Source of the DNA: a virus | Taxonomy: Duplodnaviria > Caudoviricetes | Direction: 5' to 3' (one strand) | Virus record (IMG/VR): IMGVR_UViG_3300031910_000003 | Coordinates: 4,702 to 68,701 of that record | DNA length: 64,000 nt | Shown here: piece after piece, positions 1 to 64,000 of the stretch | How positions within the stretch are numbered: position 1 is the first letter of the stretch | Layout of the letters: every line of letters begins with the position of its first letter | Program-made: the position numbers and the translations under genes | The notes under the pieces: generated by a model | The model's input: the letters and a program-made list of their open reading frames with translations, nothing else | Told to the model about the DNA's origin: nothing | The model's database searches: none

Positions 1-2
1 GC

Positions 3-758
3 TCTTTTGTCTTGCGTAGCTATACGACCGCGGTCGGCTGTGTCCTCAATTCGGTGTCGATAGTTCCGAGCACGACCAATGGCGCCGCCAAATTCAAGTC
101 ATGCGCCTATGCGGACAGTTCCGGTGTGCCCGGTTCCTTGCTCGCCACCGGCACCGAGGTCGTCGGCTGTACGAGCGGCACTACGCTGACCAGCAGCTTT
201 TCGAGCCCGCCGAGCTTGTCGGCGAGCACCAAATACTGGATCGGCTTCATCAACGATAGCGCCATCAATGCGCAAGAGAGCGACACCCACAATTTCGGGT
301 GCGGCAAGTCCAACACCTATGCCTCGGGGCCGCCAAACCCAGCCGGCACGATGACCTTCAACCAGGGGTCCTATCTGATTTGGGGCAACGTCAGCAGCAC
401 CGGGGTCAATTGGTACGAGGTCGATGTCAACCCGCCGCCCGGCGACCTCTCCTATGTCTCGGACAGCACGTCCGGGCACGAGGACCTCTATTCGTTCCCG
501 GCGCTGACGGTGACACCGCAAACCATCTACACGGTGGGGGTCAAAGGCTACATCAAGAAATCCGACAGCGGCGCCCGCACGGTCAGCCTCGTGATGAGCT
601 CAAGCGGCAGCAGCGGCACCGGCAGCAACAGCGGTGTGACACCCGCCACCAGCTATGGCTGGATCGACTCCTACTTTGACACCGATCCCCACACCAGCTC
701 GGCGTGGGGCCAAACCGGCCTCAACAGCGCGACATCAGGCGTCGAAGTCGCCTCATAA
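3..758 (+). CDS. Virion structural protein, C-terminal part (start upstream of window)
   Basis: Frame open from the window edge; S/T/G-rich beta-type sequence at the head of the tail gene run. Confidence 0.6.
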   Translation, partial: SFVLRSYTTAVGCVLNSVSIVPSTTNGAAKFKSCAYADSSGVPGSLLATGTEVVGCTSGTTLTSSFSSPPSLSASTKYWIGFINDSAINAQESDTHNFGCGKSNTYASGPPNPAGTMTFNQGSYLIWGNVSSTGVNWYEVDVNPPPGDLSYVSDSTSGHEDLYSFPALTVTPQTIYTVGVKGYIKKSDSGARTVSLVMSSSGSSGTGSNSGVTPATSYGWIDSYFDTDPHTSSAWGQTGLNSATSGVEVAS

Positions 759-767
759 GGAGCGGCA

Positions 768-1100
768 ATGGCGACGAACGCGGATGTTGGCGGCGTCGTC
801 CGCGAGGTCCTGGTCGAGGACACGACTGATAAAGTCATTGTCGGCGGCGTCGTCCGCGAGGTCCTGGTCGAGGACACGACTGATAAAGTCATTGTCGGCG
901 GCATCGTTCGCGAAGTCCTGGTGGTGGACGTGCCGGACCGCTTTGTGCTGGTGCCACGCTGGGCGCGCCGCATGCCGTGGCTCGAAGAACCGGAAAACGA
1001 CCCGGATTTTGAAGCCTTGGCACTGATGCGCCACCGACGCAGCGTCGCCATCGGGCCGGCGCAAAAACACCTGCGCCCGTACCTGCAGATCAATAGCTGA
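768..1100 (+). CDS. Small virion-region protein with VGGVVREVLVEDTTDKVI repeats
   Basis: AAGGAG RBS before ATG; internal 18-aa repeat. Confidence 0.7.
   Translation: MATNADVGGVVREVLVEDTTDKVIVGGVVREVLVEDTTDKVIVGGIVREVLVVDVPDRFVLVPRWARRMPWLEEPENDPDFEALALMRHRRSVAIGPAQKHLRPYLQINS
789..930 (+). repeat. 54-bp tandem repeat, about 2.6 copies
   Basis: ggcggcgtcgtccgcgaggtcctggtcgaggacacgactgataaagtcattgt at 789 and 843; degenerate third copy at 897. Confidence 0.95.
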
Positions 1101-1167
1101 ACTCGCTGAAACTCGCTGAAGCAGCCGGGCGGCCTTGGGCCGCCCTTTTCTTTTCAAGGGGCCCGCA

Positions 1168-1482
1168 ATGAGTCTGTTTTACATCACTGAATACGAGAAC
1201 GTCGTGTTCGACGCGCGCGGCGAGTCGGTATTGGCGCCGGAGGAGCCGGCACTGGTCGACCAAACGCCAATCGATTTCTCCGATGGCCTGGCGCATCCGA
1301 GTGCCGTGTTCAATAGCAAGACGCGCTACGTGATGATCCACACCGACGCGATCTGCTCCTACACCGTCGGCTACAGCCCGCAAGCCACGGTTCTCAATCG
1401 TCGGATGGCAACCAGCGAGACCCGGTTCTTTGGGTTGAAGGCAGGCGGCGGGCTCAGCCTCTCCGTCATCAGGAACGCGTAG
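1168..1482 (+). CDS. Hypothetical phage protein
   Basis: MSLFYITEYENVV...; AAGGGG RBS. Confidence 0.7.
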   Translation: MSLFYITEYENVVFDARGESVLAPEEPALVDQTPIDFSDGLAHPSAVFNSKTRYVMIHTDAICSYTVGYSPQATVLNRRMATSETRFFGLKAGGGLSLSVIRNA

Positions 1483-1492
1483 GAGAGCCACG

Positions 1493-2146
1493 ATGATTGG
1501 ATCACGTGGCGTGACGCCGCCGGATGTCGTCGCCGGGCTTGGGGTCCTCGCCGATCTCTTAAAGAACATCGACCCGACTTTGCTCGGGCGCCTCGAGGAA
1601 CTGAAGGCCGAGGAATACCGGGTCGCGACCAACGGGCAAGCGCTGGCCTCGGCCGAGGCCGAGCACCGCGAGCGCACTCGGATCCTCGAGCAGCGCAAAG
1701 GCGAGCTCGATCAGCGTGAGGCCGGCCTCGTCGAGCGCGAGCAGGCCTGCGCGGCGAGTGCGGCCGAGACCGCACGCCGGCAGGCGAGCTTTAACGACCA
1801 GGCGCGAGAACTGCGGGAGCGCGAAGCCGCCTTGGCCGCTGAGCGCGAGAAGCTGGCGCAGAGCGCGCGCGAGTTTACCGAGGGTTGCAGCGCTAAGCGT
1901 ACCGAGCTCGCCGGCGAAAAACAGGCGGCCAAGGACGAGATCGCGCGCCAGCGGCAACAGGCGGCGACTGCGGCACAGGAAGACGAGGCGACCCACGCCG
2001 CCAACATCCGGCGCATGCACGAGGTCGCCGAGGGCGAGATCGCCCGCCAGCAGCGCGAGCTGGTGCAGCGCGAGGCGCAGCTTGGCGAGCGCGAGCGCGC
2101 GATCAACGAGCGCGCCGCCCAGCTGCGCGCGGTGCTCGGCGCCTGA
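1493..2146 (+). CDS. Coiled-coil protein
   Basis: E/R/A/Q-rich heptads; GGAG RBS. Confidence 0.7.
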   Translation: MIGSRGVTPPDVVAGLGVLADLLKNIDPTLLGRLEELKAEEYRVATNGQALASAEAEHRERTRILEQRKGELDQREAGLVEREQACAASAAETARRQASFNDQARELREREAALAAEREKLAQSAREFTEGCSAKRTELAGEKQAAKDEIARQRQQAATAAQEDEATHAANIRRMHEVAEGEIARQQRELVQREAQLGERERAINERAAQLRAVLGA

Positions 2147-2171
2147 CCTTTCCCTTTGATGGAGTAACCCG

Positions 2172-2507
2172 GTGACTATCGAGAAAGAATTCTTCGTCCT
2201 GCTGGTTCATGGCGAGGGCGACCGCGATCACGTCAATCATCTGGCGCGCCACCGCAGAAACTTCGAGCTGTCGAATTTCGCGCGCCTCAATCCTGGCCAG
2301 CCTTTGCCGGCACGTCTGACCGCAGAGCCTGACGAGCAGCCCGATGTGACGGTGCTGTTGCAGGACCCGGATCTACCCAGCGGGCGACCGACCGAATGGA
2401 CGGTGCGCACTTGGGACGAGATCGAGGCCTGGAAGGCGCTCATCGGCTGGGATCCCGAAAAACGGCATTGGCGGCACGGCGCCAAGGTCAAGCTGGCAAT
2501 CGCCTAA
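2172..2507 (+). CDS. Hypothetical protein
   Basis: GGAG RBS, GTG start, operon context. Confidence 0.65.
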   Translation: MTIEKEFFVLLVHGEGDRDHVNHLARHRRNFELSNFARLNPGQPLPARLTAEPDEQPDVTVLLQDPDLPSGRPTEWTVRTWDEIEAWKALIGWDPEKRHWRHGAKVKLAIA

Positions 2508-2522
2508 CTCCGGAGCTTTTCG

Positions 2523-2996
2523 ATGTCTTCAGCACGTACTTACACGGTCAATTTTCGCGCCGTCTCGGTTTCGGCGGTGCAGGATTTGTGCTGCGCCTAT
2601 GCCGGCGCCAGCATGGCTATCGAGGTGGTCTCGATCACATTGGGGCAGATCACGCAGACCTCGGTTGAGGAATGCGCGATCTCGATCAAGCGTCTGCCGG
2701 CGACGGTGTCGACCGGCTCGGGCGGCTCGGCGATGACGCCGACACCCGATGTCGACACCGACGCGGCGGCGACCTTCACCGCGCGGATCAACGACACGAC
2801 CGCGGCGACCACCAGCGGCACCGCGATCTATCCGCATGTCGACGTGTGGAACCAGGTCAACGGCTACCAGTGGATCTTCCCGGAGCGCGCGCGCCCGAGC
2901 TGCAAGCCTTCCGAGGCACTGTCGTTTTCCCTCGACGGTGCACCAGCAGCCGCGCGCACCTGCAGCGGCTCAATGAAGATTCGCGAACTCTATTAA
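2523..2996 (+). CDS. Putative virion protein
   Basis: S/T-rich; GGAG RBS; operon context. Confidence 0.6.
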   Translation: MSSARTYTVNFRAVSVSAVQDLCCAYAGASMAIEVVSITLGQITQTSVEECAISIKRLPATVSTGSGGSAMTPTPDVDTDAAATFTARINDTTAATTSGTAIYPHVDVWNQVNGYQWIFPERARPSCKPSEALSFSLDGAPAAARTCSGSMKIRELY

Positions 2997-3002
2997 AACG
3001 CG

Positions 3003-4022
3003 ATGACGACGGTCACCGTCTACCGCTCGAGCGACGCCAGCGCCCCGTCCCTGACGGGGCAAGCTGGCGGGCTGATCACCGTGCTCGACGCTTGCCTGGT
3101 CAATGGCTACGGCTCGCAGGCCAACGCGGGCTGGACCAAGAGCTTCTCGGGCACCAACAAGGCGGCCTACCGCAACAGCGCCACCGACGGCACCGGCTTC
3201 TATCTGCACATCGACGACACCGGCACCAACAACACGGCCAAAGAAGCCTTGATGACCGGCTTCGAGACGATGAGCGGTATCGACACCGGCACCGGGCAGT
3301 TTCCGACCGCCGCACAGGTCAACCTCTTTGCCGGCAGTGTCACTGGCGGCGTGGTCTGCCGCAAGTCGACGACCGCCGACTCGACCGTGCGCAACTGGAC
3401 CTTGGTCGCCGATGACACTGTCTTTTACTTCTTTGCCGAGACCGGCGATGTCACCAACCCGGTTGCCGCTTACTCGTTCTCATTCGGCGACATCTTTTCC
3501 TACAAATCGAGCGATGCCTATCGCTGTCATATCAACGGCCGCGCACAGGCCAATAACTCCAACACGACGAACGATGTTTGGGGCACATTGGTCAACCCGA
3601 ATAGCGGCACCTCGCTCGCCACCCAGCAGGCCGGCCATTACATGCCGCGGACCTGGACGGCCGTCGGTGGCTCGATCCAGGTCGGCAAGCACAGCGATGC
3701 CTTCAAATTGGGGGTCGGGACCAACAACAGTTCCTATGGCTACGGCGCGGCCGTGACCTACCTCCCTTATCCCAACGGCCCCGATGGCGGGCTTTATCTC
3801 GCCCCGGTGTGGATCCACCACACCAATGCGGTGCGCGGCTACTTCAAAGGCCTCTGGTGCCCGTGCCACTACCTGCCGCTCAACCACAACGACACCTATT
3901 CCGGCACCGGCAATCTCGCTGGCAAGAGCTTTGTCGTGCAAAACATCATCAGTAGCTCCCCGGGCAGCAACCTTGTCGTTGGCGGGCAAGTCCACATCGA
4001 GACCTCGTCGACCTGGTCATGA
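3003..4022 (+). CDS. Tail-associated protein
   Basis: N-terminus VYRSSDASAPSLTGQAGGLITVLDACLVNGYG resembles proteobacterial phage tail-fibre-region proteins. Confidence 0.65.
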   Translation: MTTVTVYRSSDASAPSLTGQAGGLITVLDACLVNGYGSQANAGWTKSFSGTNKAAYRNSATDGTGFYLHIDDTGTNNTAKEALMTGFETMSGIDTGTGQFPTAAQVNLFAGSVTGGVVCRKSTTADSTVRNWTLVADDTVFYFFAETGDVTNPVAAYSFSFGDIFSYKSSDAYRCHINGRAQANNSNTTNDVWGTLVNPNSGTSLATQQAGHYMPRTWTAVGGSIQVGKHSDAFKLGVGTNNSSYGYGAAVTYLPYPNGPDGGLYLAPVWIHHTNAVRGYFKGLWCPCHYLPLNHNDTYSGTGNLAGKSFVVQNIISSSPGSNLVVGGQVHIETSSTWS

Positions 4023-5578
4023 GCCTGGGCGCGACGAACTTTGACAGCGGCTATAAGTCGGCAAACATCCAGCTCTTGAACGCCGGCCCGTTGCTGGCGG
4101 TTTCCAATGTCACGTCGGGGCAGGCCGTCACGACGCGCAAGATCCCAGCCCAAAAAGTCTATTGGGAGATCGTGCCGGCAACGCTGGTGGTTTATCCGGT
4201 TGTCGGCTTTGACGGCACTGCCGGCAACCAGGCGACACTCAAGACCGCCTCGGCCGATTTCTCATTCACCGTGCCGAGCGGTTTCTCGGCGTGGGACTCG
4301 AGCGCCGGGACGTTTTCGACCACCAACGTCGGCGCCGGCGTCACGCTGAGCAATGGCAACAAGACTGCGGCCGCTGCTGCAGCCGGTGGCGTCGCCTACG
4401 GCTCGACCGGGCATTCCTCGGGCAAATGGTATTTCGAGATCAATGTCGACGCCCGCACCACGGCGAGCTACCACAACATGGAGATCGGGATCGGCACACC
4501 GCCGCTGACCTCGACCGACATGACCCATTCCGGCGCGAATTGCTTTGCGGAGCAGGAAGACGGGGCGATTGCCTACAACTCGGGTGTCGCGTCCAGCACC
4601 AGCAATATTGGCGTGTGGGCTGTCAACGACCGGGTCTGCGTCGCGGTCGATCTCACCGCTGGCAATTGGTGGATACGACGCAATGGCGGCAACTGGAATG
4701 GCAGCGGCACCGCCAACCCGGCGACCCCGCTGGGCCAATCGAGTGCGGCCGGCATCGTCCCGGCAACGACGATCGCCGATGCCATCGGCTTTGCCAATGT
4801 CTCGCTGAGCACCTCGAGCGGCACCTTGCTCGGTGCCGACGCCAACGCGGTGGGCTATCGCGGGTCGACCGGGGTGGTGGCGCTGAACGGCTCGACGCTC
4901 TCGACCATCCAGACGCACACCTTGGGCGATGTGGTGCAGGTCGCCGCCGACCTCGGCATGCAACTGGTGTGGTTCAACGTCAACAATGGCAACTGGAACA
5001 ACAACGCCGCGAATAGCCCCGCGTCGGGGACCGGCGGGATCTCTTTCTCAACCATGACCTGGGGCGAGCTGTTGCCTGCCGTCGGCCTATCAATCGGCGT
5101 GCAGGCGACGGGCAGGTTCACATCGGGCAGCCAATCATTCGCTGCACCAAGCGGCTTTTCGGCATTGGATAGTGCCACAGTAACGACCACTCCCGCCGAG
5201 CTGTGCTCGGCGTCGCCAACTCATGACGGGCCGGCGCGGCAGGACCCGGTGACGACCACGGCGCAACGCGATCCGTGGGCGACCGCTGCCGGCGCGTGGT
5301 ACGGGATCAGCAACAACACGCCGAACACCGCGGTCAAGATCTGGTCGTCAGCGGCGACGGCAACCCACGTCTCGGGCTTTGTCTACGAGAACGGCGTGGG
5401 CGTCAAAAAGACCGTGCGGCTCTACGACCACACCGACGGCACCTTTCTCGGTGAGACGACCAGTGCCGCCGATGGCTCCTACTCGATCCCCGCACTCGGC
5501 CGCACCAACGTGCTGGCGGTCGCGTTCGACCCGACGACCTTCAATGCCATCTGCTGGGACCAGGTAACGCCGGTCTAA
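4019..5578 (+). CDS. Tail fibre/receptor-binding protein with two SPRY-like domains
   Basis: [27 protein letters not shown] and [31 protein letters not shown] motifs; C-terminal [21 protein letters not shown] module. Confidence 0.7.
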
Positions 5579-5615
5579 CTCCCCTTTCGACCATACCAGC
5601 GGCAGGAGTAGTGCC

Positions 5616-7604
5616 ATGGCCGTCTGGCATACCCGCGACAATTCGACGGTCGCGACCGACATCTTGGCTTTGACCCTCGGCAATATTGGCTGGTCGGCGA
5701 TGACCGGCTGGGCGTCCGGTGTGTCGACCCCGCCCGGCACCTTGATCCGGCAAAGCGCGGGCAACGCGCAGTTTACCGCCAGTCAATCGACAACGACGCT
5801 CACCGTGACCGCCGTCACGTCGGGCACGATCTACGTCGGGATGCACCTCAACCCGCCGAGCGGCGCCAACGAAACGATCACCGCACTGGGCACCGGGACC
5901 GGCGGCGCCGGCACCTATACGGTCGGCACTTCGCAGACCATCAGCAGCGGCACGTTCAACGGCGGTTTGCTGGCCGGCAACGAGCGCGCCTTCGCGGCCA
6001 TCCAGTCGGCCACGCACAACACCGGCTCGACCGAACCCAACTGGACGCTGACCGCGGGTGCGAAGACCACCGACGGCTCGGTCACCTGGATCGAGGTTAC
6101 CGGGCAAGCGGGTGTAAACGGTAACCTCGGCGACTGCCCGAACTGGACGTCGGTCAAGAACACCAGCCCCGGCCAGGGCACGCTCATCCAGAACAACGCC
6201 GGCTCGATCCTGCTGATCCAGACCTCGGCGGGCGGCACGACCGGCAACGGCGCGGAGCCGTCGTGGAACACGGCGGCGGGGGCGACGACGACCGACAACA
6301 CGGTCACCTGGACCTCGCTCGGGGCGGTCGGCAATTTTGGCGCCTGGGCAGCACCCCATGCGCGGATGGTAACTGCGTTCACCGCCGGTTGGGGTGTGGC
6401 CGGTGACATCTTCTATGCCGGCGACGATCATGCTGAACTCAAGCAAGCCACCAGCACCAACTCACCGCCCGGCTCCGCCGCGTCGCCCAACTTCATCTAC
6501 TCGATAGACCACACCGCGGCGCTGCCGCCGGGCTCCGCCAACCTGAAGGCTGGCGCCTCTATAGCGACGCAGGGCAGCAACACGGTCTCGGTCAACCAGA
6601 GCGGCAATTCCTACTGGTATGGCTTCACCTTCAGCGCCGGCTCGGGCAGCAGCAGCACCTGCCCCGTGACGATCGGAGCGTCGGGGACCTGGGTCAAGCT
6701 CGACTCCTGCAATCTCAAGCTCAACACCACCGGCACGTCCAACGTAAACATCCAGGTGGGGGGCACCAACCTCGTGGAGCTGGTCAACACGACCATGACC
6801 TTTGGTGCGGCGGGCCAGCTCTTCTTCCCCGAGTCCAGCGGCCGGCTGATCTGGCGCAACACCCCGAACGCGATCCGCGGGACGGCGCCGACGCAGTTGG
6901 TAGCGAGCAGCGTGACGAGCGCGGGCCTGTTCATCTGCGAGGGCGTCGACCTGAGCGCCGTCACGGGGACGCTGATCGGCAACGCGGGCGGCCTCAACGT
7001 CTCTCTGGTCGACTGCAAGATCGCGGGCGGCGTGACGATCCAGGCGACCCAAACCATCATCTCCGCCTCGTGGACCGACGTCATCCGCTGCGATAGCGGT
7101 GCCACCAATTACCATCAGCGCCGCTACTGGTATCAGGGGACACTGCAGGAAGAGACGACGATCGTGCGCACCGGCGGCGCCAGCGATGGCACGACGCCGA
7201 TCAGTTGGAAGATCGTCACCACCGCGAATTCAAGATGGCTCTTGCCGTTCGAAGCCTTCCCGATGTCGATCTGGAACAGCCGCACCAATGCCAGTCTGAC
7301 GGTCACCGTCTATGGCATCTGGGGCGGCGGTGCGGTGCCCAACAATGACGACATCTGGTTCGAGGTCGAGTACCTCGGCTCGACCGCCTCGCCGCTGGCG
7401 TCATTCGTCAACAACACCAAGAGCAACAATCTCGCGACCGGCGCGGCGCTGTCTTCGGACAGCAGCACCTGGGGCGGCAGCACAACCGCCTTCAAGATGG
7501 CGGTGACGTTCACACCGCAGATCGCCGGCTATCTGCGCGTCTATGTCAAAGCGGCCAAGGTGTCGTCGACTTTTTATATCGACCCACTGCCCGTGCTGAG
7601 CTGA
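5616..7604 (+). CDS. Large tail/virion protein
   Basis: 662 aa, G/S/T-rich; repeated TG.TEP.W....G..TTD..VTW modules resembling carbohydrate-binding repeats. Confidence 0.65.
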
Positions 7605-7619
7605 TCGGGGCGATAGGCG

Positions 7620-9068
7620 ATGGCTTATTCGCCGCAATGGTCGGTCCTCTTCGAGGAGTCCGACGAGGAATTCTTCCCGGTCAGACGCCGCTTTGCCCGG
7701 GTTCCTCCGGCGCTTGCTCCGTTCACCCGCGCGTCGCCCGGCAAGTATCTGGTGCCGCCAGGTAACGACGTCTGGTTCAACTTCGCCGGCACGGCCTACA
7801 CGGCACCCGCCGGCAACAAGACCAATTTCAATTTTGACACGGCGCGGCAAGCGCTCACGGTCGGCTTTCTGTCGCCGAACTTTGTCGTCGAGACGGCGCC
7901 GCGCTCGGCGATCCTGCCGGGCACGTATGTCGTCGAAGAGACGATCCCGCCACCGACACCCGCACCGCTGCCGCCACCGCCGGCCCTCCAAAAGCCGTGG
8001 CACCACATGGCGCGGTTCGAGGAGGAGGAACCCGAGTGGCGGCCGCCGCGGCTCGGCTTTGTCGTTCAGCCGCCGGGCAAGCACAAAAAGCATCACGTCG
8101 TCGTCCTGATGGACGAGGAGCGCGCGCGCTACGAAGAGGACGAGATCCTCGTCGTCTACGCTCAGCGCAAATTCGCGCCGCGAGCGCTGGCGGTCCCGCA
8201 CATCAAGCCCTACCACCATGTCGCGCGGATCGAGGAGCCGGACCCCGATTGGGCGCCACTGGTCCGGGGTGCCGCGCAGGGCCCCCAGCCGACGCCGCCG
8301 CGGCAGAGACCGTGGCACCACTTCCTATGGCTCGAGGACCTCGAGCCTGACCCGGTTCCTGCCCGGCGCCAGGCGGCGATCGCACCGCTGGCCGCACCGC
8401 CGCGCTACCGGCCGTGGTGGCACAGCATCCTGCACGAGGAGACCGAGCTCGCCGAGGCCTTCCCGGTGCGCCTGTTCACCCCGGCACCGGCGCTGCCGCC
8501 GGCCGCCTCGGCAGCGGCAGCAGCACTGCACCGCTTCCTCGAAGAACCCGACGAGGCCCAGGCCTTTCCGGTGCGGCCTTCGGCGCCGCCCGTGGTGGCG
8601 GTGCAGATCACGCCGTGGTGGCGCATCGCCTGGCGCGAAGAGGCCGACGAGGCCGAGACCTTCCCGGTGCGGCCTTCGGCGCCGCCCGTGGTGGTGGTGC
8701 AGATCACGCCGTGGTGGCGCATCGCCTGGCGCGAAGAGGCCGACGAGGCCGAGACCTTCCCGGTGCGCCTCTTTACGCCGGCACCGGCGTTGCCGCCGGT
8801 CGCCTCGGCAGCGGCAGCAGCACTCCACCGCTTCCTCGAAGAACCCGACGAGGCCCAGGCCTTTCCTGTGCGGCCTTCGGCGCCGCCCGTGGTGGCGGTG
8901 CAGATCACGCCGTGGTGGCGCATCGCCTGGCGCGAAGAGGCCGACGAGGCCGAGACCTGGCTGCCGCACCCGGCCGGCTCGTTTGTCGGGGTGACACCGC
9001 CGCCACCGGCGGCGCGCATCCACGACACGCTGTTCATCGCCAATCTCGGCCGCTTCATGAACCGGTGA
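7620..9068 (+). CDS. Pro/Glu/His/Trp-rich repeat protein
   Basis: 482 aa; recurring PW(H/W)..EE motifs and near-exact DNA repeats. Confidence 0.7.
   Translation: MAYSPQWSVLFEESDEEFFPVRRRFARVPPALAPFTRASPGKYLVPPGNDVWFNFAGTAYTAPAGNKTNFNFDTARQALTVGFLSPNFVVETAPRSAILPGTYVVEETIPPPTPAPLPPPPALQKPWHHMARFEEEEPEWRPPRLGFVVQPPGKHKKHHVVVLMDEERARYEEDEILVVYAQRKFAPRALAVPHIKPYHHVARIEEPDPDWAPLVRGAAQGPQPTPPRQRPWHHFLWLEDLEPDPVPARRQAAIAPLAAPPRYRPWWHSILHEETELAEAFPVRLFTPAPALPPAASAAAAALHRFLEEPDEAQAFPVRPSAPPVVAVQITPWWRIAWREEADEAETFPVRPSAPPVVVVQITPWWRIAWREEADEAETFPVRLFTPAPALPPVASAAAAALHRFLEEPDEAQAFPVRPSAPPVVAVQITPWWRIAWREEADEAETWLPHPAGSFVGVTPPPPAARIHDTLFIANLGRFMNR
8460..8957 (+). repeat. A-B-B-A-B internal repeat (A=105 bp, B=96 bp)
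   Basis: A at 8460 and 8757; B at 8565, 8661 and 8862; near-identical DNA. Confidence 0.9.
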
Positions 9069-9074
9069 GGCGCA

Positions 9075-9542
9075 ATGGACGAAAACCCCTGTGGCAGCTG
9101 CCACGCCTGCTGCGACCGCCTCGAGGTCGCCGATCTCGAGCCGCCAAAGCCGTTTCTGGTGCGCTGCCCGCATGTCCAGGTCGGCTGCGGCTGCGAGATT
9201 TACCCAAACCGACCCGAGAGCTGCCGCGTCTTTGCCTGCACCTGGCTGACCAGCCAGAGCGGCCGAGGGCCGAACGGCGAGGCCTGGGACCGGATGGCGC
9301 CCGAGCTGCGGCCCGACCGCTGCGGTGTGATCTTTGCCCCGATCGACGAGTTTGAGCCCGGTTACCGGCTGCATGTGCACGTCGATCCGAAGCGGCCCGA
9401 CGCGTGGCGCCGCCGGGACGTCAAGCGCTGGCTCGAGCGCATCGTCACCCGCGGGATCACCGTCGTCCTGCGTGTCGGCCACAAGAGCACCGTGCTGCGC
9501 CGAGATCTCCCCAACATGCGCCGCCGCCCTCCCGCGGCGTGA
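9075..9542 (+). CDS. CxxCxxCC (YkgJ/FliB-like) cysteine-cluster protein
   Basis: CGSCHACC...C..Y..RP.SC..F.C.W motif. Confidence 0.75.
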   Translation: MDENPCGSCHACCDRLEVADLEPPKPFLVRCPHVQVGCGCEIYPNRPESCRVFACTWLTSQSGRGPNGEAWDRMAPELRPDRCGVIFAPIDEFEPGYRLHVHVDPKRPDAWRRRDVKRWLERIVTRGITVVLRVGHKSTVLRRDLPNMRRRPPAA

Positions 9543-9560
9543 ACTCCGCGAGAGAAGCCC

Positions 9561-9758
9561 ATGAAGATCGAGTCCTGGTCCAGCAGCGAAGACAAGCGGC
9601 GCTGGAAGATCGTCCGCACCGACAATTACACCGATGTCCCCGGCGAGATCGTCTGCGCCGACGAGGTGACCGGGGAGTGTTCCCTGCATGTCGGCGGCGA
9701 GACCAAGACGCTCAGCTTTGGGCCGGGCGGGATCCGCATTGTCGGGAGGGGGCGATGA
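9561..9758 (+). CDS. Hypothetical protein
   Basis: 65 aa; ATGA coupling to next gene. Confidence 0.6.
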   Translation: MKIESWSSSEDKRRWKIVRTDNYTDVPGEIVCADEVTGECSLHVGGETKTLSFGPGGIRIVGRGR

Positions 9759-9985
9759 ACACGAGCGAGCCGCGCCCCGGCAACACCCACGACAAGGTCG
9801 AGCTCGACCAGTTCTACGAGCTGCGAGCCGAACTGAGGACGCATGCGGCGACCGACCAGCTGCAGTTCGAGACGATCAAGGAAAAGCTCACCGAGATCGG
9901 CAAGATCCTCAACCGGATCAGTTGGGCGGGCTGGCCGATCGCAATCGGCGTCTTGACCCTGCTCTACCACACCTTCGCCAAATGA
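9755..9985 (+). CDS. Coiled-coil protein with C-terminal TM helix (XhlA/holin-like)
   Basis: ISWAGWPIAIGVLTLLY hydrophobic end; GGAGG RBS. Confidence 0.5.
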   Translation: MNTSEPRPGNTHDKVELDQFYELRAELRTHAATDQLQFETIKEKLTEIGKILNRISWAGWPIAIGVLTLLYHTFAK

Positions 9986-10031
9986 CGCCCTAGCGCAGGT
10001 CTTTCGCGGGGTCGACCCCGCGCATTAAGCT

Positions 10032-10078
10032 CCGGCCCGGCTCCCTCGACATGGGGGAGTCGGGCCGGTCTTTTTTTG
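10032..10078 (+). terminator. Rho-independent terminator ending the structural operon
   Basis: ccggcccggctccc / gggagtcgggccgg stem followed by a T-tract. Confidence 0.85.
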
Positions 10079-10091
10079 TGCCCTGGGGGGA

Positions 10092-10289
10092 ATGACCGTC
10101 GATCAAGTGCTCTTTATCACCGCCGCGCTGATGACCATGGACTGGCTGTGGTTCACGCTCGCCGGCGGGCTGATGATTTGGCTGATCCTCTGGGCACTCT
10201 GGTCTGGCAGATCAGCCGGCAGCGGCTTGCGGCGGAAGTTCCGCCGAGGATGGCGTCGCAGTTCGGCGGGCGCGCGCGGCACCAATTGA
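10092..10289 (+). CDS. Small membrane protein
   Basis: Hydrophobic N-terminal half, Arg-rich tail, GGGGG RBS. Confidence 0.5.
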   Translation: MTVDQVLFITAALMTMDWLWFTLAGGLMIWLILWALWSGRSAGSGLRRKFRRGWRRSSAGARGTN

Positions 10290-10868
10290 TGTCGGCTGCT
10301 TGGTGTTGGCGGCCATTCCGGCCGCTGTCGCGGTGAACGGCCCGATCTTGGGCTCGCCGGTGATGTATTGCCTGTCCGTCAAGTGGCGAATGGCGGTGCC
10401 GACAATGTTGGCCAGCATACCTGGGACACGCCGACGCAGCAGCTCGACGCCGATCGGGCTGCCACTTCTGACGATCGCCGCGAGTACCCTGGCGTCGGAG
10501 GGTCCCATCGACCCAGCCGGGGTTCTGACCCGCTGCCCGGTTGGTGTGGCTGCTTGCCGCCGTCGCTGTCGGCTAGCCGCTGCCCCGGTGCGCTGACGCG
10601 GACGCCCGGGACGCTGCCGCTGCCCCTGCTGCGTCTGCTGTGTCGCGCGCGGCCGCGCGGCTGGCGTGGTCGGCATCTGCACCGTGCGCACCGCCGCGAC
10701 CGAGGAGACGCTCGTTTGCAGATAGATGCGGTTAATCTCGCTGTAGAGGTTTTGCGCCTCTGCCGCGAGCTGCGCATTCGCCAGCAGGTTCGGATAGGTG
10801 TATGCCCACTTGCCGACCGTGGTCATGCAGGGGCCGTAATCCTCCGTGCCCGTCGTTGTCGATTGCAT
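10212..10868 (-). CDS. Hypothetical protein, possible C-terminal winged helix
   Basis: Basic Q/R linker followed by DARVLAAIVRSGSPIGVELLRRRVP...L.DRQYI. Confidence 0.5.
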   Translation of the reverse strand: MQSTTTGTEDYGPCMTTVGKWAYTYPNLLANAQLAAEAQNLYSEINRIYLQTSVSSVAAVRTVQMPTTPAARPRATQQTQQGQRQRPGRPRQRTGAAASRQRRRQAATPTGQRVRTPAGSMGPSDARVLAAIVRSGSPIGVELLRRRVPGMLANIVGTAIRHLTDRQYITGEPKIGPFTATAAGMAANTKQPTSIGAARARRTATPSSAELPPQAAAG

Positions 10869-10954
10869 TTCTGTCTCCGTGGGGTTAATCGGGAAATCGA
10901 CGCGGGCAGCGTCAATTGATGGTTCAACTGACGTTGCGAGGTCAACCTGCAATG

Positions 10955-11245
10955 TCAGTTGGGCCGTCTCAGCCAGTCGTCGCCGGCCGGGTTGAGCGCG
11001 CGATCAATCACCATCTGCCGGTGCAGCTCGCGGATTTCGTCGGGGAGTTTCGCCACCTCATCCTGCGACAGCGCCCGCAGCTGGAGCGGCGCGCCGTAAA
11101 ATTCGTACCAGACGAAGCAATACACGCACCACGTCACGTCACCGGGTGTTGGCCGCGGCCGAGGCTGCCTGCTGTTGTTAGTGATCGCGGTGAACCCGTC
11201 GAGCAGATTACGGCAGGCCGGGCAGACCGGCGCTGGCGCCGACAA
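10955..11245 (-). CDS. Zn-finger-like small protein
   Basis: CPAC...CVYC. Confidence 0.6.
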   Translation of the reverse strand: MSAPAPVCPACRNLLDGFTAITNNSRQPRPRPTPGDVTWCVYCFVWYEFYGAPLQLRALSQDEVAKLPDEIRELHRQMVIDRALNPAGDDWLRRPN

Positions 11246-11323
11246 CTGGCCGGAGCTGAGATAGATGACTTTTTTTTCACGCGCGGCCTTGCGGCGGCGA
11301 TTGGTCGGCGCGCACCGTGGCCT

Positions 11324-11602
11324 CTATTCGCGGGACAGTTGGACGCGGTAGCCGAGTTGCGTCTGCCGGGTGACCTCGAAGCCAGCGTTCAATTGATCGA
11401 ACTCTTCCTGGGTGAGTTCGAGCCGCTGCGGCGGCAGTTTGGTTCCTTCGAGGCCAAGCATCGCCAGCGCGCCGATCGTGCCCAGGGCGACGAGCAGCGG
11501 GCTGCAGTCAGGGGTTTCGATCCGCCCCTCGGGGTGCATGCGGCCGATCATCCCCAGGTCGCGGATCGCCGTCAGCAGGGCGCGCAGCTCGGCTTCACTC
11601 AA
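11324..11602 (-). CDS. Hypothetical protein
   Basis: ORF in the leftward gene run. Confidence 0.55.
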   Translation of the reverse strand: MSEAELRALLTAIRDLGMIGRMHPEGRIETPDCSPLLVALGTIGALAMLGLEGTKLPPQRLELTQEEFDQLNAGFEVTRQTQLGYRVQLSRE

Positions 11603-11615
11603 TGCTTTTCAGCCA

Positions 11616-11852
11616 TCAACGTCCGTCCATGGGGATGCCCCACTTCTTCTCGGGATGCAGCTGTTCGACGCCGATCACGGTCGCGTCGATGGCCTCATTC
11701 GCGTAACGCTGGGCACCTCGGAGAAGGCTGCAGATGTAAAGCAGCACCCCGCACTCGAACAGCTGCAGCAAGAACATCGCCACCAGGAGTGCATCGAAAG
11801 CGGTGACGGTCCAATCAGGGTTCCCAGTCAATCCAACCGCCGTCCTTGCCAA
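11616..11852 (-). CDS. Small membrane protein
   Basis: One hydrophobic segment. Confidence 0.5.
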   Translation of the reverse strand: MARTAVGLTGNPDWTVTAFDALLVAMFLLQLFECGVLLYICSLLRGAQRYANEAIDATVIGVEQLHPEKKWGIPMDGR

Positions 11853-11875
11853 AAAACGGCAGGAGCTTCGGCATG

Positions 11876-12106
11876 TTATCCCCTCTCCATCGCCTCGGCA
11901 CCGGCCGCCGGCAGGCGCACACTGGTGACGACGGCAATGTAACCGACGTCACTATGTCCGACCCAGGTCCGCTCATCGACTTCATCCCAATGTACCGCAC
12001 CGATCCGCATTTCCTCGGCCGTCTTGACCTCGGCGCGGGCCTCGTCATCGCTCCAAAACGCGCGGTCGCAGCGCCGGACGCCGCCGACGATCGCGCGGGT
12101 CTCCAT
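11876..12106 (-). CDS. Small-protein paralog 1 of 3
   Basis: Shares the W..ARAE..EM.IG...W..D...G...V.S..LP pattern with 12143 and 12629. Confidence 0.7.
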   Translation of the reverse strand: METRAIVGGVRRCDRAFWSDDEARAEVKTAEEMRIGAVHWDEVDERTWVGHSDVGYIAVVTSVRLPAAGAEAMERG

Positions 12107-12142
12107 CTGGTAAAATCATCCACACCCAGATGCTCCGGTCGC

Positions 12143-12397
12143 TCATGGCGGCGGCTCCCCGTCCGGCAGCAGGGCGCTGCGCAGCACGATATAATGCTTG
12201 TGGTTTCGCCCGATCACGACCTGGTCATCGATGGCGTACCACGTGATCGGCCCGAGCTTCATCTCGGCGATCCACCGCTCGGCCTCGGCGCGCGCGCTCT
12301 CTTTCGTCCAGTGCACGCGCTTGCTGGCCTGCACCGCGCCCAGGACCTCGCCTTGCTCGGGGAAGATCATCGCCGCCCAAATGCTTCGATCCTTCAT
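12143..12397 (-). CDS. Small-protein paralog 2 of 3
   Basis: GAVQASKRVHWTKESARAEAERWIAEMKLGPITW. Confidence 0.75.
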   Translation of the reverse strand: MKDRSIWAAMIFPEQGEVLGAVQASKRVHWTKESARAEAERWIAEMKLGPITWYAIDDQVVIGRNHKHYIVLRSALLPDGEPPP

Positions 12398-12632
12398 CTC
12401 CCCTCCGGTGGAGTCGGTGAGCCTTAACGCGCAACGCCGCTAAGCCCCCACGCTCGAACGAGCGTCGCCAAAACTCAAACTCCTCGGAGCTGAGCGCGTA
12501 CCGCTCGCCGGCCGCACGCTTGCTTATCGCCCGGCCGATCACCGCCTCAACCACGGCGGCTTTCTGTTTGGCTGTCCAACGGCGGAGCTCGGGAGGCGGC
12601 AATTGCGCCCGCAGTTCAGCGCGCGAGGTCAT
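12225..12632 (-). CDS. sciP: SciP/DUF1153-like CtrA-inhibitor homolog (domain is the first ~75 aa)
   Basis: LPPPELRRWTAKQKAAVVEAVIGRAISKRAAGERYALSSEEFEFWRRSFERGGLAALRV matches the recalled SciP pattern LPP.D.RRW.A.RKAAVV.AV..GLI....A..RY.LS.EEF..W; ATGA-coupled start. Confidence 0.8.
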   Translation of the reverse strand: MTSRAELRAQLPPPELRRWTAKQKAAVVEAVIGRAISKRAAGERYALSSEEFEFWRRSFERGGLAALRVKAHRLHRRGDEGSKHLGGDDLPRARRGPGRGAGQQARALDERERARRGRAVDRRDEARADHVVRHR

Positions 12633-12898
12633 CGCGGTGTCGGCTCTTGCGGCAACCGTAGGCTGCGCACCGTCAGGCGCAGATGCGGATTGCTCACATG
12701 GCCGATCAGCAATCCGCCGTCGATCCTTTGCCATGTGACCGGGCCAATTCCCATTTCGCTCGCCCACTCCTCGGCCTCGGCGCGTGCCGCCGCTTGCGTC
12801 CAATGCAATGCCCAGCTGGCGCGCACCGCGCCGACCAGGTCGGTGACGCCGATCGGGATCAGCATCGACAACCAGACGTAGCCCCTGCGTGCTCGCAT
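12629..12898 (-). CDS. Small-protein paralog 3 of 3
   Basis: GAVRASWALHWTQAAARAEAEEWASEMGIGPVTW. Confidence 0.75.
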   Translation of the reverse strand: MRARRGYVWLSMLIPIGVTDLVGAVRASWALHWTQAAARAEAEEWASEMGIGPVTWQRIDGGLLIGHVSNPHLRLTVRSLRLPQEPTPR

Positions 12899-13418
12899 GC
12901 GTCGCCTTCGACGAGCCGCTGCGGCTCGCGGTGCAGCCATTCGTTATGCGTGAAGGGCTCGAGCTCGGCGATCGCCACGCGGCCGTCGCTCGCGGGATAG
13001 CCGCGGCAGGCCATGGTCAGCACCGACTGATCCTCGCGAAACCGCTCAAGGCAGGGGTCGCACAGCACCGCGTTGGCGCCGTCGGTCGCCAAGCCGCAGA
13101 CAAAGCATCCCCAGCCGTGCCCGGACACCTGGGCGCGCTTGTCGAGCATGATCATGTTGCGGACACCCTCGGTCGTCTCGCACACGCAGCACGCGCCGAA
13201 GTCGGGCGTCTCGTGCTCTTCCGGCTCGACCTCGGCGACGGGGACCTCCTCGAGCTCGGCGGCAAAGCGCGCCAAGGTCACCTCGTCGTGGGTCTGCGGC
13301 GAGACCGCCGCGACGAGCGCGACGACCGGGATCCCGCTCTCGGTCATGCCCTCCCAGCGCCGCGCGCGGACGCCGGCGTCGATCTCGACGATGACCGGGG
13401 TGCTCTCGAGGGTGATCT
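12859..13418 (-). CDS. Cys-rich hypothetical protein (start uncertain)
   Basis: CCVC, CFVC and CDPC motifs; no canonical start after the RBS. Confidence 0.55.
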
Positions 13419-13700
13419 TTACGGCAGCCTCCCTTCCGGCTGCCCCTGAAACCGCCACAGCGCGGCCGAAGCGAGGCTCACCCGCGCTCGGAAGGCCTCG
13501 GCTTGCTGATCGGGGTGGCGGATGCCCTCAAGCAGCGCCTGCAGCGGCCCGGCGAGGTCGTCGAGTTCTCTCGCGATCGCGCGAATCAACACATCGCGTT
13601 GCTGGGCGGCGGCCGGTGTTAGCGGGCCCGGCCGGATCGCCCGGCCGACGACCGCCGACGCGCGCACCAAGGCCTCGGGGCTCGGCTCAGCCTGTTTCAC
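13419..13700 (-). CDS. Hypothetical protein
   Basis: GTGA-coupled start. Confidence 0.55.
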   Translation of the reverse strand: MKQAEPSPEALVRASAVVGRAIRPGPLTPAAAQQRDVLIRAIARELDDLAGPLQALLEGIRHPDQQAEAFRARVSLASAALWRFQGQPEGRLP

Positions 13701-13822
13701 AGCTGCGCGATCAGCGGCAGGGCCATGCCGGCGGGGCCGACGACGGCCGGGATCACCTCCTCGCCATCGGCGCGGGTCTCGATCCAGGCGTAGAGCTTTG
13801 TGATCTTGTGCGGCCTAGCCAT
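13697..13822 (-). CDS. 41-aa hypothetical protein
   Basis: MARPHKITKLYAWIETRADG...; high GC3; coupled to neighbours; below the ORF-track cutoff. Confidence 0.5.
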   Translation of the reverse strand: MARPHKITKLYAWIETRADGEEVIPAVVGPAGMALPLIAQL

Positions 13823-14075
13823 CCCGGGCGCTATCTTGCGCGGGAAAATGACGGCCGGGGATTGGGAACCCGGCCGCCAAGTGGAGGGGAATCACGGGCG
13901 GCAGGGATGTGTCGCCCGCCTTCGCCACATTCGGGCGAAGCTCGGGTTGCGCCGAGCCTGCCGCATCACAGCACGAGGCGATGCTGCCGATGCAGTGATT
14001 AGGGCAGTGCATGACGCCAAATCTCGTGATGACCATGCCGGGGATCGGGCTGCCGCGGCAAGTCTCGCAGTCCAT
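13815..14075 (-). CDS. Cys-rich hypothetical protein
   Basis: CETC...HCPNHC...SCC. Confidence 0.5.
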   Translation of the reverse strand: MDCETCRGSPIPGMVITRFGVMHCPNHCIGSIASCCDAAGSAQPELRPNVAKAGDTSLPPVIPLHLAAGFPIPGRHFPAQDSARDG

Positions 14076-14353
14076 CAGCGGCGTTCTTCTTGGGCGTGGA
14101 ACATCAACATCGCGCAGTCCAGCGCTTCGCTTGCCTTGTCGACATCTGGCTCGGCCATGTAGCGCAGCGCGAACTTCTGCAGCATTGCTTCGAACTTGGC
14201 GCGCGCAGCTTCGGGGTCACCGATCCGCACCGAGGACCAGATCGACACCAGGAACGGCGCCAACGGGTCGCGATCGAGCAGCACGAACATGTGCTCGTCG
14301 GGACGCGCCGCCGCGTAGCAGTCAAAGCGGCTCGGGTCTTGCTTGGTTCCCAT
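14075..14353 (-). CDS. Conserved phage hypothetical protein
   Basis: DE.MFVLLDRDPLAPFLV.IW pattern; GGGAG RBS. Confidence 0.6.
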   Translation of the reverse strand: MGTKQDPSRFDCYAAARPDEHMFVLLDRDPLAPFLVSIWSSVRIGDPEAARAKFEAMLQKFALRYMAEPDVDKASEALDCAMLMFHAQEERR

Positions 14354-15311
14354 CGGCACTCCCCCTCGGGTATTCATCCCAGGTCACGCCATCGAGCAGC
14401 CGGCCGGCGGTTTTTTTGCCGACACGCACATGGCTCGCGGTCCACTCGCAGCCATCGTAGCACTCGCTCGGATCGCGCCGGCCGAGCTGGTCGCGCGGCA
14501 ACCACTCGCCCCACTGCTTGAAGAAAAACGGCACGCCGGCGGTGCCGCACTGATCGCGCACCGAGCGCGCCCAGGCCGACTCCATCGGCCGCGCGTGCGG
14601 GCCGCTCTCGCCGCCGAGGACGACCCAATCGAGGGCGGCTGGTGCGTCGAGGGCGAGGTGACGCCACATCGGGTCCCGTTCGATGAACATCGCCAGATTG
14701 ACCGGCCCGAGCAGCGGCTCAAGGCTGACCCAGCGCACCGCCGCGGGCGTGTAGAGCAGTTTCGGGATCCGCTCGTCGGCACGCTCCTGGTCCTCGACCG
14801 AGACGCCAAGCTCGACGTTGGGGAGCGGGTAACCCGGATAAGGGCCGATGTCTTTGCCCGGGCCAAGCACCCCGGCCGCCGCGTATGCCCATCGCTGACC
14901 CAGATCGTTCCCCGGGCGAATCTGCAGATAGCGCCGCATCCGGTCGGCGCGCTTGGTCAGCACCTGAAATCTGTGGTGCTTGCACACCGCCATGACGCCG
15001 AAGACCCGGTCGATCCACTCGTCGGGCACCGCCTCGTGAAACAGGTCTGACATCGAGTTGACGAAGATCCGACGCGGCGTCTTCCAGCGCAGCGGCTGAT
15101 CGAGGGCCTTCTCCCAGAGCCGCACCTCGCCGGTCCACACCGGGCCGGCTTTGCTCGGCTGCGTCAGGCCGGCGAACTTCGGCTCGCATCGCAGCCAACG
15201 GCCGGCCTCGCGCATCGCGTAGCAGTTGGTGCAGCCGGGTGAGACGATGCTGCAACCCGCGATCGGGTTCCAAGTCGCCTCGGTCCACTCGATGCCGGTC
15301 TTATCGGCCAT
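14322..15311 (-). CDS. Gp37/Gp68 (DUF5131) family protein
   Basis: TGIEWTEATWNPIAGC...SPGCTNCYA; IFVNSMSDLFH; WVSLEPLLG; WVVLGGESG; PFFFKQWG. Confidence 0.9.
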   Translation of the reverse strand: MADKTGIEWTEATWNPIAGCSIVSPGCTNCYAMREAGRWLRCEPKFAGLTQPSKAGPVWTGEVRLWEKALDQPLRWKTPRRIFVNSMSDLFHEAVPDEWIDRVFGVMAVCKHHRFQVLTKRADRMRRYLQIRPGNDLGQRWAYAAAGVLGPGKDIGPYPGYPLPNVELGVSVEDQERADERIPKLLYTPAAVRWVSLEPLLGPVNLAMFIERDPMWRHLALDAPAALDWVVLGGESGPHARPMESAWARSVRDQCGTAGVPFFFKQWGEWLPRDQLGRRDPSECYDGCEWTASHVRVGKKTAGRLLDGVTWDEYPRGSADGNQARPEPL

Positions 15312-15465
15312 CCCGCCTCCACCAGCGCGACCGATGGTGCGCCCACCATTCCTCCCAGCGCTCGCGGTACTCGACCTCCCACAGGGAGAGCAGCATGGCG
15401 GGCACCAACAGACAGCACAGCACGACGCCGAGCGTGAAGATCACCGGCAGCACGTAGCCGTTCAA
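15301..15465 (-). CDS. 54-aa membrane protein
   Basis: TTG start overlapping the upstream stop; TM segment then Trp-rich tail. Confidence 0.45.
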   Translation of the reverse strand: MNGYVLPVIFTLGVVLCCLLVPAMLLSLWEVEYRERWEEWWAHHRSRWWRRDGR

Positions 15466-15794
15466 TTCGGCCTCTCGCGATGTAGATCGCCGAACACTGC
15501 GCGGGCCACCGCTTGCTCAGTTTCGCAGTCTTTCAGCTCCGAGAAGGCCTCGGCCATCGTGCGCCAGCGCGTGCGGTCGAGCTCATACCGCCAGGTGCCG
15601 GACCGAGCGCCGCACAGCCCGCACCACGGGTACAACTCGCGCGTCGCCAACAGATCGGCGACTTGCTCGACCAACGGTGCCTTGACCTTGGCCTCGGCCT
15701 CGGTGCGGCCGGAGGCTTCACCGGCCGTCGCGAGGATGCAGTGCCGCTGCGGGCACAGGCATTGGGTGATCCAGACGTGCGTCAGATGTCCCAT
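15462..15794 (-). CDS. Hypothetical Cys-containing protein
   Basis: CLCPQRHC...CGLCG. Confidence 0.55.
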   Translation of the reverse strand: MGHLTHVWITQCLCPQRHCILATAGEASGRTEAEAKVKAPLVEQVADLLATRELYPWCGLCGARSGTWRYELDRTRWRTMAEAFSELKDCETEQAVARAVFGDLHRERPN

Positions 15795-15992
15795 TTTCTT
15801 GCGCGCAAGAAAATTAGCCGCGGTTCACGGAACGTTTCGTCAATCAGCGTCAACCACTGCACGGAAAATCAAATAGATAGGGGTAGAGCACTGCTTTCGG
15901 GAGGCAGGGGCCGGAGGTTCAAATCCTCTCACTCCGACCAGCACTTAGCGGAATTTCCGTAAGCGACGCGCAAGAAAATTCGCAAGAAAATT
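15793..15992. repeat. Integrase arm-type sites CGCAAGAAAAT x4
   Basis: Inverted pair forming a 22-bp palindrome at 15793-15814; direct tandem pair at 15969-15992; the two pairs flank the att core. Confidence 0.8.
15882..15940 (+). mobile_element. attP: attP core: 3' 59 nt of tRNA-Pro(CGG)
   Basis: ggtagagca-ctgct TTCGGGA ggcag-gggcc-ggagg TTCAAAT cctct-cactccgaCCA; tRNA 5' end absent; directly downstream of the integrase. Confidence 0.9.
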
Positions 15993-15998
15993 TTCATC

Positions 15999-17066
15999 TT
16001 ATCTCCGTCTCTCGATGGCCCGCTTCGCTGCGGCAAAGTGATTGGGATGGTGGTGCGCGTAGAGTTCGGTCGTGCGTTCGTTCGAGTGGCCGAGCCAGCC
16101 GGCGATTTGGTGCAGATCCACGCCAGCTTGGGCGAGCCATGTGCCGCATGTGTGTCGCAGGACGTGCGGGGTCACATCAGTCAGTCCCGCCCGTGCGCAG
16201 GCCGCGTCGAATGACCGCCTGACGCTCTTCACCCGCTCGCTTTCGTAGGCGATCACGAACGGGCAATTGCTGCGCCGCTGCGCCGCACACAGAAACCACC
16301 GCAACCCATCTGGTATCGGTATGACCGGTCGACGCTTGTTGGTGCGGGGACGCCCCGCTTCGTTGAAGTCAATGCGACCGTTGACCAAGTCGACCTGCGA
16401 CCAGCGGAGTCCAAGGATCGCACCGCGGCGCGCGCCCGTATAGAGCGCGATCAGCAGGAACAGGGGCAGGTGCAGTCGCGCTTTCGGCTCTCGTCGGCTT
16501 TCCCACAACAAGCGGGCAGCTTCCAAGCGCGTCAACCACCGATCTCTCCCTGGTTGCCGCGACGGCAGTTCAACGAACGGTGCGGAGGTGAGGTATTTGT
16601 TCTTTACCGCGTAATTCACCGCAGCGCGGAGGACAATCAGCTCTCTCGCCGCCGTCTGTTCTTTGACCCCCTGCTTTAGCCGGGCCCTCCGGTATTGGCG
16701 GCATGTCTGCGGCGTGATGTCATCGACCGTCCGCTCTCCCCACCAGTCCAGCAGCCGATCAATAGCATATGCGACGCGCTTGGGATCGGCGAGGTCGGGC
16801 GCGCGTTGCGCCCCGTAAAACCCAAGGGTCTCGGCTATTCCGGTCTCAGCCGGATGACGGCGGCCGGGCTGGTGCGGCTCGTCGGGTCTTCGGCCTTGAG
16901 CGATGAGCCACTGCCCGAAGATTTCTTGAGCATGTCCGAGATCGCCCGTACCTGTCGTAACGTGGCGGGTTTTGCCTTCTTCCGTCCACCGGATCGCGTA
17001 GGTTAGTTCTTTCCATCTTGTAATGAGGACGAGTTTCGGCCCCTCGTTCGGCCGTCCGCGCGCCAT
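15999..17066 (-). CDS. int: Tyrosine integrase
   Basis: LYTGARRGAILGLRWSQVDL (R); PHVLRHTCGTWL (HxxR); LGHS (H); YAH (Y); alternative start at 17087. Confidence 0.95.
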   Translation of the reverse strand: MARGRPNEGPKLVLITRWKELTYAIRWTEEGKTRHVTTGTGDLGHAQEIFGQWLIAQGRRPDEPHQPGRRHPAETGIAETLGFYGAQRAPDLADPKRVAYAIDRLLDWWGERTVDDITPQTCRQYRRARLKQGVKEQTAARELIVLRAAVNYAVKNKYLTSAPFVELPSRQPGRDRWLTRLEAARLLWESRREPKARLHLPLFLLIALYTGARRGAILGLRWSQVDLVNGRIDFNEAGRPRTNKRRPVIPIPDGLRWFLCAAQRRSNCPFVIAYESERVKSVRRSFDAACARAGLTDVTPHVLRHTCGTWLAQAGVDLHQIAGWLGHSNERTTELYAHHHPNHFAAAKRAIERRR

Positions 17067-17245
17067 GGCACCCCCCTTTTCTGCCAACGCACAAGATCAG
17101 AGTGGCGATACATAACCTTGCCCGCAACGGGCTTCCATCCAATGCGCTCCTTCTCCCGCTCGGTGCGCAATGATCGTGGCTCGATGCCGAGGCGACGTGC
17201 GGCCTCGACCTCCGTGTACATCGGCTCAAGTTCATCATCACTCAT
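17003..17245 (-). CDS. xis: Excisionase-like HTH protein
   Basis: YTEVEAARRLGIEPRSL...VAGKVMYR..DL; overlaps the int start. Confidence 0.75.
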   Translation of the reverse strand: MSDDELEPMYTEVEAARRLGIEPRSLRTEREKERIGWKPVAGKVMYRHSDLVRWQKRGVPWRADGRTRGRNSSSLQDGKN

Positions 17246-17278
17246 GGTGTTCCCCATCAGTGGTCACCCCGCTCGCGG

Positions 17279-17542
17279 TCACCGTCGATATCCTCTGATC
17301 TCGTTCTTGCCAGCGGCGCGACGGCGCAGTGGACCGCGGTCCTGCCGCCGAAATGGCTGTCCGCGCTTTTTGATCGCGCGCCGCATCAAACGCTTGGCCT
17401 TGCTCTGTACCCGCCAGGCCGCCCATACGCTTCCCGGCTGCAAGTCAACGGCGATGTCCCACCATGCCCGGGCAGCCGAAGGTCGCGCTCGACGCCGCAG
17501 GCGCCTAACAGCGGCTTTCACAGCTTGGGTGTCGGTGGTCAT
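17279..17542 (-). CDS. Basic hypothetical protein
   Basis: ATGA-coupled to 17539. Confidence 0.45.
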   Translation of the reverse strand: MTTDTQAVKAAVRRLRRRARPSAARAWWDIAVDLQPGSVWAAWRVQSKAKRLMRRAIKKRGQPFRRQDRGPLRRRAAGKNEIRGYRR

Positions 17543-18849
17543 CGGTCACTCTCCCTCAACTCGCGCTCGCGGTCACCGAGCCGGTGCATGACGGTGACCC
17601 AGGCGTCGCGATCGGCCTCGCGCATCTCTTCGAGCGTGTCGCGATTGGCGTTGACGAAGCGGCCAGTGGCCACCGTGTCGTCGAGATCGGTCAGATCGGC
17701 GATCACGCGCAGCATGTCGGCGACCGTGTCTTCCCATGACGGCGAGCCGTCGGGGTATTTGCTGATCGGCACGACGAGCGCGTCATCGCCGCGCAGATCG
17801 CTGTAGCTGAAAGGATCATCGCCCTCGCCGGCTTCGCCCTCATCGGCGCGTTGGCCGAATGGATCGGTGAACGTCTGATCGCGGCCGGCCTCTTCCCGCG
17901 CGAGGCGCGCCTGCTGGGCCTCGTCATCGGCGGCGCGCGCGGCGGAGCGGAGATTGGCGATCGCCGGCCGCAGCACCAGCTTCTGCTCATCCGGGAGCGG
18001 GTCGTACCAGCGCCGCAATGCGGCCGTGCCGCCGGCTGCCGCGTCAAAGGCCTGCTTGCGCAAGTGCTCGCGCGCCGGATTGATCGGCGAGCCGCCAGCG
18101 ACCCACTGGCCGATCAGCCGGCCGGTCTCAATGGTCAACTTCTCGCCGAGAAACAGGTGGCGCAGATCATCCGGGCATTTGACCCGGCTGGGGTCGGTTT
18201 CGTACTCGCCGTGCAAGACCATCGGCAGCACGATCGTCATGTCGAACTTCAACCGCTTGTCCTGGATCGGTTCCCACGGCTGCGGGGTCCATACCTCTTT
18301 GTTGTTCTTCGTCTCGATCTTGATCGGCTGCTTGGCGCGCGAGCACAGGATCAGCGGGATGCGCGTCGTCAGCAGCACGCTGACCATGCGGTTGTAGTCG
18401 CGCTTTGGCTTTGACCACTTGGCGAGCCCCTTCCAGCCGTTGAGCTCGTTCTGCTCGGCCTGGTCGAGCACACCGCCGAACCCCTCCCACACGTGGCTGA
18501 ACGAGTCGATCATCAGCGCGTGGACGCCATACTCCATGAACAGTTCGATGCCCTGCAGGTAGCGGCCCGGGCTGAATGGCCGGGTCAACTCACCGACCTT
18601 GAAGCCACCGGGGACCCGCTCGGCGAAGATGCGGGCGCGCCCCTCGGTGTCCATGCAGCCGACGATGCCCTTGTCGGGGCCGGCGAGCGCGTCAGCGATG
18701 CCGCGCGCCAGATAGAGGGCGGTCAGCGTCTTGCCGCATTCCGATGGCCCGAACAGTTGAATGATCAGGTGCACACCGGCACGGCTCGCATCGGCGATCT
18801 CGAAGATCGGGCCTTCGCTGCCCGGCAGGTCGTCGGTACCGCGGGCCAT
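17539..18849 (-). CDS. P-loop ATPase, Sak4/AAA_24-like recombination protein
   Basis: Walker A GPSECGKT; Walker B LMIDSFSH.W. Confidence 0.8.
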   Translation of the reverse strand: MARGTDDLPGSEGPIFEIADASRAGVHLIIQLFGPSECGKTLTALYLARGIADALAGPDKGIVGCMDTEGRARIFAERVPGGFKVGELTRPFSPGRYLQGIELFMEYGVHALMIDSFSHVWEGFGGVLDQAEQNELNGWKGLAKWSKPKRDYNRMVSVLLTTRIPLILCSRAKQPIKIETKNNKEVWTPQPWEPIQDKRLKFDMTIVLPMVLHGEYETDPSRVKCPDDLRHLFLGEKLTIETGRLIGQWVAGGSPINPAREHLRKQAFDAAAGGTAALRRWYDPLPDEQKLVLRPAIANLRSAARAADDEAQQARLAREEAGRDQTFTDPFGQRADEGEAGEGDDPFSYSDLRGDDALVVPISKYPDGSPSWEDTVADMLRVIADLTDLDDTVATGRFVNANRDTLEEMREADRDAWVTVMHRLGDRERELRESDR

Positions 18850-18852
18850 CGC

Positions 18853-20172
18853 TTACACCTCTGCCAGTGCCAACGAGGCCTGCTTGGGTTCGGTTGCCGG
18901 CTGGCGCGCCACGGTGCCGTCCTCGATCACGATGCCGGTCTTGGCAGCGTCGTCGGTGACCTCGACCCAGCATTGGTAATCCTGGCCGTCGACCAGTTCG
19001 CCGAGCAGCCGCCAGCTTTCCTTGTCGAGCAATGAGCCGTCGCGCACGCAGAGCACGCGCAGTTTCGGGTTGGCAGCCATCGCGATCGCCACGCTCGCCC
19101 GGATCTTCTCGGCTTGGCTCGCCTGATCAAACGGGATGCCGTCCAGCAGCACGTCGTCGTCGTCCCAGCCGAGCCCGTCGATCGGCATCTTGGCGCTGGC
19201 GATCGCCGCGTTCTTGCGCTGGGTGCGTTCCTCCATCGCCGCGGTCAAGTCGGCCGACCGCCCTTCGAGGGCGGCGGCCTCGGCTTCGAGGGTCTCGCGC
19301 CGTGTCTTGGCTTCGAGCTGGGCGTTGGTCGTGCGGGCGGCTTCGAGCTGGGCAACGAGGTCGGCGGTGTCGAGCGGCTCGGGGAGCGGCGCTGCGTCGG
19401 TCAGGCTGCGCTCGAGCTGGTCCGCGGTCGACTCCAAGCCCTCGGCCTCGGTCTCCAAATCGGCGGCCTCGCGGCGCAGCAGCTCGACCCGCTCGCGCTT
19501 GCTCCTGGCGGTCTGCCGGTTGCCGGCAACCTCGCTCGACACCTGTTGCCGGCGCGCCTTGCGGCGCTCCAACAGCGCGTTGTCCTCGCCCGCCTTGCGC
19601 AGCTCCTGGGTCAACGCGGTGACGTCGACCGGTGCCTCCGGCAGACCCTCGGGATAGTGGATCCCGGAGGCCTGCCCGCGCAGCTTGCGGGCGTCGCGGT
19701 TGACCTCGGTGCGGATCTCGTAGTCGCGGGCGTTCTGGCCATCGAGCGCGTCGATATCGACATCGATCTTGGCCACCTGCCGCAGCGCCTCGCGCCGCTT
19801 GGGCGGGGTCATCCGAGTGAATTCGAGCGGGTCAAAGGCGATGGCGCCGACCAGCGCGTCGAGCATGTGCTGCGGGCTGCGGTAGCGCGCCCCGTTCGCC
19901 GCCTCGACCACGACATGCGAGCCGGCCGCGGTGAACCGGCGGGTGACCAGCAACTCGCCGCAATCGGCTTGGACGTGCGCGGTCTCGGCACCGCGACGGA
20001 TCGGCTTTTTTGGCAATACGTCGCCGCCGCCAAAGACGCACATGATCGCGTCGAGCACGGATGACTTGCCGGCACCATTGGGCCCGCGGACCTCGACCAA
20101 GTTGCCGACCGGCGTGATGTCGACGGCCTTTAGACGTTTGAAGTTCTCAGCGACTAAGTTGACGATTCTCAT
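18853..20172 (-). CDS. SMC/SbcC-like ATPase with coiled coil
   Basis: ENFKRLKAV..GPNGAGKSS; long coiled coil; SQAEK signature; RDGSLLD. Confidence 0.85.
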   Translation of the reverse strand: MRIVNLVAENFKRLKAVDITPVGNLVEVRGPNGAGKSSVLDAIMCVFGGGDVLPKKPIRRGAETAHVQADCGELLVTRRFTAAGSHVVVEAANGARYRSPQHMLDALVGAIAFDPLEFTRMTPPKRREALRQVAKIDVDIDALDGQNARDYEIRTEVNRDARKLRGQASGIHYPEGLPEAPVDVTALTQELRKAGEDNALLERRKARRQQVSSEVAGNRQTARSKRERVELLRREAADLETEAEGLESTADQLERSLTDAAPLPEPLDTADLVAQLEAARTTNAQLEAKTRRETLEAEAAALEGRSADLTAAMEERTQRKNAAIASAKMPIDGLGWDDDDVLLDGIPFDQASQAEKIRASVAIAMAANPKLRVLCVRDGSLLDKESWRLLGELVDGQDYQCWVEVTDDAAKTGIVIEDGTVARQPATEPKQASLALAEV

Positions 20173-20368
20173 TGCGATACCTCGGATGATAGGCGCGGTA
20201 GCTGTCCGACAGAGACTTGCGGAGCTCTTCCAGAATCTTCTGCCGAACCTCGTCCGCATTATCCCCCTCTTCGATCGACATGGTCAGACCGGCCTCAACT
20301 TTGAAACTTTCGAACTGCGCCAGCCGGAAGGTGCGCGACACGAAGATCGTCATGTCCTTGATCTTCAT
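20147..20368 (-). CDS. Hypothetical protein
   Basis: ATGA-coupled. Confidence 0.55.
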   Translation of the reverse strand: MKIKDMTIFVSRTFRLAQFESFKVEAGLTMSIEEGDNADEVRQKILEELRKSLSDSYRAYHPRYRNENRQLSR

Positions 20369-21315
20369 GGCAGGTAATCCCGGTCGGTCGGGGCCTGCAG
20401 CCGGGCGGCTAGGCGATAGCGTAGATCCAGTTCGGCGCGGGATCGCGGTGCAGGGATCTCCTTGCGCTCCAGCCGGTCCTGCAACTCGCGCACCTCCCAA
20501 GGCGGGATGCGGATCTCAAAGGCCTGCGGGCGGCGAGCACCCGGGGGCCGGTAGCTCGGCCACTGGTCGCGCTCCAGGCACTCGGCAAACTTCTCGCGGG
20601 CCCACAGATTGAGCACATGCCCCCACTCGATATGCTCTTCGGGATATTTCATGACCGAGACCAGGAACGGCGGTTCCTTCTCGACAGCGATAAACCAGTA
20701 GGACTTTGGGCGGGTGCCGGTGCAGATCTCGACACCATCGAGGTACCAAGCCGCCCGCTGCGGGTAGCCGAACCTCCAAGCCTCGCGCTCGAAGTTGCGC
20801 GGGTTCGCGGTGCCCGCACTCTTGACGTCGCGTAGGTCAATCAGGTTGTGCGGCAGATAGTCGACCCTGAGCTTGCACGGAAAGCCGAACTCGGGATCGT
20901 TCCAGGTCATCGTGACCTCGGTGTCGCCGGCGTCGCGGAAGCTGCGGGCGATCGGATCGGCGAGGATCGCCTGGGCCATCGCCTCGACCAGCTCGACTTC
21001 CTTGCTCAGCAGTGGCGTTACCCCGGCGTTGTAGGCGCGGTCGCGCGCCGCTTTGGCGCGGTCGGTGCGATAGCTGCCGGCTTCAATGACTTGGACCTCG
21101 GCGTCGAACTTGTCGGGCTCCAACAAGAGCAGGTGAGTTGCCGACCCGATGTCGAAGTGATTGGCGGTCCCGGGCGGGGCTCGGTTTGGGTTAAACGGCG
21201 AGGTGTGCCAATATTTGGCGGGACACTCCCGCTCGATCGTGTGCGCGCCGGAAGCGTTCAGAGCCTTGATGCCCTGATACATCTCCTTCGGCATGTCGCG
21301 GATGATGTTGGTCAA
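20365..21315 (-). CDS. RecE/ExoVIII-like PD-(D/E)XK exonuclease (DUF3799-like)
   Basis: IGSATH.LLLEP; CKLRVDYL..DVKS; YPQRAAWY. Confidence 0.85.
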   Translation of the reverse strand: MTNIIRDMPKEMYQGIKALNASGAHTIERECPAKYWHTSPFNPNRAPPGTANHFDIGSATHLLLLEPDKFDAEVQVIEAGSYRTDRAKAARDRAYNAGVTPLLSKEVELVEAMAQAILADPIARSFRDAGDTEVTMTWNDPEFGFPCKLRVDYLPHNLIDLRDVKSAGTANPRNFEREAWRFGYPQRAAWYLDGVEICTGTRPKSYWFIAVEKEPPFLVSVMKYPEEHIEWGHVLNLWAREKFAECLERDQWPSYRPPGARRPQAFEIRIPPWEVRELQDRLERKEIPAPRSRAELDLRYRLAARLQAPTDRDYLP

Positions 21316-21565
21316 TTGCTCGGCTCCCTGGTGGCGGGGGCCGTAAACAGCCGGACAAGCCGAGAGCGGTCATGCTCGGCTGTGGAGTTATTCGCGCACT
21401 CGCGTGCCTTATATCCTCGCACCCCCACCGCAGAGACCTGCGGTGGGGGACATACCGCACACTCAACCGCGCGGCAATGGCAACTGCTCTCGTCAACCTG
21501 TTCGGAGTTTACGACTCCACTGACGATTGTGCCGCAACCCGCGGCAGTGGTCAACCATTGCGGGG

Positions 21566-22009
21566 TCAGTGGCCGTGCAGCGCACCCCAAATCGCGATCG
21601 CGAAATTGACCGCGCCGACCACTGCAAGACAGGTACAGCTGATGAACACTGCCCTGCTCCAAAACGCGGCGCGCTTGTAGGCGGCTTCGAACCCGAGATG
21701 TGTCTCTCGGGCCTTCTGGATCTCTGCCTCGTGCGACGCCAGCTGGCGCGTGCAATCGATGATCGACGTCGACAGCAAGTAGAGCGCCATCGCGTCGGGC
21801 ATCAGATGGCTCGACACTTCGATCGGCGGTCCGCCAATCGGGTCTTGCAGGCCAGCGCGCTCGACTTGTTCCTGCACGACGGCGCGCATTTTGCCGTCTT
21901 GGCTGATCTCGAGCGTCACATGCCCGCCCGGCGGGACGCGAATGCCGCCGTCGTTGCCGCCACGTCGTCTGAACATCGGCGCCCTCCTTGCTGTGCCGAC
22001 GGGCAGCAT
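21566..22009 (-). CDS. Hypothetical protein with C-terminal TM helix
   Basis: Hydrophobic C-terminus. Confidence 0.5.
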   Translation of the reverse strand: MLPVGTARRAPMFRRRGGNDGGIRVPPGGHVTLEISQDGKMRAVVQEQVERAGLQDPIGGPPIEVSSHLMPDAMALYLLSTSIIDCTRQLASHEAEIQKARETHLGFEAAYKRAAFWSRAVFISCTCLAVVGAVNFAIAIWGALHGH

Positions 22010-22033
22010 ACATGCAACGCAGTCCGGCGATCA

Positions 22034-22222
22034 TCAATGCCCGGTGAGCCATTGGGTCAGCGTCGTCAGCCCGACGAGCAGCGCGGCGATCACCACGACC
22101 AGCAGGACCGGGTTGAGCAGGCGCCCGCGACGCGGCTCGTGCGGCAACAGCGGCGAGATCCCGGTGGTGACCGATCCGCCGAGCGGCAGGCGCTCGGGGT
22201 GGATCATTGCCTGCTTGGCCAT
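22034..22222 (-). CDS. Small membrane protein
   Basis: GGAGG RBS; single TM. Confidence 0.6.
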   Translation of the reverse strand: MAKQAMIHPERLPLGGSVTTGISPLLPHEPRRGRLLNPVLLVVVIAALLVGLTTLTQWLTGH

Positions 22223-22243
22223 TTATCCTCCCCCCCATCGAGA

Positions 22244-22657
22244 TCAGAACCAGACGCGGCGGTCGGCAAAGAGGACCGCCGTGCCGCAAATGAAATACGC
22301 CGGGTCGTCGGCCTTCTCGGGCTCGTGCAGCCGGACGTTGCGCAGATAGAGCTCGGTTGCCCGCTCGTTGCGCGGCAGGTTCTTGCCGCGCCGATCGCGC
22401 ACCGCGGAGACGCCGTCATCGGCGAGCCGCAACAGCAGTTCGTGGCCTTCCTCGTCGACAAACATGTCGCGGTAGGCGCGCTCGCCGAGCCACGGCACGG
22501 CACCGGTGTAGACCAGCACGTGCTCAAGGTGGCCACCATCGAGCAGCGGTCTGATCACCGCGGCGAGTGCCATAAAGCTCGGCTGCTCGGGCAGCTCGAC
22601 CGAGCTGGTTTCGTCCTCGGCGCCGGGCCGCATGATCACGATCCTGGTGATGCTCAT
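22244..22657 (-). CDS. Hypothetical protein
   Basis: ATGA-coupled; N.RATELY..ICGTAVLF. Confidence 0.65.
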   Translation of the reverse strand: MSITRIVIMRPGAEDETSSVELPEQPSFMALAAVIRPLLDGGHLEHVLVYTGAVPWLGERAYRDMFVDEEGHELLLRLADDGVSAVRDRRGKNLPRNERATELYLRNVRLHEPEKADDPAYFICGTAVLFADRRVWF

Positions 22658-23019
22658 CGCCGTGCCTTCGCCAGTGCTGCCAGGGCGCGTTCGAGGGCCG
22701 GGCCCTTTGGCGTGACACCGGCCTCTTGCATCATCGGGCTCGACAGCACTTCATGCACATAATCGACGAGATCGCTGAGTGCGGTTTCGAGATCGGGTGC
22801 GGCGGCGAGCCGGTTGCCGATCGCGCGCCAGGTCTCGCCGCTGTCATTGAGCCGGCTGGCGAGAACGGCGATCGGACGGCCGTTGGCATCGATCAGCATG
22901 CCGTCATCGTCGACCCGCCAGGGTGGCGGCACGGTTGCCGGACGGACGATGTTGAAGGCGGCGGCGAGGTCATCGATGAACCCGTGCGCCTGTCTTAAGG
23001 GTTTGCGGCGCCCGATCAT
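22654..23019 (-). CDS. Hypothetical protein
   Basis: ATGA-coupled. Confidence 0.6.
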   Translation of the reverse strand: MIGRRKPLRQAHGFIDDLAAAFNIVRPATVPPPWRVDDDGMLIDANGRPIAVLASRLNDSGETWRAIGNRLAAAPDLETALSDLVDYVHEVLSSPMMQEAGVTPKGPALERALAALAKARR

Positions 23020-23243
23020 TGCAGGTAGCCGAGCATCCAACGGCGATTGTAGGCGCGCACCGCAAGCGGGTCGGGCTCGTCGTCGGCATCGCAGCGGACG
23101 CGCGGGTCGCCGTAGCCGTCGAGACTGACGGTGTGTCGTTCCGCACCGCGGCCGCAGTCCAAGCACACGTCTCCTTTGAAGCGTTCCCGGAGGTAGGCCT
23201 CGCCGTCGAAAGGCTGCTCGGGGGTGGTAACTGCCTCGCACAT
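23016..23243 (-). CDS. First gene of the leftward early operon, Cys-containing
   Basis: CLDC...C. Confidence 0.55.
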   Translation of the reverse strand: MCEAVTTPEQPFDGEAYLRERFKGDVCLDCGRGAERHTVSLDGYGDPRVRCDADDEPDPLAVRAYNRRWMLGYLQ

Positions 23244-23273
23244 AAGGAAAACTCCCTACTAAAAGAACATTTT

Positions 23274-23346
23274 AATAGGGAATTGCCTATTAGTCAAACA
23301 GTGAAATCGGGATGTTTACCCTACTGTTTTTATAGGGTCGCCACCC
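23274..23346. promoter_or_regulatory. Putative leftward operators, ATAGG(G)-N5/6-CCTAT type
   Basis: aatagggaattgcctatt at 23274-23291 and accctactgtttttatagggt at 23318-23338 in an AT-rich intergenic region; similar half-sites at 24678-24745. Confidence 0.55.
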
Positions 23347-23648
23347 TGCTACCCTAAAGGGCCGCTTCACGTTTTTTGCGCGTCTTCTCTTTAGGGCGAG
23401 AACGTGTGCGAAACGCCAATGGATATCGGCCACCTTGACGTCAGTGAAACGTCAGCGATTCGTGAATGACCGTGAATTCTTGTAACCCACAGGCAACCCA
23501 CAGGCGTCACGCCTTGACAGGTGGCGCAATGGGCCGCTTGATGGGCGACCACTGCAAAATGGTTAACAATTCTGTGCAGGGGTCACAGAGCAATCTTGCT
23601 TGGCGCGTTGAACATGGCTGACGCCTGCGGTGTCAGCAGGGAGGGCCA

Positions 23649-24224
23649 ATGGAGACGACGATCAACCTCCCGCCCGCCGATCAAGTGCTGGAACTCATTA
23701 GAGAGTTTCGTGCCGCTCGTGACGCCGGGCGGCACGCCTCGCCGGTTGCACAGTGCGACCCCCCCAACAGCGATGCGCCGTGGCCGCCGCTGCTGCTCGC
23801 GATCGGCTTGCTCTCTGCGGGGGTGTTGGCGACTGACCTGCTGTACCCGTTCGTTTCGGGCCCTACAGCCTTTTCCAAGCCGACATTCGCGGTGTTCTCC
23901 AGCGTGGCACTCGCGGGACGGTTGGCCGGTGCGCGCGGCGCCTGGTATGCCGTGCTGTTTGCCTGGCCGGCGGAAGTGTTGTTAGGGCGCACGAACGTCG
24001 ACCTGCACGAGCTCGTCCATCTCAGCGGCACCCTGCTTGCCGCTGCGGTTGTTGCCGCCTGCTTTACCCCTTGGGTGTGGTGGCCCTGGACCGGGCCCTG
24101 GGCAGCTCTGCCTCGGGCGTGGGATCGAGCTGTGCATTCATTCGGGCTGCTCCGGTTGCGTCGGTGGCGGCTTTTTTTGGGGCCCGGCGAGCAACCGGCG
24201 GCCGGCTTGTTCGAGTACCCGTAA
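23649..24224 (+). CDS. Multi-pass membrane protein in the immunity region (DUF4118-like TM pattern)
   Basis: About four hydrophobic segments; convergent with the repressor. Confidence 0.55.
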   Translation: METTINLPPADQVLELIREFRAARDAGRHASPVAQCDPPNSDAPWPPLLLAIGLLSAGVLATDLLYPFVSGPTAFSKPTFAVFSSVALAGRLAGARGAWYAVLFAWPAEVLLGRTNVDLHELVHLSGTLLAAAVVAACFTPWVWWPWTGPWAALPRAWDRAVHSFGLLRLRRWRLFLGPGEQPAAGLFEYP

Positions 24225-24665
24225 TGTCGCCTCGTCGTCGGTCATCGACCCGATCTCGAGCAGCGTGTAAGCCGCCGCGAGGATGATGTTGCGGATCCAT
24301 TCGTCTTCGGCGCGCTCACCGATGATATAGCGTGCGACCTGGTGGGCGCGCGCGATCAGGTCGGGGTCAATGGAGCGCTGCGCGAGCGGGCTTAGGACCC
24401 GCTCGTGGGGCGGTCGAAACTGTTCGGGGTCAATGGCGAAATAACGTCCCAGCGCGGTGCGCACGGCTGCCGGCAGAACCCGCGGCGTGCGCCCCGCCAT
24501 AAACTGCTGCAGATAGGCGTGGTTCTTCCCGATCGCGCGTGACAGCGGGCCGAAGCCGATGCCTCGCTCGGCGACCAGCTGCTGCAGCAGCACCCGCACC
24601 GGATCGGTTGGCGTTCGATCGCTCGGCAATTCTCCCTGCCTCTTGCGGTAGTGATCTCGCGGCAT
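24138..24665 (-). CDS. CI-like repressor (HTH only, no S24 peptidase)
   Basis: LSRAIGKNHAYLQQFMAGRTPRVL, typical of alphaproteobacterial phage repressors; divergent from Cro. Confidence 0.75.
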   Translation of the reverse strand: MPRDHYRKRQGELPSDRTPTDPVRVLLQQLVAERGIGFGPLSRAIGKNHAYLQQFMAGRTPRVLPAAVRTALGRYFAIDPEQFRPPHERVLSPLAQRSIDPDLIARAHQVARYIIGERAEDEWIRNIILAAAYTLLEIGSMTDDEATLRVLEQAGRRLLAGPQKKPPPTQPEQPE

Positions 24666-24677
24666 AATGCCCTAAAA

Positions 24678-24745
24678 AATAGGCGAATTCCAATAGGTTC
24701 GAGCCGCTTGACGATAGGGTAGCTCCCTCGGTACGCTGCCTATCG
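24678..24745 (+). promoter_or_regulatory. PR-like promoter with overlapping operators
   Basis: TTGACG (24708) N18 TACGCT (24732); ATAGG half-sites. Confidence 0.6.
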
Positions 24746-24772
24746 ACCGCGCGTTTGAACCGATCGGACCCT

Positions 24773-25108
24773 ATGGCCAAAGCGAAGCAATCCAAGCCTT
24801 CTTCTGGTCGCGCCAGGCGCGCGATCCTTATGCCCAGCTGGCAGCAGCGGCCGCCGCAGAAGGTGGTCATCAAGCATCCGCTGGCCGACGAGATCGAAGC
24901 GTTTCTCGCCGAGACCGGTATGACGCCGACCTTCTTCGGCTATGGCGCGATGCGCGACCCGGCCTTTGTCTTCGAGGTCCGGCTCGGTCGGGATCTGCGC
25001 GGCACCACCGAGAACAAGGTTCGGGTGCAGATGGCCTTCTATCGCCAATGGCACCAGTTCATGGACCCCTCGGGAGCCGCCGCGTCAGTCCTCGTCGCAC
25101 GGAGATAG
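24773..25108 (+). CDS. Cro-like protein
   Basis: EIEAFLAETGMTPTFFGYGAMRDPAFVFEVRLGRDLR. Confidence 0.75.
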   Translation: MAKAKQSKPSSGRARRAILMPSWQQRPPQKVVIKHPLADEIEAFLAETGMTPTFFGYGAMRDPAFVFEVRLGRDLRGTTENKVRVQMAFYRQWHQFMDPSGAAASVLVARR

Positions 25109-25143
25109 CAAAGCGGGAGGGGGAAGCATGAAGGGGGATAGCA

Positions 25144-25470
25144 ATGGACACCAACGGACTTAGCGAGAAGGGCGGGGGGATCAACGGTGGCCAGCTGCGC
25201 TCGTTCGTCGAGCGCTATGAGCGCCTGCAGGGCGAGATCGACGGCCTCAACGGCGACAAGGCCGATCTGATCAAAGAGGTCGAGAGCACCGGCTTCGACA
25301 AGAAGGTGTTCAGGATCGTCGTCAAGCGCCGGCGCAGGGGCAAGGACCGGTGCGACGAGGAAGACACGATGGTCGCGCTCTACGAGCAGGCGCTCGAGGA
25401 GCCGGGCGAGGAGGCACCGGAAGAGGACGCCTCGCGCGTGCACGCGCGCGAGGACGTGGCGGCCGACTGA
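25144..25470 (+). CDS. gapR: GapR/DUF2312 nucleoid-associated protein homolog
   Basis: QLRSFVERYERL..E......DK..L..E..STGFDKKV.R.VV..R......EE..MV.LY..AL. Confidence 0.85.
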   Translation: MDTNGLSEKGGGINGGQLRSFVERYERLQGEIDGLNGDKADLIKEVESTGFDKKVFRIVVKRRRRGKDRCDEEDTMVALYEQALEEPGEEAPEEDASRVHAREDVAAD

Positions 25471-25481
25471 GGGGGGCGGAG

Positions 25482-26750
25482 ATGGCGATCGTCAATCTGC
25501 GTGAGCCGAAAGGCGATGATTTCCCGCTGACCCATATCAAATTGCCGCCGCGCCGGTTGCGTCTCCTGCGCCAGGACGTCGTCGACGGTTTGGCGGAGTC
25601 GATGTCTAAGATCGGGCTGCTCCAGCCGATCTTGGCGGCCGAGGAAGACGGCCTGCTGATCGCTGGGCTGCATCGCTACGAAGCCGCCAAGAAGCTCGGT
25701 TGGCGGACGATCAGAACTGTTCTCGTCGAAGGCCGATCCGTGGACCTGATGCGGATCATGCAGATCGACGAGAACCTGGTCCGCGCCGATCTGTCACCGG
25801 CGGAGCGCGCCGCGCACCAGCATGAGCGCAAGAAGCTCTACGAGAGCGAATTTCCAGAGACGCGACAGGGCGGTGCTCCAGCGGCTCGGGGACCAGGGAG
25901 AGGGGGTAAGATCGCCAAAACGTCGGGCATACCCTCGTTTGCAGCTGATGCCGCCACCAAGACCGGGGTTAGCAGGCGCACCGTCGAACGTGACGTCGAG
26001 CGTGCTCAAAAGATCCCCGATGTCCTCAGTGTCGCCGGCACGGCGCTCGATACGCCGGACGAGCTCGACGCACTCGTCAAACTGCCCAAAGCCAAGCAAC
26101 GAGAACTGATCGGACGCGCGAAGGGCGGCCACAAGGTCAGCGCAAAGACCACGCTGAAACAGGTCAAGCGCGAGGAGCGTGAGGCCGAACTCGCCAAGCG
26201 TACCGAACTCGCGTCGCAAGCCATCGGCCGCCGACGCTATGGCGTGCTCTATGCCGACCCGCCATGGCGGTTCGAACCGTACTCGCGCGAAACCGGCCTC
26301 GATCGCGCCGCCGACAATCACTACCCGACGATGACGCTAGACGAGATCAAGCGGCTGCAGGTGCCAGCCGCCAAGGATTGCGTGCTGTTTCTTTGGGCGA
26401 CCGCACCGATGCTGTGCGAGGCGCTTGAGGTCCTCCGCGCCTGGGGGTTCGCCTACAAGAGCCATTGCATCTGGGCGAAGCCCCGCAAGGGAACCGGGTT
26501 CTGGTTCCGCAACGCGCACGAGCTACTGCTGGTCGGCACCCGAGGCAACGTCGCGGCACCAGCGCCGGGCCATCAGCCGCTTTCCGTGATTGAAGCCGCG
26601 GCCACGCGGCACAGCAAAAAACCCGAAGCCTTTGCCGAGATGATCGAGCGGCTGTTCCCGCGCACCGGCAAGCTGGAGATGTTTGCACGTCAATCGCGGC
26701 TCGGCTGGCACGCCTGGGGCAATGAAGTCGTCGAGGAGGCCGCGGAATGA
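25482..26750 (+). CDS. ParB-like domain fused to an MT-A70 N6-adenine methyltransferase
   Basis: IGLLQPI..LIAGLHRYEA (ParBc); YADPPW, LFLWAT, NAHELLLVG, HSKKPE, LEMFAR (MT-A70). Confidence 0.9.
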   Translation: MAIVNLREPKGDDFPLTHIKLPPRRLRLLRQDVVDGLAESMSKIGLLQPILAAEEDGLLIAGLHRYEAAKKLGWRTIRTVLVEGRSVDLMRIMQIDENLVRADLSPAERAAHQHERKKLYESEFPETRQGGAPAARGPGRGGKIAKTSGIPSFAADAATKTGVSRRTVERDVERAQKIPDVLSVAGTALDTPDELDALVKLPKAKQRELIGRAKGGHKVSAKTTLKQVKREEREAELAKRTELASQAIGRRRYGVLYADPPWRFEPYSRETGLDRAADNHYPTMTLDEIKRLQVPAAKDCVLFLWATAPMLCEALEVLRAWGFAYKSHCIWAKPRKGTGFWFRNAHELLLVGTRGNVAAPAPGHQPLSVIEAAATRHSKKPEAFAEMIERLFPRTGKLEMFARQSRLGWHAWGNEVVEEAAE

Positions 26751-27163
26751 GCGCCGAACACCTGCCCGGGATGGAGCCGGCGCACAAAACCAACAGCGAG
26801 CGCGCCCCACCCAGCGGCCGGCGCCTCAGCGCCGCCGATGCCTCCTTGGTCAAGGGCATGCTCAAGCGCCACGATCGGCAGCACGACATCGCCTCGTGGT
26901 TCGGCGTCAACTCCGGCCGGATCATGGATGTCAAACATGGCGAGCTGCACCCGCAGGCTCCGGTCGCACCGGCAGAGGCTTTGCCGCCGCCAGGACCGTA
27001 TTCGTCGGGGCGCGCCGCACAGGCCGCGATGTCAGCGCTTGTGCTCGCCAAGGATGCGATCGAGCGCGCCCAAGCATCAATCGACGCCGTCCGGGCCGAG
27101 ATCGATGCGGCCAAGGTCGCGATCAACTCCGCCCTCGATGAGATCCGGAACGAAAAGCTGTGA
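26747..27163 (+). CDS. HTH-like hypothetical protein
   Basis: VKGMLKRHDRQHDIASWFGVNSGRI. Confidence 0.65.
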   Translation: MSAEHLPGMEPAHKTNSERAPPSGRRLSAADASLVKGMLKRHDRQHDIASWFGVNSGRIMDVKHGELHPQAPVAPAEALPPPGPYSSGRAAQAAMSALVLAKDAIERAQASIDAVRAEIDAAKVAINSALDEIRNEKL

Positions 27164-27197
27164 GCGAGCTGATCCACATGGTGCTGCGCGGTCGCGG

Positions 27198-27644
27198 ATG
27201 AGCCGGTCGACCGCACCGCGGTTCAAACTAACGCCGCCCGTCGTCCCTGAGCAGGAACTGCACGAGACGGTGGCGTCAGCCTTCCATCTGCTGATCGCAC
27301 CGCCAGCGCAATGGGCCATGTATCCCGCCGGTGCGATCCAACTGACGCAGGCGCAAGCGACAAAATTGGTGCGCATGGGACTGAAGCGCAGCTGGCCGGA
27401 TTTCCTGGTGCTCCATGACTGGCTCTACGGCATTGAACTGAAGCGGCGCGGCGCAAAGCTGTCAAAGTCATACTGGGGCCGCACCAAGCGCGGTAGCCCG
27501 ATCTATCGCATCGGCCAAGAAGACAACTTCCCCGCGCTCATCGCCGCCGGCATGCGGGACATCGCGGTCTGCTACAGCGTCCAGGAGGCAGTCGACGCAC
27601 TCAAGCGCTGGCGCATCCCGTTGCGCGGCAGGGTCGCGGCATGA
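27198..27644 (+). CDS. VRR-NUC-like PD-(D/E)XK nuclease
   Basis: GLKRSWPDFLVL..GIELKR..K.S..Q. Confidence 0.75.
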   Translation: MSRSTAPRFKLTPPVVPEQELHETVASAFHLLIAPPAQWAMYPAGAIQLTQAQATKLVRMGLKRSWPDFLVLHDWLYGIELKRRGAKLSKSYWGRTKRGSPIYRIGQEDNFPALIAAGMRDIAVCYSVQEAVDALKRWRIPLRGRVAA

Positions 27645-27673
27645 GCCACACTTGCCACTGGCCGGGCTGCTAA
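27641..27673 (+). pseudogene. Orphaned original 5' end (MSHTCHWPGC*) of the gene at 28140
   Basis: Translates to a near-copy of MNHRCHWPGC at 28140; ATGA-coupled to the upstream gene. Confidence 0.8.
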
Positions 27674-28143
27674 TGGGCGCTCCACACATAGAGAGAAAAT
27701 GCCCTGACTGCGGTGACGTCAAGCGACTGTCTGATTTCTATAAATCGAGAGACGGATATGACGGCTACTGCAAGTCATGTCGGCGATCGAGAGACCGCGA
27801 GCGAGCAGAGCAAAAGGCTGAACGTTGGCGCAGGATCGATCCGCAGAAGCGGCGAGCTTATAAACTTCTCAGGCTCTACGGAATTACGATCGACGACTAC
27901 AACAGAATGTTGGAGGAGCAAGACTTCTCCTGCGCAATCTGTGGGGGCGTAGAGACACGAAGCATGTACGGAGAGGACCCGCGATTAGTCGTCGATCACA
28001 ACCATCGTACAGGGCAGGTCCGAGGTCTGTTGTGCTGTACTTGCAATGCAAGTCTGGCTGCAGTGGAACATGAACAATTTATGTTACTTGCCAAAGAGTA
28101 CCTGCGCAGGACGGATGGCTACCAATTTGTGGGTGATCCATGA
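27673..28143 (+). CDS. Endonuclease VII-family homing endonuclease
   Basis: YGIT..DY..ML.EQ...CAIC...LVVDHNH.TG.VRGLLC..CN; N-terminal CxxC..CxxC; visibly lower GC than the flanks. Confidence 0.9.
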   Translation: MGAPHIERKCPDCGDVKRLSDFYKSRDGYDGYCKSCRRSRDRERAEQKAERWRRIDPQKRRAYKLLRLYGITIDDYNRMLEEQDFSCAICGGVETRSMYGEDPRLVVDHNHRTGQVRGLLCCTCNASLAAVEHEQFMLLAKEYLRRTDGYQFVGDP

Positions 28144-28385
28144 ACCATAGGTGTCACTGGCCGGGGTGCCAAGTAGAGGTTCCTCCAGACAAGTTTACGT
28201 GCAGGCGCCACTGGTTTGCGCTGCCCAAGCCGATCCGGCGGGAGATCTGGCGGCACTATCGCAAAGGCCAGGAGGTCACCAAGGACCCCTCGGACGCCTA
28301 CATCCGCGCCGCCCGGCGAGCGCGCGAGTGGATCTACGCCAACCATCCGCCGCTGCAACAACTGCAGCTGGATTTTGCCCAATGA
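28140..28385 (+). CDS. Cys/His hypothetical protein with recoded 5' end
   Basis: CHWPGC..C.RHW..LP..IR. Confidence 0.75.
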   Translation: MNHRCHWPGCQVEVPPDKFTCRRHWFALPKPIRREIWRHYRKGQEVTKDPSDAYIRAARRAREWIYANHPPLQQLQLDFAQ

Positions 28386-28636
28386 CCGGTCCCGAGGTCC
28401 TTCAGCTGCCGCACGCGGGGCCGGTCACCGACGGCGATGTCTCGACCTGCGCCCAGGTCACCAAAACGCTGGCGGTCGCGTGCGTCAGCCTCTCGCTCAG
28501 ATACGGCTGGCCGACCGTGCTCGATAGCATGCTCTCGGCCTATTACTCGCTGGCACTGGAAAGGGTGGGCCCAGCGCGGCTCGCCGAAGTGCTGACCGAC
28601 CTCGCCGACGAAACGCTCAAAAGGCGCGTCCAATGA
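28382..28636 (+). CDS. Hypothetical protein
   Basis: ATGA-coupled. Confidence 0.6.
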   Translation: MTGPEVLQLPHAGPVTDGDVSTCAQVTKTLAVACVSLSLRYGWPTVLDSMLSAYYSLALERVGPARLAEVLTDLADETLKRRVQ

Positions 28637-28884
28637 AAACTGCCGAAGTCATGCCCCGCAAGGTCAAGCGCAACCGCCGCAGGCGGTCGTCGACCGATCG
28701 GGAACGACACGCCGCGGCCATGCTGCTGGCTCCGGTCGTCAGGCGGGTCGTCCTCGGTGCCAAGCTGGCTGACGTCTGGCCAAAGGCGGTCCGCGCCTGC
28801 CGCGTCTGCGGCTGCACCGACGACCGCGCTTGTCCGGGCGGGTGCTGGTGGGTCGACACTGATCTCTGCAGCAGCTGCGCGTGA
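28633..28884 (+). CDS. Hypothetical protein with C-terminal Cys cluster
   Basis: CRVCGCTDDRACPGGCWWV...LCSSC. Confidence 0.7.
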   Translation: MKTAEVMPRKVKRNRRRRSSTDRERHAAAMLLAPVVRRVVLGAKLADVWPKAVRACRVCGCTDDRACPGGCWWVDTDLCSSCA

Positions 28885-29948
28885 CGGTCAGGATCCTCGA
28901 GGGCCACGTGCTCGATGTGCTCGCCACGCTCGCGGACGAGAGCGTGCACTGTGTGGTGACCAGCCCGCCCTATTACGGGCTGCGCGACTATGACCTGCCG
29001 CCGCAGGTTTGGGGCGGTGATCCGCATTGCACGGCGTGCCAGGACATCGATGCCGGTGCCTTCTGCCGGCATTGCGGCGCCTGGCGCGGTGACCTCGGAT
29101 TGGAGCCCTCGCCCGAGCTCTACATCGAGCATCTGCTCGCGGTGTTCCGCGAAGTCTGGCGGGTGCTGCGCGCCGATGGCACGCTGTGGCTCAACATCGC
29201 CGACAGCTATTGCTCGCGCGGTAGTGCCTCGGGGGCGCTGGCGGCGACCGGGTTGCGCTCGCCGGCACGCGCCCATCTGGCGCGGCCCGAACAAGGCAAG
29301 CCGGCGATCGCGCGCAGGCGCCGCAGCTGGGGCGAGGCCAAGAACAAGGACCTCTTCCTGATTCCGCCGCGGTTGGCGCTCGAATTGCGCGCCGCAGGCT
29401 GGTACGTCCGCAAGGACAACATCGTGCACAAGCGCAACCCGATACCCGAGTCGGTCGAGGATCGCACAACCAGCGCGCACGAGTACGTCTTTCATCTGAG
29501 CAAATCGGAAACCTACTGGTACGACGCCGCGGCGATCCGCGAGCCGTTTGTCGACGACCGCATGGGCCGCGACGGCGGTCGCGGACAGAGCGAGCGCAAC
29601 CGCGGTGGCCGCACCGACGGCTTCACCAAGCCCAACAACATCGACCCTTCGACCAATGGCGGGCGCAACCGGCGCTCGGTGTGGACGATCTCGACGCGGC
29701 CGACACCCGAGGCGCATTTCGCGACGATGGCGCCACTGGTCGCCGAGATCTGCATCCTCGCCGGCTGCCCGGCCGGCGGGGTCGTGCTCGACCCATTCCT
29801 CGGCAGTGGCACCACGGCGATCGTCGCCGACCGCCTGGCGCGCGACTGCATCGGCATTGAGCTGAGTCCCGGCTATGTGGCAATGGCCGACCGGCGGGCG
29901 CGCGAGCCCGGCTTTGCGCTGCTGCTGCCAGCGGAGGCGGCAGCGTGA
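28881..29948 (+). CDS. N4-C/N6-A DNA methyltransferase (beta class)
   Basis: VTSPPY (motif IV) precedes LDPFLGSGTT (motif I). Confidence 0.92.
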   Translation: MTVRILEGHVLDVLATLADESVHCVVTSPPYYGLRDYDLPPQVWGGDPHCTACQDIDAGAFCRHCGAWRGDLGLEPSPELYIEHLLAVFREVWRVLRADGTLWLNIADSYCSRGSASGALAATGLRSPARAHLARPEQGKPAIARRRRSWGEAKNKDLFLIPPRLALELRAAGWYVRKDNIVHKRNPIPESVEDRTTSAHEYVFHLSKSETYWYDAAAIREPFVDDRMGRDGGRGQSERNRGGRTDGFTKPNNIDPSTNGGRNRRSVWTISTRPTPEAHFATMAPLVAEICILAGCPAGGVVLDPFLGSGTTAIVADRLARDCIGIELSPGYVAMADRRAREPGFALLLPAEAAA

Positions 29949-30277
29949 GCGACCTGTTCAGCTGGGCTGATGGTGCGGCGTTGCGCGACGCGGGCATGGC
30001 GCTCGCCGGCGAGGCTCAAGAACAGGAGCAGCCCGGCTGGGGAGAGCGCGCTTATCTGGCGATCGTCGCCGTCGCGCGCCGGCAGTCGACCGTGCATGTC
30101 GATGATCTGCTGCGCGTCTTCACCGAGCGGCCCAAGCACTTCAATGCCTGGGGCGGGGTGTGGCGCCGAGCCATTGCCGACGGGGTGATCAGCCGCACCG
30201 GTGCGATGCGAGAGGCCGCCGATCGGCGCAAGCACCGCCACCATTATCCGGTCTACCGATCGGAGATCTTTCAGTGA
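29945..30277 (+). CDS. Hypothetical protein
   Basis: GTGA-coupled; LRDAGM..A. Confidence 0.65.
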   Translation: MSDLFSWADGAALRDAGMALAGEAQEQEQPGWGERAYLAIVAVARRQSTVHVDDLLRVFTERPKHFNAWGGVWRRAIADGVISRTGAMREAADRRKHRHHYPVYRSEIFQ

Positions 30278-30552
30278 TCGAGGACGTCGGCACACAGGAC
30301 CGCGGCTGGGGCTGGCTCAACATCGCCGCGCTGCTGACAGAGCCCTACCGGTCTCGGCTCAGCCTGCCGCAGAAGATCGCACTCTTGCGCTGCTGTCGCA
30401 TGATGGCGGCCGGCAACGCCGATGGCTGGACCATCCAGGTCGAGAAGACCGGGGTCGCCTGCGCCGATTTCGAGCCGGCGATCGAGCGGGCGCTCGACGT
30501 GCTCGAGGGCAAGCCGCACCTGTTCCCGCCGATGCAGATGGAGGTCCCGTGA
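30274..30552 (+). CDS. Hypothetical protein
   Basis: GTGA-coupled. Confidence 0.55.
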   Translation: MIEDVGTQDRGWGWLNIAALLTEPYRSRLSLPQKIALLRCCRMMAAGNADGWTIQVEKTGVACADFEPAIERALDVLEGKPHLFPPMQMEVP

Positions 30553-30986
30553 CGCCGGCCGCTGCGTTCCAACTGCGCGCGCTCCACATGGCGCTGCAAC
30601 TAGCCAGTGTTGCCACTGGCGATCACCGCCCCGGCGTTGCCCGGGAGCTGGTCGACGAAGCCCTCGACATCGCCTTTAAACATTGCTTTTGGGCCGCCGA
30701 GCGCGGGCTAGACCCCCACCAGATGCTGGCCGAGCTGGGCTTCGATATGTCCCGGCTGACCAGCTGGGGCCCGGCGCTCTGGCACCTCGTGGATTTGTGG
30801 CTCGATGAGGTCTGGCCCCGATTGCAGCCATCGTCGGGGCGAGATGAAGGGGGTTCCTCGGGCCACAAAATGAGCGGCGCCGGTCAGCGGGGGATGTGCT
30901 GGAGCCGGCGCCGCCGATCGCGATCGCGACTCACGTCACACCGTTCGGGGGGAATGAACAGTGCTCCGTTCAGACCAGCAATATAG
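30549..30986 (+). CDS. Hypothetical protein
   Basis: GTGA-coupled; GGAGG RBS. Confidence 0.5.
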   Translation: MTPAAAFQLRALHMALQLASVATGDHRPGVARELVDEALDIAFKHCFWAAERGLDPHQMLAELGFDMSRLTSWGPALWHLVDLWLDEVWPRLQPSSGRDEGGSSGHKMSGAGQRGMCWSRRRRSRSRLTSHRSGGMNSAPFRPAI

Positions 30987-31092
30987 TCGAGTTTTGTGTA
31001 ATTTTCGAGACTTAGCTGTGAAAAGCCAAGTCTCGACGCCGTTGCCGCGCTCGGGGGAGCGCGGATCCACTTCAGCTAGGGGGTAAAAGGGG

Positions 31093-31926
31093 ATGACCGA
31101 GACACGGTGGTACAAGCGGTTTCACGGCACGGCTTACGACCCGAAATTCACCGCTGCCGGGCTCGAAGCCCAATCCACGCACTGCAATGCTTTGGGGGTA
31201 TGGGACGCGTTACTTGAGACGACTAGCGACCGCGAAGAAGACCGCGGCTCGCTTGCCAATGTCGACCTCCGGGTGGTCGCCGCAGGCCTGCGGCTGGGGC
31301 TCGAGGAGGTCAAGCGGATCTGGAGCGCCTTCGTCAGCCTCGGCATGATCGTCGGCGAACGGGTCGCCCAATGGGCCAAGCGCCAGGGGGCGGCCGCCAT
31401 CAAGCTTGCCCAGGCGGTCTCGCCGGCGGCCGTGCGACAGCGCCGCTATCGGGCCCGTCGAGCGGCGGCAGGCCTCGAACCCGAACTGCCGGGACTCGAG
31501 AGCGTCACCGAGGCCGTAACAGGCGTCACACCGGGCGTCACCCAACGCGTCACATCGGCCGCAGAAGAAGAAACAGACAGAGATAAGATTCCCCCCCGCG
31601 GGGGCCCCCCCCAAGGGGGGACCGCACGCGCTCGATTTAATCGATCGACGGGAAGCAGGACCTCAACGGCTGGCACCACTGCGGCTGAAGCGATGACCTG
31701 GGGCCGCCCGGCGCCCCATCAGATCGATATGCTGCTGCCAATCGACGGAGAGATCATCGATGAGCAGTTCTACCGATATCGTCGTCCTCGGCGGAAGTCG
31801 CCCCACCAGACCCTCCATGAAGCCGCGATTAGAGTCGGCCTTAGAGCGCAGCTCGCTCGTGATCTTGCCCGAGGACAGGCCACCGATGCGTATCCCAGAT
31901 GGGGCATGGCTCCCGCCGGTCGCTGA
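31093..31926 (+). CDS. Putative replication initiator
   Basis: W...HGT..DPKF N-terminus; RQRRYR helix; VT repeats; PP.GG..GG; position upstream of a loader-like gene and HU. Confidence 0.65.
   Translation: MTETRWYKRFHGTAYDPKFTAAGLEAQSTHCNALGVWDALLETTSDREEDRGSLANVDLRVVAAGLRLGLEEVKRIWSAFVSLGMIVGERVAQWAKRQGAAAIKLAQAVSPAAVRQRRYRARRAAAGLEPELPGLESVTEAVTGVTPGVTQRVTSAAEEETDRDKIPPRGGPPQGGTARARFNRSTGSRTSTAGTTAAEAMTWGRPAPHQIDMLLPIDGEIIDEQFYRYRRPRRKSPHQTLHEAAIRVGLRAQLARDLARGQATDAYPRWGMAPAGR
31503..31553 (+). repeat. Candidate iterons (CGTCAC x4, CGTAAC x1) inside the initiator gene
   Basis: Copies at 31503, 31515, 31524, 31536 and 31548; lambda-O-like placement. Confidence 0.45.
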
Positions 31927-32566
31927 TGCCGCACTACTGGCCCAAGCCGATGCTCAGATCGGCCGCCTCGAGGATTACCTGGCGCCGATTAATCCGGTCA
32001 GGCTGACGCTGCGCATTTCGACACTGCTGCGACAGTATTGGGTGCAGGGTGGCGATGACTTCTCGGACGAGCTGTCGCTTGAGTTATGGATCGACGCACT
32101 GGCATGGGCTCCCGAATGGGCAGTGGCCGAGGCGATCGCTGAATGGTTTGCCAATTCGCGCGTCAAACCGACCGGTGCCGATCTGGTTGCGTTGTGCCGG
32201 GAGCGCACCGCCGACGCCGACGTCGAACTCTTCTGCCTGCGCCGCCTGGTCAATCCGTGGGAGCAAGAGCAGGCGCGCGCGCGCCAGGCGGAAGCCGATG
32301 CAGCGCGTCAGCGCGCCGCCGAGCGTGAGGCGTTCAACGCCGCCAACCCCGACTGGACATTGGGCCTGCCACGGCAGCAACGTCGCATGCGGCCGGTCGA
32401 GCTCGAGCCGTTTGACACGAAACGGCACCGTGCGGTGTTGGAGGAACTCAAAAAGTTCCGCCTGCGCGCTGCCCGTCATCGGAGAGTGATTGAAGCAATG
32501 CGCCAGGCCGGATTAGATCCAGACGGCAACCCATTAACGGGAGGAGGACCCGATGAACAATTCTGA
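31886..32566 (+). CDS. Replication accessory protein (helicase-loader-like)
   Basis: W.DAL...PEWAV.EAI.EW.......P...DL..LC; follows the initiator. Confidence 0.5.
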   Translation: MRIPDGAWLPPVADAALLAQADAQIGRLEDYLAPINPVRLTLRISTLLRQYWVQGGDDFSDELSLELWIDALAWAPEWAVAEAIAEWFANSRVKPTGADLVALCRERTADADVELFCLRRLVNPWEQEQARARQAEADAARQRAAEREAFNAANPDWTLGLPRQQRRMRPVELEPFDTKRHRAVLEELKKFRLRAARHRRVIEAMRQAGLDPDGNPLTGGGPDEQF

Positions 32567-32858
32567 GCTGATCGACGCGGTGGCAGAGAAGGCGGTGCTG
32601 ACAAAAGCAGCAGTCAAGCACACGGTCGACGTCGTGTTCGAGGTGATCACCGACGAGCTCGCGGCGGGCAATGACGTGCGGATCCACGGGTTCGGCACGT
32701 TTCACCCGCACGAGCGAAAACCCTACATGGGCCACAATCCGCAAACGGGCGAAAAGATCAGCGTGGTAGCCAAACGCTCGGCGAAGCTCACGATGGGCAA
32801 GGCGTTGACCGGCGCACTGAACCCGCCGGCACGGAAGCCGGCGCGGAGACGGGCGTAG
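32553..32858 (+). CDS. hup: HU/IHF-family DNA-binding protein
   Basis: MNNSELIDAVAEK..V.I.GFGTF..RK...G.NPQTGEKI. Confidence 0.95.
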   Translation: MNNSELIDAVAEKAVLTKAAVKHTVDVVFEVITDELAAGNDVRIHGFGTFHPHERKPYMGHNPQTGEKISVVAKRSAKLTMGKALTGALNPPARKPARRRA

Positions 32859-33363
32859 CACCGTTTATTGCCACTGGCGCAACTGGCCGGGATTTGCCCG
32901 ACATTTTAGCAGCCAGATGTTGGTACATCGGGCAGCTGAGGCATGCCGGAACGTTGTGCGGGGCGAAATCAACGACCGGGACCGCGACCGGGACCGGCAC
33001 GACAAAGGCTGGCGGGGTCACGATCGCGGCCCGTCGCAACTGGTCGTCGACCGCGTTTTTCTCGAAATGGTTGTCCAGCAGCAGGCGGCCGCGCAGCGCG
33101 GCGTTGCCGAGACCGGCGACCATAAGCAGGAAGTCGGCGTTGGGGCGCCGCATCCGCTTAGCATAGGTCTCGCGGACCATTGCCTCGACCAACATCGCGG
33201 AGTGCCGGGTCACTTTGCGCCCGCCGGCCAGCCAGCGCCGCACCAATCGGGGATCACGATGAACCGCATGGGCCAACGCCGTCTGCCAGCGCGGTCCGAA
33301 TAGGTAAGTGCCGAGTTGTTCGAGGTCGCTCGGCTCGAGTCGGTGCGGCATCCCCCGTCCCAT
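32788..33363 (-). CDS. HTH-like hypothetical protein
   Basis: LFGPRWQTALA..V..D.RLVRRW.AG. Confidence 0.6.
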   Translation of the reverse strand: MGRGMPHRLEPSDLEQLGTYLFGPRWQTALAHAVHRDPRLVRRWLAGGRKVTRHSAMLVEAMVRETYAKRMRRPNADFLLMVAGLGNAALRGRLLLDNHFEKNAVDDQLRRAAIVTPPAFVVPVPVAVPVVDFAPHNVPACLSCPMYQHLAAKMSGKSRPVAPVAINGATPVSAPASVPAGSVRRSTPCPS

Positions 33364-33486
33364 ACGTTCCTAATTAACCATGCTGAACAGGGACTCCCGT
33401 TTACCAGTCGTTTACATCAGCCGCCGTCAGGGTAGAAGCACAGCCCCGCGGCACATGTCGCGCATTGCGGACATCCGCGGGTTTTC

Positions 33487-33516
33487 TTGACTTTTGCGGG
33501 ATGCGCGTGCTATACA
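33487..33516 (+). promoter_or_regulatory. sigma70-type promoter
   Basis: TTGACT-N18-(TGc)TATACA. Confidence 0.7.
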
Positions 33517-33539
33517 CTGACGAAATTCACGATCTACCA

Positions 33540-33573
33540 GACCGCCCGGCGCGAACCGCTGCGGCGGTCTTTT
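33540..33573 (+). terminator. Leader terminator/attenuator
   Basis: GACCGCC...GGCGGTC followed by TTTT, between the promoter and the RBS. Confidence 0.55.
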
Positions 33574-33590
33574 CGCGTGTGCGAGGTGGT

Positions 33591-34418
33591 ATGGGTCGGC
33601 GCGGCCGGTTCCGAAAAACCGGGCGTCGGACCCCGAGTGGCCGACTGTCCCAGGCCGGGCAGCAGCCCGATCACAATCCGTTCCTGCTCGCTCAACGCCT
33701 CCGGGTGGTCGACCCGGGGCTGGCTGAGGCGTTCCTGGCGCTCGCCTGTCGACCCGAAGCGGCTCGGTCACAAGAGGAGCAGGCTATCGTGGTCCTCGGC
33801 ACGCAACGCGCGCACAACCCGAACCTCGCCTACCCGCCCGGCATTGCCTACGAGCGCGGGCTGTTTCGTAACACTGATGCCGCCGGCGAGACCCACGACG
33901 GGCGCGAGTTGTTACAAGCGGCCGACATCTATGTCGGGCTGCACCGCTCGGTATGGGGCAAGCTGAGCGACGACATCGAAGCCGACATAACCCGCCGCTG
34001 GGGTCCCCGCGCTTTTGAGCTGTTGCTCGAGGTCGGCCGGGTCAACGCCCCCGCACCGCCAGCCAGCCACTTCCGCCAACTCGTCGCCGGCACCCCGGCA
34101 CCGCTTACCGATCCCGACCCCGACCAATACCTGCGCCGCCGGCTGCGGCTCGCCGATCGCTATGCCGCGGCCCGCACCGTCTTGCTGCAGCTCAGCCTGC
34201 TGTCACTGCACGTCGTCGAGGCGATCGCGATCGAGGGTAGGACGCTTGGCTTTTTGAAAGCCGGGACGCCACGCACCGCGAGTAGCGTGCGCGACGAGCA
34301 GGCCTTTGTCGCTGGGCTCAAGGCGCTGGCTGACCATTTCGGGCTCATCGAACGCGCCAAGCAACGCATACGCACCACGCGCGAGCGGGACGAATTGGCC
34401 CCGGCTGCTGCCGGATGA
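33591..34418 (+). CDS. Hypothetical protein, possible late regulator
   Basis: GAGGTG RBS; R.YAAA..VL..VVEAIAIEG..L..L..HFG C-terminus resembling alphaproteobacterial phage regulators. Confidence 0.5.
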   Translation: MGRRGRFRKTGRRTPSGRLSQAGQQPDHNPFLLAQRLRVVDPGLAEAFLALACRPEAARSQEEQAIVVLGTQRAHNPNLAYPPGIAYERGLFRNTDAAGETHDGRELLQAADIYVGLHRSVWGKLSDDIEADITRRWGPRAFELLLEVGRVNAPAPPASHFRQLVAGTPAPLTDPDPDQYLRRRLRLADRYAAARTVLLQLSLLSLHVVEAIAIEGRTLGFLKAGTPRTASSVRDEQAFVAGLKALADHFGLIERAKQRIRTTRERDELAPAAAG

Positions 34419-34430
34419 AGGGGGAAAAAC

Positions 34431-35435
34431 ATGCTCACGGTGAATGTCCTCGGCCCGCTCTCGATCCTCGTCGATGGACGGCCGCTGATCCATGCACCAA
34501 AGAAGGGCAAGGCACTCTTGGCCTATCTGGCGATCGTCCGTGAGCCGGTCTCGCGCGAACGCCTGGCTGATCTGTTGTGGCCCTACCAGGGTTCCGAGCA
34601 GGCGCGGCACAGTCTGCGCAACTGCCTGCTCGATGTGCGCAAGCACCTCGGGGCATCTCGGGAGATGTTGCGCAGCGACTTCACCTCATGCTGGCTCCAG
34701 GCGGAAACCGATCTCCAGCGCTTCCTCGACCTGGCTCGATCGGGCAGCCGCGCGGCGCTCGGCGCCGCCGGCAAGCTGGTCCGCGGTGAGCTGATGGACG
34801 ACTTCGTGGTCAACAGCGAGCCCTGGTGCGAATGGTGCGACGGCGAGCGCGAGCGGGTGCGCGAGCTGCTGAACCGGGCGCTGACCAAGTATTCCGAGGC
34901 TTCGACCGCGGCCGGTCAGCAAGAGGAAGCGATCGAGGCGGCGCGCCGTCTGGTCAAGCTCGACAACCTGCACGAGCCGGCTCATCGGTGCCTGATGCGG
35001 GCCTTGGCTGCTGCCGGCTGGCGCAGTGCCGCACTGCAGCAATACAAAAAGCTGCAGAAGATCCTGCAGGACGAGCTCGGCGTAACCCCCGACGCGGCCA
35101 GCCGGGAGCTGGCTGAGGAGCTTGCCCAGAGCGAGCGTGAGCCCGAACCGGTGCCGACGGCGCCCGAACCGGTGCCGCCGCTCAGGCTCGTGTTGCCGGC
35201 AGCGCCCGCGGCCTCGCAGGCGCTGCGGAGCCAGCTGCAAAAGCTCGCCATCCAAGTCGAGGCTTGGCGCACCGGCGCCGGTCGCCTGACGCGCGGGCTC
35301 GTCGAGGAGTTGGGCCAAGCGGTGGTCGACGCCGACCAGCGGATCGGCGAGCTCGAGGACCGCCTTGCCGAAGTTGCGGCGAGCGCCTGGCCACCGGATC
35401 CGATCCGGCCGGACGCCGAGTACGCCGCTGCGTGA
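34431..35435 (+). CDS. SARP-type activator (wHTH + BTAD)
   Basis: VNVLGPL..LLAYL..SRERLADLLWP..ARHSLRNCL..R; LVKLDNLHE.AHR.LM.ALA..G.RS.AL.QY..L..IL.DELGV.P. Confidence 0.9.
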   Translation: MLTVNVLGPLSILVDGRPLIHAPKKGKALLAYLAIVREPVSRERLADLLWPYQGSEQARHSLRNCLLDVRKHLGASREMLRSDFTSCWLQAETDLQRFLDLARSGSRAALGAAGKLVRGELMDDFVVNSEPWCEWCDGERERVRELLNRALTKYSEASTAAGQQEEAIEAARRLVKLDNLHEPAHRCLMRALAAAGWRSAALQQYKKLQKILQDELGVTPDAASRELAEELAQSEREPEPVPTAPEPVPPLRLVLPAAPAASQALRSQLQKLAIQVEAWRTGAGRLTRGLVEELGQAVVDADQRIGELEDRLAEVAASAWPPDPIRPDAEYAAA

Positions 35436-35593
35436 GGCAGGGCAGCGTCGGCAATGAATTCAGAGAACTGATCCGCAAGCTCGAGAAGCTCGACCGCGAG
35501 CCGGAGCGCCAGGCCAAGCGGCGCGAACGGGCCGAGGCGAAGAAGCGCAAGGCCGGAAAACCAGCGTCTTCCCGATAAACCTGCCGCCGGGCG

Positions 35594-35736
35594 ATGCACC
35601 AAAAGTGCACCGAAAATGCACCGCGGCAGCACCGTCAGGGTGTCCAGGGCCGGGCCCGGTGCCGCGTCATGGCGGCATAAAAGCCCTGGCACACTCTCTC
35701 AAACGCACCCGGACCACCCGGACCACCCGGACCACC
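35594..35736. repeat. Short direct repeats upstream of the recombinase
   Basis: TGCACC x3 at 11-bp period (35594-35622); CACCCGGAC x3.4 (35706-35736). Confidence 0.75.
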
Positions 35737-35739
35737 TTG

Positions 35740-35767
35740 GGGTTCGATAATCAGGATTATCGCCGGC
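35740..35767. other. lox/dif-like crossover site (11-6-11)
   Basis: gggttcgATAA-tcagga-TTATcgccggc; second half-site gggttcgataatc at 35818-35830. Confidence 0.6.
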
Positions 35768-35843
35768 AAGCGATTGGCCCGAAAGCGGCGGTTTGCCTGG
35801 GTTTTTCAGCGTTCTTTGGGTTCGATAATCGAGGGTCGCGGGC

Positions 35844-36800
35844 ATGGTCGAGACATTGCCCGCGCTGCCCGTCGACCTCTCTGACCTCGCCGCACGCGCG
35901 GCGGAATTTGCGCGCAGCTCACGCAGCGCGGCTACCGAGCGGGCCTACCGCTCCGATTGGACTGATTTCTCGGGATGGTGCGAACGAGCCGGCTTGAGCC
36001 CCTTGCCGGCCGCGCCCGCGACGGTGGGGGCCTACCTCAGCGCCCGCACCGGGGAGCTCAAGGTGGCCACCCTCCACCGCCGACTGGCTGCGATTACGGC
36101 GGCACACCGGATGGCGGGACTTGGTCTCGATGGTGGTCATCCGGCGATTGCCCGGGTGCTGGCCGGCATCCGCCGAGCCTACGGCACCCGGCAACAAGCC
36201 AAGACCGCCATTTTGACCGAAGACCTGCGCCGCGTCGTGCGAGCCCTGCCAACCACGTTGGCGGGGATTCGCGATAAAGCCGTGCTCCTTGTGGGCTTTG
36301 CAGGCGCATTTCGACGCTCCGAGCTGGCAGCGCTCGACCTGGGCGACATCAGCCTATCAAACGCCGGCCTCACCATCACCATCCGCCGCTCGAAGACCGA
36401 CCAGGAGGGCGCCGGCCGGCAGGTCGGGATCCCGCGGGCGCGCAAGACCTCGGTCACCTGTCCGGTGGCGGCGCTCGAATCGTGGCTGAACGAAAGAACC
36501 GAATTAACCAATTCTGACGCGCTGTTCCTGGGCGTCTTTCACGGCCGGCTGATGGGCCGGCTGTCCGGCCAGGCGATCGCCGAGATCGTCAAGCGAGCTG
36601 TAAACCGGGTCGGTTTTGACCCGAGCAAATTCGCCGGTCACTCGCTGCGCAGCGGGTTCGCGACCTCGGCCGCCCGCGGCGGTGCCGACCTCGCCTTCAT
36701 CATGCAGCAGACCGGGCACAAGAGCGCCGACGTCGCCCGGCGCTACGTCCAGGCCGGCAGCCTTCTCCAAAACCCAGCATCAAAGGCAGTCAAACTGTGA
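35844..36800 (+). CDS. Cre-like tyrosine recombinase/resolvase
   Basis: RAYRSDW..F..WC SAM-like N-terminus; GFAGAFRRSEL; RSKTDQ; GHSLRSG; TGHKS; RYV. Confidence 0.92.
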   Translation: MVETLPALPVDLSDLAARAAEFARSSRSAATERAYRSDWTDFSGWCERAGLSPLPAAPATVGAYLSARTGELKVATLHRRLAAITAAHRMAGLGLDGGHPAIARVLAGIRRAYGTRQQAKTAILTEDLRRVVRALPTTLAGIRDKAVLLVGFAGAFRRSELAALDLGDISLSNAGLTITIRRSKTDQEGAGRQVGIPRARKTSVTCPVAALESWLNERTELTNSDALFLGVFHGRLMGRLSGQAIAEIVKRAVNRVGFDPSKFAGHSLRSGFATSAARGGADLAFIMQQTGHKSADVARRYVQAGSLLQNPASKAVKL

Positions 36801-37117
36801 GCGAGTTCGACCCGCTTCCGCGCGAATATTTCGATCCGCCCAACCTGATCATCGTCGGCGCCGACGAGCGCCGGATCACCCCGCAGGAATGGACCGTGCT
36901 GCAGCAGCTGTGGCAGAGCCGCGGCGCGCTGGTTTCCGGGAGGGGCTTCCTCGAGGTGCTCTACCCAGAGCCGAAAACCCCGCCCAAGCAATTTGCCAAC
37001 CTGTTGAAGGTCACGATCTGCCGGCTGCGCGCAAAGCTCGCCGGAACCCCGGTGAAAATCGAGACCGTGCACCGCAAGGGCTACCGGCTGCGCAGGACCG
37101 CAACTGCTGCTGCCTGA
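36797..37117 (+). CDS. Stand-alone OmpR/CtrA-type winged-helix DNA-binding protein
   Basis: ITPQEW.VL..L..LY..KVTICRLRAKLA...IETVHRKGYRL; no receiver domain. Confidence 0.85.
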   Translation: MSEFDPLPREYFDPPNLIIVGADERRITPQEWTVLQQLWQSRGALVSGRGFLEVLYPEPKTPPKQFANLLKVTICRLRAKLAGTPVKIETVHRKGYRLRRTATAAA

Positions 37118-37144
37118 CCACTGACTGACTGACGGGGGCCGCTG

Positions 37145-37402
37145 ATGCCGACACCTTTCGGAGAGGACGGCTGCCGCTACCTCGTCGACGATCGATGGCA
37201 TCAGTGCGGTGTCAAAGAGCAGCCGGGCTCAAGCTATTGCGCCGAGCATCACGCGCTTTGCTACCTGGCGCGCAACAGCGTGGCCGAGGGCCGGCGACTG
37301 CGCCTGATCGACCGGATCGGAGATGCCGTCGGCGGCCGTCAGGCAGCCTCTGCACTCGCCAAGCTGATGCTCAAGATCGCGGCGATCGAAGGTCACGCAT
37401 GA
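37145..37402 (+). CDS. GcrA C-terminal-domain-like protein
   Basis: CRY......CG.....GSSYC.EHH..CY matches the GcrA CRWP..FCG..GSPYC..H..AY pattern; N-terminal HTH absent. Confidence 0.65.
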   Translation: MPTPFGEDGCRYLVDDRWHQCGVKEQPGSSYCAEHHALCYLARNSVAEGRRLRLIDRIGDAVGGRQAASALAKLMLKIAAIEGHA

Positions 37403-37590
37403 CGCGCTCACCGCTCGCAGCGCGCGATGTTGCGCCCGGTACCAGTTGGGCTTTCCACGACCATCGGACGCTGGCCGAGGTCATAGCCGAGGAGGCCCTG
37501 CATGAACGCTCGGGACGTGGCGGGGCTCAACGGCCGGCTGGCGATCGCGCTGAAAGCGGCGCGCGCCGTCGGTGCGACCGGCTCGGATGA
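37399..37590 (+). CDS. Small protein, paralog of 56681-56863
   Basis: PLAARDVAPGTSWAFHDHRTLAEV. Confidence 0.6.
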   Translation: MTRSPLAARDVAPGTSWAFHDHRTLAEVIAEEALHERSGRGGAQRPAGDRAESGARRRCDRLG

Positions 37591-37720
37591 GGAACTGACC
37601 AACGCGATCCTGCTCAAACACGGCGCCGGCGAGATCGACATCAGGCCGCTGCTGACACGGCTGCGGCGGGCGTCAGCACGAAGAGCCAGCCCGGCGCGAG
37701 CCCGAACAGGTTTCACATGA
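37502..37720 (+). CDS. Hypothetical protein
   Basis: GAGGAGG RBS. Confidence 0.55.
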   Translation: MNARDVAGLNGRLAIALKAARAVGATGSDEELTNAILLKHGAGEIDIRPLLTRLRRASARRASPARARTGFT

Positions 37721-38001
37721 AACACGCCGAGCTCGTCCTCTGCGACGACTACCTCGAGGCCGACGAGATCTACGCGGCGATCGCCCAGGCGATTGCCGCC
37801 GAGCGAACCTTGCTGGCGGCACAGGGTGCGGATGGGGTCGCGCGGCCGCGGACCCTCGGGTGGTCAGACAAACCGGATGGGCTGCTGGTCGAGGCCGATC
37901 AGGCTCGCTACTTCATCGGCTGGGGGGACAGAGAGGGCATGACCCGTTTGGCTTCCCTGATCCGCGCCGAATTTGTCGCCGGTGTCGCCGGCAGCTGCTG
38001 A
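37717..38001 (+). CDS. Hypothetical protein
   Basis: ATGA-coupled. Confidence 0.6.
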   Translation: MKHAELVLCDDYLEADEIYAAIAQAIAAERTLLAAQGADGVARPRTLGWSDKPDGLLVEADQARYFIGWGDREGMTRLASLIRAEFVAGVAGSC

Positions 38002-38231
38002 GCCGGCCAGGCAGCGGCGACCGCGGTTCTACGTTTTTCGCGTGCTGCACAAGGGGGATCCGCCGGTCGTCTCGGCGCTACCCGGGTCATTCACCGACCT
38101 GATCAACGCGTGGCAGGAGGCGGGCTGCCTGCGCGCCGAGCAACCGCAAGCGATCTTCATCGCCGGCGAGCTCTGCTCCACGCAGTGAAGCCGGCCTTTT
38201 CGAATTTGCCCCCTAAAAAACGGATCTTCGC

Positions 38232-38549
38232 ATGTCGCTCATGCTCACCCGGTGTTGGGTGCCGCAGTCGGCACCCATGGGAACCATTGTTGGCTACCTC
38301 CACTGCTACAATTCGGGCGTGACGGTGCCGAGCAACTTTCTGCTCGATCCAGATGCCGCCGGCCTGTTCATGATCAACGGCAACCAACTGGTGACCGCGG
38401 CCAAGATGCTGCCGCTCGGTTTCTATGCGCTGCAGATCAGCGCGGTGGCGACCAATCTGAGCGCTCTGGAAGACGGGTGGTTCACGATCCAGGTGACGCC
38501 GCCGGCTCCTCCGCCACCCCCGCCGCCACCACCTCCGCCGCCGGCGTAG
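38232..38549 (+). CDS. Cadherin/Ig-like single-domain protein with poly-Pro tail
   Basis: GTIVG.L..F.L..F.INGNQLVT..Y.L.I.A..FTIQV followed by a run of about 12 prolines. Confidence 0.5.
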   Translation: MSLMLTRCWVPQSAPMGTIVGYLHCYNSGVTVPSNFLLDPDAAGLFMINGNQLVTAAKMLPLGFYALQISAVATNLSALEDGWFTIQVTPPAPPPPPPPPPPPPA

Positions 38550-38575
38550 CTTTCTATATCGCGGCGAGGTGCCCG

Positions 38576-39157
38576 ATGGCGCTCTGCGAGCATTGCCGCG
38601 CCGAGCTGGCGAGCCAGGAGCGTTTGCCGCCGCCGTGGTTTGATCACGACCGGCACACCGTCGCCGGCGAGCATCTCGGCGTAAAGAGATGGCAGATCCT
38701 CGAGATCCTGTGGCGGCGCCGCGACAGGGCGGTTTCGACTGAGACGCTGATGACCTTGCTCTACAGCGACCAGCCCGACGACCCGCCGGACGACAAGATC
38801 ATCGACGTCTACATCTCCCAGTTGCGCCGTGATCTCGAACCGACGCCGTGCTCGATCAGGACCGATTGGGGGTTCGGCTACCAGCTATGCGAGTACAAGC
38901 AGACCGGCGACCCGGTGCTTGGCGAGGTCGACGACGACGTGCCGCTACCGCAGCGGCCGCTGCGCACCGTGGCGGGCTGGGTGCGGAACGACAAATATCA
39001 GCTCGCCGAGCTCAAGGTCGGGCAGAGCCGGCGCGTCGACAACGCGAAGCTCAGCACCCTGAAGTCGGCCTGTCAGCGCGCCCAGCAGCGCGGCCACGGC
39101 AGCTTCACCGCCGGCTGCGATGGGAAGGGAGTCATGCGCATCTGGCGGGTCGAATGA
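38576..39157 (+). CDS. Second OmpR/CtrA-type winged-helix protein with extra C-terminal domain
   Basis: QILEILW..LM..LY..PDDKIIDVYISQLRRDL..SIRTDWGFGYQL. Confidence 0.85.
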   Translation: MALCEHCRAELASQERLPPPWFDHDRHTVAGEHLGVKRWQILEILWRRRDRAVSTETLMTLLYSDQPDDPPDDKIIDVYISQLRRDLEPTPCSIRTDWGFGYQLCEYKQTGDPVLGEVDDDVPLPQRPLRTVAGWVRNDKYQLAELKVGQSRRVDNAKLSTLKSACQRAQQRGHGSFTAGCDGKGVMRIWRVE

Positions 39158-39225
39158 TCGCCCCCTCGGGCATCCGATTGCTATGGCGGGCGAGCCGATG
39201 ACGGCGCCGCTGTTCAAATCGCCGC

Positions 39226-39792
39226 ATGAGCCGATCGCAGAGCCCGACCGCGGCTGTCGTGATCTACGAAGCTGCCGCGCTGCACATCGCCGAGGGTTTG
39301 ATCATCCTCAGCTCGAGGGCCGCCGATAGCTCGATCGGCATCGCCTCGATGTTCCAGGCGACAGTCGAGCAGCGCACCCTGCTTGGTGTCAGCCTGCTGC
39401 TCTCCTCGTGGCTGGCGATCCTCGCCCTGCGGCGTGCGGGCGTCTTCGCGATCTTCGCTCTCTTACCCCAGCAGACCCTGCTGCTGATCACCGCGATCGG
39501 CGCTCTGTGCTTTGCCGGCATGGGACACTACGCCGACGGGTATGAGCCGGCCGGCGGCAGGCTGTTCATCCTGGCCGACCAGCTGCCGCGCATCCTGTTC
39601 GCGCTGGCCCATGGTGTCGCGGTCTATCCGTGGTTCTGGGCCAACGATGCACCGGCCCGCAAACGCACCGTGGTCGACAACATCATCGCCGGCGCGACCT
39701 GGGTTTCGCACGCCGCGGATCCCGTCGATGACGACCTGCTGGTGATCCCGGCCGATGAGTTGCGCCAGATCGTCGAGGCCAACCTCTTATGA
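39226..39792 (+). CDS. Multi-pass membrane protein
   Basis: About four hydrophobic segments. Confidence 0.55.
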   Translation: MSRSQSPTAAVVIYEAAALHIAEGLIILSSRAADSSIGIASMFQATVEQRTLLGVSLLLSSWLAILALRRAGVFAIFALLPQQTLLLITAIGALCFAGMGHYADGYEPAGGRLFILADQLPRILFALAHGVAVYPWFWANDAPARKRTVVDNIIAGATWVSHAADPVDDDLLVIPADELRQIVEANLL

Positions 39793-39942
39793 TCGCACGC
39801 CGGACCTACCGGCCACGGCCCAACATGCCGGTTGGGTCCGGGGCTAAGCCGAACGCCGTCTATGCCGGCCCCTACTCGCGGCGAAAAGGCGGCGTATTCG
39901 CCGCCCTTTTGCCCGAAAGCGGGCAGCACAGCAGGAAAGCCC

Positions 39943-40140
39943 ATGGACCGGATGCTGAAGTTCTTCGCTTACGACCATCTGCGTGACGACCTGAAGCTGG
40001 TCTCGCAGGCCTTCGCCCATCTGGCCCATCACATCGCGCAAATCGTGCCCCAGGGTCCGGAACGAACGGTCTCCCTGCGTAAGCTGCTCGAAGCCAAGGA
40101 CGCCGCGGTCCGCGCCGTCGCCATCCCGGAGAGCGAATGA
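39943..40140 (+). CDS. Small helical-hairpin protein, possibly Acb2/Tad1-like
   Basis: FFAYDHL..VSQ.F..LA..I...P.GPERTV.LRKLLEAKDAAVRA. Confidence 0.5.
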   Translation: MDRMLKFFAYDHLRDDLKLVSQAFAHLAHHIAQIVPQGPERTVSLRKLLEAKDAAVRAVAIPESE

Positions 40141-40466
40141 CCAAGCGTCTCGAGCCCGAAGCCAAGCGGCTGCGGGCGCTGTCACCGGCGGCGCTGGCCG
40201 ACGCGATCGGCGCCCATCAGACGGCGATCGAGGCGCTGAAGGCCGAGGCGATCCGGCGCGGCCACCTGCGCGTCGAAGGGACCGCCTACCGCATCGTGCT
40301 GAGCCCGCCCGGCACCTCCCAGCGCACCGACAAGACCAAGCTCCTCGAGGTCCTCGGGATCACCGCGGCCGAATTCACATCGCGTTTCACACACACGGTG
40401 CAGACCGGCTGGCGGCTGACATGCACGCCGCTGCGCAAGCTGGGCGCCCTCGCGGCCGCGGCGTAA
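40137..40466 (+). CDS. Hypothetical protein
   Basis: ATGA-coupled. Confidence 0.6.
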   Translation: MTKRLEPEAKRLRALSPAALADAIGAHQTAIEALKAEAIRRGHLRVEGTAYRIVLSPPGTSQRTDKTKLLEVLGITAAEFTSRFTHTVQTGWRLTCTPLRKLGALAAAA

Positions 40467-40545
40467 AGGGATTAAATTAATCGGGTCCGGGCCGGGCCCG
40501 GGCGATCGATCCACCCATCGATCGGTCCAATCCCATCCCGACTGC

Positions 40546-40570
40546 GGGGCGGCCCATCCGGGGCCGCCCC
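40546..40570. terminator. GC hairpin between convergent operons
   Basis: GGGGCGGCCC-atccg-GGGCCGCCCC; weak U-tract. Confidence 0.5.
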
Positions 40571-40575
40571 CCCGT

Positions 40576-41466
40576 TTATGCGGCGAACAGATCGCCGATG
40601 ACCGCGCTGGCGCGCAGCGCCAGCTCCATCTGGGCCAGGTGCTTTTGGATCAGCGCCAGCTTGTCGGCATAGGTCGCGGCCTTGCCGGGATCGATCCGTT
40701 TGACCGCGACGATCTCGTTGTCGTCAAAGCCCATCGCCAGGATCTTGCTCACCTGATCGATCTTTTTCTCGAGCCGGCTGGCGGCGCGCAGCTCTTGCTG
40801 GCTCGGCGGCTCCTGGGCGGCGACGACCTGGTCGAAGATCGAGACCTGCGCCTCGGCCTCACGCAGCGCCAGCGACATCGCGCGCAGCGCTTTGTAAGTC
40901 GGGCACTGCCCGGCCTTGATCGCGCCAAACAGGCGGCGTTGGCCGACCGGCGACAACTGCGCCATCTCGTAGGCTTGAGAGTTCGTCAGATTGCCGCTGG
41001 CGAGCAGCTGCAGGTACTCGTCTTCGAGCTTTAGAAGGGATGTCCGCTCGGTAATGCGGAACGGCACCTTGCCGAGCGCCTTGGCGGCGGCTTCGACGTC
41101 ACCGCCGAGCTCGTCGACGAGTCGCTGGTAGGCGTGGGCTTCTTCGAGCGCGGTCATCGGTTCACGCGCGGCATTCTCGATAATCTGCGTCACAAGCACG
41201 TCGGTGCCCGTCAGATCGAGAACACGAGCGAGGATCATCCTGGCCTTGTTGTGCTGATGGGCGCGCCAGCGGCGCTCACCAAAGACGATCCTCCAGCCGT
41301 CGCCGTCGGGCCGGACGCCGATCGGCTGCAATAGGCCGTTCTCGCGGATCGAGCCGGCGAGTTCGGCGATCGAGCCGGGGGTGAATATCTTGCGCGGCTG
41401 GGTCGGGTCGCGATGGACCTTTGCCATTGGCAGCGCGCGCACCTCGAGCGCTGGTGTCTCAGACAT
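40576..41466 (-). CDS. parB: ParB/RepB/Spo0J-family protein
   Basis: DPTQPRKIF..ELA.SI.ENGLLQPI.VRP..IVFGERRWRA; IIEN..RE..TALEEA.AY; preceded by the leader motif. Confidence 0.9.
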   Translation of the reverse strand: MSETPALEVRALPMAKVHRDPTQPRKIFTPGSIAELAGSIRENGLLQPIGVRPDGDGWRIVFGERRWRAHQHNKARMILARVLDLTGTDVLVTQIIENAAREPMTALEEAHAYQRLVDELGGDVEAAAKALGKVPFRITERTSLLKLEDEYLQLLASGNLTNSQAYEMAQLSPVGQRRLFGAIKAGQCPTYKALRAMSLALREAEAQVSIFDQVVAAQEPPSQQELRAASRLEKKIDQVSKILAMGFDDNEIVAVKRIDPGKAATYADKLALIQKHLAQMELALRASAVIGDLFAA

Positions 41467-41497
41467 GGGGGGTGTGGGCTCCTCGGAAGGAAGGCGG

Positions 41498-41665
41498 TTA
41501 GCGGGCCAGAGCCAGGTCGAGCACGTGCCTGATCGGCTCAAACAGGCTGCTGACGAAGTAGGCGAGCGCACTGCCTGAGCCGGCTGCCAGACACAGCACG
41601 AGCACCAGCAGCACGATTGCCTCGAAGCGGTGGCCGCGCAGAAACGACCAAACGAGATCGCTCAC
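41498..41665 (-). CDS. 55-aa membrane protein
   Basis: GTGA-coupled; one TM; below the ORF-track cutoff. Confidence 0.5.
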   Translation of the reverse strand: MSDLVWSFLRGHRFEAIVLLVLVLCLAAGSGSALAYFVSSLFEPIRHVLDLALAR

Positions 41666-41847
41666 AGCGTCACCCGCTTGATGGTCGCGTCGGCCGGGAT
41701 CGACTTGTCGAGTGCGATCGCGCGCAGTGCCACCTGGATCGCCAGCACGCTCGACGATGCCGCGGTCTTGACCACGGTCTTCTTCGGTTTGTCGGCGCCG
41801 GCTGGGAGCCAGGTGAAGGCCACGTTGAAATCGCGCGGGCGGGTCAT
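41662..41847 (-). CDS. Hypothetical protein
   Basis: ATGA-coupled; GGGAG RBS. Confidence 0.55.
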   Translation of the reverse strand: MTRPRDFNVAFTWLPAGADKPKKTVVKTAASSSVLAIQVALRAIALDKSIPADATIKRVTL

Positions 41848-42047
41848 GACTTGCGGCTCCCCTGCCAGTCGCGGTAGCGCGCTGTCTTGAGTTTCTCGCC
41901 GCTGACCGGTTTGGGCGTTGCCGCCGAGCCGATTGCCTTCCTGGTCTGTTGGCCGTCGCCGGTCAGCGGGAAGCGCTGCGGCTTGGCGAGTGCGGCGTCG
42001 TGCGCGGCCACGTGCTGGCGATACCAGCGCGAGGTAATGCGGCTCAT
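41844..42047 (-). CDS. Basic hypothetical protein
   Basis: ATGA-coupled. Confidence 0.5.
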   Translation of the reverse strand: MSRITSRWYRQHVAAHDAALAKPQRFPLTGDGQQTRKAIGSAATPKPVSGEKLKTARYRDWQGSRKS

Positions 42048-42316
42048 TGCTTTGCCCACCGCTTGAAGGTTTTGCGCTCGCCCGAGTAGGCGGGTGTGAG
42101 AAGCATTGCTTCCCACGCGGTTTCGACGTGATAGGTGCGCGCGGGATTGGCGCGCGCGTTGGCCGTTGGGTCGTAGGGTGGGGCGCCGAAGCCGTGCGTT
42201 TTGAGATAGGCCGGGTCCCGCCCGCGAGGGGCGCGGTAGCCAGTGCGCAGCTCGAAAGAGGTTGGCGCGTTGGCGCGCGCACGGGCCAATGTGAGGGGGG
42301 AAGGTGATTGGTGCAA
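42044..42316 (-). CDS. Hypothetical protein (TTG start after leader motif)
   Basis: Leader motif at 42323; promoter at 42352-42380. Confidence 0.5.
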   Translation of the reverse strand: MHQSPSPLTLARARANAPTSFELRTGYRAPRGRDPAYLKTHGFGAPPYDPTANARANPARTYHVETAWEAMLLTPAYSGERKTFKRWAKQ

Positions 42317-42351
42317 TTTAGGCTCCGTCGGAAGGAAGTAACCACACACTT

Positions 42352-42380
42352 ATTGTAGCAGATTACGCTACTTAGTACAT
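42352..42380 (-). promoter_or_regulatory. Leftward module promoter
   Basis: ATGTAC-N17-TACAAT with TG extension; AT-rich. Confidence 0.6.
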
Positions 42381-42429
42381 TGAAAAGCGCTGTGCTCTCG
42401 CAGTGTTACTCTGCTAAGTCAGTGAGATC

Positions 42430-42690
42430 ATGGCGCGCGCAACTGGCTTCTATTGGGTGAGGCTTCTCGGATCTTCCGAGCACCCCGACGGGTGGACGAT
42501 TGGCGAATGGTCCAACAGCGCGCCCGACGGCGCGGGCCACAGGTGGCGTCTGCCCGGCTACTCGTTTCACGAACACGACAACGCATTTCAGGAGATCGAC
42601 GAGCGCCGCGTCGAGCGGGTCAAGCGGCGCACCTGGCGCAACGATCGTGAGCCGCTGACGAGATCGCGCAATTCGCGGCCGACGTCCTGA
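42430..42690 (+). CDS. Hypothetical protein (rightward)
   Basis: GFYWV..WTIGEW..W.LPG. Confidence 0.55.
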   Translation: MARATGFYWVRLLGSSEHPDGWTIGEWSNSAPDGAGHRWRLPGYSFHEHDNAFQEIDERRVERVKRRTWRNDREPLTRSRNSRPTS

Positions 42691-42813
42691 ACCTGACCCT
42701 TTGGTCGAGAGGCTGATCAGGCGCGCGCTGTTCGTCGCGTTTGTGCTCTTTGTGATATTTGGTTGGCTTGGTCTGGTAGCTGTGGTCGAGGCAGCTTGGC
42801 GCTGGTTCTGGGG

Positions 42814-43059
42814 CTAAGGCGAAGGCGGGGCCGGGAAGAAGCGACCGCCGCGACGGCTGACATGCTTGGTATTGACCAGCAGCCGCATCATCAAGTCGAA
42901 CTCGTCGCGGGTCAGATGGTCGGTCAGTGCGGCATAGAGCCGATCAGCGCAGGCACCCTGTGGCGTGTCATTGACCACGCGCACCACCGCTTCGGTGACG
43001 CGCCGGGCGGTGATCATCGCGATCTTGTTGGCCTCGTCGCTCAGGCGGGCAGCGCTCAC
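42814..43059 (-). CDS. Winged-helix-like small protein
   Basis: LYAAL..HLT.DEF..MM.LLV..K.VSR.G; similar layout to 53042-53329. Confidence 0.55.
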   Translation of the reverse strand: MSAARLSDEANKIAMITARRVTEAVVRVVNDTPQGACADRLYAALTDHLTRDEFDLMMRLLVNTKHVSRRGGRFFPAPPSP

Positions 43060-43084
43060 AGCAGCGACTCCTTGGCGGCGCGGC

Positions 43085-43297
43085 TCATTGGTCGGCTTGC
43101 TTGTCGCGCGCGACCAGGCGGGCGATCAGATCGTCCAGCTCCTTGCCGGTCGCGCCGCTCGCTATCGTGATGCCGCGGTTGCCGCGGAAGCCCATCTGCT
43201 CGCCATGATGGTGTGCGCGGCAGAACTCGTTCGAGCATTCGCCGCGGGCATTGCCGTGGACGCAGCGGCTGCTGGATTTGCGGGACTTGCGGGCCAT
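43085..43297 (-). CDS. Hypothetical protein starting MARKSRKS
   Basis: Leader motif at 43305; Cys/His-rich. Confidence 0.6.
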   Translation of the reverse strand: MARKSRKSSSRCVHGNARGECSNEFCRAHHHGEQMGFRGNRGITIASGATGKELDDLIARLVARDKQADQ

Positions 43298-43325
43298 CGG
43301 GTCTCTCCTCGGAAGGGCGGGCGGC

Positions 43326-43748
43326 TTATACCAGCCCGTTGTCGTAGAAGTGGATCTTGCGGCCGCCGACGGTGCGGGGCAGCTCCAGCTCGGCCGCTGC
43401 TTTGCGGGTGACGCGATAGAAGAAACCCTCTTTGAACAGCCAGCCCTTGGTGACCGCGTATTTGACGGCACTCTCGGGCACGTATTCCAAGCAATCTTCC
43501 AACTCGACTACGTGCCGGCCGCGCAGTGCGTTCTTGATATCCTCGTTGGTGTAGCGCTGCAGCTCTTCCGGCTTCCACTGGCGGATCAGGTGGCCGTCGT
43601 CGTCCTCGTCAAACACCGGGGCTTCATTGAACGCCTTGAAGGCGATCGCGCCGGCCCGGCTGGCCGAGCCGCTGCGGACGTCGTAGCTGAAGCGCTTGTG
43701 CGCAACCCGCGGGAGGGCCAGAGCTGGTTTGCGGGACTTGCGGGCCAT
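43326..43748 (-). CDS. Hypothetical protein starting MARKSRKP
   Basis: Leader motif at 43755. Confidence 0.7.
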   Translation of the reverse strand: MARKSRKPALALPRVAHKRFSYDVRSGSASRAGAIAFKAFNEAPVFDEDDDGHLIRQWKPEELQRYTNEDIKNALRGRHVVELEDCLEYVPESAVKYAVTKGWLFKEGFFYRVTRKAAAELELPRTVGGRKIHFYDNGLV

Positions 43749-43790
43749 CGGGTGCTCCATCGGAAGGAATGAATAAGTAATCACAAGATC

Positions 43791-43818
43791 ATCATAGGAT
43801 AGTACCTTACATTGTAAA
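43791..43818 (-). promoter_or_regulatory. Leftward module promoter
   Basis: TTTACA-N16-TATGAT. Confidence 0.7.
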
Positions 43819-43883
43819 GAAAAAAGCGCTCTTTTATGCGTTTTATTTGCACTCATCCCGGTGATTATTTGGGGCCGGTCTGG

Positions 43884-44090
43884 TCAGCCCTCTTGCACAC
43901 AAGCCGCATCGCGCACGGCTGCCGATCGGCACCAGGTCGTGGCCAGGGATCTCGCGCCAGTGCCCGCATTCCAGCCATACCCAGCGGCCGAGCGCGCCGC
44001 GATGGCCGAGGTCGACAATGGCCCGCAACGGCGCACCGCGGCCGGGATGGCGCTGCAGCCTAACGAAGGCATCATGTCGCAGCGGCGCAT
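43884..44090 (-). CDS. Hypothetical protein
   Basis: Small ORF in the gene run. Confidence 0.35.
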   Translation of the reverse strand: MRRCDMMPSLGCSAIPAAVRRCGPLSTSAIAARSAAGYGWNAGTGARSLATTWCRSAAVRDAACVQEG

Positions 44091-44114
44091 CGCGGCCGGT
44101 CATGGCAGCACCAA

Positions 44115-45677
44115 TTACCAGTGGGCGTGTCGCCCGTTGTTCCACAGCTGCAGCACGATCGTGTTGACGTTGGTGCCGACCGAGGCGAACGAGCATGGCG
44201 GCAGATCATCCCACCGCCCGTTCTTCTCCTTGACCAGCGCGCGCAGTGCCGTGGCCTTCTTCGACTCGCGGAACTCGGTGCCGGCCGACATGATCGCGAC
44301 CAGCTGCCCCTCCGGCTTCAAGAACTTCATCGCATGCGTCACGTGGTCGACGTCGCGCTCCAGATCAAAGGGCGGGTTCATCACAACGCAGTCGTAAAGC
44401 CGCTTCGGGTCCGGCTGCATCTGCAGAAAGTCGCCGCACCAGACCTTGCGATAGAGCCGCTCGGCGCGCAACGCGCGCGCCAGCTTCGGCTGGATCTCGA
44501 CGCAGTCGACCCGGTGGTTGAAGGGATAGGACCGGTCCTCGTCGCGGAACTTGTTGCCGACGTGGCCGGCGGTCGCGCAGCGGCGCGCCAGGTTGCCGGT
44601 GCCGGCCGAGGGCTCCAGGATCGAGAGCGGCGGCTTGTCCGGGTCACGCCACAGCGCGACCTTTGAGATCAGGTATTCGGCCGCCGCGTCCGGTGTCGGG
44701 AAGAACCCAAAGCGCCGCGCCACTGTCGTCTTGCGCTTGGCGAACAGGTCTTCCTGGGTGTGCGCGTCGGCGATGACCTCGCCATACCACTCGGCCAGTA
44801 GCTTGTTGACCTTGCACACCAGATCGTTGCGCTTGAACCAGAGATGCGCGTTGCCGTTCTTGTAGCCCTCGATCTTGAAGTATTCGGTTTGCGTCGTGCT
44901 CTGCTTTGGGCCGTAGCCGCCTTCGCGGCGATCCTGCTCGAGCTGCCAAACGCCGGTGCCATACTGCGCGCCGATATGCCCGCCATTGTCGAGGACCGCA
45001 AAGGTGCGCTCGATGTCGAGCAGCGTGTCGCGCATCGGGCCGTAGCTCAGCCCACCGCCAAAATCGCGGAAGGCGTAAGTCAGGATGATCCGCGAGCCGA
45101 TCTTGAACCCGTCGTGGCTGCGGAAGCGGCGATCGAGCTTTGAGAACGCATTGGCGATGCCGCGCCGGAAGATCGTATCGGCGTCCATCGCGAACTGCTG
45201 GATCGTCGCATAGATGTTGTCGACGGTGACCGGCGGCATGCCCTCGCCGAGATCCTCGGGATGGATCACCTGCCCCTTGTCCCAGGCGCCGCGCCGCTCG
45301 ACCCGGTCGGGCAGGTAGCGCATCTGCTGGCGCAGCTTCTCTTTGGCCTCGGTATCCATCAGCCGCTCGAGATCGGTGCGCTGCACGACATAGGACCACA
45401 CACCAAGATCGGTCAGCCGCCGGGCGACGCGTTGGTACAGCTCGCGGTCCGGCAGCTTGACGGCCTTGTGGAAGTCCTGAACTTCGTGGACGCTGCTCTC
45501 GATCAAGGGTTTGGCGTCGCCGGTCGCGCGCTGGGCCATCGCGTGCGCGGCCTTGATCGCGGTGTCGGCCTGCTCGATCGCGGTAAAGGCCTGGTCGTAG
45601 AGCTCGAGCGCCTTGTTGCGGTAGCCGACGATCTCCTCGACCGTCGAGCGCGGAATCAGTTCACGTGCTGCACTCAC
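44115..45677 (-). CDS. DUF4942-like domain + class I SAM N6-adenine methyltransferase
   Basis: FFPTP; ILEPSAGTGNL (motif I); VMNPPF (motif IV); N-terminal F.I..YKNGNAHLWF. Confidence 0.88.
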   Translation of the reverse strand: MSAARELIPRSTVEEIVGYRNKALELYDQAFTAIEQADTAIKAAHAMAQRATGDAKPLIESSVHEVQDFHKAVKLPDRELYQRVARRLTDLGVWSYVVQRTDLERLMDTEAKEKLRQQMRYLPDRVERRGAWDKGQVIHPEDLGEGMPPVTVDNIYATIQQFAMDADTIFRRGIANAFSKLDRRFRSHDGFKIGSRIILTYAFRDFGGGLSYGPMRDTLLDIERTFAVLDNGGHIGAQYGTGVWQLEQDRREGGYGPKQSTTQTEYFKIEGYKNGNAHLWFKRNDLVCKVNKLLAEWYGEVIADAHTQEDLFAKRKTTVARRFGFFPTPDAAAEYLISKVALWRDPDKPPLSILEPSAGTGNLARRCATAGHVGNKFRDEDRSYPFNHRVDCVEIQPKLARALRAERLYRKVWCGDFLQMQPDPKRLYDCVVMNPPFDLERDVDHVTHAMKFLKPEGQLVAIMSAGTEFRESKKATALRALVKEKNGRWDDLPPCSFASVGTNVNTIVLQLWNNGRHAHW

Positions 45678-45847
45678 TCAAATTTCTCCAAGGCTAGACT
45701 GATTGCGGTTGCGGTGGCGAGCGACACGAACGCGAGGGCGCCGAACCGGCCGTTGCCAAAGGACGCGATCACGAAGAGCACGCCGAATGAGCCGAGCACG
45801 GTGCTCAGCACCCACAGGCCCAGCCGCGACAGCAGCGCCGCGTTCAT
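45678..45847 (-). CDS. Small 2-TM membrane protein
   Basis: MNAALLSRLGLWVL...; ATGA-coupled. Confidence 0.5.
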
Positions 45848-46059
45848 GGGTGCCGCATCCTGTCGACTCGCAATGCGAGCTCGACCGCCTTGGCCGGCGG
45901 GCAGCCGCGCGCCAGCAGCGAGCGGATGTGCTGGCGGTTGTCGCCCGAGATTTGCAGTCCGCGCTTGTCGAGGATCGCCTGCGCGGCATCGAGGCGGCTG
46001 ATCGTCACGTCGGCGCAGCGCTGACGTATGCTCGCCGGGAAGAAATAGACGCGGCCCAT
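45844..46059 (-). CDS. Hypothetical protein
   Basis: ORF in the gene run. Confidence 0.5.
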   Translation of the reverse strand: MGRVYFFPASIRQRCADVTISRLDAAQAILDKRGLQISGDNRQHIRSLLARGCPPAKAVELALRVDRMRHP

Positions 46060-46062
46060 CGG

Positions 46063-46251
46063 TCAGTCCCCCACGAATGGGCTTGACGAACGCGCGCTGA
46101 CATAGCCGATGTCGCCATTCTCCAAGCGGACCGTGTAGCCCAGCAGCTTGCCGCTATCGATCTGGTGCCAGACCTGCTCGACCGTGGCTTGACGCGGGCG
46201 GTTGCTGAGATGGTTGCGGACGCTGATCTTGTCGCCGACCTGGTGGCTCAT
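46063..46251 (-). CDS. SH3-like small protein
   Basis: VGDKISV..ATVEQV..YTVRLENG. Confidence 0.5.
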   Translation of the reverse strand: MSHQVGDKISVRNHLSNRPRQATVEQVWHQIDSGKLLGYTVRLENGDIGYVSARSSSPFVGD

Positions 46252-46469
46252 TGGGTCAGCCCCAGCGCGCGCAGGTGCTTGCAGGTGTGGCCCTTGTGAT
46301 AGATCGCACCCGGGCAGCTGCAGCCCCATTGGCCGCTCGCCTTGCGCTGCGCCACCACATAGGTGCGGGCGCTGCTGGCGCTGCTGATCTCAAAGCGGTT
46401 TTGGTAGCTGTCGTTGGCGGGCAGCGCCTTGGCGCCCATCCGGTTCAGGGTTTCGAGGACTTCTTGCAT
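46248..46469 (-). CDS. SWIM zinc-finger protein
   Basis: YVV..W.CSCP..Y..CKHL; leader motif at 46476. Confidence 0.75.
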   Translation of the reverse strand: MQEVLETLNRMGAKALPANDSYQNRFEISSASSARTYVVAQRKASGQWGCSCPGAIYHKGHTCKHLRALGLTQ

Positions 46470-46504
46470 CTCAGGCTCCATCGGAAGGAAAAAGATCAAT
46501 AAAC

Positions 46505-46840
46505 TCAAGCACTTAAGAATATCAGACAGGCTACTAGAGTCACGCAAAAAGCCCCGGTTAACCGTTTATTTACTGGCCGGACCTCGAACGTCACGCCGTC
46601 GATGCGCAGCTCGGTCAATCCCTCGACCGGGATCGAGCGCCAGGCGTGCTTGTCCTGGTCCCACACCACGATCAGGCTGTCGGTGGTCTTGCGGCCGGTG
46701 CCCTTCAGCTCGCCGACCTCGGCAAAGCGGCACCACATCTGGCGGACCTCGCCATTGCTGCGCTTGATGAAGGTGCAGCCAAAAAACCGGCCGGCGGTGG
46801 CGCGGATCAAGCGCGAGGCCTGCTGCGGAGTGATCGCCAT
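46505..46840 (-). CDS. SH3/WYL-like beta-barrel protein
   Basis: F.C.FIKRSNGEVR.M..VWD.DK.AWRSI..L. Confidence 0.55.
   Translation of the reverse strand: MAITPQQASRLIRATAGRFFGCTFIKRSNGEVRQMWCRFAEVGELKGTGRKTTDSLIVVWDQDKHAWRSIPVEGLTELRIDGVTFEVRPVNKRLTGAFCVTLVACLIFLSA
46516..46543 (-). promoter_or_regulatory. Leftward module promoter
   Basis: GTGACT-N16-TATTCT. Confidence 0.5.
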
Positions 46841-46844
46841 TGGC

Positions 46845-47048
46845 TCACTCGCCGAGCAAGGACCAGCGCGGCTCGTCGAGTAGACGCTGCGGCTGGTTTT
46901 TCCAGATCCGCCCATCGTCCCATTCAATGATCATCGTGCCGGCGCTCGAGGGCGTGCCCTGCAGCGCCACGATGCGGCCAGTGAACCCGTCGCCGATGCC
47001 GGTGCGCCAATGCACCCGGTCGTTCACCTGCGGGATGCGGGCGGTCAT
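46845..47048 (-). CDS. SH3-like small protein
   Basis: DRVHW..FTGRIV..IEWDDG. Confidence 0.5.
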   Translation of the reverse strand: MTARIPQVNDRVHWRTGIGDGFTGRIVALQGTPSSAGTMIIEWDDGRIWKNQPQRLLDEPRWSLLGE

Positions 47049-47737
47049 GCGACCGCCCTCAGCTTGGCGCTGGCGCCGGTCAGCACCGCAACGCCGTGCT
47101 CGGTGTCGACCGCCCGCGCGTCCTTGCCCCACGGCAGCCCGTAGTGCTTGGCGCAGACCGGACCGTAACCCACCGCTGTCGAGCGCTCGTCGGTCAGAGC
47201 GGTGTTGCAGAAGCAGCACACCCCGGTCAGGTGGCCGTACTCGGCCGCCGCCTTGGCGGGATCCTCGGCCATCGCCTTCAGCGCCAGCGCCACTGCGGTC
47301 TGTGTCGTCTCGTCGTACTTGCGGGAGGGCTCGAACTGGCCGTCGCGGGTGACCCGGCCGTACCAGTCGCGCGAGCCATAGCCGCCGGCGGCGGAGCAGA
47401 CGTTGATGCTGCCCGGGGCCTTCGACTTCGCGCCGGCGATGTTCAGCCGGATGTCGCGGCCGTTGGCGCGCACGATCACCGCCGGGTGCTTCAGGTGCTT
47501 GGCGGCGCGCTCGAGCAGGTCGACGATGCCTTTGACCGACCCGACGTCGGTGGTCTGGCGCTCTTGGGGCTGGGTGGCGCGGCGGGTCAGCTCGCCGACC
47601 CAATACCACTGCTTGTCGCTGAGGCCGCGGCTCTTGCCGCGCTTGCCTTCGTGCTGCAGGATCAGGCTTTCCGCGAACTCGTAGTCGCGCCCGTGCAGTT
47701 GATCCAATACTGCCCGGAGGGGTTCGATTGACTGCAT
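47045..47737 (-). CDS. DUF6011-like protein
   Basis: CCFCN..LTDERS..VGYGPVCA; leader motif at 47744. Confidence 0.75.
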   Translation of the reverse strand: MQSIEPLRAVLDQLHGRDYEFAESLILQHEGKRGKSRGLSDKQWYWVGELTRRATQPQERQTTDVGSVKGIVDLLERAAKHLKHPAVIVRANGRDIRLNIAGAKSKAPGSINVCSAAGGYGSRDWYGRVTRDGQFEPSRKYDETTQTAVALALKAMAEDPAKAAAEYGHLTGVCCFCNTALTDERSTAVGYGPVCAKHYGLPWGKDARAVDTEHGVAVLTGASAKLRAVA

Positions 47738-47776
47738 GATGTGCTCCTCGGAAGGAAAAAGTTCAACAACATCAAT

Positions 47777-47806
47777 AACCTAGCATAGTTCGCGCAGTAG
47801 TGGCAG
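47777..47806 (-). promoter_or_regulatory. Leftward module promoter
   Basis: CTGCCA-N18-(TGc)TAGGTT; AT-rich leader. Confidence 0.45.
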
Positions 47807-47825
47807 AAAAATGCGCAGTGCGCGC

Positions 47826-47849
47826 AAAAAAAAGCGCGCCGGAGCGCGC
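47826..47849 (-). terminator. Rho-independent terminator
   Basis: gcgcgc-tccg-gcgcgc followed by T8 on the - strand. Confidence 0.75.
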
Positions 47850-47941
47850 GCCTTGCACTGAAAAGGGGGCTTAGCTCAGTGCGTCAGGGCAGTGAGTCAA
47901 TGCGGCGGGCAAACGCCGCGGCCTTGCGCCATGAGTTGCGG

Positions 47942-48400
47942 CTACGGACTTCCGCGCTCAGTGGCGCGGCGTGTTGCGCGGCGCTGTTCGAGATGGCTCG
48001 GCGAAAACCGCCTGACCCGCGCCTGGTACACCGCGGGCTCACCGCGATCGAATTTCGCGAGGGCTGCTTCGACGCGTTGCCGGCGGCCGCTGCGGTCGTC
48101 AAGTTCGCGGTCTGCTTGAAACGCCCGGGCAAACTCGTCTAGCGCCCTGCGGATCGACAGCACGTCCCAATCGAGCGATTTGGTAATCGCACCCAGCGAC
48201 GCACCGTCTAGCCATCGCCGTGCGATCTCCGCCTGCTCAGCAAGCGTGAGCTCGACAAAGGCTGGTGGTGTCTTGGCCTTGGCCAGGCGCTTGCGTGCGG
48301 CGGTGATGCGAACGGCGCGGTAGCGCGCGACGTCAGCCTCGATTTCCGCCAGCACCTCGGCCGGAAGATCGTCGGCGGTGTCGGAATCAGTCATCGGCAT
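47942..48400 (-). CDS. HTH-like hypothetical protein
   Basis: EIARRWLDGASL.AI...L. Confidence 0.5.
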   Translation of the reverse strand: MPMTDSDTADDLPAEVLAEIEADVARYRAVRITAARKRLAKAKTPPAFVELTLAEQAEIARRWLDGASLGAITKSLDWDVLSIRRALDEFARAFQADRELDDRSGRRQRVEAALAKFDRGEPAVYQARVRRFSPSHLEQRRATRRATERGSP

Positions 48401-48402
48401 CG

Positions 48403-49188
48403 TCAGCCAAACAGGCGGCGGCGCAATTCCTTCATGGTCATCGCACGGTCGCCGGCCACCGCTTCGGCAAAGTCACCAGCGGTGCACTCGTAGGGCGGTG
48501 TCAGCCGCCCCTGCGGCAGCTGGTACACGACGCGGACCGGTGTCTTGATCACCTTGGCGTCATTGAGCCAATGCAGTCTGATATATCGGCTGTGTGCGAC
48601 CAGGAAGCGTTTGAGCTTGGCGAAAGGCCACTGCCCCTCATCGCCGATGCGCCGCGGGTGCCGCCGATCCCGCGCGAACATCTCAAAGGCACGCTCGGTA
48701 AACGCCCGATGGTCGAGTTCGGGCAGTCTGCGATAATCCCAAAGCACATCGACGTCGTGCAGCTGGCTCGCCTCGGTGCGGTAGCTGCCGAAGATCGCCA
48801 ACCCGGTCACTTCGACAAGGTGATCCTGCCGCGCGGCCGCGGCCGCCTGGGTGCGCTCGAGCAGCCCCGTGACGAGCCGATCGGCTGTGGCGCGGCTGAT
48901 CGCCGGCAAAAATAGCGCGGCGCAGAGACTGCTGCCCGCGGACCCGATCTCGTGGAGCGGCACATCGGGGTCCCGGAATCCGCTTGCCCGCTTTCTCGAG
49001 CGCTTCGCCAAACGGCGTCTGAGCATTTCGGCCAACAGTCGCTCCGCCGCTGGTTGGTCGAGAGCGAAGAACTCGACGACGTCATCGATCTGGAATTTGT
49101 CGGACATCGATCCGCGCACCATGCGGAGGAACTCGCGCACCCGGGCGATGGGCAGACCGTCGACGGTATCGGTTCGGTCGAACTTCAT
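48403..49188 (-). CDS. Pol-beta-superfamily (minimal) nucleotidyltransferase with N-terminal extension
   Basis: LAIFGSY......HDVDV (GS-x-DxD). Confidence 0.7.
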   Translation of the reverse strand: MKFDRTDTVDGLPIARVREFLRMVRGSMSDKFQIDDVVEFFALDQPAAERLLAEMLRRRLAKRSRKRASGFRDPDVPLHEIGSAGSSLCAALFLPAISRATADRLVTGLLERTQAAAAARQDHLVEVTGLAIFGSYRTEASQLHDVDVLWDYRRLPELDHRAFTERAFEMFARDRRHPRRIGDEGQWPFAKLKRFLVAHSRYIRLHWLNDAKVIKTPVRVVYQLPQGRLTPPYECTAGDFAEAVAGDRAMTMKELRRRLFG

Positions 49189-49418
49189 TCGGTGGCCTCT
49201 GGAGCCAGTCCCTCAAGGCGGCGCAGCCGCTCGCCCTGGCGCGAGACTTGGCTGTGGGTCGCGCGGATCTCGGCTAAGAGTCGGGTGTGGCTGTTGTCGA
49301 GCCGCTGCACGATGGCGGTGAGCACGTTCACGTCATCGCGTAAGCTGGCGAGCTCGGCCAGCATCCGATCCTGCTGACGCGCCAGAAACTCCAGCGTGAC
49401 CGGTTCGCGTTCGCTCAT
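49185..49418 (-). CDS. Small coiled-coil protein
   Basis: Heptads; partial leader motif at 49427. Confidence 0.6.
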   Translation of the reverse strand: MSEREPVTLEFLARQQDRMLAELASLRDDVNVLTAIVQRLDNSHTRLLAEIRATHSQVSRQGERLRRLEGLAPEATE

Positions 49419-49795
49419 TCGGCAGACTCCTCGGAAGAGCAGAGCGCGCCCTGCGCTATCCCGGTCCCTTCGTTCCAGGTGCCGCAGCCGCAGAGCCATT
49501 GGCCGGCGTGGTTGATCACGTCGACCTTGGTCGGATTGAACACGTCGCCGCAGTCGCGGCACTGGATGATCTCGCCGGTGCGGTCGTAGTAGACGGTTTC
49601 GTCGGGCTCGCTCAGATCGATCAGCGCGACGCGCTGGCAGTCGCTCGGATGGTCGCTGCCTTGGTAGCGCTCGAAGACGTCGAACACGGTGGCGGTCGTG
49701 TCCGGTTTGGCTTGGTACTCGCGCGCCTTCTCGGCGGCTTGCTGCGGGTTGTCGGCCTCGAGGTCGATTTCCCAGCGGACGAGATAAGCGGTCAT
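49415..49795 (-). CDS. Hypothetical protein with Zn ribbon
   Basis: YLVRWEIDLEA..P.QAA.KA; CRDC..CGC. Confidence 0.65.
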   Translation of the reverse strand: MTAYLVRWEIDLEADNPQQAAEKAREYQAKPDTTATVFDVFERYQGSDHPSDCQRVALIDLSEPDETVYYDRTGEIIQCRDCGDVFNPTKVDVINHAGQWLCGCGTWNEGTGIAQGALCSSEESAE

Positions 49796-50034
49796 AGCCC
49801 GAAGCTCTGTGCCAGTTTTTCGGATTGCTCTTCCCCCACCTCGGCGATGCAGTCGACTGCCAGCATAACCTCGTGGCGAAACAGCTCGACCGAGAGATGG
49901 TCGAGTGTGCCGTGCGCGATGCGCATCCAGGCCTCGACGTGCCGCGGGTTGGCCTCGGGTGCGAGTCTGCGGATCAGGCCTTGGTAGCTAGTGACGGTCA
50001 TTGTTATGTCCCCCGTGGTTGTGACGGCGCTCAT
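49792..50034 (-). CDS. Hypothetical protein
   Basis: NPRHVEAWMR..HGTLDHLS...F. Confidence 0.6.
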   Translation of the reverse strand: MSAVTTTGDITMTVTSYQGLIRRLAPEANPRHVEAWMRIAHGTLDHLSVELFRHEVMLAVDCIAEVGEEQSEKLAQSFGL

Positions 50035-50558
50035 GACTTGCGCCTCCGTCGCCTGGGCTCGATGATCTCGAGGGGCCAAGGAAATTTCGTCACCTCGATC
50101 ATCAGCAGTAGCTCGTCGGCGAGCGTGCCGGCGGCGTAGTGCTTTTGGACCTCTTCGGCGTCGAGGAGCGGGCCGCTGCCGATCTCGGTGATCGACCATT
50201 CGAGGCTGATCGGATTGCCGGTTTGGCTTGACTCCTTGGGCTGACGCGCCGGATCGAAAAACTCCATGTGCGGGTGCCACTCGCCGCCGGCCTCGCACTC
50301 GGCCTTGTGGATCAGACCGAGCTCGCGGCAGAGCGACTGAACGTTCTCAAACTGGCCCCACGACGCTTCGTTGGCGCACAGGTACAGGTGGCGCTTCTCT
50401 CTGGCGCAGGCCTCGATCTCGGCGAGCGCTTTGTCTTCGTCGAGCGCGCCCCAATCGGGTCCGCAGCGGTCCTCGACGATCGCCTCGACCAGGCTGTCGA
50501 GATCGCGGCGCTTGATCTTGCCGCCGATCGTGATCGCGGCGTTGGCGTATTCGCCCAT
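50031..50558 (-). CDS. Hypothetical protein
   Basis: Coupled ORF. Confidence 0.6.
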   Translation of the reverse strand: MGEYANAAITIGGKIKRRDLDSLVEAIVEDRCGPDWGALDEDKALAEIEACAREKRHLYLCANEASWGQFENVQSLCRELGLIHKAECEAGGEWHPHMEFFDPARQPKESSQTGNPISLEWSITEIGSGPLLDAEEVQKHYAAGTLADELLLMIEVTKFPWPLEIIEPRRRRRKS

Positions 50559-51013
50559 CAGCGTTGCTCCTGTTTCGTGACCAGCGCCAAGGCGATCTGG
50601 TGCAGCTTGGTGCCGGGCGCGTTGCTCGCGGCGCGCGCTCTGACAAAGGCGATGGCCGCCGCGTCGTCGGCGAAGGTGTCGCTGTCGTCGTCCCGCTGGA
50701 TGGCGAGAGGGCCATGCCCGGCGCTGGTCAAGCACATGCACCAGCCTTCCAGCTGGGCGATCAGCATCGCCGGCCCGGTCAATTGCCCGTCGCCGACAAT
50801 CTCGTCGTGTCTCAGCTGATCGGTGAGCAGCAGCAGCCTCTCGGTCGCCTCTTCGAGAAAGGCGCCGGGCCCATCGTCACAGGTCACTTGCCGCAGCCCA
50901 TCGACATCGAGCTCGCGTTGATCCTGCAATTTCAGATCGTAGGTTGCCGCCGCGAGCAGCCGCCAGCAAGCGAGCACGGTGTCGTAATCGAACAGCACGC
51001 GCGGTGTCGTCAT
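50558..51013 (-). CDS. Hypothetical protein
   Basis: Coupled ORF. Confidence 0.6.
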   Translation of the reverse strand: MTTPRVLFDYDTVLACWRLLAAATYDLKLQDQRELDVDGLRQVTCDDGPGAFLEEATERLLLLTDQLRHDEIVGDGQLTGPAMLIAQLEGWCMCLTSAGHGPLAIQRDDDSDTFADDAAAIAFVRARAASNAPGTKLHQIALALVTKQEQR

Positions 51014-51014
51014 G

Positions 51015-51488
51015 TCATCGGTGCTCCTCGTCGAGATCGGCCGAGTGCCGCTTAGGGCAAAAATCTTCATGCGGACCCGTATCGTCGATGGCGCTACCGC
51101 CGCACTCGGGACAGATTGCGAGCGCGTCGCGAGCAGCCTTGTAGGCGATGTCGACGTCATCCCAATCGATGCTGCCGCCATCGCCCTGCGCCTCGCTATT
51201 TGCGTAGGCTTGCACGAGCAGCCGGCAGGCCTTTGCGGCCGGTCCCTCGCCGGCGATCTCTTGCAGTGCGGCGATGATCTCGGGGAGTGCCGACTTGGCG
51301 ATCGACACGCGGCACGCTTCACAGGTCTTGCCGCGGCTGGTGATCGGGCTCAGCAGGATACTGGCTTCGCGATCTTGTTCGCTGGTCGACGAGACGTCGT
51401 AGATCTCGAGGCCATGCGTTTGCACATAGCGATTGCGACCGAGGCTATCGCGGTAACACGGCCTCGCAAACTTGATGATTCTGATCAC
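51015..51488 (-). CDS. Hypothetical protein
   Basis: Leader motif at 51496; CPEC..H..C. Confidence 0.65.
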   Translation of the reverse strand: MIRIIKFARPCYRDSLGRNRYVQTHGLEIYDVSSTSEQDREASILLSPITSRGKTCEACRVSIAKSALPEIIAALQEIAGEGPAAKACRLLVQAYANSEAQGDGGSIDWDDVDIAYKAARDALAICPECGGSAIDDTGPHEDFCPKRHSADLDEEHR

Positions 51489-51527
51489 TGTGTTGCTCCA
51501 TCGGAAGGAAGGGGGGGAAGGGTACCG

Positions 51528-52136
51528 CTATTTCTTGCGGCTTTCGAGCCAGGATCGAGGGACGACCGGGACGTCTGGCTCAACACCCGGTCGGGGAACG
51601 ACGTGAGTCGGTGGTGGCTTGGTGACCGGTTGACGCGGTTGCTTGCCGCCGCGCGGCGGTGACAGTTGGAGCTCGGGCACCTTGATGCCGAGCGTCTCTT
51701 CGAACCATACCGCGACGAGCCGGCGATGGCACCAGTTCTGTGGCACGCTGAACGGTGGCACTTCCCAGCACAGCAGCACCGGCTCTTCGGGTGCGACGAG
51801 CGCGACCAGCTCGGCATAGACCTGCTTGGGGTCGAGCCGCCCCAGCATCTCGCCGTACAACTCGCAATACCGCTCGTAGCTGACGCTGTTGAACCACGGC
51901 CCAGGCGCCAGCTTCGAGTACATGCGGTAGCCTGCCGGGTGATTGCGCGGCGCAAACCGCGCGATGCTGATCCGGCCGGGGCCGCTGTAGGTTCGGAACG
52001 AGCTTGTCTTCACCGCAACGCCTTTCCTTAGTGCCCGTGCAATTGTAGCACGTGACGGCGGCACTGGCACGGTGGTTGCGCGTGTCGCGACGATCGCCGC
52101 GGCAATCAGCTCCAGGTCACTGATTGGCTTGGCCAT
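51528..52136 (-). CDS. DUF488-like protein
   Basis: RISIAR.AP..LAP..Y..LD..VLLCWE..CHRRLVA.W. Confidence 0.75.
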   Translation of the reverse strand: MAKPISDLELIAAAIVATRATTVPVPPSRATIARALRKGVAVKTSSFRTYSGPGRISIARFAPRNHPAGYRMYSKLAPGPWFNSVSYERYCELYGEMLGRLDPKQVYAELVALVAPEEPVLLCWEVPPFSVPQNWCHRRLVAVWFEETLGIKVPELQLSPPRGGKQPRQPVTKPPPTHVVPRPGVEPDVPVVPRSWLESRKK

Positions 52137-52139
52137 CGC

Positions 52140-53045
52140 TCAGGCGATCGGTTCGATTTCTTGGTACCGAGCCGGATCGATGACCATGCCGCAGCCGGGC
52201 TGCTGCGAGCGGTACTCGTCCTTTGGCAACAGGAAGTAGCGCTTGGCGACACCGGGCTCACGCGAGCCGCCGATCGTGGCCATGACGCCGGTCTTGCCCT
52301 CGGGCACCTTCTCGTGCCACTCGCCCCAGGCGCAGATGACCATCAGGTCATTGGCGTGCGCCGCCTCGAACACTTTGATGTCGCGTTTGAAGCTCTCGCC
52401 CGGTTTGAGCTCGACACCGTAGAACTTCTCGTAGGCGTCAGGGTGCCAGTTGCGCATCGTGTCGCGCGCGCTCTGGAGGGTCGTGGCGACGTCGCCCTCG
52501 CCGTGGCAGATAAAGGCAGTCGGGAAGACGGTCGCGACGATCGCCCAATCGCAATCTTCCTCGTACCATCCGCCTTCTCGGCGCATGTAGTCGGGGACCT
52601 GGGCGTTGTGCGCGCGGTCGAGATGGAAGCCGCCGTGGCTCGGGGTGTCGTACCAGGTCACCCCCGGCACGTATTCCTCGGCATTGTCGGCGTGCCCCCA
52701 AGGGGTTCTCTTGCAGACCGCGGTTGTTGGGCCGGTGAACCGCAGCGTCCACGATTTCGGCCCGGCCGGATAATAGATGACCGTCCCGTCGGCGTTGAAC
52801 CGCAGCTCCGCGGCCTTGGGCAGTTCGGCCCACATCTCGACGATCTCGCCATCCGGATGGCGCGGGCCGTCGAAGTAGTAGCCGTTCTTCTGGATCCCCG
52901 GGCGCCCGCTCTTGCGCGTCAGCTTGGGCCGACGCCAGCTGCCGACCAGCCGAGGCTGCCAATGGGCGAGCACGGCGATCACGACACCGGGTGTCTCGAT
53001 CGCGCGCTGCAGGGCGGCTCGTGAGTCGATATTGATCTGGCTCAC
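52140..53045 (-). CDS. DUF7007-like protein
   Basis: TPWG.AD..TPSHGGF.L..WYEEDCDWA. Confidence 0.7.
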   Translation of the reverse strand: MSQINIDSRAALQRAIETPGVVIAVLAHWQPRLVGSWRRPKLTRKSGRPGIQKNGYYFDGPRHPDGEIVEMWAELPKAAELRFNADGTVIYYPAGPKSWTLRFTGPTTAVCKRTPWGHADNAEEYVPGVTWYDTPSHGGFHLDRAHNAQVPDYMRREGGWYEEDCDWAIVATVFPTAFICHGEGDVATTLQSARDTMRNWHPDAYEKFYGVELKPGESFKRDIKVFEAAHANDLMVICAWGEWHEKVPEGKTGVMATIGGSREPGVAKRYFLLPKDEYRSQQPGCGMVIDPARYQEIEPIA

Positions 53046-53329
53046 TGTGCGGCCTCCGGCAGGGTCGCGGCGATCTGCTCGAAAGCCGACACTGGTGCGG
53101 TCTTGAGGAAATAGAGCTCGCCGCTCTTGCGCAGCTTGCCGGCTCGCACGAGCCCGCGCATGAACTGCTCGTAGGTTTCGAGGCTACAGCCCTGCCCCAT
53201 CAGCGCGGCGTAGATCACGCCGCCCGGGGCACCGGTCGGGCCGGCGGCTTTGACCGCCTCGACGATCGCGTCGCAGATCGCGCGGATGGCGCGCGCCTGC
53301 TCGGGTGTCATTTGTGGCATTGGTAACAT
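53042..53329 (-). CDS. Winged-helix-like small protein
   Basis: GAPGGVIYAALM..LE.YE..M..LV..G; leader motif at 53332; start may be 53320. Confidence 0.6.
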   Translation of the reverse strand: MLPMPQMTPEQARAIRAICDAIVEAVKAAGPTGAPGGVIYAALMGQGCSLETYEQFMRGLVRAGKLRKSGELYFLKTAPVSAFEQIAATLPEAAQ

Positions 53330-53377
53330 TGCTCCATCGGAAGGATGCGCCGGAGACCGCCGGCGCGCGGTGTTGGG

Positions 53378-53602
53378 TCAGTTGTATCGGACGGTGAGTC
53401 CTTGCTCGTGGCATCGTTCAGCAAACGCCGTCGCTGCGGCAGAGGGCAGATAAACCGCGCCGAGCCTGACGTTGTACTTGGCGCGCAAATTCGCCATCGC
53501 CGAGCGACCCGCATCACTCAGCGAGTCGACCGACGCGTAACACTCGCCGCGGCGTAACGCTTCAGGCGAATTGCCGAGTGCTTTGACGTGAATATCGGCC
53601 AT
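53378..53602 (-). CDS. Hypothetical protein
   Basis: Leader motif at 53611. Confidence 0.65.
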   Translation of the reverse strand: MADIHVKALGNSPEALRRGECYASVDSLSDAGRSAMANLRAKYNVRLGAVYLPSAAATAFAERCHEQGLTVRYN

Positions 53603-53639
53603 TGCATTTGCTCCATCGGAAGGAAAGTAACCAACACTA

Positions 53640-53668
53640 ATTGTAGCACAATAACCGGCTGAGTACAG
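53640..53668 (-). promoter_or_regulatory. Leftward module promoter
   Basis: CTGTAC-N17-(TGc)TACAAT; similar to 42352-42380. Confidence 0.65.
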
Positions 53669-53689
53669 TGTGTTTACTTGGCGGCCTCC

Positions 53690-54307
53690 TCAATCCATGT
53701 TGCACATAACAAGGCACTGCTCATACGGGATGCCGCTCTCCTCGTGCAGCACCGCGGCCGCGTCGCCGGGCCGGTTGGTCGCCGTCGTCGGGTGGTGCTT
53801 GATCAGGTGCGTCAGCCCGCCGATCAGATAGCGGGCGTCCTGGTCGTCGTAGCCCTGGGCGCGGGCGGCTTTGTAGTCGCGCTGCCATTTGCACTGCGCC
53901 AGGAACTCGCCGCGGATCCGCGATACCTCACGCGGTGAGAAGTACACGCCCGGCTTGCCGGCGATCACCGCGTCGAACCATGCGGCGTCGTCTTCGGGCC
54001 ACTTCCAGGCGCAATCGAGGACGTGCTTGAGTGCCCCGAGCTCGGCCTCGCCCCTGGTGGCATAGCCGCCGCTCGGATAGACGTGGCCGGTCTGCGGCTC
54101 GGCGATGCCCTCGATGATCGTGTGCCCCCAGCCCCAGCGCTGGAAGGCGACCAGCGCCACCACGGCGCCGATGCGGATGATCGTCGGCGAGTCCTCGGTC
54201 TGCTTGACGATGTGCTCGAGCTGGCGGCCGGCGTCCTGCTTGGCGGCGGTGACGGTCGGGCCCTCGCCCTCGATGCCGTAATAGGTCAGCTTGATTATCT
54301 TGCTCAC
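53690..54307 (-). CDS. Hypothetical protein
   Basis: GTG start after the leader motif at 54314. Confidence 0.65.
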   Translation of the reverse strand: MSKIIKLTYYGIEGEGPTVTAAKQDAGRQLEHIVKQTEDSPTIIRIGAVVALVAFQRWGWGHTIIEGIAEPQTGHVYPSGGYATRGEAELGALKHVLDCAWKWPEDDAAWFDAVIAGKPGVYFSPREVSRIRGEFLAQCKWQRDYKAARAQGYDDQDARYLIGGLTHLIKHHPTTATNRPGDAAAVLHEESGIPYEQCLVMCNMD

Positions 54308-54374
54308 CTGTGACTCCTCGGAAGGAAGGGTGCGCCGGAAACCGCCGGCGCTCGGTTCATTTCTCGGCTCTGTG

Positions 54375-54953
54375 CTACCAGCACGAGTACGAGGCGACGC
54401 CCTCGGGATTGACCGAATAGCGCTGACAGACCGTCCGGCTCTGTCTGGGCTGCGCCGGGCGCAGCGCGTACTCATATTCGGCGACGGTGCCCGCTGCGTC
54501 GAGCACGGCCCCGAGCACGGTCCCAAGCCCCTGCAAGAAGCCGCCGACTGCCTGATTGGTGCCCGCCTGCGCGATCCGCTGGTCGAGGGTCTGCAAGTCG
54601 GCAAAGGTCCGGTCTTGCCAATAGCCGGCGCAGGTCTCCATTGCCGGGCTCGGCGGCAGTTGCGGGTTCGGCGCGTCGGCGTGGCAATAGGCGGCGTGCT
54701 GCTGGGCGGCGGCATTGATCCGCCGCGTGAGTTCGACCTGGTCGGCCGGACTCAGCTTGCGGCCAACCTCGATCGCGGCGGCGAGATTGCGCACGGCGTT
54801 CGCCTTGAGCCGCGGCGAGGCGCAGACGATGCGCTGCGGCGGGGTCAGGTCAGGGTGGGCGCAGAATGCGTCAGCTAGGGCTTGCACGTCTTGCGCCTGG
54901 GCGCTGCCCGATAGGCCGATGACCGCACAGGTTGCCAAAAGTGCTTTTCTCAC
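54375..54953 (-). CDS. Secreted protein, LprI-like Cys pattern
   Basis: Signal peptide MRKALLATCAVIGLSGSAQA; C..P.LT..QRIVC..P.L..C..C. Confidence 0.5.
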   Translation of the reverse strand: MRKALLATCAVIGLSGSAQAQDVQALADAFCAHPDLTPPQRIVCASPRLKANAVRNLAAAIEVGRKLSPADQVELTRRINAAAQQHAAYCHADAPNPQLPPSPAMETCAGYWQDRTFADLQTLDQRIAQAGTNQAVGGFLQGLGTVLGAVLDAAGTVAEYEYALRPAQPRQSRTVCQRYSVNPEGVASYSCW

Positions 54954-55001
54954 GTCACTTACTCCTTGGGGTATTGCGCCGGAACCGCCGGCGCGCGGAT
55001 C

Positions 55002-55703
55002 TCAGTCGTTTCTGGCGTGCGGCCATTCGCACCTGCCAGGGTCGCCGCGCACGCAGGCGCGCTCGCCGTCCTTGCAGCGGGCGCAGTTGTGATACTCGAA
55101 TTTCGGGTGCATGCCCGGAAGCAACCGGCGCGGATCTCTCGGGTCGACCGTCTTGTTGTATTCGACGATGGCTCTGACCTCGTCGGGCATCCAGACGCGC
55201 TCGGTGATCGGCTCGAGCTTGGCGAGCTCGCCGACGCGGTCGTGATCGCGGTGACCGGCGCCGGCCGCCAGCGCCTCGCCCTGCTTTCGGGCCCACTCGG
55301 CAGCGGCCTCGCTCTCGGGGATCACCTTGTAGACGCGGCACGGGATCTTGAAGTTGACGCCATTGTGCGCGCGGGCGCTGTCGTGGTGGAAAAACCAGAA
55401 CCACCCGTCCTGCGTTTCCTCGGTGGGGCGCAGCCGGTCGATCGGGATTCCTTGATCGAGACCACCGGAATGCTCGACGCCGCCATTGCGGCAGAGATGG
55501 AACGAGCCGCCGGCACCGATATCGCGCGGCCCCTTGCTTGGCCCTGACGTCGGCTGGATGCGGTCGCCCCAATGGTGCGCAAAGCGGCGTAGCTCACCGT
55601 CCGTCATCCAAACAAAATCGCCGACACGCGGACCGGTGATCCGCTCGCGGCGCAACTGGCGCTCGGCGAGGATCTCGCCGTCGCGTTCGTCAAACTCTGG
55701 CAT
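55002..55703 (-). CDS. Hypothetical phage protein
   Basis: GPRVGDFV..RF.HHW..GSF.L..SGGLD..WFFHHD..AH.GV. Confidence 0.65.
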   Translation of the reverse strand: MPEFDERDGEILAERQLRRERITGPRVGDFVWMTDGELRRFAHHWGDRIQPTSGPSKGPRDIGAGGSFHLCRNGGVEHSGGLDQGIPIDRLRPTEETQDGWFWFFHHDSARAHNGVNFKIPCRVYKVIPESEAAAEWARKQGEALAAGAGHRDHDRVGELAKLEPITERVWMPDEVRAIVEYNKTVDPRDPRRLLPGMHPKFEYHNCARCKDGERACVRGDPGRCEWPHARND

Positions 55704-55717
55704 TGTCGTCAATCTCC

Positions 55718-55924
55718 TCAGTGGGCATTGTAAAAGGTCTCGTCGGCGACCGCGGCGTCGAAGCTGTTTTGCATCGTCTCGCCGCAGCCGCACTCCGAGC
55801 CGAAGGTGTCCCGGGTGCGCGGGTAGAAAAACGCGCGCTGGCCTCGTCTGATCTGGCCGGTCTTGCAGCCGCTGCACGGGCTGTCGAATTTGGCGGTGAT
55901 CCAGTAGGGGTCGCCACGTGCCAT
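55718..55924 (-). CDS. Small Cys-containing protein
   Basis: WITAKF.S.C.GC..I.RG. Confidence 0.6.
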   Translation of the reverse strand: MARGDPYWITAKFDSPCSGCKTGQIRRGQRAFFYPRTRDTFGSECGCGETMQNSFDAAVADETFYNAH

Positions 55925-56466
55925 CAGGAGGTTCTCCTTCTGCGGCCAAGCAGCGCCGTCTCGTGCGGGTTAGGGTCGCGGAGACAAGCCGGGCAGAACT
56001 CCTCGTCCCCGCTGGTAGAGAACGTTTGTTCGCACCGCATGCAATCCCGCTCGACGGTTTCGGGTTCCTCGTTCAGCACCCAGCCGGTGCCGACCTTGTA
56101 GTAAGCGCCGCGCGCTCGCGTCGGCGGCACCAGCAGCGGATCGTCCTCGGTGAGCTCGCCGTATTTGTACGGGTTGTCGCGGAGCATTTTGACGAACGCC
56201 TCGTGCTCGGCGATCAGCCAGGCGTTGAACGCGTCGACCACCGGCTGCGCGATCGGGAACCGCGAGTCGCTCCGGTGCAAGAGACCGATCGAGGCCACGA
56301 CGTCGCGCTCCCAATCGGCGAGGGGCGAGCTGTGGTTGTAGATCGACTTCTCGTAATCGCTGGCCTCGCGGCGCAGCGTCGCGGTGTAGACCGGGCCGTC
56401 GCCGGCGATCTCATAGTCGACGGTGCCCATGTACGAGCAGGTCCAACGGAAGGTGTAGCCGGGCAT
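55924..56466 (-). CDS. Hypothetical protein with C-terminal Zn ribbon
   Basis: GGAGG RBS; CMRC..CPAC. Confidence 0.6.
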   Translation of the reverse strand: MPGYTFRWTCSYMGTVDYEIAGDGPVYTATLRREASDYEKSIYNHSSPLADWERDVVASIGLLHRSDSRFPIAQPVVDAFNAWLIAEHEAFVKMLRDNPYKYGELTEDDPLLVPPTRARGAYYKVGTGWVLNEEPETVERDCMRCEQTFSTSGDEEFCPACLRDPNPHETALLGRRRRTS

Positions 56467-56684
56467 CAAACAACCTCCTCGTCGCTGTCGATCACCGGCA
56501 GTTCCGGCTGCCCGGTCACGCTGTGCACGTTGATCTGAAACTCGCTGCCGTCGTCGCTCGTGATCACGATCTGCCTTGTGTAGTGGGTGTCCCGCGCGTC
56601 TCTGCGGCCCCCGTAGCGGAACCCGCGGCTGATCTTGATCTCCTTCGCGCGGAAGAAGGTCAGTTCGGTGTGTGCTGCGCTCAT
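56466..56684 (-). CDS. Hypothetical protein
   Basis: GGAG RBS. Confidence 0.55.
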   Translation of the reverse strand: MSAAHTELTFFRAKEIKISRGFRYGGRRDARDTHYTRQIVITSDDGSEFQINVHSVTGQPELPVIDSDEEVV

Positions 56685-56863
56685 GCTGCTTGTCTCCTGC
56701 GTTGCGCATACTTGCGGGGTTTGGGGCGCTTGATCGGTTGCACCAAGCGGCCATTGCGGTAGCTGGCGTCGCGCTCGACCTCGGCCAGCGTGCGGTGGTT
56801 GCGGAACGCCCAGCTGTCACCAGCTGGGACGTCGCGGGCGGCGAGCGGGTGGCGGTTCATCAC
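56681..56863 (-). CDS. Small protein, paralog of 37399-37590
   Basis: PLAARDVPAGDSWAFRNHRTLAEV. Confidence 0.65.
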   Translation of the reverse strand: MMNRHPLAARDVPAGDSWAFRNHRTLAEVERDASYRNGRLVQPIKRPKPRKYAQRRRQAA

Positions 56864-57123
56864 CGCCGCCCTGGTGCTTGGTCGATCTTCTCGGCGATCG
56901 AGTCGATCTCTGTCTTGACGTCGAAAAGGCGCCCGATGCGCGCAATGTGCTCGTCGTGCGCTTTGAGGAACGCATCCGGCCCTTGCGGGTAATAGTCCCG
57001 CCCGTGCGGCGAGGCATCGCCCAACTTGTCGATCGCGACCAGCAGCGCGTCGCTCGCGTTGAGCAACTGCTTGATCAGTTCCTCGCGGCTGGTGCCGTTT
57101 AGGTGGATGGTCGGGATCATCAT
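56860..57123 (-). CDS. Hypothetical protein
   Basis: PTIHLNGTS..L..PHGRDYYPQ. Confidence 0.65.
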   Translation of the reverse strand: MMIPTIHLNGTSREELIKQLLNASDALLVAIDKLGDASPHGRDYYPQGPDAFLKAHDEHIARIGRLFDVKTEIDSIAEKIDQAPGRR

Positions 57124-57419
57124 GCGCCCGGCCCCCGGCGTTGCAGCCGTGTCGCCAGCCGGGCCCGCCACTGATTTGTGGCCTCGTCGATCTCGCGCGC
57201 GATGCGCTCGCATTTCGCGCAGGTGCACGGCTGCGGGTCGGTCCACTGCTCGGCGCAGTAGGAGCGATAGAGCGCCTTGGCGACGCCCTCTTGCACGTCT
57301 GGGCTCTCGTTCGGGAAGTGGAAACGCGCGAGCGAGTGCGCCTCCTCCTGGGTGACCGCGTACACCGGTCCGATGTCGGACGCGATTTGGTCGGCCTTTA
57401 CGTCATACTCGTCGTACAT
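57120..57419 (-). CDS. First gene of the leftward module array
   Basis: Leader motif at 57427. Confidence 0.65.
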   Translation of the reverse strand: MYDEYDVKADQIASDIGPVYAVTQEEAHSLARFHFPNESPDVQEGVAKALYRSYCAEQWTDPQPCTCAKCERIAREIDEATNQWRARLATRLQRRGPGA

Positions 57420-57465
57420 ACGATTGCTCCTCGGAAGGAATTAGTGAGCAATAACAACAACTTAG

Positions 57466-57495
57466 AGTGTAGCACAAAGTACCATAAATGCACAG
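57466..57495 (-). promoter_or_regulatory. Leftward promoter
   Basis: CTGTGC-N18-(TGc)TACACT. Confidence 0.6.
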
Positions 57496-57516
57496 GTTTT
57501 TTGTTCATCGGGCTTG

Positions 57517-57525
57517 TGCTAAGCT
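57517..57525 (+). promoter_or_regulatory. Extended -10 rightward promoter
   Basis: TGcTAAGCT; predicted +1 near 57532; no clear -35. Confidence 0.5.
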
Positions 57526-57531
57526 GGTGCT

Positions 57532-57621
57532 GCTTCTCGGAAGGAAGCACGGGCGTCCCCGGCTTCGCCTTTAAGGTCCGGGGATTGAGCGGCCGCGGGT
57601 CTCGCCTGCGGCCGTTCTTTT
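57532..57621 (+). ncRNA. Predicted three-hairpin sRNA antisense to the leader motif
   Basis: GCTTC-TCGGAAG-GAAGC; TCCCCGG..CCGGGGA; GAGCGGCCGCGGG..CCTGCGGCCGTTC followed by TTTT. Confidence 0.55.
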
Positions 57622-57629
57622 GTGAAAAT

Positions 57630-57695
57630 GCGGCGACTGTAGCAGACAGCGAGGTCCCCCTCGTTGGCCGGGTGCGAGTCCCGGTAGCCGCTCCA
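57630..57695 (+). ncRNA. tRNA-like RNA lacking a 7-nt anticodon loop
   Basis: Acceptor stem GCGGCGA (or GCGACTG)/TAGCCGC; T-arm CCGGG-TGCGAGT-CCCGG; T-CCA end; CGAGG-TCCC-CCTCG hairpin. Confidence 0.65.
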
Positions 57696-57727
57696 GTTCA
57701 TTGCGCGCGATTGATTGCGGGGAGCTG

Positions 57728-59080
57728 ATGTTCGTCGGCGCGGTCCCCAAGGAGTTTATTGCGCAGATCCTCGATGTCGTGCCGTTTGACCAGTGGGGTG
57801 GTGTGCATGTCTGCTGCTCCGGCTCGTTCCGGCCGGAAGTGGCATTGCGGCAGCGCTACCCGGATTTGCCCATTGTCGGCAACGATGTCTCATTGCTGTC
57901 CGTCGCGATCGGCGAATTGGCAGTCGGGCGCTTGCTCGAGTTTCGCTTCCGCGAGCGCCTAGCACCGCTCGAGGAGATCCTCGCCGGCTGCGACCAGACG
58001 GACCGCGTCGCCGCCGTGCTGATCGCGCAGGAGATGGCCGTCTATCGCGGCCGCAATGCGCACGCGCAGGGGATGTTCGAGCATTACCTGGCGCATTTTG
58101 AAGCCTTTCTTGCGCCGGCCCGCGACAAGCTCGTGACGCTCGTCCGCGATCTTGCGTCGACCGATTTCTTTGCCGGCGATTTCCGTGTGCACGCGGCGCG
58201 CGCGGCCGCGGCCGGCGCCGGTATCCTGGCGTTCCCGCCGACTTACAAAAACGGCTACGAGCGCATCTACAAATTTCTCGGCGACAATGTCGAGTGGGCG
58301 CAGCCGCCCTATGACATCTGGGACCCGGCCGAGCTCGAAGAATGGTTGCGCGGCATCGACGACGCGGGTCAGCGCTATTGCGTGCTCGCCGATCGATTGC
58401 TCCCCAGCTTTACGCCGGCGATCCGCTACGACAATGCGAGCGGGCGCAAGACGGTGTGGGGCTATACCGACCAGAGCGGCTCGTCATTGCGTGGCAAGTC
58501 GGCCGCGGAAGTGCCGTTTCAGTATCGCGCGGTGCAGCCGGCGCGCCTCGGCCCGAAGACCCAGGTCAGCCTCGTGCAGGTCGAGGCGGGCCACATGACG
58601 TTTCTCAAGAACCAATATCTCGCGCGCGGCATCAAGCACGTACCGGGGATGCTTAATTTTCTCGTCATGCTCGGTGACGAGCTCGCCGGCGGCTTCATCT
58701 ATTCGCGCTCGCGCATGAACCCGGAGACCGAGCTCTACCTGCTCTCGGACTTTTCGATCGTGCGTGAGGGCCGCATCGCCAAACTGGTGGCGTTGCTCGC
58801 GACCTCGCGGCTGGCTGTGGACGTGGCGCGCAAGCGCTTTATGTCGCCGCTCGACGAGATCTGGACCACTGTTTTCACCGACAAGCCGGTCAGCATGAAA
58901 TATCGCGGTGTCTTCGAATTGAAGGCCCGCAAGCCCGGCTTTCTCCAATACATGTCACCGATCAGGAATGAGACCCCGAATGAGCTCTACCGAGAATGGT
59001 TCAAGCGCTACGGTAGGAGTGCCCAAGCTCGAAACGCGGGTCAGAAAGGTGCCGATCAGCCGGCTCGAGAGGCTGCCTGA
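57728..59080 (+). CDS. Putative DNA-modification enzyme (adenine-MTase-like N-terminus, GNAT-like C-terminus)
   Basis: VHVCCSGSFRPE..NDVSLLS; FPPTYKNGYE; YLLSDF..KLVALLA..TTVFTDKPVSMKYRG; GGGGAG RBS; resembles a phage family I recall as a putative antirestriction adenine methyltransferase (not searched). Confidence 0.6.
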   Translation: MFVGAVPKEFIAQILDVVPFDQWGGVHVCCSGSFRPEVALRQRYPDLPIVGNDVSLLSVAIGELAVGRLLEFRFRERLAPLEEILAGCDQTDRVAAVLIAQEMAVYRGRNAHAQGMFEHYLAHFEAFLAPARDKLVTLVRDLASTDFFAGDFRVHAARAAAAGAGILAFPPTYKNGYERIYKFLGDNVEWAQPPYDIWDPAELEEWLRGIDDAGQRYCVLADRLLPSFTPAIRYDNASGRKTVWGYTDQSGSSLRGKSAAEVPFQYRAVQPARLGPKTQVSLVQVEAGHMTFLKNQYLARGIKHVPGMLNFLVMLGDELAGGFIYSRSRMNPETELYLLSDFSIVREGRIAKLVALLATSRLAVDVARKRFMSPLDEIWTTVFTDKPVSMKYRGVFELKARKPGFLQYMSPIRNETPNELYREWFKRYGRSAQARNAGQKGADQPAREAA

Positions 59081-59732
59081 AAACCCGCGCTACATGACGT
59101 CGCTGCAGTTCGAGCGGCTGACCCAGAACATCAAGCGCGACGGGGCACTGACCAGCCTGCCGCTGGTCTACGATCTGATTGGCGACGATAGTGGGCCGCT
59201 GCTGGTGCTGTCGGGCAACCACCGGGTCGACGCGGCTGAAGCCGCCGGACTGACCGAGATCGACGTGGTCGAGATCATCACCCGGATCGATGATGACCGG
59301 CGCCGAGCGATCGCGCTGTCGCACAATGCGATTGTCGGCCAGGACGATCCGAACCGCCTGCGCGCGTTTTACGAAAGCCTGTCGCTGGCGCTCAAAGAAT
59401 ATACCGGTCTGACCGAGGACAGCTTCAAGGTGCCGACCCTCGACATCGCCGCACTCAGCGTGCGGCCGCCGCTGTTTGAGCAGATGGTGGTCGACTTCCT
59501 GCCGCAGAGCGCAGAGATCTTTCGCGAGGCGCTGAAGCGCATCAAAGCCGGCACGGTCCCGCCGACTGTGCTGGTCGGACGCTTCGAGGACTTCGACGCG
59601 TTCTTCGAGGCGACGATGCGCACCAAGAAACAGACCAATGTCCACAATGCCGCAATGGCGCTGCGCATGATGGCCGAACTGGCGATCGAGCGGCTCGACC
59701 AGATCGAGGGCGCGGGTGACCGAGAAGTTTAA
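58980..59732 (+). CDS. ParB/Srx-like protein
   Basis: VPISRL..NPRYM..L..NIKRDG..PLV..VLSGNHRV.AA. Confidence 0.85.
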   Translation: MSSTENGSSATVGVPKLETRVRKVPISRLERLPENPRYMTSLQFERLTQNIKRDGALTSLPLVYDLIGDDSGPLLVLSGNHRVDAAEAAGLTEIDVVEIITRIDDDRRRAIALSHNAIVGQDDPNRLRAFYESLSLALKEYTGLTEDSFKVPTLDIAALSVRPPLFEQMVVDFLPQSAEIFREALKRIKAGTVPPTVLVGRFEDFDAFFEATMRTKKQTNVHNAAMALRMMAELAIERLDQIEGAGDREV

Positions 59733-60150
59733 GCTCGAGCACGTCAAGGACGCACTGCGCGCGTCCGGCGGCATCGTCATTGGTGCGGCCAATAAGCTCG
59801 AGCAGGCCTATGGCTCATGTGCACCCGCGACGGTGCGCAATTACATCAGGCGTCACCCCTCGCTCCAACGCTTTCGCGACGAGATCGTCGAGGACACGCT
59901 CGATCTGGCGGAGACCGCGCTGATCAAGGGCATCGCTGCCGACAACATGACAGCGGTCATCTTCTACTTGAAGACCAAAGGCAGAGAGCGCGGCTATGTC
60001 GAACGCGTGGGCTATGTCGACAAGGACAACCAGCCTGCCAATCCCGCCGATGCGCAACACCAATATGTCGTAGTGCTTCCAGACAATGGCCGGGAGTATA
60101 GTGACGCTGACGACGAGCTCACCGAAGCCGACGCCGACGATACCGGCTAA
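59716..60150 (+). CDS. terS: Terminase small subunit (HTH)
   Basis: AL..SGG.V..AA..L..RNY..LDLAE..L...I..N.TA.IFYLKTKG..RGY.ER; directly upstream of TerL. Confidence 0.8.
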   Translation: MTEKFKLEHVKDALRASGGIVIGAANKLEQAYGSCAPATVRNYIRRHPSLQRFRDEIVEDTLDLAETALIKGIAADNMTAVIFYLKTKGRERGYVERVGYVDKDNQPANPADAQHQYVVVLPDNGREYSDADDELTEADADDTG

Positions 60151-61651
60151 CGCGATCCAGCTGAAGCCGCAGCCCGGGCCGCAGACCACATTCATCACGA
60201 GCAAGGCTGACATCGCGATCTATGGCGGCGCTGCCGGCGCCGGCAAGACCTATGGGCTGTTGCTCGAGGCCGCACGGTACTTGCCGCGCACACCGGCGTT
60301 TGATGCGGTGCTGTTCCGCCGCACGACCCCACAAATCACCAACCCTGGTGCGGTGTGGGACGAAGGGCTGCGCTTTTTTACGAAGATCGGCGGCGAGCCG
60401 CGCACGGGGCACCACGAGTTCCTCTGGGCGGGTGGCGGCAAGCTGCGCATGGCGCACTTGGTCGCCGAGCTCACTGTGCTCGACTGGCACGGTTCACAAC
60501 TGGCACTGATCCTGTTCGACGAGCTGACGCAGTTCACCGCGTATCAGTTCTGGTACATGCTCAGCCGCAACCGGTCGACCTGCGGGGTCCGGCCCTATGT
60601 GCGGGCCACCTGCAATCCCGACCCGGACTGTTTTGTCGCCGAGCTGATTGCCTGGTGGATCGATCAGGAGACCGGTTACCCGATCCCCGAGCGGGCCGGC
60701 GTGCTGCGCTATTTCGTTCGCCTTGGCGACAAGATCATTTGGGATGACCGGCCGGGGCCGCTGCGCCAATACCTGCCAAAGCTGGAGGACCTGCCGCCCG
60801 GCGTCGATCGGCCGCGCATCAAGTCGCTGACCTTTATTCCGGGCAGGCTGTACGACAACGCCGCGCTGATGCGCAAGGACCCGGATTACCTCGCCAATCT
60901 GTTGGCGATGCCGGTCGTCGAGCGCGAGCGCCTATTGGGGGGCAACTGGAAGATCCGGCCGGCTGCAGGCCTCTATTTCAAGCGCGGCTGGTGCGAGATG
61001 GTCGACGCCTTCCCGGCGTTGCGCGACACCGTGCGCTATTGGGATCTGGCGGCGACCGAGAAGACCCCGGACAACGACCCGGACTGGACCGTCGGCGTCA
61101 AGCTCGGCCGCGACGAGTTTGGCGGGCTCTATGTGCTCGACGTGATCCGCGAACGGGTCGGCCCGTTCGAGGTCGAGCAGCTGTTAAAGAACACGGCGAG
61201 CCAGGACGGCAAGACCTGCAAGATCGGCTGGGGCAAGGACCCGGGCCAGGCCGGCAAGGCGCAGACTCTCAATTACGTGCGCATGCTGGCCGGCTATTGG
61301 GTCATGCCCGAGGCCGAGACCGGCGACAAGGTAACCCGCTTTGGGCCCGCCTCGGCACAGTGCCGTGCCGGCAACGTCAAGATTCTGCGCGGCCCGTGGA
61401 ACGAGGACTTCTTCCGCGCGCTCGAGGGCTTCCCGGACCTGATGCACGACGATGATGTCGACGCGTTCGCCGGTGCCGTCGAGCTGATGCACGCGCAAGC
61501 GCCGGGCATGAACATCTACGAGCTGTATCGGCAACAGGCGGCAGAAGCGGCGGCGGCAGAAGAAGCCAAGCGCGCTGCTCAACCCAAGCCGACGCCGCAG
61601 CCGGGATCGGTGGAGTGGTTTCAGATGATCAACAGCCGCAATACCGAGTGA
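60086..61651 (+). CDS. terL: Terminase large subunit
   Basis: YGGAAGAGKT; LFDELTQF; RATCNP; YWDLAAT..HDDDVDA RNase H-like nuclease. Confidence 0.95.
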   Translation: MAGSIVTLTTSSPKPTPTIPANAIQLKPQPGPQTTFITSKADIAIYGGAAGAGKTYGLLLEAARYLPRTPAFDAVLFRRTTPQITNPGAVWDEGLRFFTKIGGEPRTGHHEFLWAGGGKLRMAHLVAELTVLDWHGSQLALILFDELTQFTAYQFWYMLSRNRSTCGVRPYVRATCNPDPDCFVAELIAWWIDQETGYPIPERAGVLRYFVRLGDKIIWDDRPGPLRQYLPKLEDLPPGVDRPRIKSLTFIPGRLYDNAALMRKDPDYLANLLAMPVVERERLLGGNWKIRPAAGLYFKRGWCEMVDAFPALRDTVRYWDLAATEKTPDNDPDWTVGVKLGRDEFGGLYVLDVIRERVGPFEVEQLLKNTASQDGKTCKIGWGKDPGQAGKAQTLNYVRMLAGYWVMPEAETGDKVTRFGPASAQCRAGNVKILRGPWNEDFFRALEGFPDLMHDDDVDAFAGAVELMHAQAPGMNIYELYRQQAAEAAAAEEAKRAAQPKPTPQPGSVEWFQMINSRNTE

Positions 61652-61657
61652 CCTGAC

Positions 61658-63949
61658 ATGCCGCGCGGTGGAACCCAAACCTCACTCGTCGGGATGGTCA
61701 ATACGCTGATGGCGCCGTTCCGCGGCCGTCAGCCCGGCAGAGGCGCGCCGGTCTACAGCTATGCCACCACGCCTAATGGACGGACCCCGGACATCACCCA
61801 GTTTGCGCCGGTTTTCCAGCCATCGGGCGGGCTCTTTGCACCGGGTTATCCACTGGTGCCGCCCGATTACGAGCGCACCCGCCGCTACAACTTTCCGGTG
61901 GGCATCAACTACATTTATACACCACGCTCGTTTGAGCCGATCGGCTTTGCCGAGCTCAAGGCACTGTCCAATGACGACATCACGCGGCTGTGCATCGAGA
62001 CCCGCAAGGACCAGATCGAAAAGCTCGGCTGGACGATCAAGCCGCGCGACGAGGACGGCCCAAAGAAGTCCGGCACCGACAAGCGCATCCAGCAGCTGAC
62101 CGAGTTCTGGCAATACCCCGACGGGATCACGCCATTTGCGACGTGGTTGCGCCAATTGATGGATCAGGTGCTGGTCATCGACGCGCCGGCGATCGAACCA
62201 CGGCGCAATCGCGGTGGCGACGTCATCGGGCTCGACATCATCGACGGGTCGACGATCAAGGTGCTGATCGACGACACCGGGCGCCGCCCGCGGCCGCCGG
62301 CTCCGGCTTTTGAGCAGATCATTCACGGTCGGCCATGGGTATTGCTCGAGGACGGCACCCGCGCCAACACCGAGGAAGGCGAGATCGTTGACCAGTTCAC
62401 CGATCAGGAGCTGATCTATTTCCCGCGCAATCAGCGCGCCGACCACCTCTACGGCTTCTCGCCGGTCGAGCAGATCGTGCTGACGATCAACACCTCGATC
62501 CGCCGCGGCGTGATGCAGCTGCAGCACTTCACGCAGGGCAATGTGCCGCCCGGTCTGGTCAATGCGCCGACGGGCTGGACACCCGAGCAGATCGCACAGT
62601 TTCAGGACTGGTTTGACGGCAAGCTCGCCGGCAACACGGGCGAGCGCACCAAGCTCCTATGGGGACCCGAGGGCGCCAAATACCAGTCGATCAAGGAAGC
62701 GCCGCTCAAAGACGATTTCGACGAGTGGCGGGCCCGGGTGATTTGCTTCGCCTTTAGCCTGCCGCCGACCGCCTTCACCAAGCAGGTCAACCGCAACACC
62801 GCCGAGAGCGCGCAGGAAGCGGCACTCGAGGAGGGCCTGGCGCCGCTGATGGGCTGGGTCAAAAGGCTGGTCGACGGCATCATCCAGCGCCGCATGGGCC
62901 ACCCGGACCTCGAATTCTCCTGGTCGGACATCGCTCCGGTCGACCCGAAAGACCAAGCCGACATGCTGGTCGAGCTGGTCGGCGCCGGGCTGGAGACCTT
63001 GAACGAAGCGCGCGACCTCTTGGGCCTCGACCCCATCGAGGGCGGCGACGAGATCATGTTCAAGACCGGCACCGGTCCGGTCACCCTCGACAGCATCCTC
63101 AACCCGCCCGAGCCGCCGCCGGTCGTGGTGCCGGCTGGTGCGGGTGTAGTCGCGCGAAATCGACCGCCAGCCGCCGGCGGAAAATCGCCGCCGTCGAAAA
63201 ACGGCGCACGGCCGTCGAAGAACGGCACAAAACCGCCGGCAGGCGGCAAAAAGCAGCCGACGACGGCAAAACCGGAGAAGCCCGAGGGCGGCGCCGAGGC
63301 CGGCGGGAAGGCGAAACCGGGCAAGGGCGGGGTAGGCAAAGTCGCCGGCGACCCTCTTCGCCAAGCGGCGGGAGAGCCGCCGCAACATAGCCTTGCTGGA
63401 CCGGACCAAGACCCGCTTGCAGACGAAGCTCGAGCGCTTCTTCGCCGAGCGCGCGCGGGACGTGGCGCGGCAGTTGGCCAAGGAGATGCGGCTCGAGGGC
63501 TGGGAGAGGCTGTAGACCTGCCGCCGCCGTGGCGCTTGATCAGCGGCATCGTTAGCAAAGCCGGCGAAGACAGGGGGCATGTTGCCGCCGAGAACGCGCG
63601 GCCGGTCGAGTTGCCGCTGGCCGACGACATTACGGAAGCTGACATTCGGCACATTGCCTGGCAGATCGTTCGCGATGCGATGGCGCGCGGCGAGGCGCCG
63701 AAGACGCGGACCCGCACGGTGCCGATCGGCGACCTGGTAGCGACCCAGCGTGTCGTCGACGACGAGCGGGTCGAGGACGACGCGGCCGATTACCGCCAGC
63801 ACGGCCAGGGCGCGGAGAAGCCGCTGGTCGTCGAGCGTCAGGGCAAATGGTACATCCTGGCCGGGCATCACCACGCCGAGGGCGCGCTCGACGAGGGTGC
63901 CAGCGAGCTGCGGGTCGAGGAGCTACTGCAAAGCGGAGCCGACGAGTAG
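61658..63949 (+). CDS. Portal protein with long linker and C-terminal ParB-like domain
   Basis: Portal motifs (LD..DG.TIK..D..GRRP..PA..Q..G; YGFSPVEQ; G..P.G; TLNE.R..LG..P) to about aa 490; C-terminal VPIGDLVATQ..PLVV..G.WYILAGHHH. Confidence 0.9.
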   Translation: MPRGGTQTSLVGMVNTLMAPFRGRQPGRGAPVYSYATTPNGRTPDITQFAPVFQPSGGLFAPGYPLVPPDYERTRRYNFPVGINYIYTPRSFEPIGFAELKALSNDDITRLCIETRKDQIEKLGWTIKPRDEDGPKKSGTDKRIQQLTEFWQYPDGITPFATWLRQLMDQVLVIDAPAIEPRRNRGGDVIGLDIIDGSTIKVLIDDTGRRPRPPAPAFEQIIHGRPWVLLEDGTRANTEEGEIVDQFTDQELIYFPRNQRADHLYGFSPVEQIVLTINTSIRRGVMQLQHFTQGNVPPGLVNAPTGWTPEQIAQFQDWFDGKLAGNTGERTKLLWGPEGAKYQSIKEAPLKDDFDEWRARVICFAFSLPPTAFTKQVNRNTAESAQEAALEEGLAPLMGWVKRLVDGIIQRRMGHPDLEFSWSDIAPVDPKDQADMLVELVGAGLETLNEARDLLGLDPIEGGDEIMFKTGTGPVTLDSILNPPEPPPVVVPAGAGVVARNRPPAAGGKSPPSKNGARPSKNGTKPPAGGKKQPTTAKPEKPEGGAEAGGKAKPGKGGVGKVAGDPLRQAAGEPPQHSLAGPDQDPLADEARALLRRARAGRGAAVGQGDAARGLGEAVDLPPPWRLISGIVSKAGEDRGHVAAENARPVELPLADDITEADIRHIAWQIVRDAMARGEAPKTRTRTVPIGDLVATQRVVDDERVEDDAADYRQHGQGAEKPLVVERQGKWYILAGHHHAEGALDEGASELRVEELLQSGADE

Positions 63950-64000
63950 GCCGATCGCGGCAACGCCCGCCGCGGCACCAAGGCACAACAGCACAAAGAC

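Follow-up and report, generated by a model that had tools for sequence, protein, structure and literature searches.

A miniature tRNA-Gly-like RNA linked to a phage Dam-like/GNAT fusion gene, a candidate glycyl carrier for DNA modification

The Mom protein of phage Mu modifies double-stranded DNA at N6 of adenine with glycine that it takes from Gly-tRNAGly (Silva et al., Nat Commun 2026, PMC13219725). All tRNAGly isoacceptors serve Mom as donors, so it is probably the 3′ acceptor end that is recognised, and the use of the translation tRNA pool might be costly; the co-substrate of Mom was not predictable from its structure (PMC13219725). Glycine also reaches a nontranslational use in Staphylococcus aureus, where the non-proteogenic tRNAGly NP1-3 feed the GNAT-fold transferases FmhB/FemAB (Fem). 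In their T loop, UUC is replaced by UGC or UGU; they have altered D and T regions, bind EF-Tu weakly and retain the GlyRS identity set (PMC7826273). The determinants of glycylation by GlyRS are G1-C72, C2-G71, U73, C35 and C36 (PMC7826273).

We analyzed a phage locus that shares features with both systems. The window, i.e., the whole stretch of 64,000 nt under analysis, belongs to an IMG/VR virus record of 68.7 kb, and the host of its phage is probably an alphaproteobacterium. It contains a 66-nt tRNA-like RNA followed on the same strand, 32 nt past the RNA end, by the ATG (57728) of a gene coding for a Dam-like domain fused to a GNAT domain. Like Mu Mom (PF25680, PDB 8bv8), the fusion protein would be a late phage enzyme of GNAT fold that uses tRNA-Gly-borne glycine, with N6 of adenine in double-stranded DNA as its presumed target before packaging. 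Given that Mom transfers glycine from tRNA and that an RNA with GlyRS-type features is linked to the fusion gene, this RNA may serve as a codon-blind glycyl carrier for a Mom-like, yet independent, DNA modification. Specifically, we propose, with a probability of roughly 0.6, that it is a codon-blind mini-tRNA derived from tRNA-Gly and acts as the dedicated glycyl carrier of the enzyme encoded just downstream. A literature search returned no description of this RNA, of a function for PF22555/PF22559 proteins or of the set of genes discussed below, and no account of the RNA was found in the literature on phage tRNA-like RNAs in connection with Mom or GNAT enzymes.

A tRNA-like RNA at the head of the packaging operon

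Sequence inspection and RNAfold predictions of the element agree with the anatomy described in an earlier note on this DNA, i.e., a 7-bp acceptor stem with one mismatch, a T arm, a discriminator T and encoded CCA, a miniature D arm and a TCCC loop (Table 1). A four-way junction is both the minimum free energy (MFE) and the centroid structure at -32.7 kcal/mol (z = -2.8). One in 200 shuffled versions of the element folded equally well, and the junction still formed when 221 nt of context were included. The canonical 7-nt anticodon loop, U33, the 8-9 linker and the variable loop are all missing from this RNA. The earlier description of the RNA as anticodon-less therefore holds for the canonical loop but not for the triplet, since the UCCC tetraloop contains the glycine anticodon UCC. 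The G6.A67 mismatch (57635/57686) is kept throughout the clade of the window, and one related locus, L108, has G6-C67 instead.

The RNA shares the acceptor stem, U73, the encoded CCA, the 5-bp/7-nt T arm and the four-way junction with canonical tRNA-Gly (RF00005). Unlike the latter, it combines an 8-bp stem and a 4-nt loop in the anticodon position with a D arm reduced to three pairs and a 3-nt loop, and it is missed by ARAGORN and RF00005. ARAGORN called 0 tRNA genes in the whole 64,000-nt window, Rfam gave no match at the gathering score, and no Rfam tRNA match was obtained at E<=10 in 601 nt. Three ORFs that run across the element, at 57141-57728 (+), 57519-57701 (-) and 57571-57750 (-), were judged to be spurious high-GC frames because conservation follows a base-paired RNA pattern.

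The element lies between a candidate sRNA and the late operon, as had been noted. A terminator-like hairpin at the 3′ end of the former stops 12 nt short of the RNA 5′ end, and the cassette formed by the RNA and the fusion gene is the head of the packaging operon, with the terminase and portal genes (60086..63949) downstream. Given the position of the hairpin just before the RNA, expression of the RNA and of the late operon would need read-through from the promoter of the sRNA, processing of a longer transcript or an unrecognised promoter; a sigma-70 promoter scan of the window detected none near the RNA. The fusion gene is followed by a ParB_N-like gene that overlaps its end. A DUF488-N3a-like gene is located 5.6 kb from the cassette, in a leftward operon; its product had no Pfam match at E<0.01 and was recognised by tblastn similarity to a homologue in a related locus.

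Table 1. Coordinates of the RNA element, its parts and the neighbouring features in the window
Feature	Position	Strand	Description and evidence
Mini tRNA-Gly-like RNA	57630..57695	+	66 nt; sequence, MFE fold, R1 score, covariation on A3
Acceptor strands of mini-tRNA	57630-57636 + 57685-57691	+	7 pairs, one G6.A67 mismatch
D mini-hairpin CTG-TAG-CAG	57637-57645	+	3-bp stem, 3-nt loop
Anticodon-position stem of mini-tRNA	57647-57654/57659-57666	+	8 bp
Tetraloop TCCC (UCCC) of mini-tRNA	57655-57658	+	Caps the 8-bp stem
T arm CCGGG/TGCGAGT/CCCGG	57668-57684	+	Perfect 5-bp stem, 7-nt loop UGCGAGU
Discriminator T (U73)	57692	+	Sequence
Encoded CCA of mini-tRNA	57693-57695	+	Sequence
Terminator-like hairpin and U tract	57587..57617	+	14 pairs; 3′ end of upstream sRNA candidate
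Dam-like/GNAT fusion gene	57728..59080	+	450 aa; PF22555 (3e-43), PF22559 (4e-37)
ParB_N-like gene	58968..59732	+	phrog_7405 at 2.6e-53, weak ParB_N; overlaps fusion gene end
DUF488-N3a-like homologue	51528..52136	-	tblastn to L005:1737-2342(-): 49% identity over 118 aa, E 1e-28
Terminase large subunit	60086-61651	+	PHROG and Pfam
Portal	61658-63949	+	PHROG and Pfam

A conserved RNA family that grades into tRNA-Gly

A DNA search of the phage collection with positions 57400-57760 gave no match, and a search of viral contigs with the fusion protein as the single query found no relative. An alignment-based query succeeded: an alignment of 30 fusion-protein homologues (A1) was used to fetch 80 viral and 78 genomic loci. 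With the 86-nt element as a query, nhmmer matched approximately 22 of these loci, every match being on the strand of the gene and nearly full length. A covariance model (R1) was built from 19 sequences (A2), including that of the window. The RNA of the window, a seed member, matched it over model positions 1-66 with 61.6 bits (E about 1e-11), and the model identified 33 of the homologous loci at E<0.01, with full-length, same-strand matches upstream of the fusion-gene homologues. A weak R1 match elsewhere in the window, at 44395-44480 (-) with an E value of 0.22, was taken for noise.

For divergent members, we used a structural descriptor with three requirements, namely, a T arm, T73 and an acceptor of the form GCG...CGC. 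It matched 43 loci on the strand of the gene and 2 on the other strand, and a looser version matched 55 versus 10 loci, with 3 to 7 matches in shuffled sequence. Altogether the RNA was found in about 55-65 of the 158 homologous loci, examined with 2.5-kb flanks. This occupancy of 35-40% is a lower bound because the RNA can be up to 5 kb away. Within the same flanks no RNA was in reach in some clades, e.g., enterobacterial prophages, and many such relatives may rely on a host tRNA or on none.

Covariation was evaluated on 28 distinct R1 matches (A3). Standard pairs made up 96.4% of the cells, compared with 71.8% after shuffling and 41-50% when the partners were slid, although A3 was fitted to the structure of the model, which biases pair counts toward that structure. 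Compensatory changes on both sides were found at 15 of the 20 pairs, with a covariation score of 0.645 vs 0.160, and an unfitted MAFFT alignment already had compensatory changes at 8 of 19 pairs. The earlier note had looked to a covariance model of homologues and to covariation among related phages, and both came out positive. The element is therefore more than a chance structure and is a member of a conserved structured RNA family.

Conservation is uneven along the molecule. Free covariation is seen in A3 at pair 5, in the D stem and the long stem and over most of the T stem, while acceptor pairs 1 to 4 (G-C, C-G, G-C and G-C) are constant in 27-28 of the 28 R1 members. The discriminator is U in all members of the family and the CCA is encoded in 42 of 58 distinct members; the invariance of acceptor and discriminator is unbiased only for R1 and ARAGORN members, as those found with the descriptor were selected on GCG...CGC and T. 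Every member has an NCC triplet (UCC, ACC, GCC or CCC) in the loop at the anticodon position, which comprises 3 to 7 nt. G3-C70 is part of the identity set of Escherichia coli GlyRS, and G1-C72, C2-G71, G3-C70 and U73 are all present in the RNA of the window. The CC of its 4-nt loop represents a putative further determinant, which GlyRS would have to read in a tetraloop. Conservation of the GlyRS identity set implies that these RNAs would be charged.

Other loci link the mini-RNAs to recognisable tRNA genes. ARAGORN, negative for the RNA of the window, called a tRNA-Gly(UCC) next to the ortholog of the fusion gene in four distant loci (L117, L119, L127 and L131) and in the cultured Mycobacterium phage Argie. 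The Argie tRNA-Gly(UCC) is annotated as gene 73 (L183:3893-3964; MK494114.1 51778-51849) and lies 88 nt before the fusion homologue, gene 74. Gordonia phage Clawz (NC_071004.1) harbors an unannotated 74-nt RNA (L184:3823-3896, about 13046-13119 of the genome) in a 219-nt gap ahead of gp29, its Dam-like/GNAT gene, and gp30. The acceptor of this RNA reads GCGCGAC and its loop UUCCG, the T loop has 8 nt, U73 is present and CCA is encoded; it is ARAGORN-negative. The same place in other loci is occupied by intermediates of 69-71 nt, with loops such as CGACCAG in which seven loop bases are retained and U33 is lost, and by 64-66-nt forms, including that of the window, that combine loops of 4-6 nt with stems of 7-8 bp and lack the variable loop. 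The family grades from annotated tRNA-Gly(UCC) to forms of 64-69 nt by decay of the D arm, the variable loop and the 7-nt anticodon loop. When ten related loci were searched against Rfam at E<=5, L119 alone was recognised as a tRNA and the annotated Argie tRNA-Gly was missed. Rfam therefore cannot trace this family, and even the seemingly canonical Argie copy is atypical. In five Planctomycetota loci (L122, L125, L126, L155 and L158), we observed a subfamily of 71-74 nt with a GCGCCGC acceptor and no encoded CCA, a 7-nt loop CCACCAG (ACC triplet, C33 in place of U33) and a T loop of the CTCACGG type.

The D and T loops vary together across members, xxAG in the D loop occurring with UGC in the T loop, GG with UUC and, in one member, ATAT with UGA. 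In this small and partly related sample, such co-variation is suggestive of retained elbow contacts, namely, the 18:55 and 19:56 tertiary contacts. The T loop reads TGCGAGT in the window and TGCAGTT in its clade. With UGC in the T loop, a remodelled D arm and the GlyRS set kept, the RNA of the window resembles NP1-3 of S. aureus. Unlike it, those tRNAs are cellular and full-size, carry UCC in a normal arm and can be called as tRNAs, whereas the phage RNAs are virus-encoded, measure 64-69 nt, lack a variable loop and cap a stem of 7-8 bp with a loop of 4-6 nt. The acceptor of the glycine would also differ, being presumably DNA for the phage RNA versus lipid II for NP1-3. A GNAT-fold transferase may likewise use the RNA of the window, which is genomically linked to a GNAT-fold gene.

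The linked fusion enzyme and its cassette

Searches of whole genomes confirmed the linkage between RNA and enzyme. In five metagenome-assembled genomes (25 Mb), R1 gave 12 matches at E<0.01, 10 of which are on the same strand as, and 0.8-4.9 kb upstream of, a fusion gene or fragment; conversely, 11 of the 12 copies or fragments of the fusion gene in these genomes have such an RNA. One genome contains five prophage copies, each with its own RNA at the equivalent place. Two orphan RNAs, G001:C9:922927-922992 (+) and G004:C5:183149-183214 (+) (L180 and L175), have no detected fusion gene nearby and may be located in decayed prophages. An exact 25-mer of the RNA 3′ half occurs in 12 viral contigs, 11 of which contain the gene, while the twelfth ends at the edge of the locus. 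The linkage holds for enzymes that are 24-30% identical to that of the window and for hosts of several phyla. In two Vicinamibacterales loci (L145:4095-4167 and L149:4095-4167, both +), the RNA, with an ACC loop and the T loop TTCAAGT, is found downstream of the enzyme gene rather than upstream.

In most relatives, the RNA sits behind an AT-rich region of its own, and a gene on the opposite strand separates it from the fusion gene. In most alphaproteobacterial loci this intervening gene codes for approximately 200 aa and matches PF22751 (DUF488-N3a), as the proteins of L005:1737-2342 (-) and L088:1806-2390 (-) do. In 78 of 160 loci, tblastn detected DUF488-like relatives no more than 2.5 kb from the fusion gene; the loci of Argie and Clawz are among them. 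A ParB-like gene comes next after the fusion gene in L005, in Argie (gene 75) and in Clawz (gp30). The ParB-like and DUF488-like genes are conserved members of the cassette.

Homologues of the fusion protein are numerous and retain the two-domain architecture. An AF2 model (mean pLDDT 85.7, pTM 0.57) was compared with known structures. With VIA-align, residues 3-250 superposed best on Mcbe1 (Z 13.2), E. coli Dam (Z 12.4), T4 Dam (Z 12.0) and DpnM (Z 11.3), and residues 274-414 superposed on GNATs. In the latter region Mu Mom (8bv8) reached a Z of 10.2, with an rmsd of 3.2 over 133 residues, which ties with generic GNATs at Z 9.5-10.9, so that Mom is not separated from ordinary acetyltransferases. 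Foldseek returned generic methyltransferase and GNAT matches only, with the rRNA methyltransferase AviRa on top for the N-terminal domain, and a profile search of the sequences of solved structures gave nothing meaningful.

The Dam-like domain has FPPTY (residues 169-173) in place of the DPPY of Dam, retains the glycine-rich motif CSGSF (residues 30-35) and contains an invariant N52-D53. The domain may still bind SAM, or its pocket may now serve a different adenosine. Inspection of the GNAT domain indicated that the Q/RxxGxG/A acetyl-CoA loop is not conserved. We considered whether the fusion enzyme is a Mom homologue and rejected this: HHalign of A1 against Mu Mom gave a probability of 0.2, i.e., no sequence relationship, for which reason the enzyme is not filed under the Mom family, and its Pfam family is PF22559, not PF25680. 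It further differs from Mom in that its GNAT domain is fused to a Dam-like domain, compared with the HTH-like insertion of Mom, and whereas Mom uses host tRNAs, the system of the window comes with its own, presumably non-decoding, RNA and with ParB-like and DUF488-like partners for a chemistry that is putative. The fusion protein is the proposed user of the charged mini-tRNA.

Possible roles of the mini-tRNA

A glycyl carrier could operate as follows. The RNA would be made as part of the late/packaging operon, at whose head it lies, and RNase P would trim its 5′ end, with trimming of the 3′ end at the encoded CCA. Host GlyRS would then charge it through the features found in the RNA, namely, G1-C72, C2-G71, G3-C70, U73 and the anticodon CC. 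The mini-tRNA is predicted to be unable to decode because of its 4-nt loop, the lack of U33, the 3-bp D arm and the UGC T loop, and, by analogy with the non-proteogenic tRNAGly of S. aureus, it would probably be a poor ligand for EF-Tu and the ribosome, such that its glycine is reserved. The Dam-like domain of the fusion enzyme would bind DNA and flip the target adenine, and the GNAT domain would move glycine from the RNA 3′ end to N6 of that adenine, a reaction equivalent to that of Mu Mom with host Gly-tRNAGly. Modification just before packaging would protect the phage DNA from restriction.

A simpler role would be that of a processing or punctuation signal, the RNA never being aminoacylated and its tRNA-like fold serving only to attract RNase P, along with 3′ trimming, to cut the sRNA and leader from the late mRNA. 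P1 C4 and P4 CI are phage regulatory RNAs processed by RNase P, and mascRNA is a tRNA-like processing signal. The RNA of the window probably shares with these a tRNA-like fold within a longer transcript and, by analogy, likely cleavage by RNase P. Unlike it, they are antisense regulators or a 3′-end signal and have no aminoacylation identity set, whereas in the present family the features of a GlyRS substrate are conserved and linked to an enzyme gene. The maturation by RNase P and at the CCA end that the earlier note invoked is plausible, given the intact acceptor/T half, the discriminator U and the encoded CCA; the function as a cassette that it drew from this is not favored. The RNA follows the terminator-like hairpin and ends 32 nt ahead of the ATG of the first late gene, which would suit such a signal; so would the fact that no part of it is better conserved than the acceptor/T half recognised by RNase P. 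RNase P, however, needs neither U73 nor G1-C72, C2-G71 and G3-C70 nor an NCC loop, yet all of these are invariant while other stems covary. Moreover, the enzyme linkage extends across phyla, and in most relatives the RNAs stand alone, 0.8-4.9 kb from the fusion gene and with an opposite gene in between, and thus punctuate nothing. We consider this role improbable. The same applies to the second function offered in the earlier note, a decoy for tRNA nucleases or modification enzymes, here taken more broadly as a sponge or spare that guards the host tRNAGly pool against glycine-tRNA-directed weapons of the host, such as nucleases that cleave tRNAs or GNAT toxins for which Gly-tRNAGly is the target of acetylation. 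Some phages are known to carry tRNAs against tRNA-targeting defences, and the RNA does mimic tRNA-Gly down to the loop triplet. An anticodon loop shrunk to 4-6 nt should, however, spoil the mimicry for anticodon nucleases, no conserved defence-related partner gene adjoins the RNA, and a decoy would need neither the invariant identity set nor a lasting linkage to one enzyme family from actinophages to phages of proteobacteria. A decoy is therefore an equally poor candidate.

Genetic linkage would be explained just as well if the RNA were a bound cofactor, guide or substrate of the fusion enzyme, with the Dam-like pocket holding A76 or modifying an adenine of the RNA, or with the GNAT domain acylating the RNA. 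The position of the rRNA methyltransferase AviRa at the top of the Foldseek matches of the N-terminal domain is in line with an RNA-directed activity. In the structural superpositions, however, this domain is matched best by DNA adenine methylases for which complexes with a flipped base exist (E. coli Dam, T4 Dam and DpnM; Z 11-12), and both the place at the head of the packaging operon and the ParB-like DNA-binding partner suit a DNA target. As conservation of the GlyRS identity set also implies charging, we regard a cofactor or substrate role as unlikely, if slightly easier to entertain than a signal or a decoy. Lastly, phages often integrate into tRNA genes, and an element too deformed for tRNA finders might be a functionless, decaying tRNA pseudogene or the attachment-site remnant of a tRNA-Gly gene. 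This can be dismissed with near confidence: compensatory changes affect three stems, neither strand of the acceptor is missing, the element occupies an internal position in the linear virion genomes of Argie and Clawz, and the five prophage copies in one genome each have their own RNA at the same relative place.

The glycyl carrier thus remains our preferred reading. In its widest form, for which we see about even odds, the locus would encode a self-contained DNA-hypermodification kit independent of Mom, composed of a virus-encoded, codon-blind mini-tRNA charged by host GlyRS, an enzyme in which a base-flipping Dam-like domain is fused to a GNAT for N6-glycylation, and ParB-like and DUF488-like helpers. 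It would include the first viral tRNA taken out of translation and turned into a pure aminoacyl carrier for chemistry on nucleic acids, and it would occur widely in phages of Actinomycetota, Pseudomonadota, Planctomycetota, Chloroflexota, Bacteroidota and others.

The analysis exposes unannotated genes in cultured phages, namely, the RNA of Clawz, and in Argie a tRNA-Gly is annotated at the corresponding position; the hypothesis is directly testable in both. The RNA family may provide natural minimal substrates for dissecting what GlyRS, EF-Tu and aminoacyl transferases need of a tRNA. A likely new anti-restriction modification of DNA is also flagged in many environmental phages and prophages. 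If the proposal is true, tRNA-dependent DNA modification is not peculiar to Mu Mom and has arisen at least twice among GNAT enzymes. Phages would then avoid competition with translation by having a glycine carrier of their own that ribosomes are unable to use, in parallel to the cell-wall tRNAs of staphylococci.
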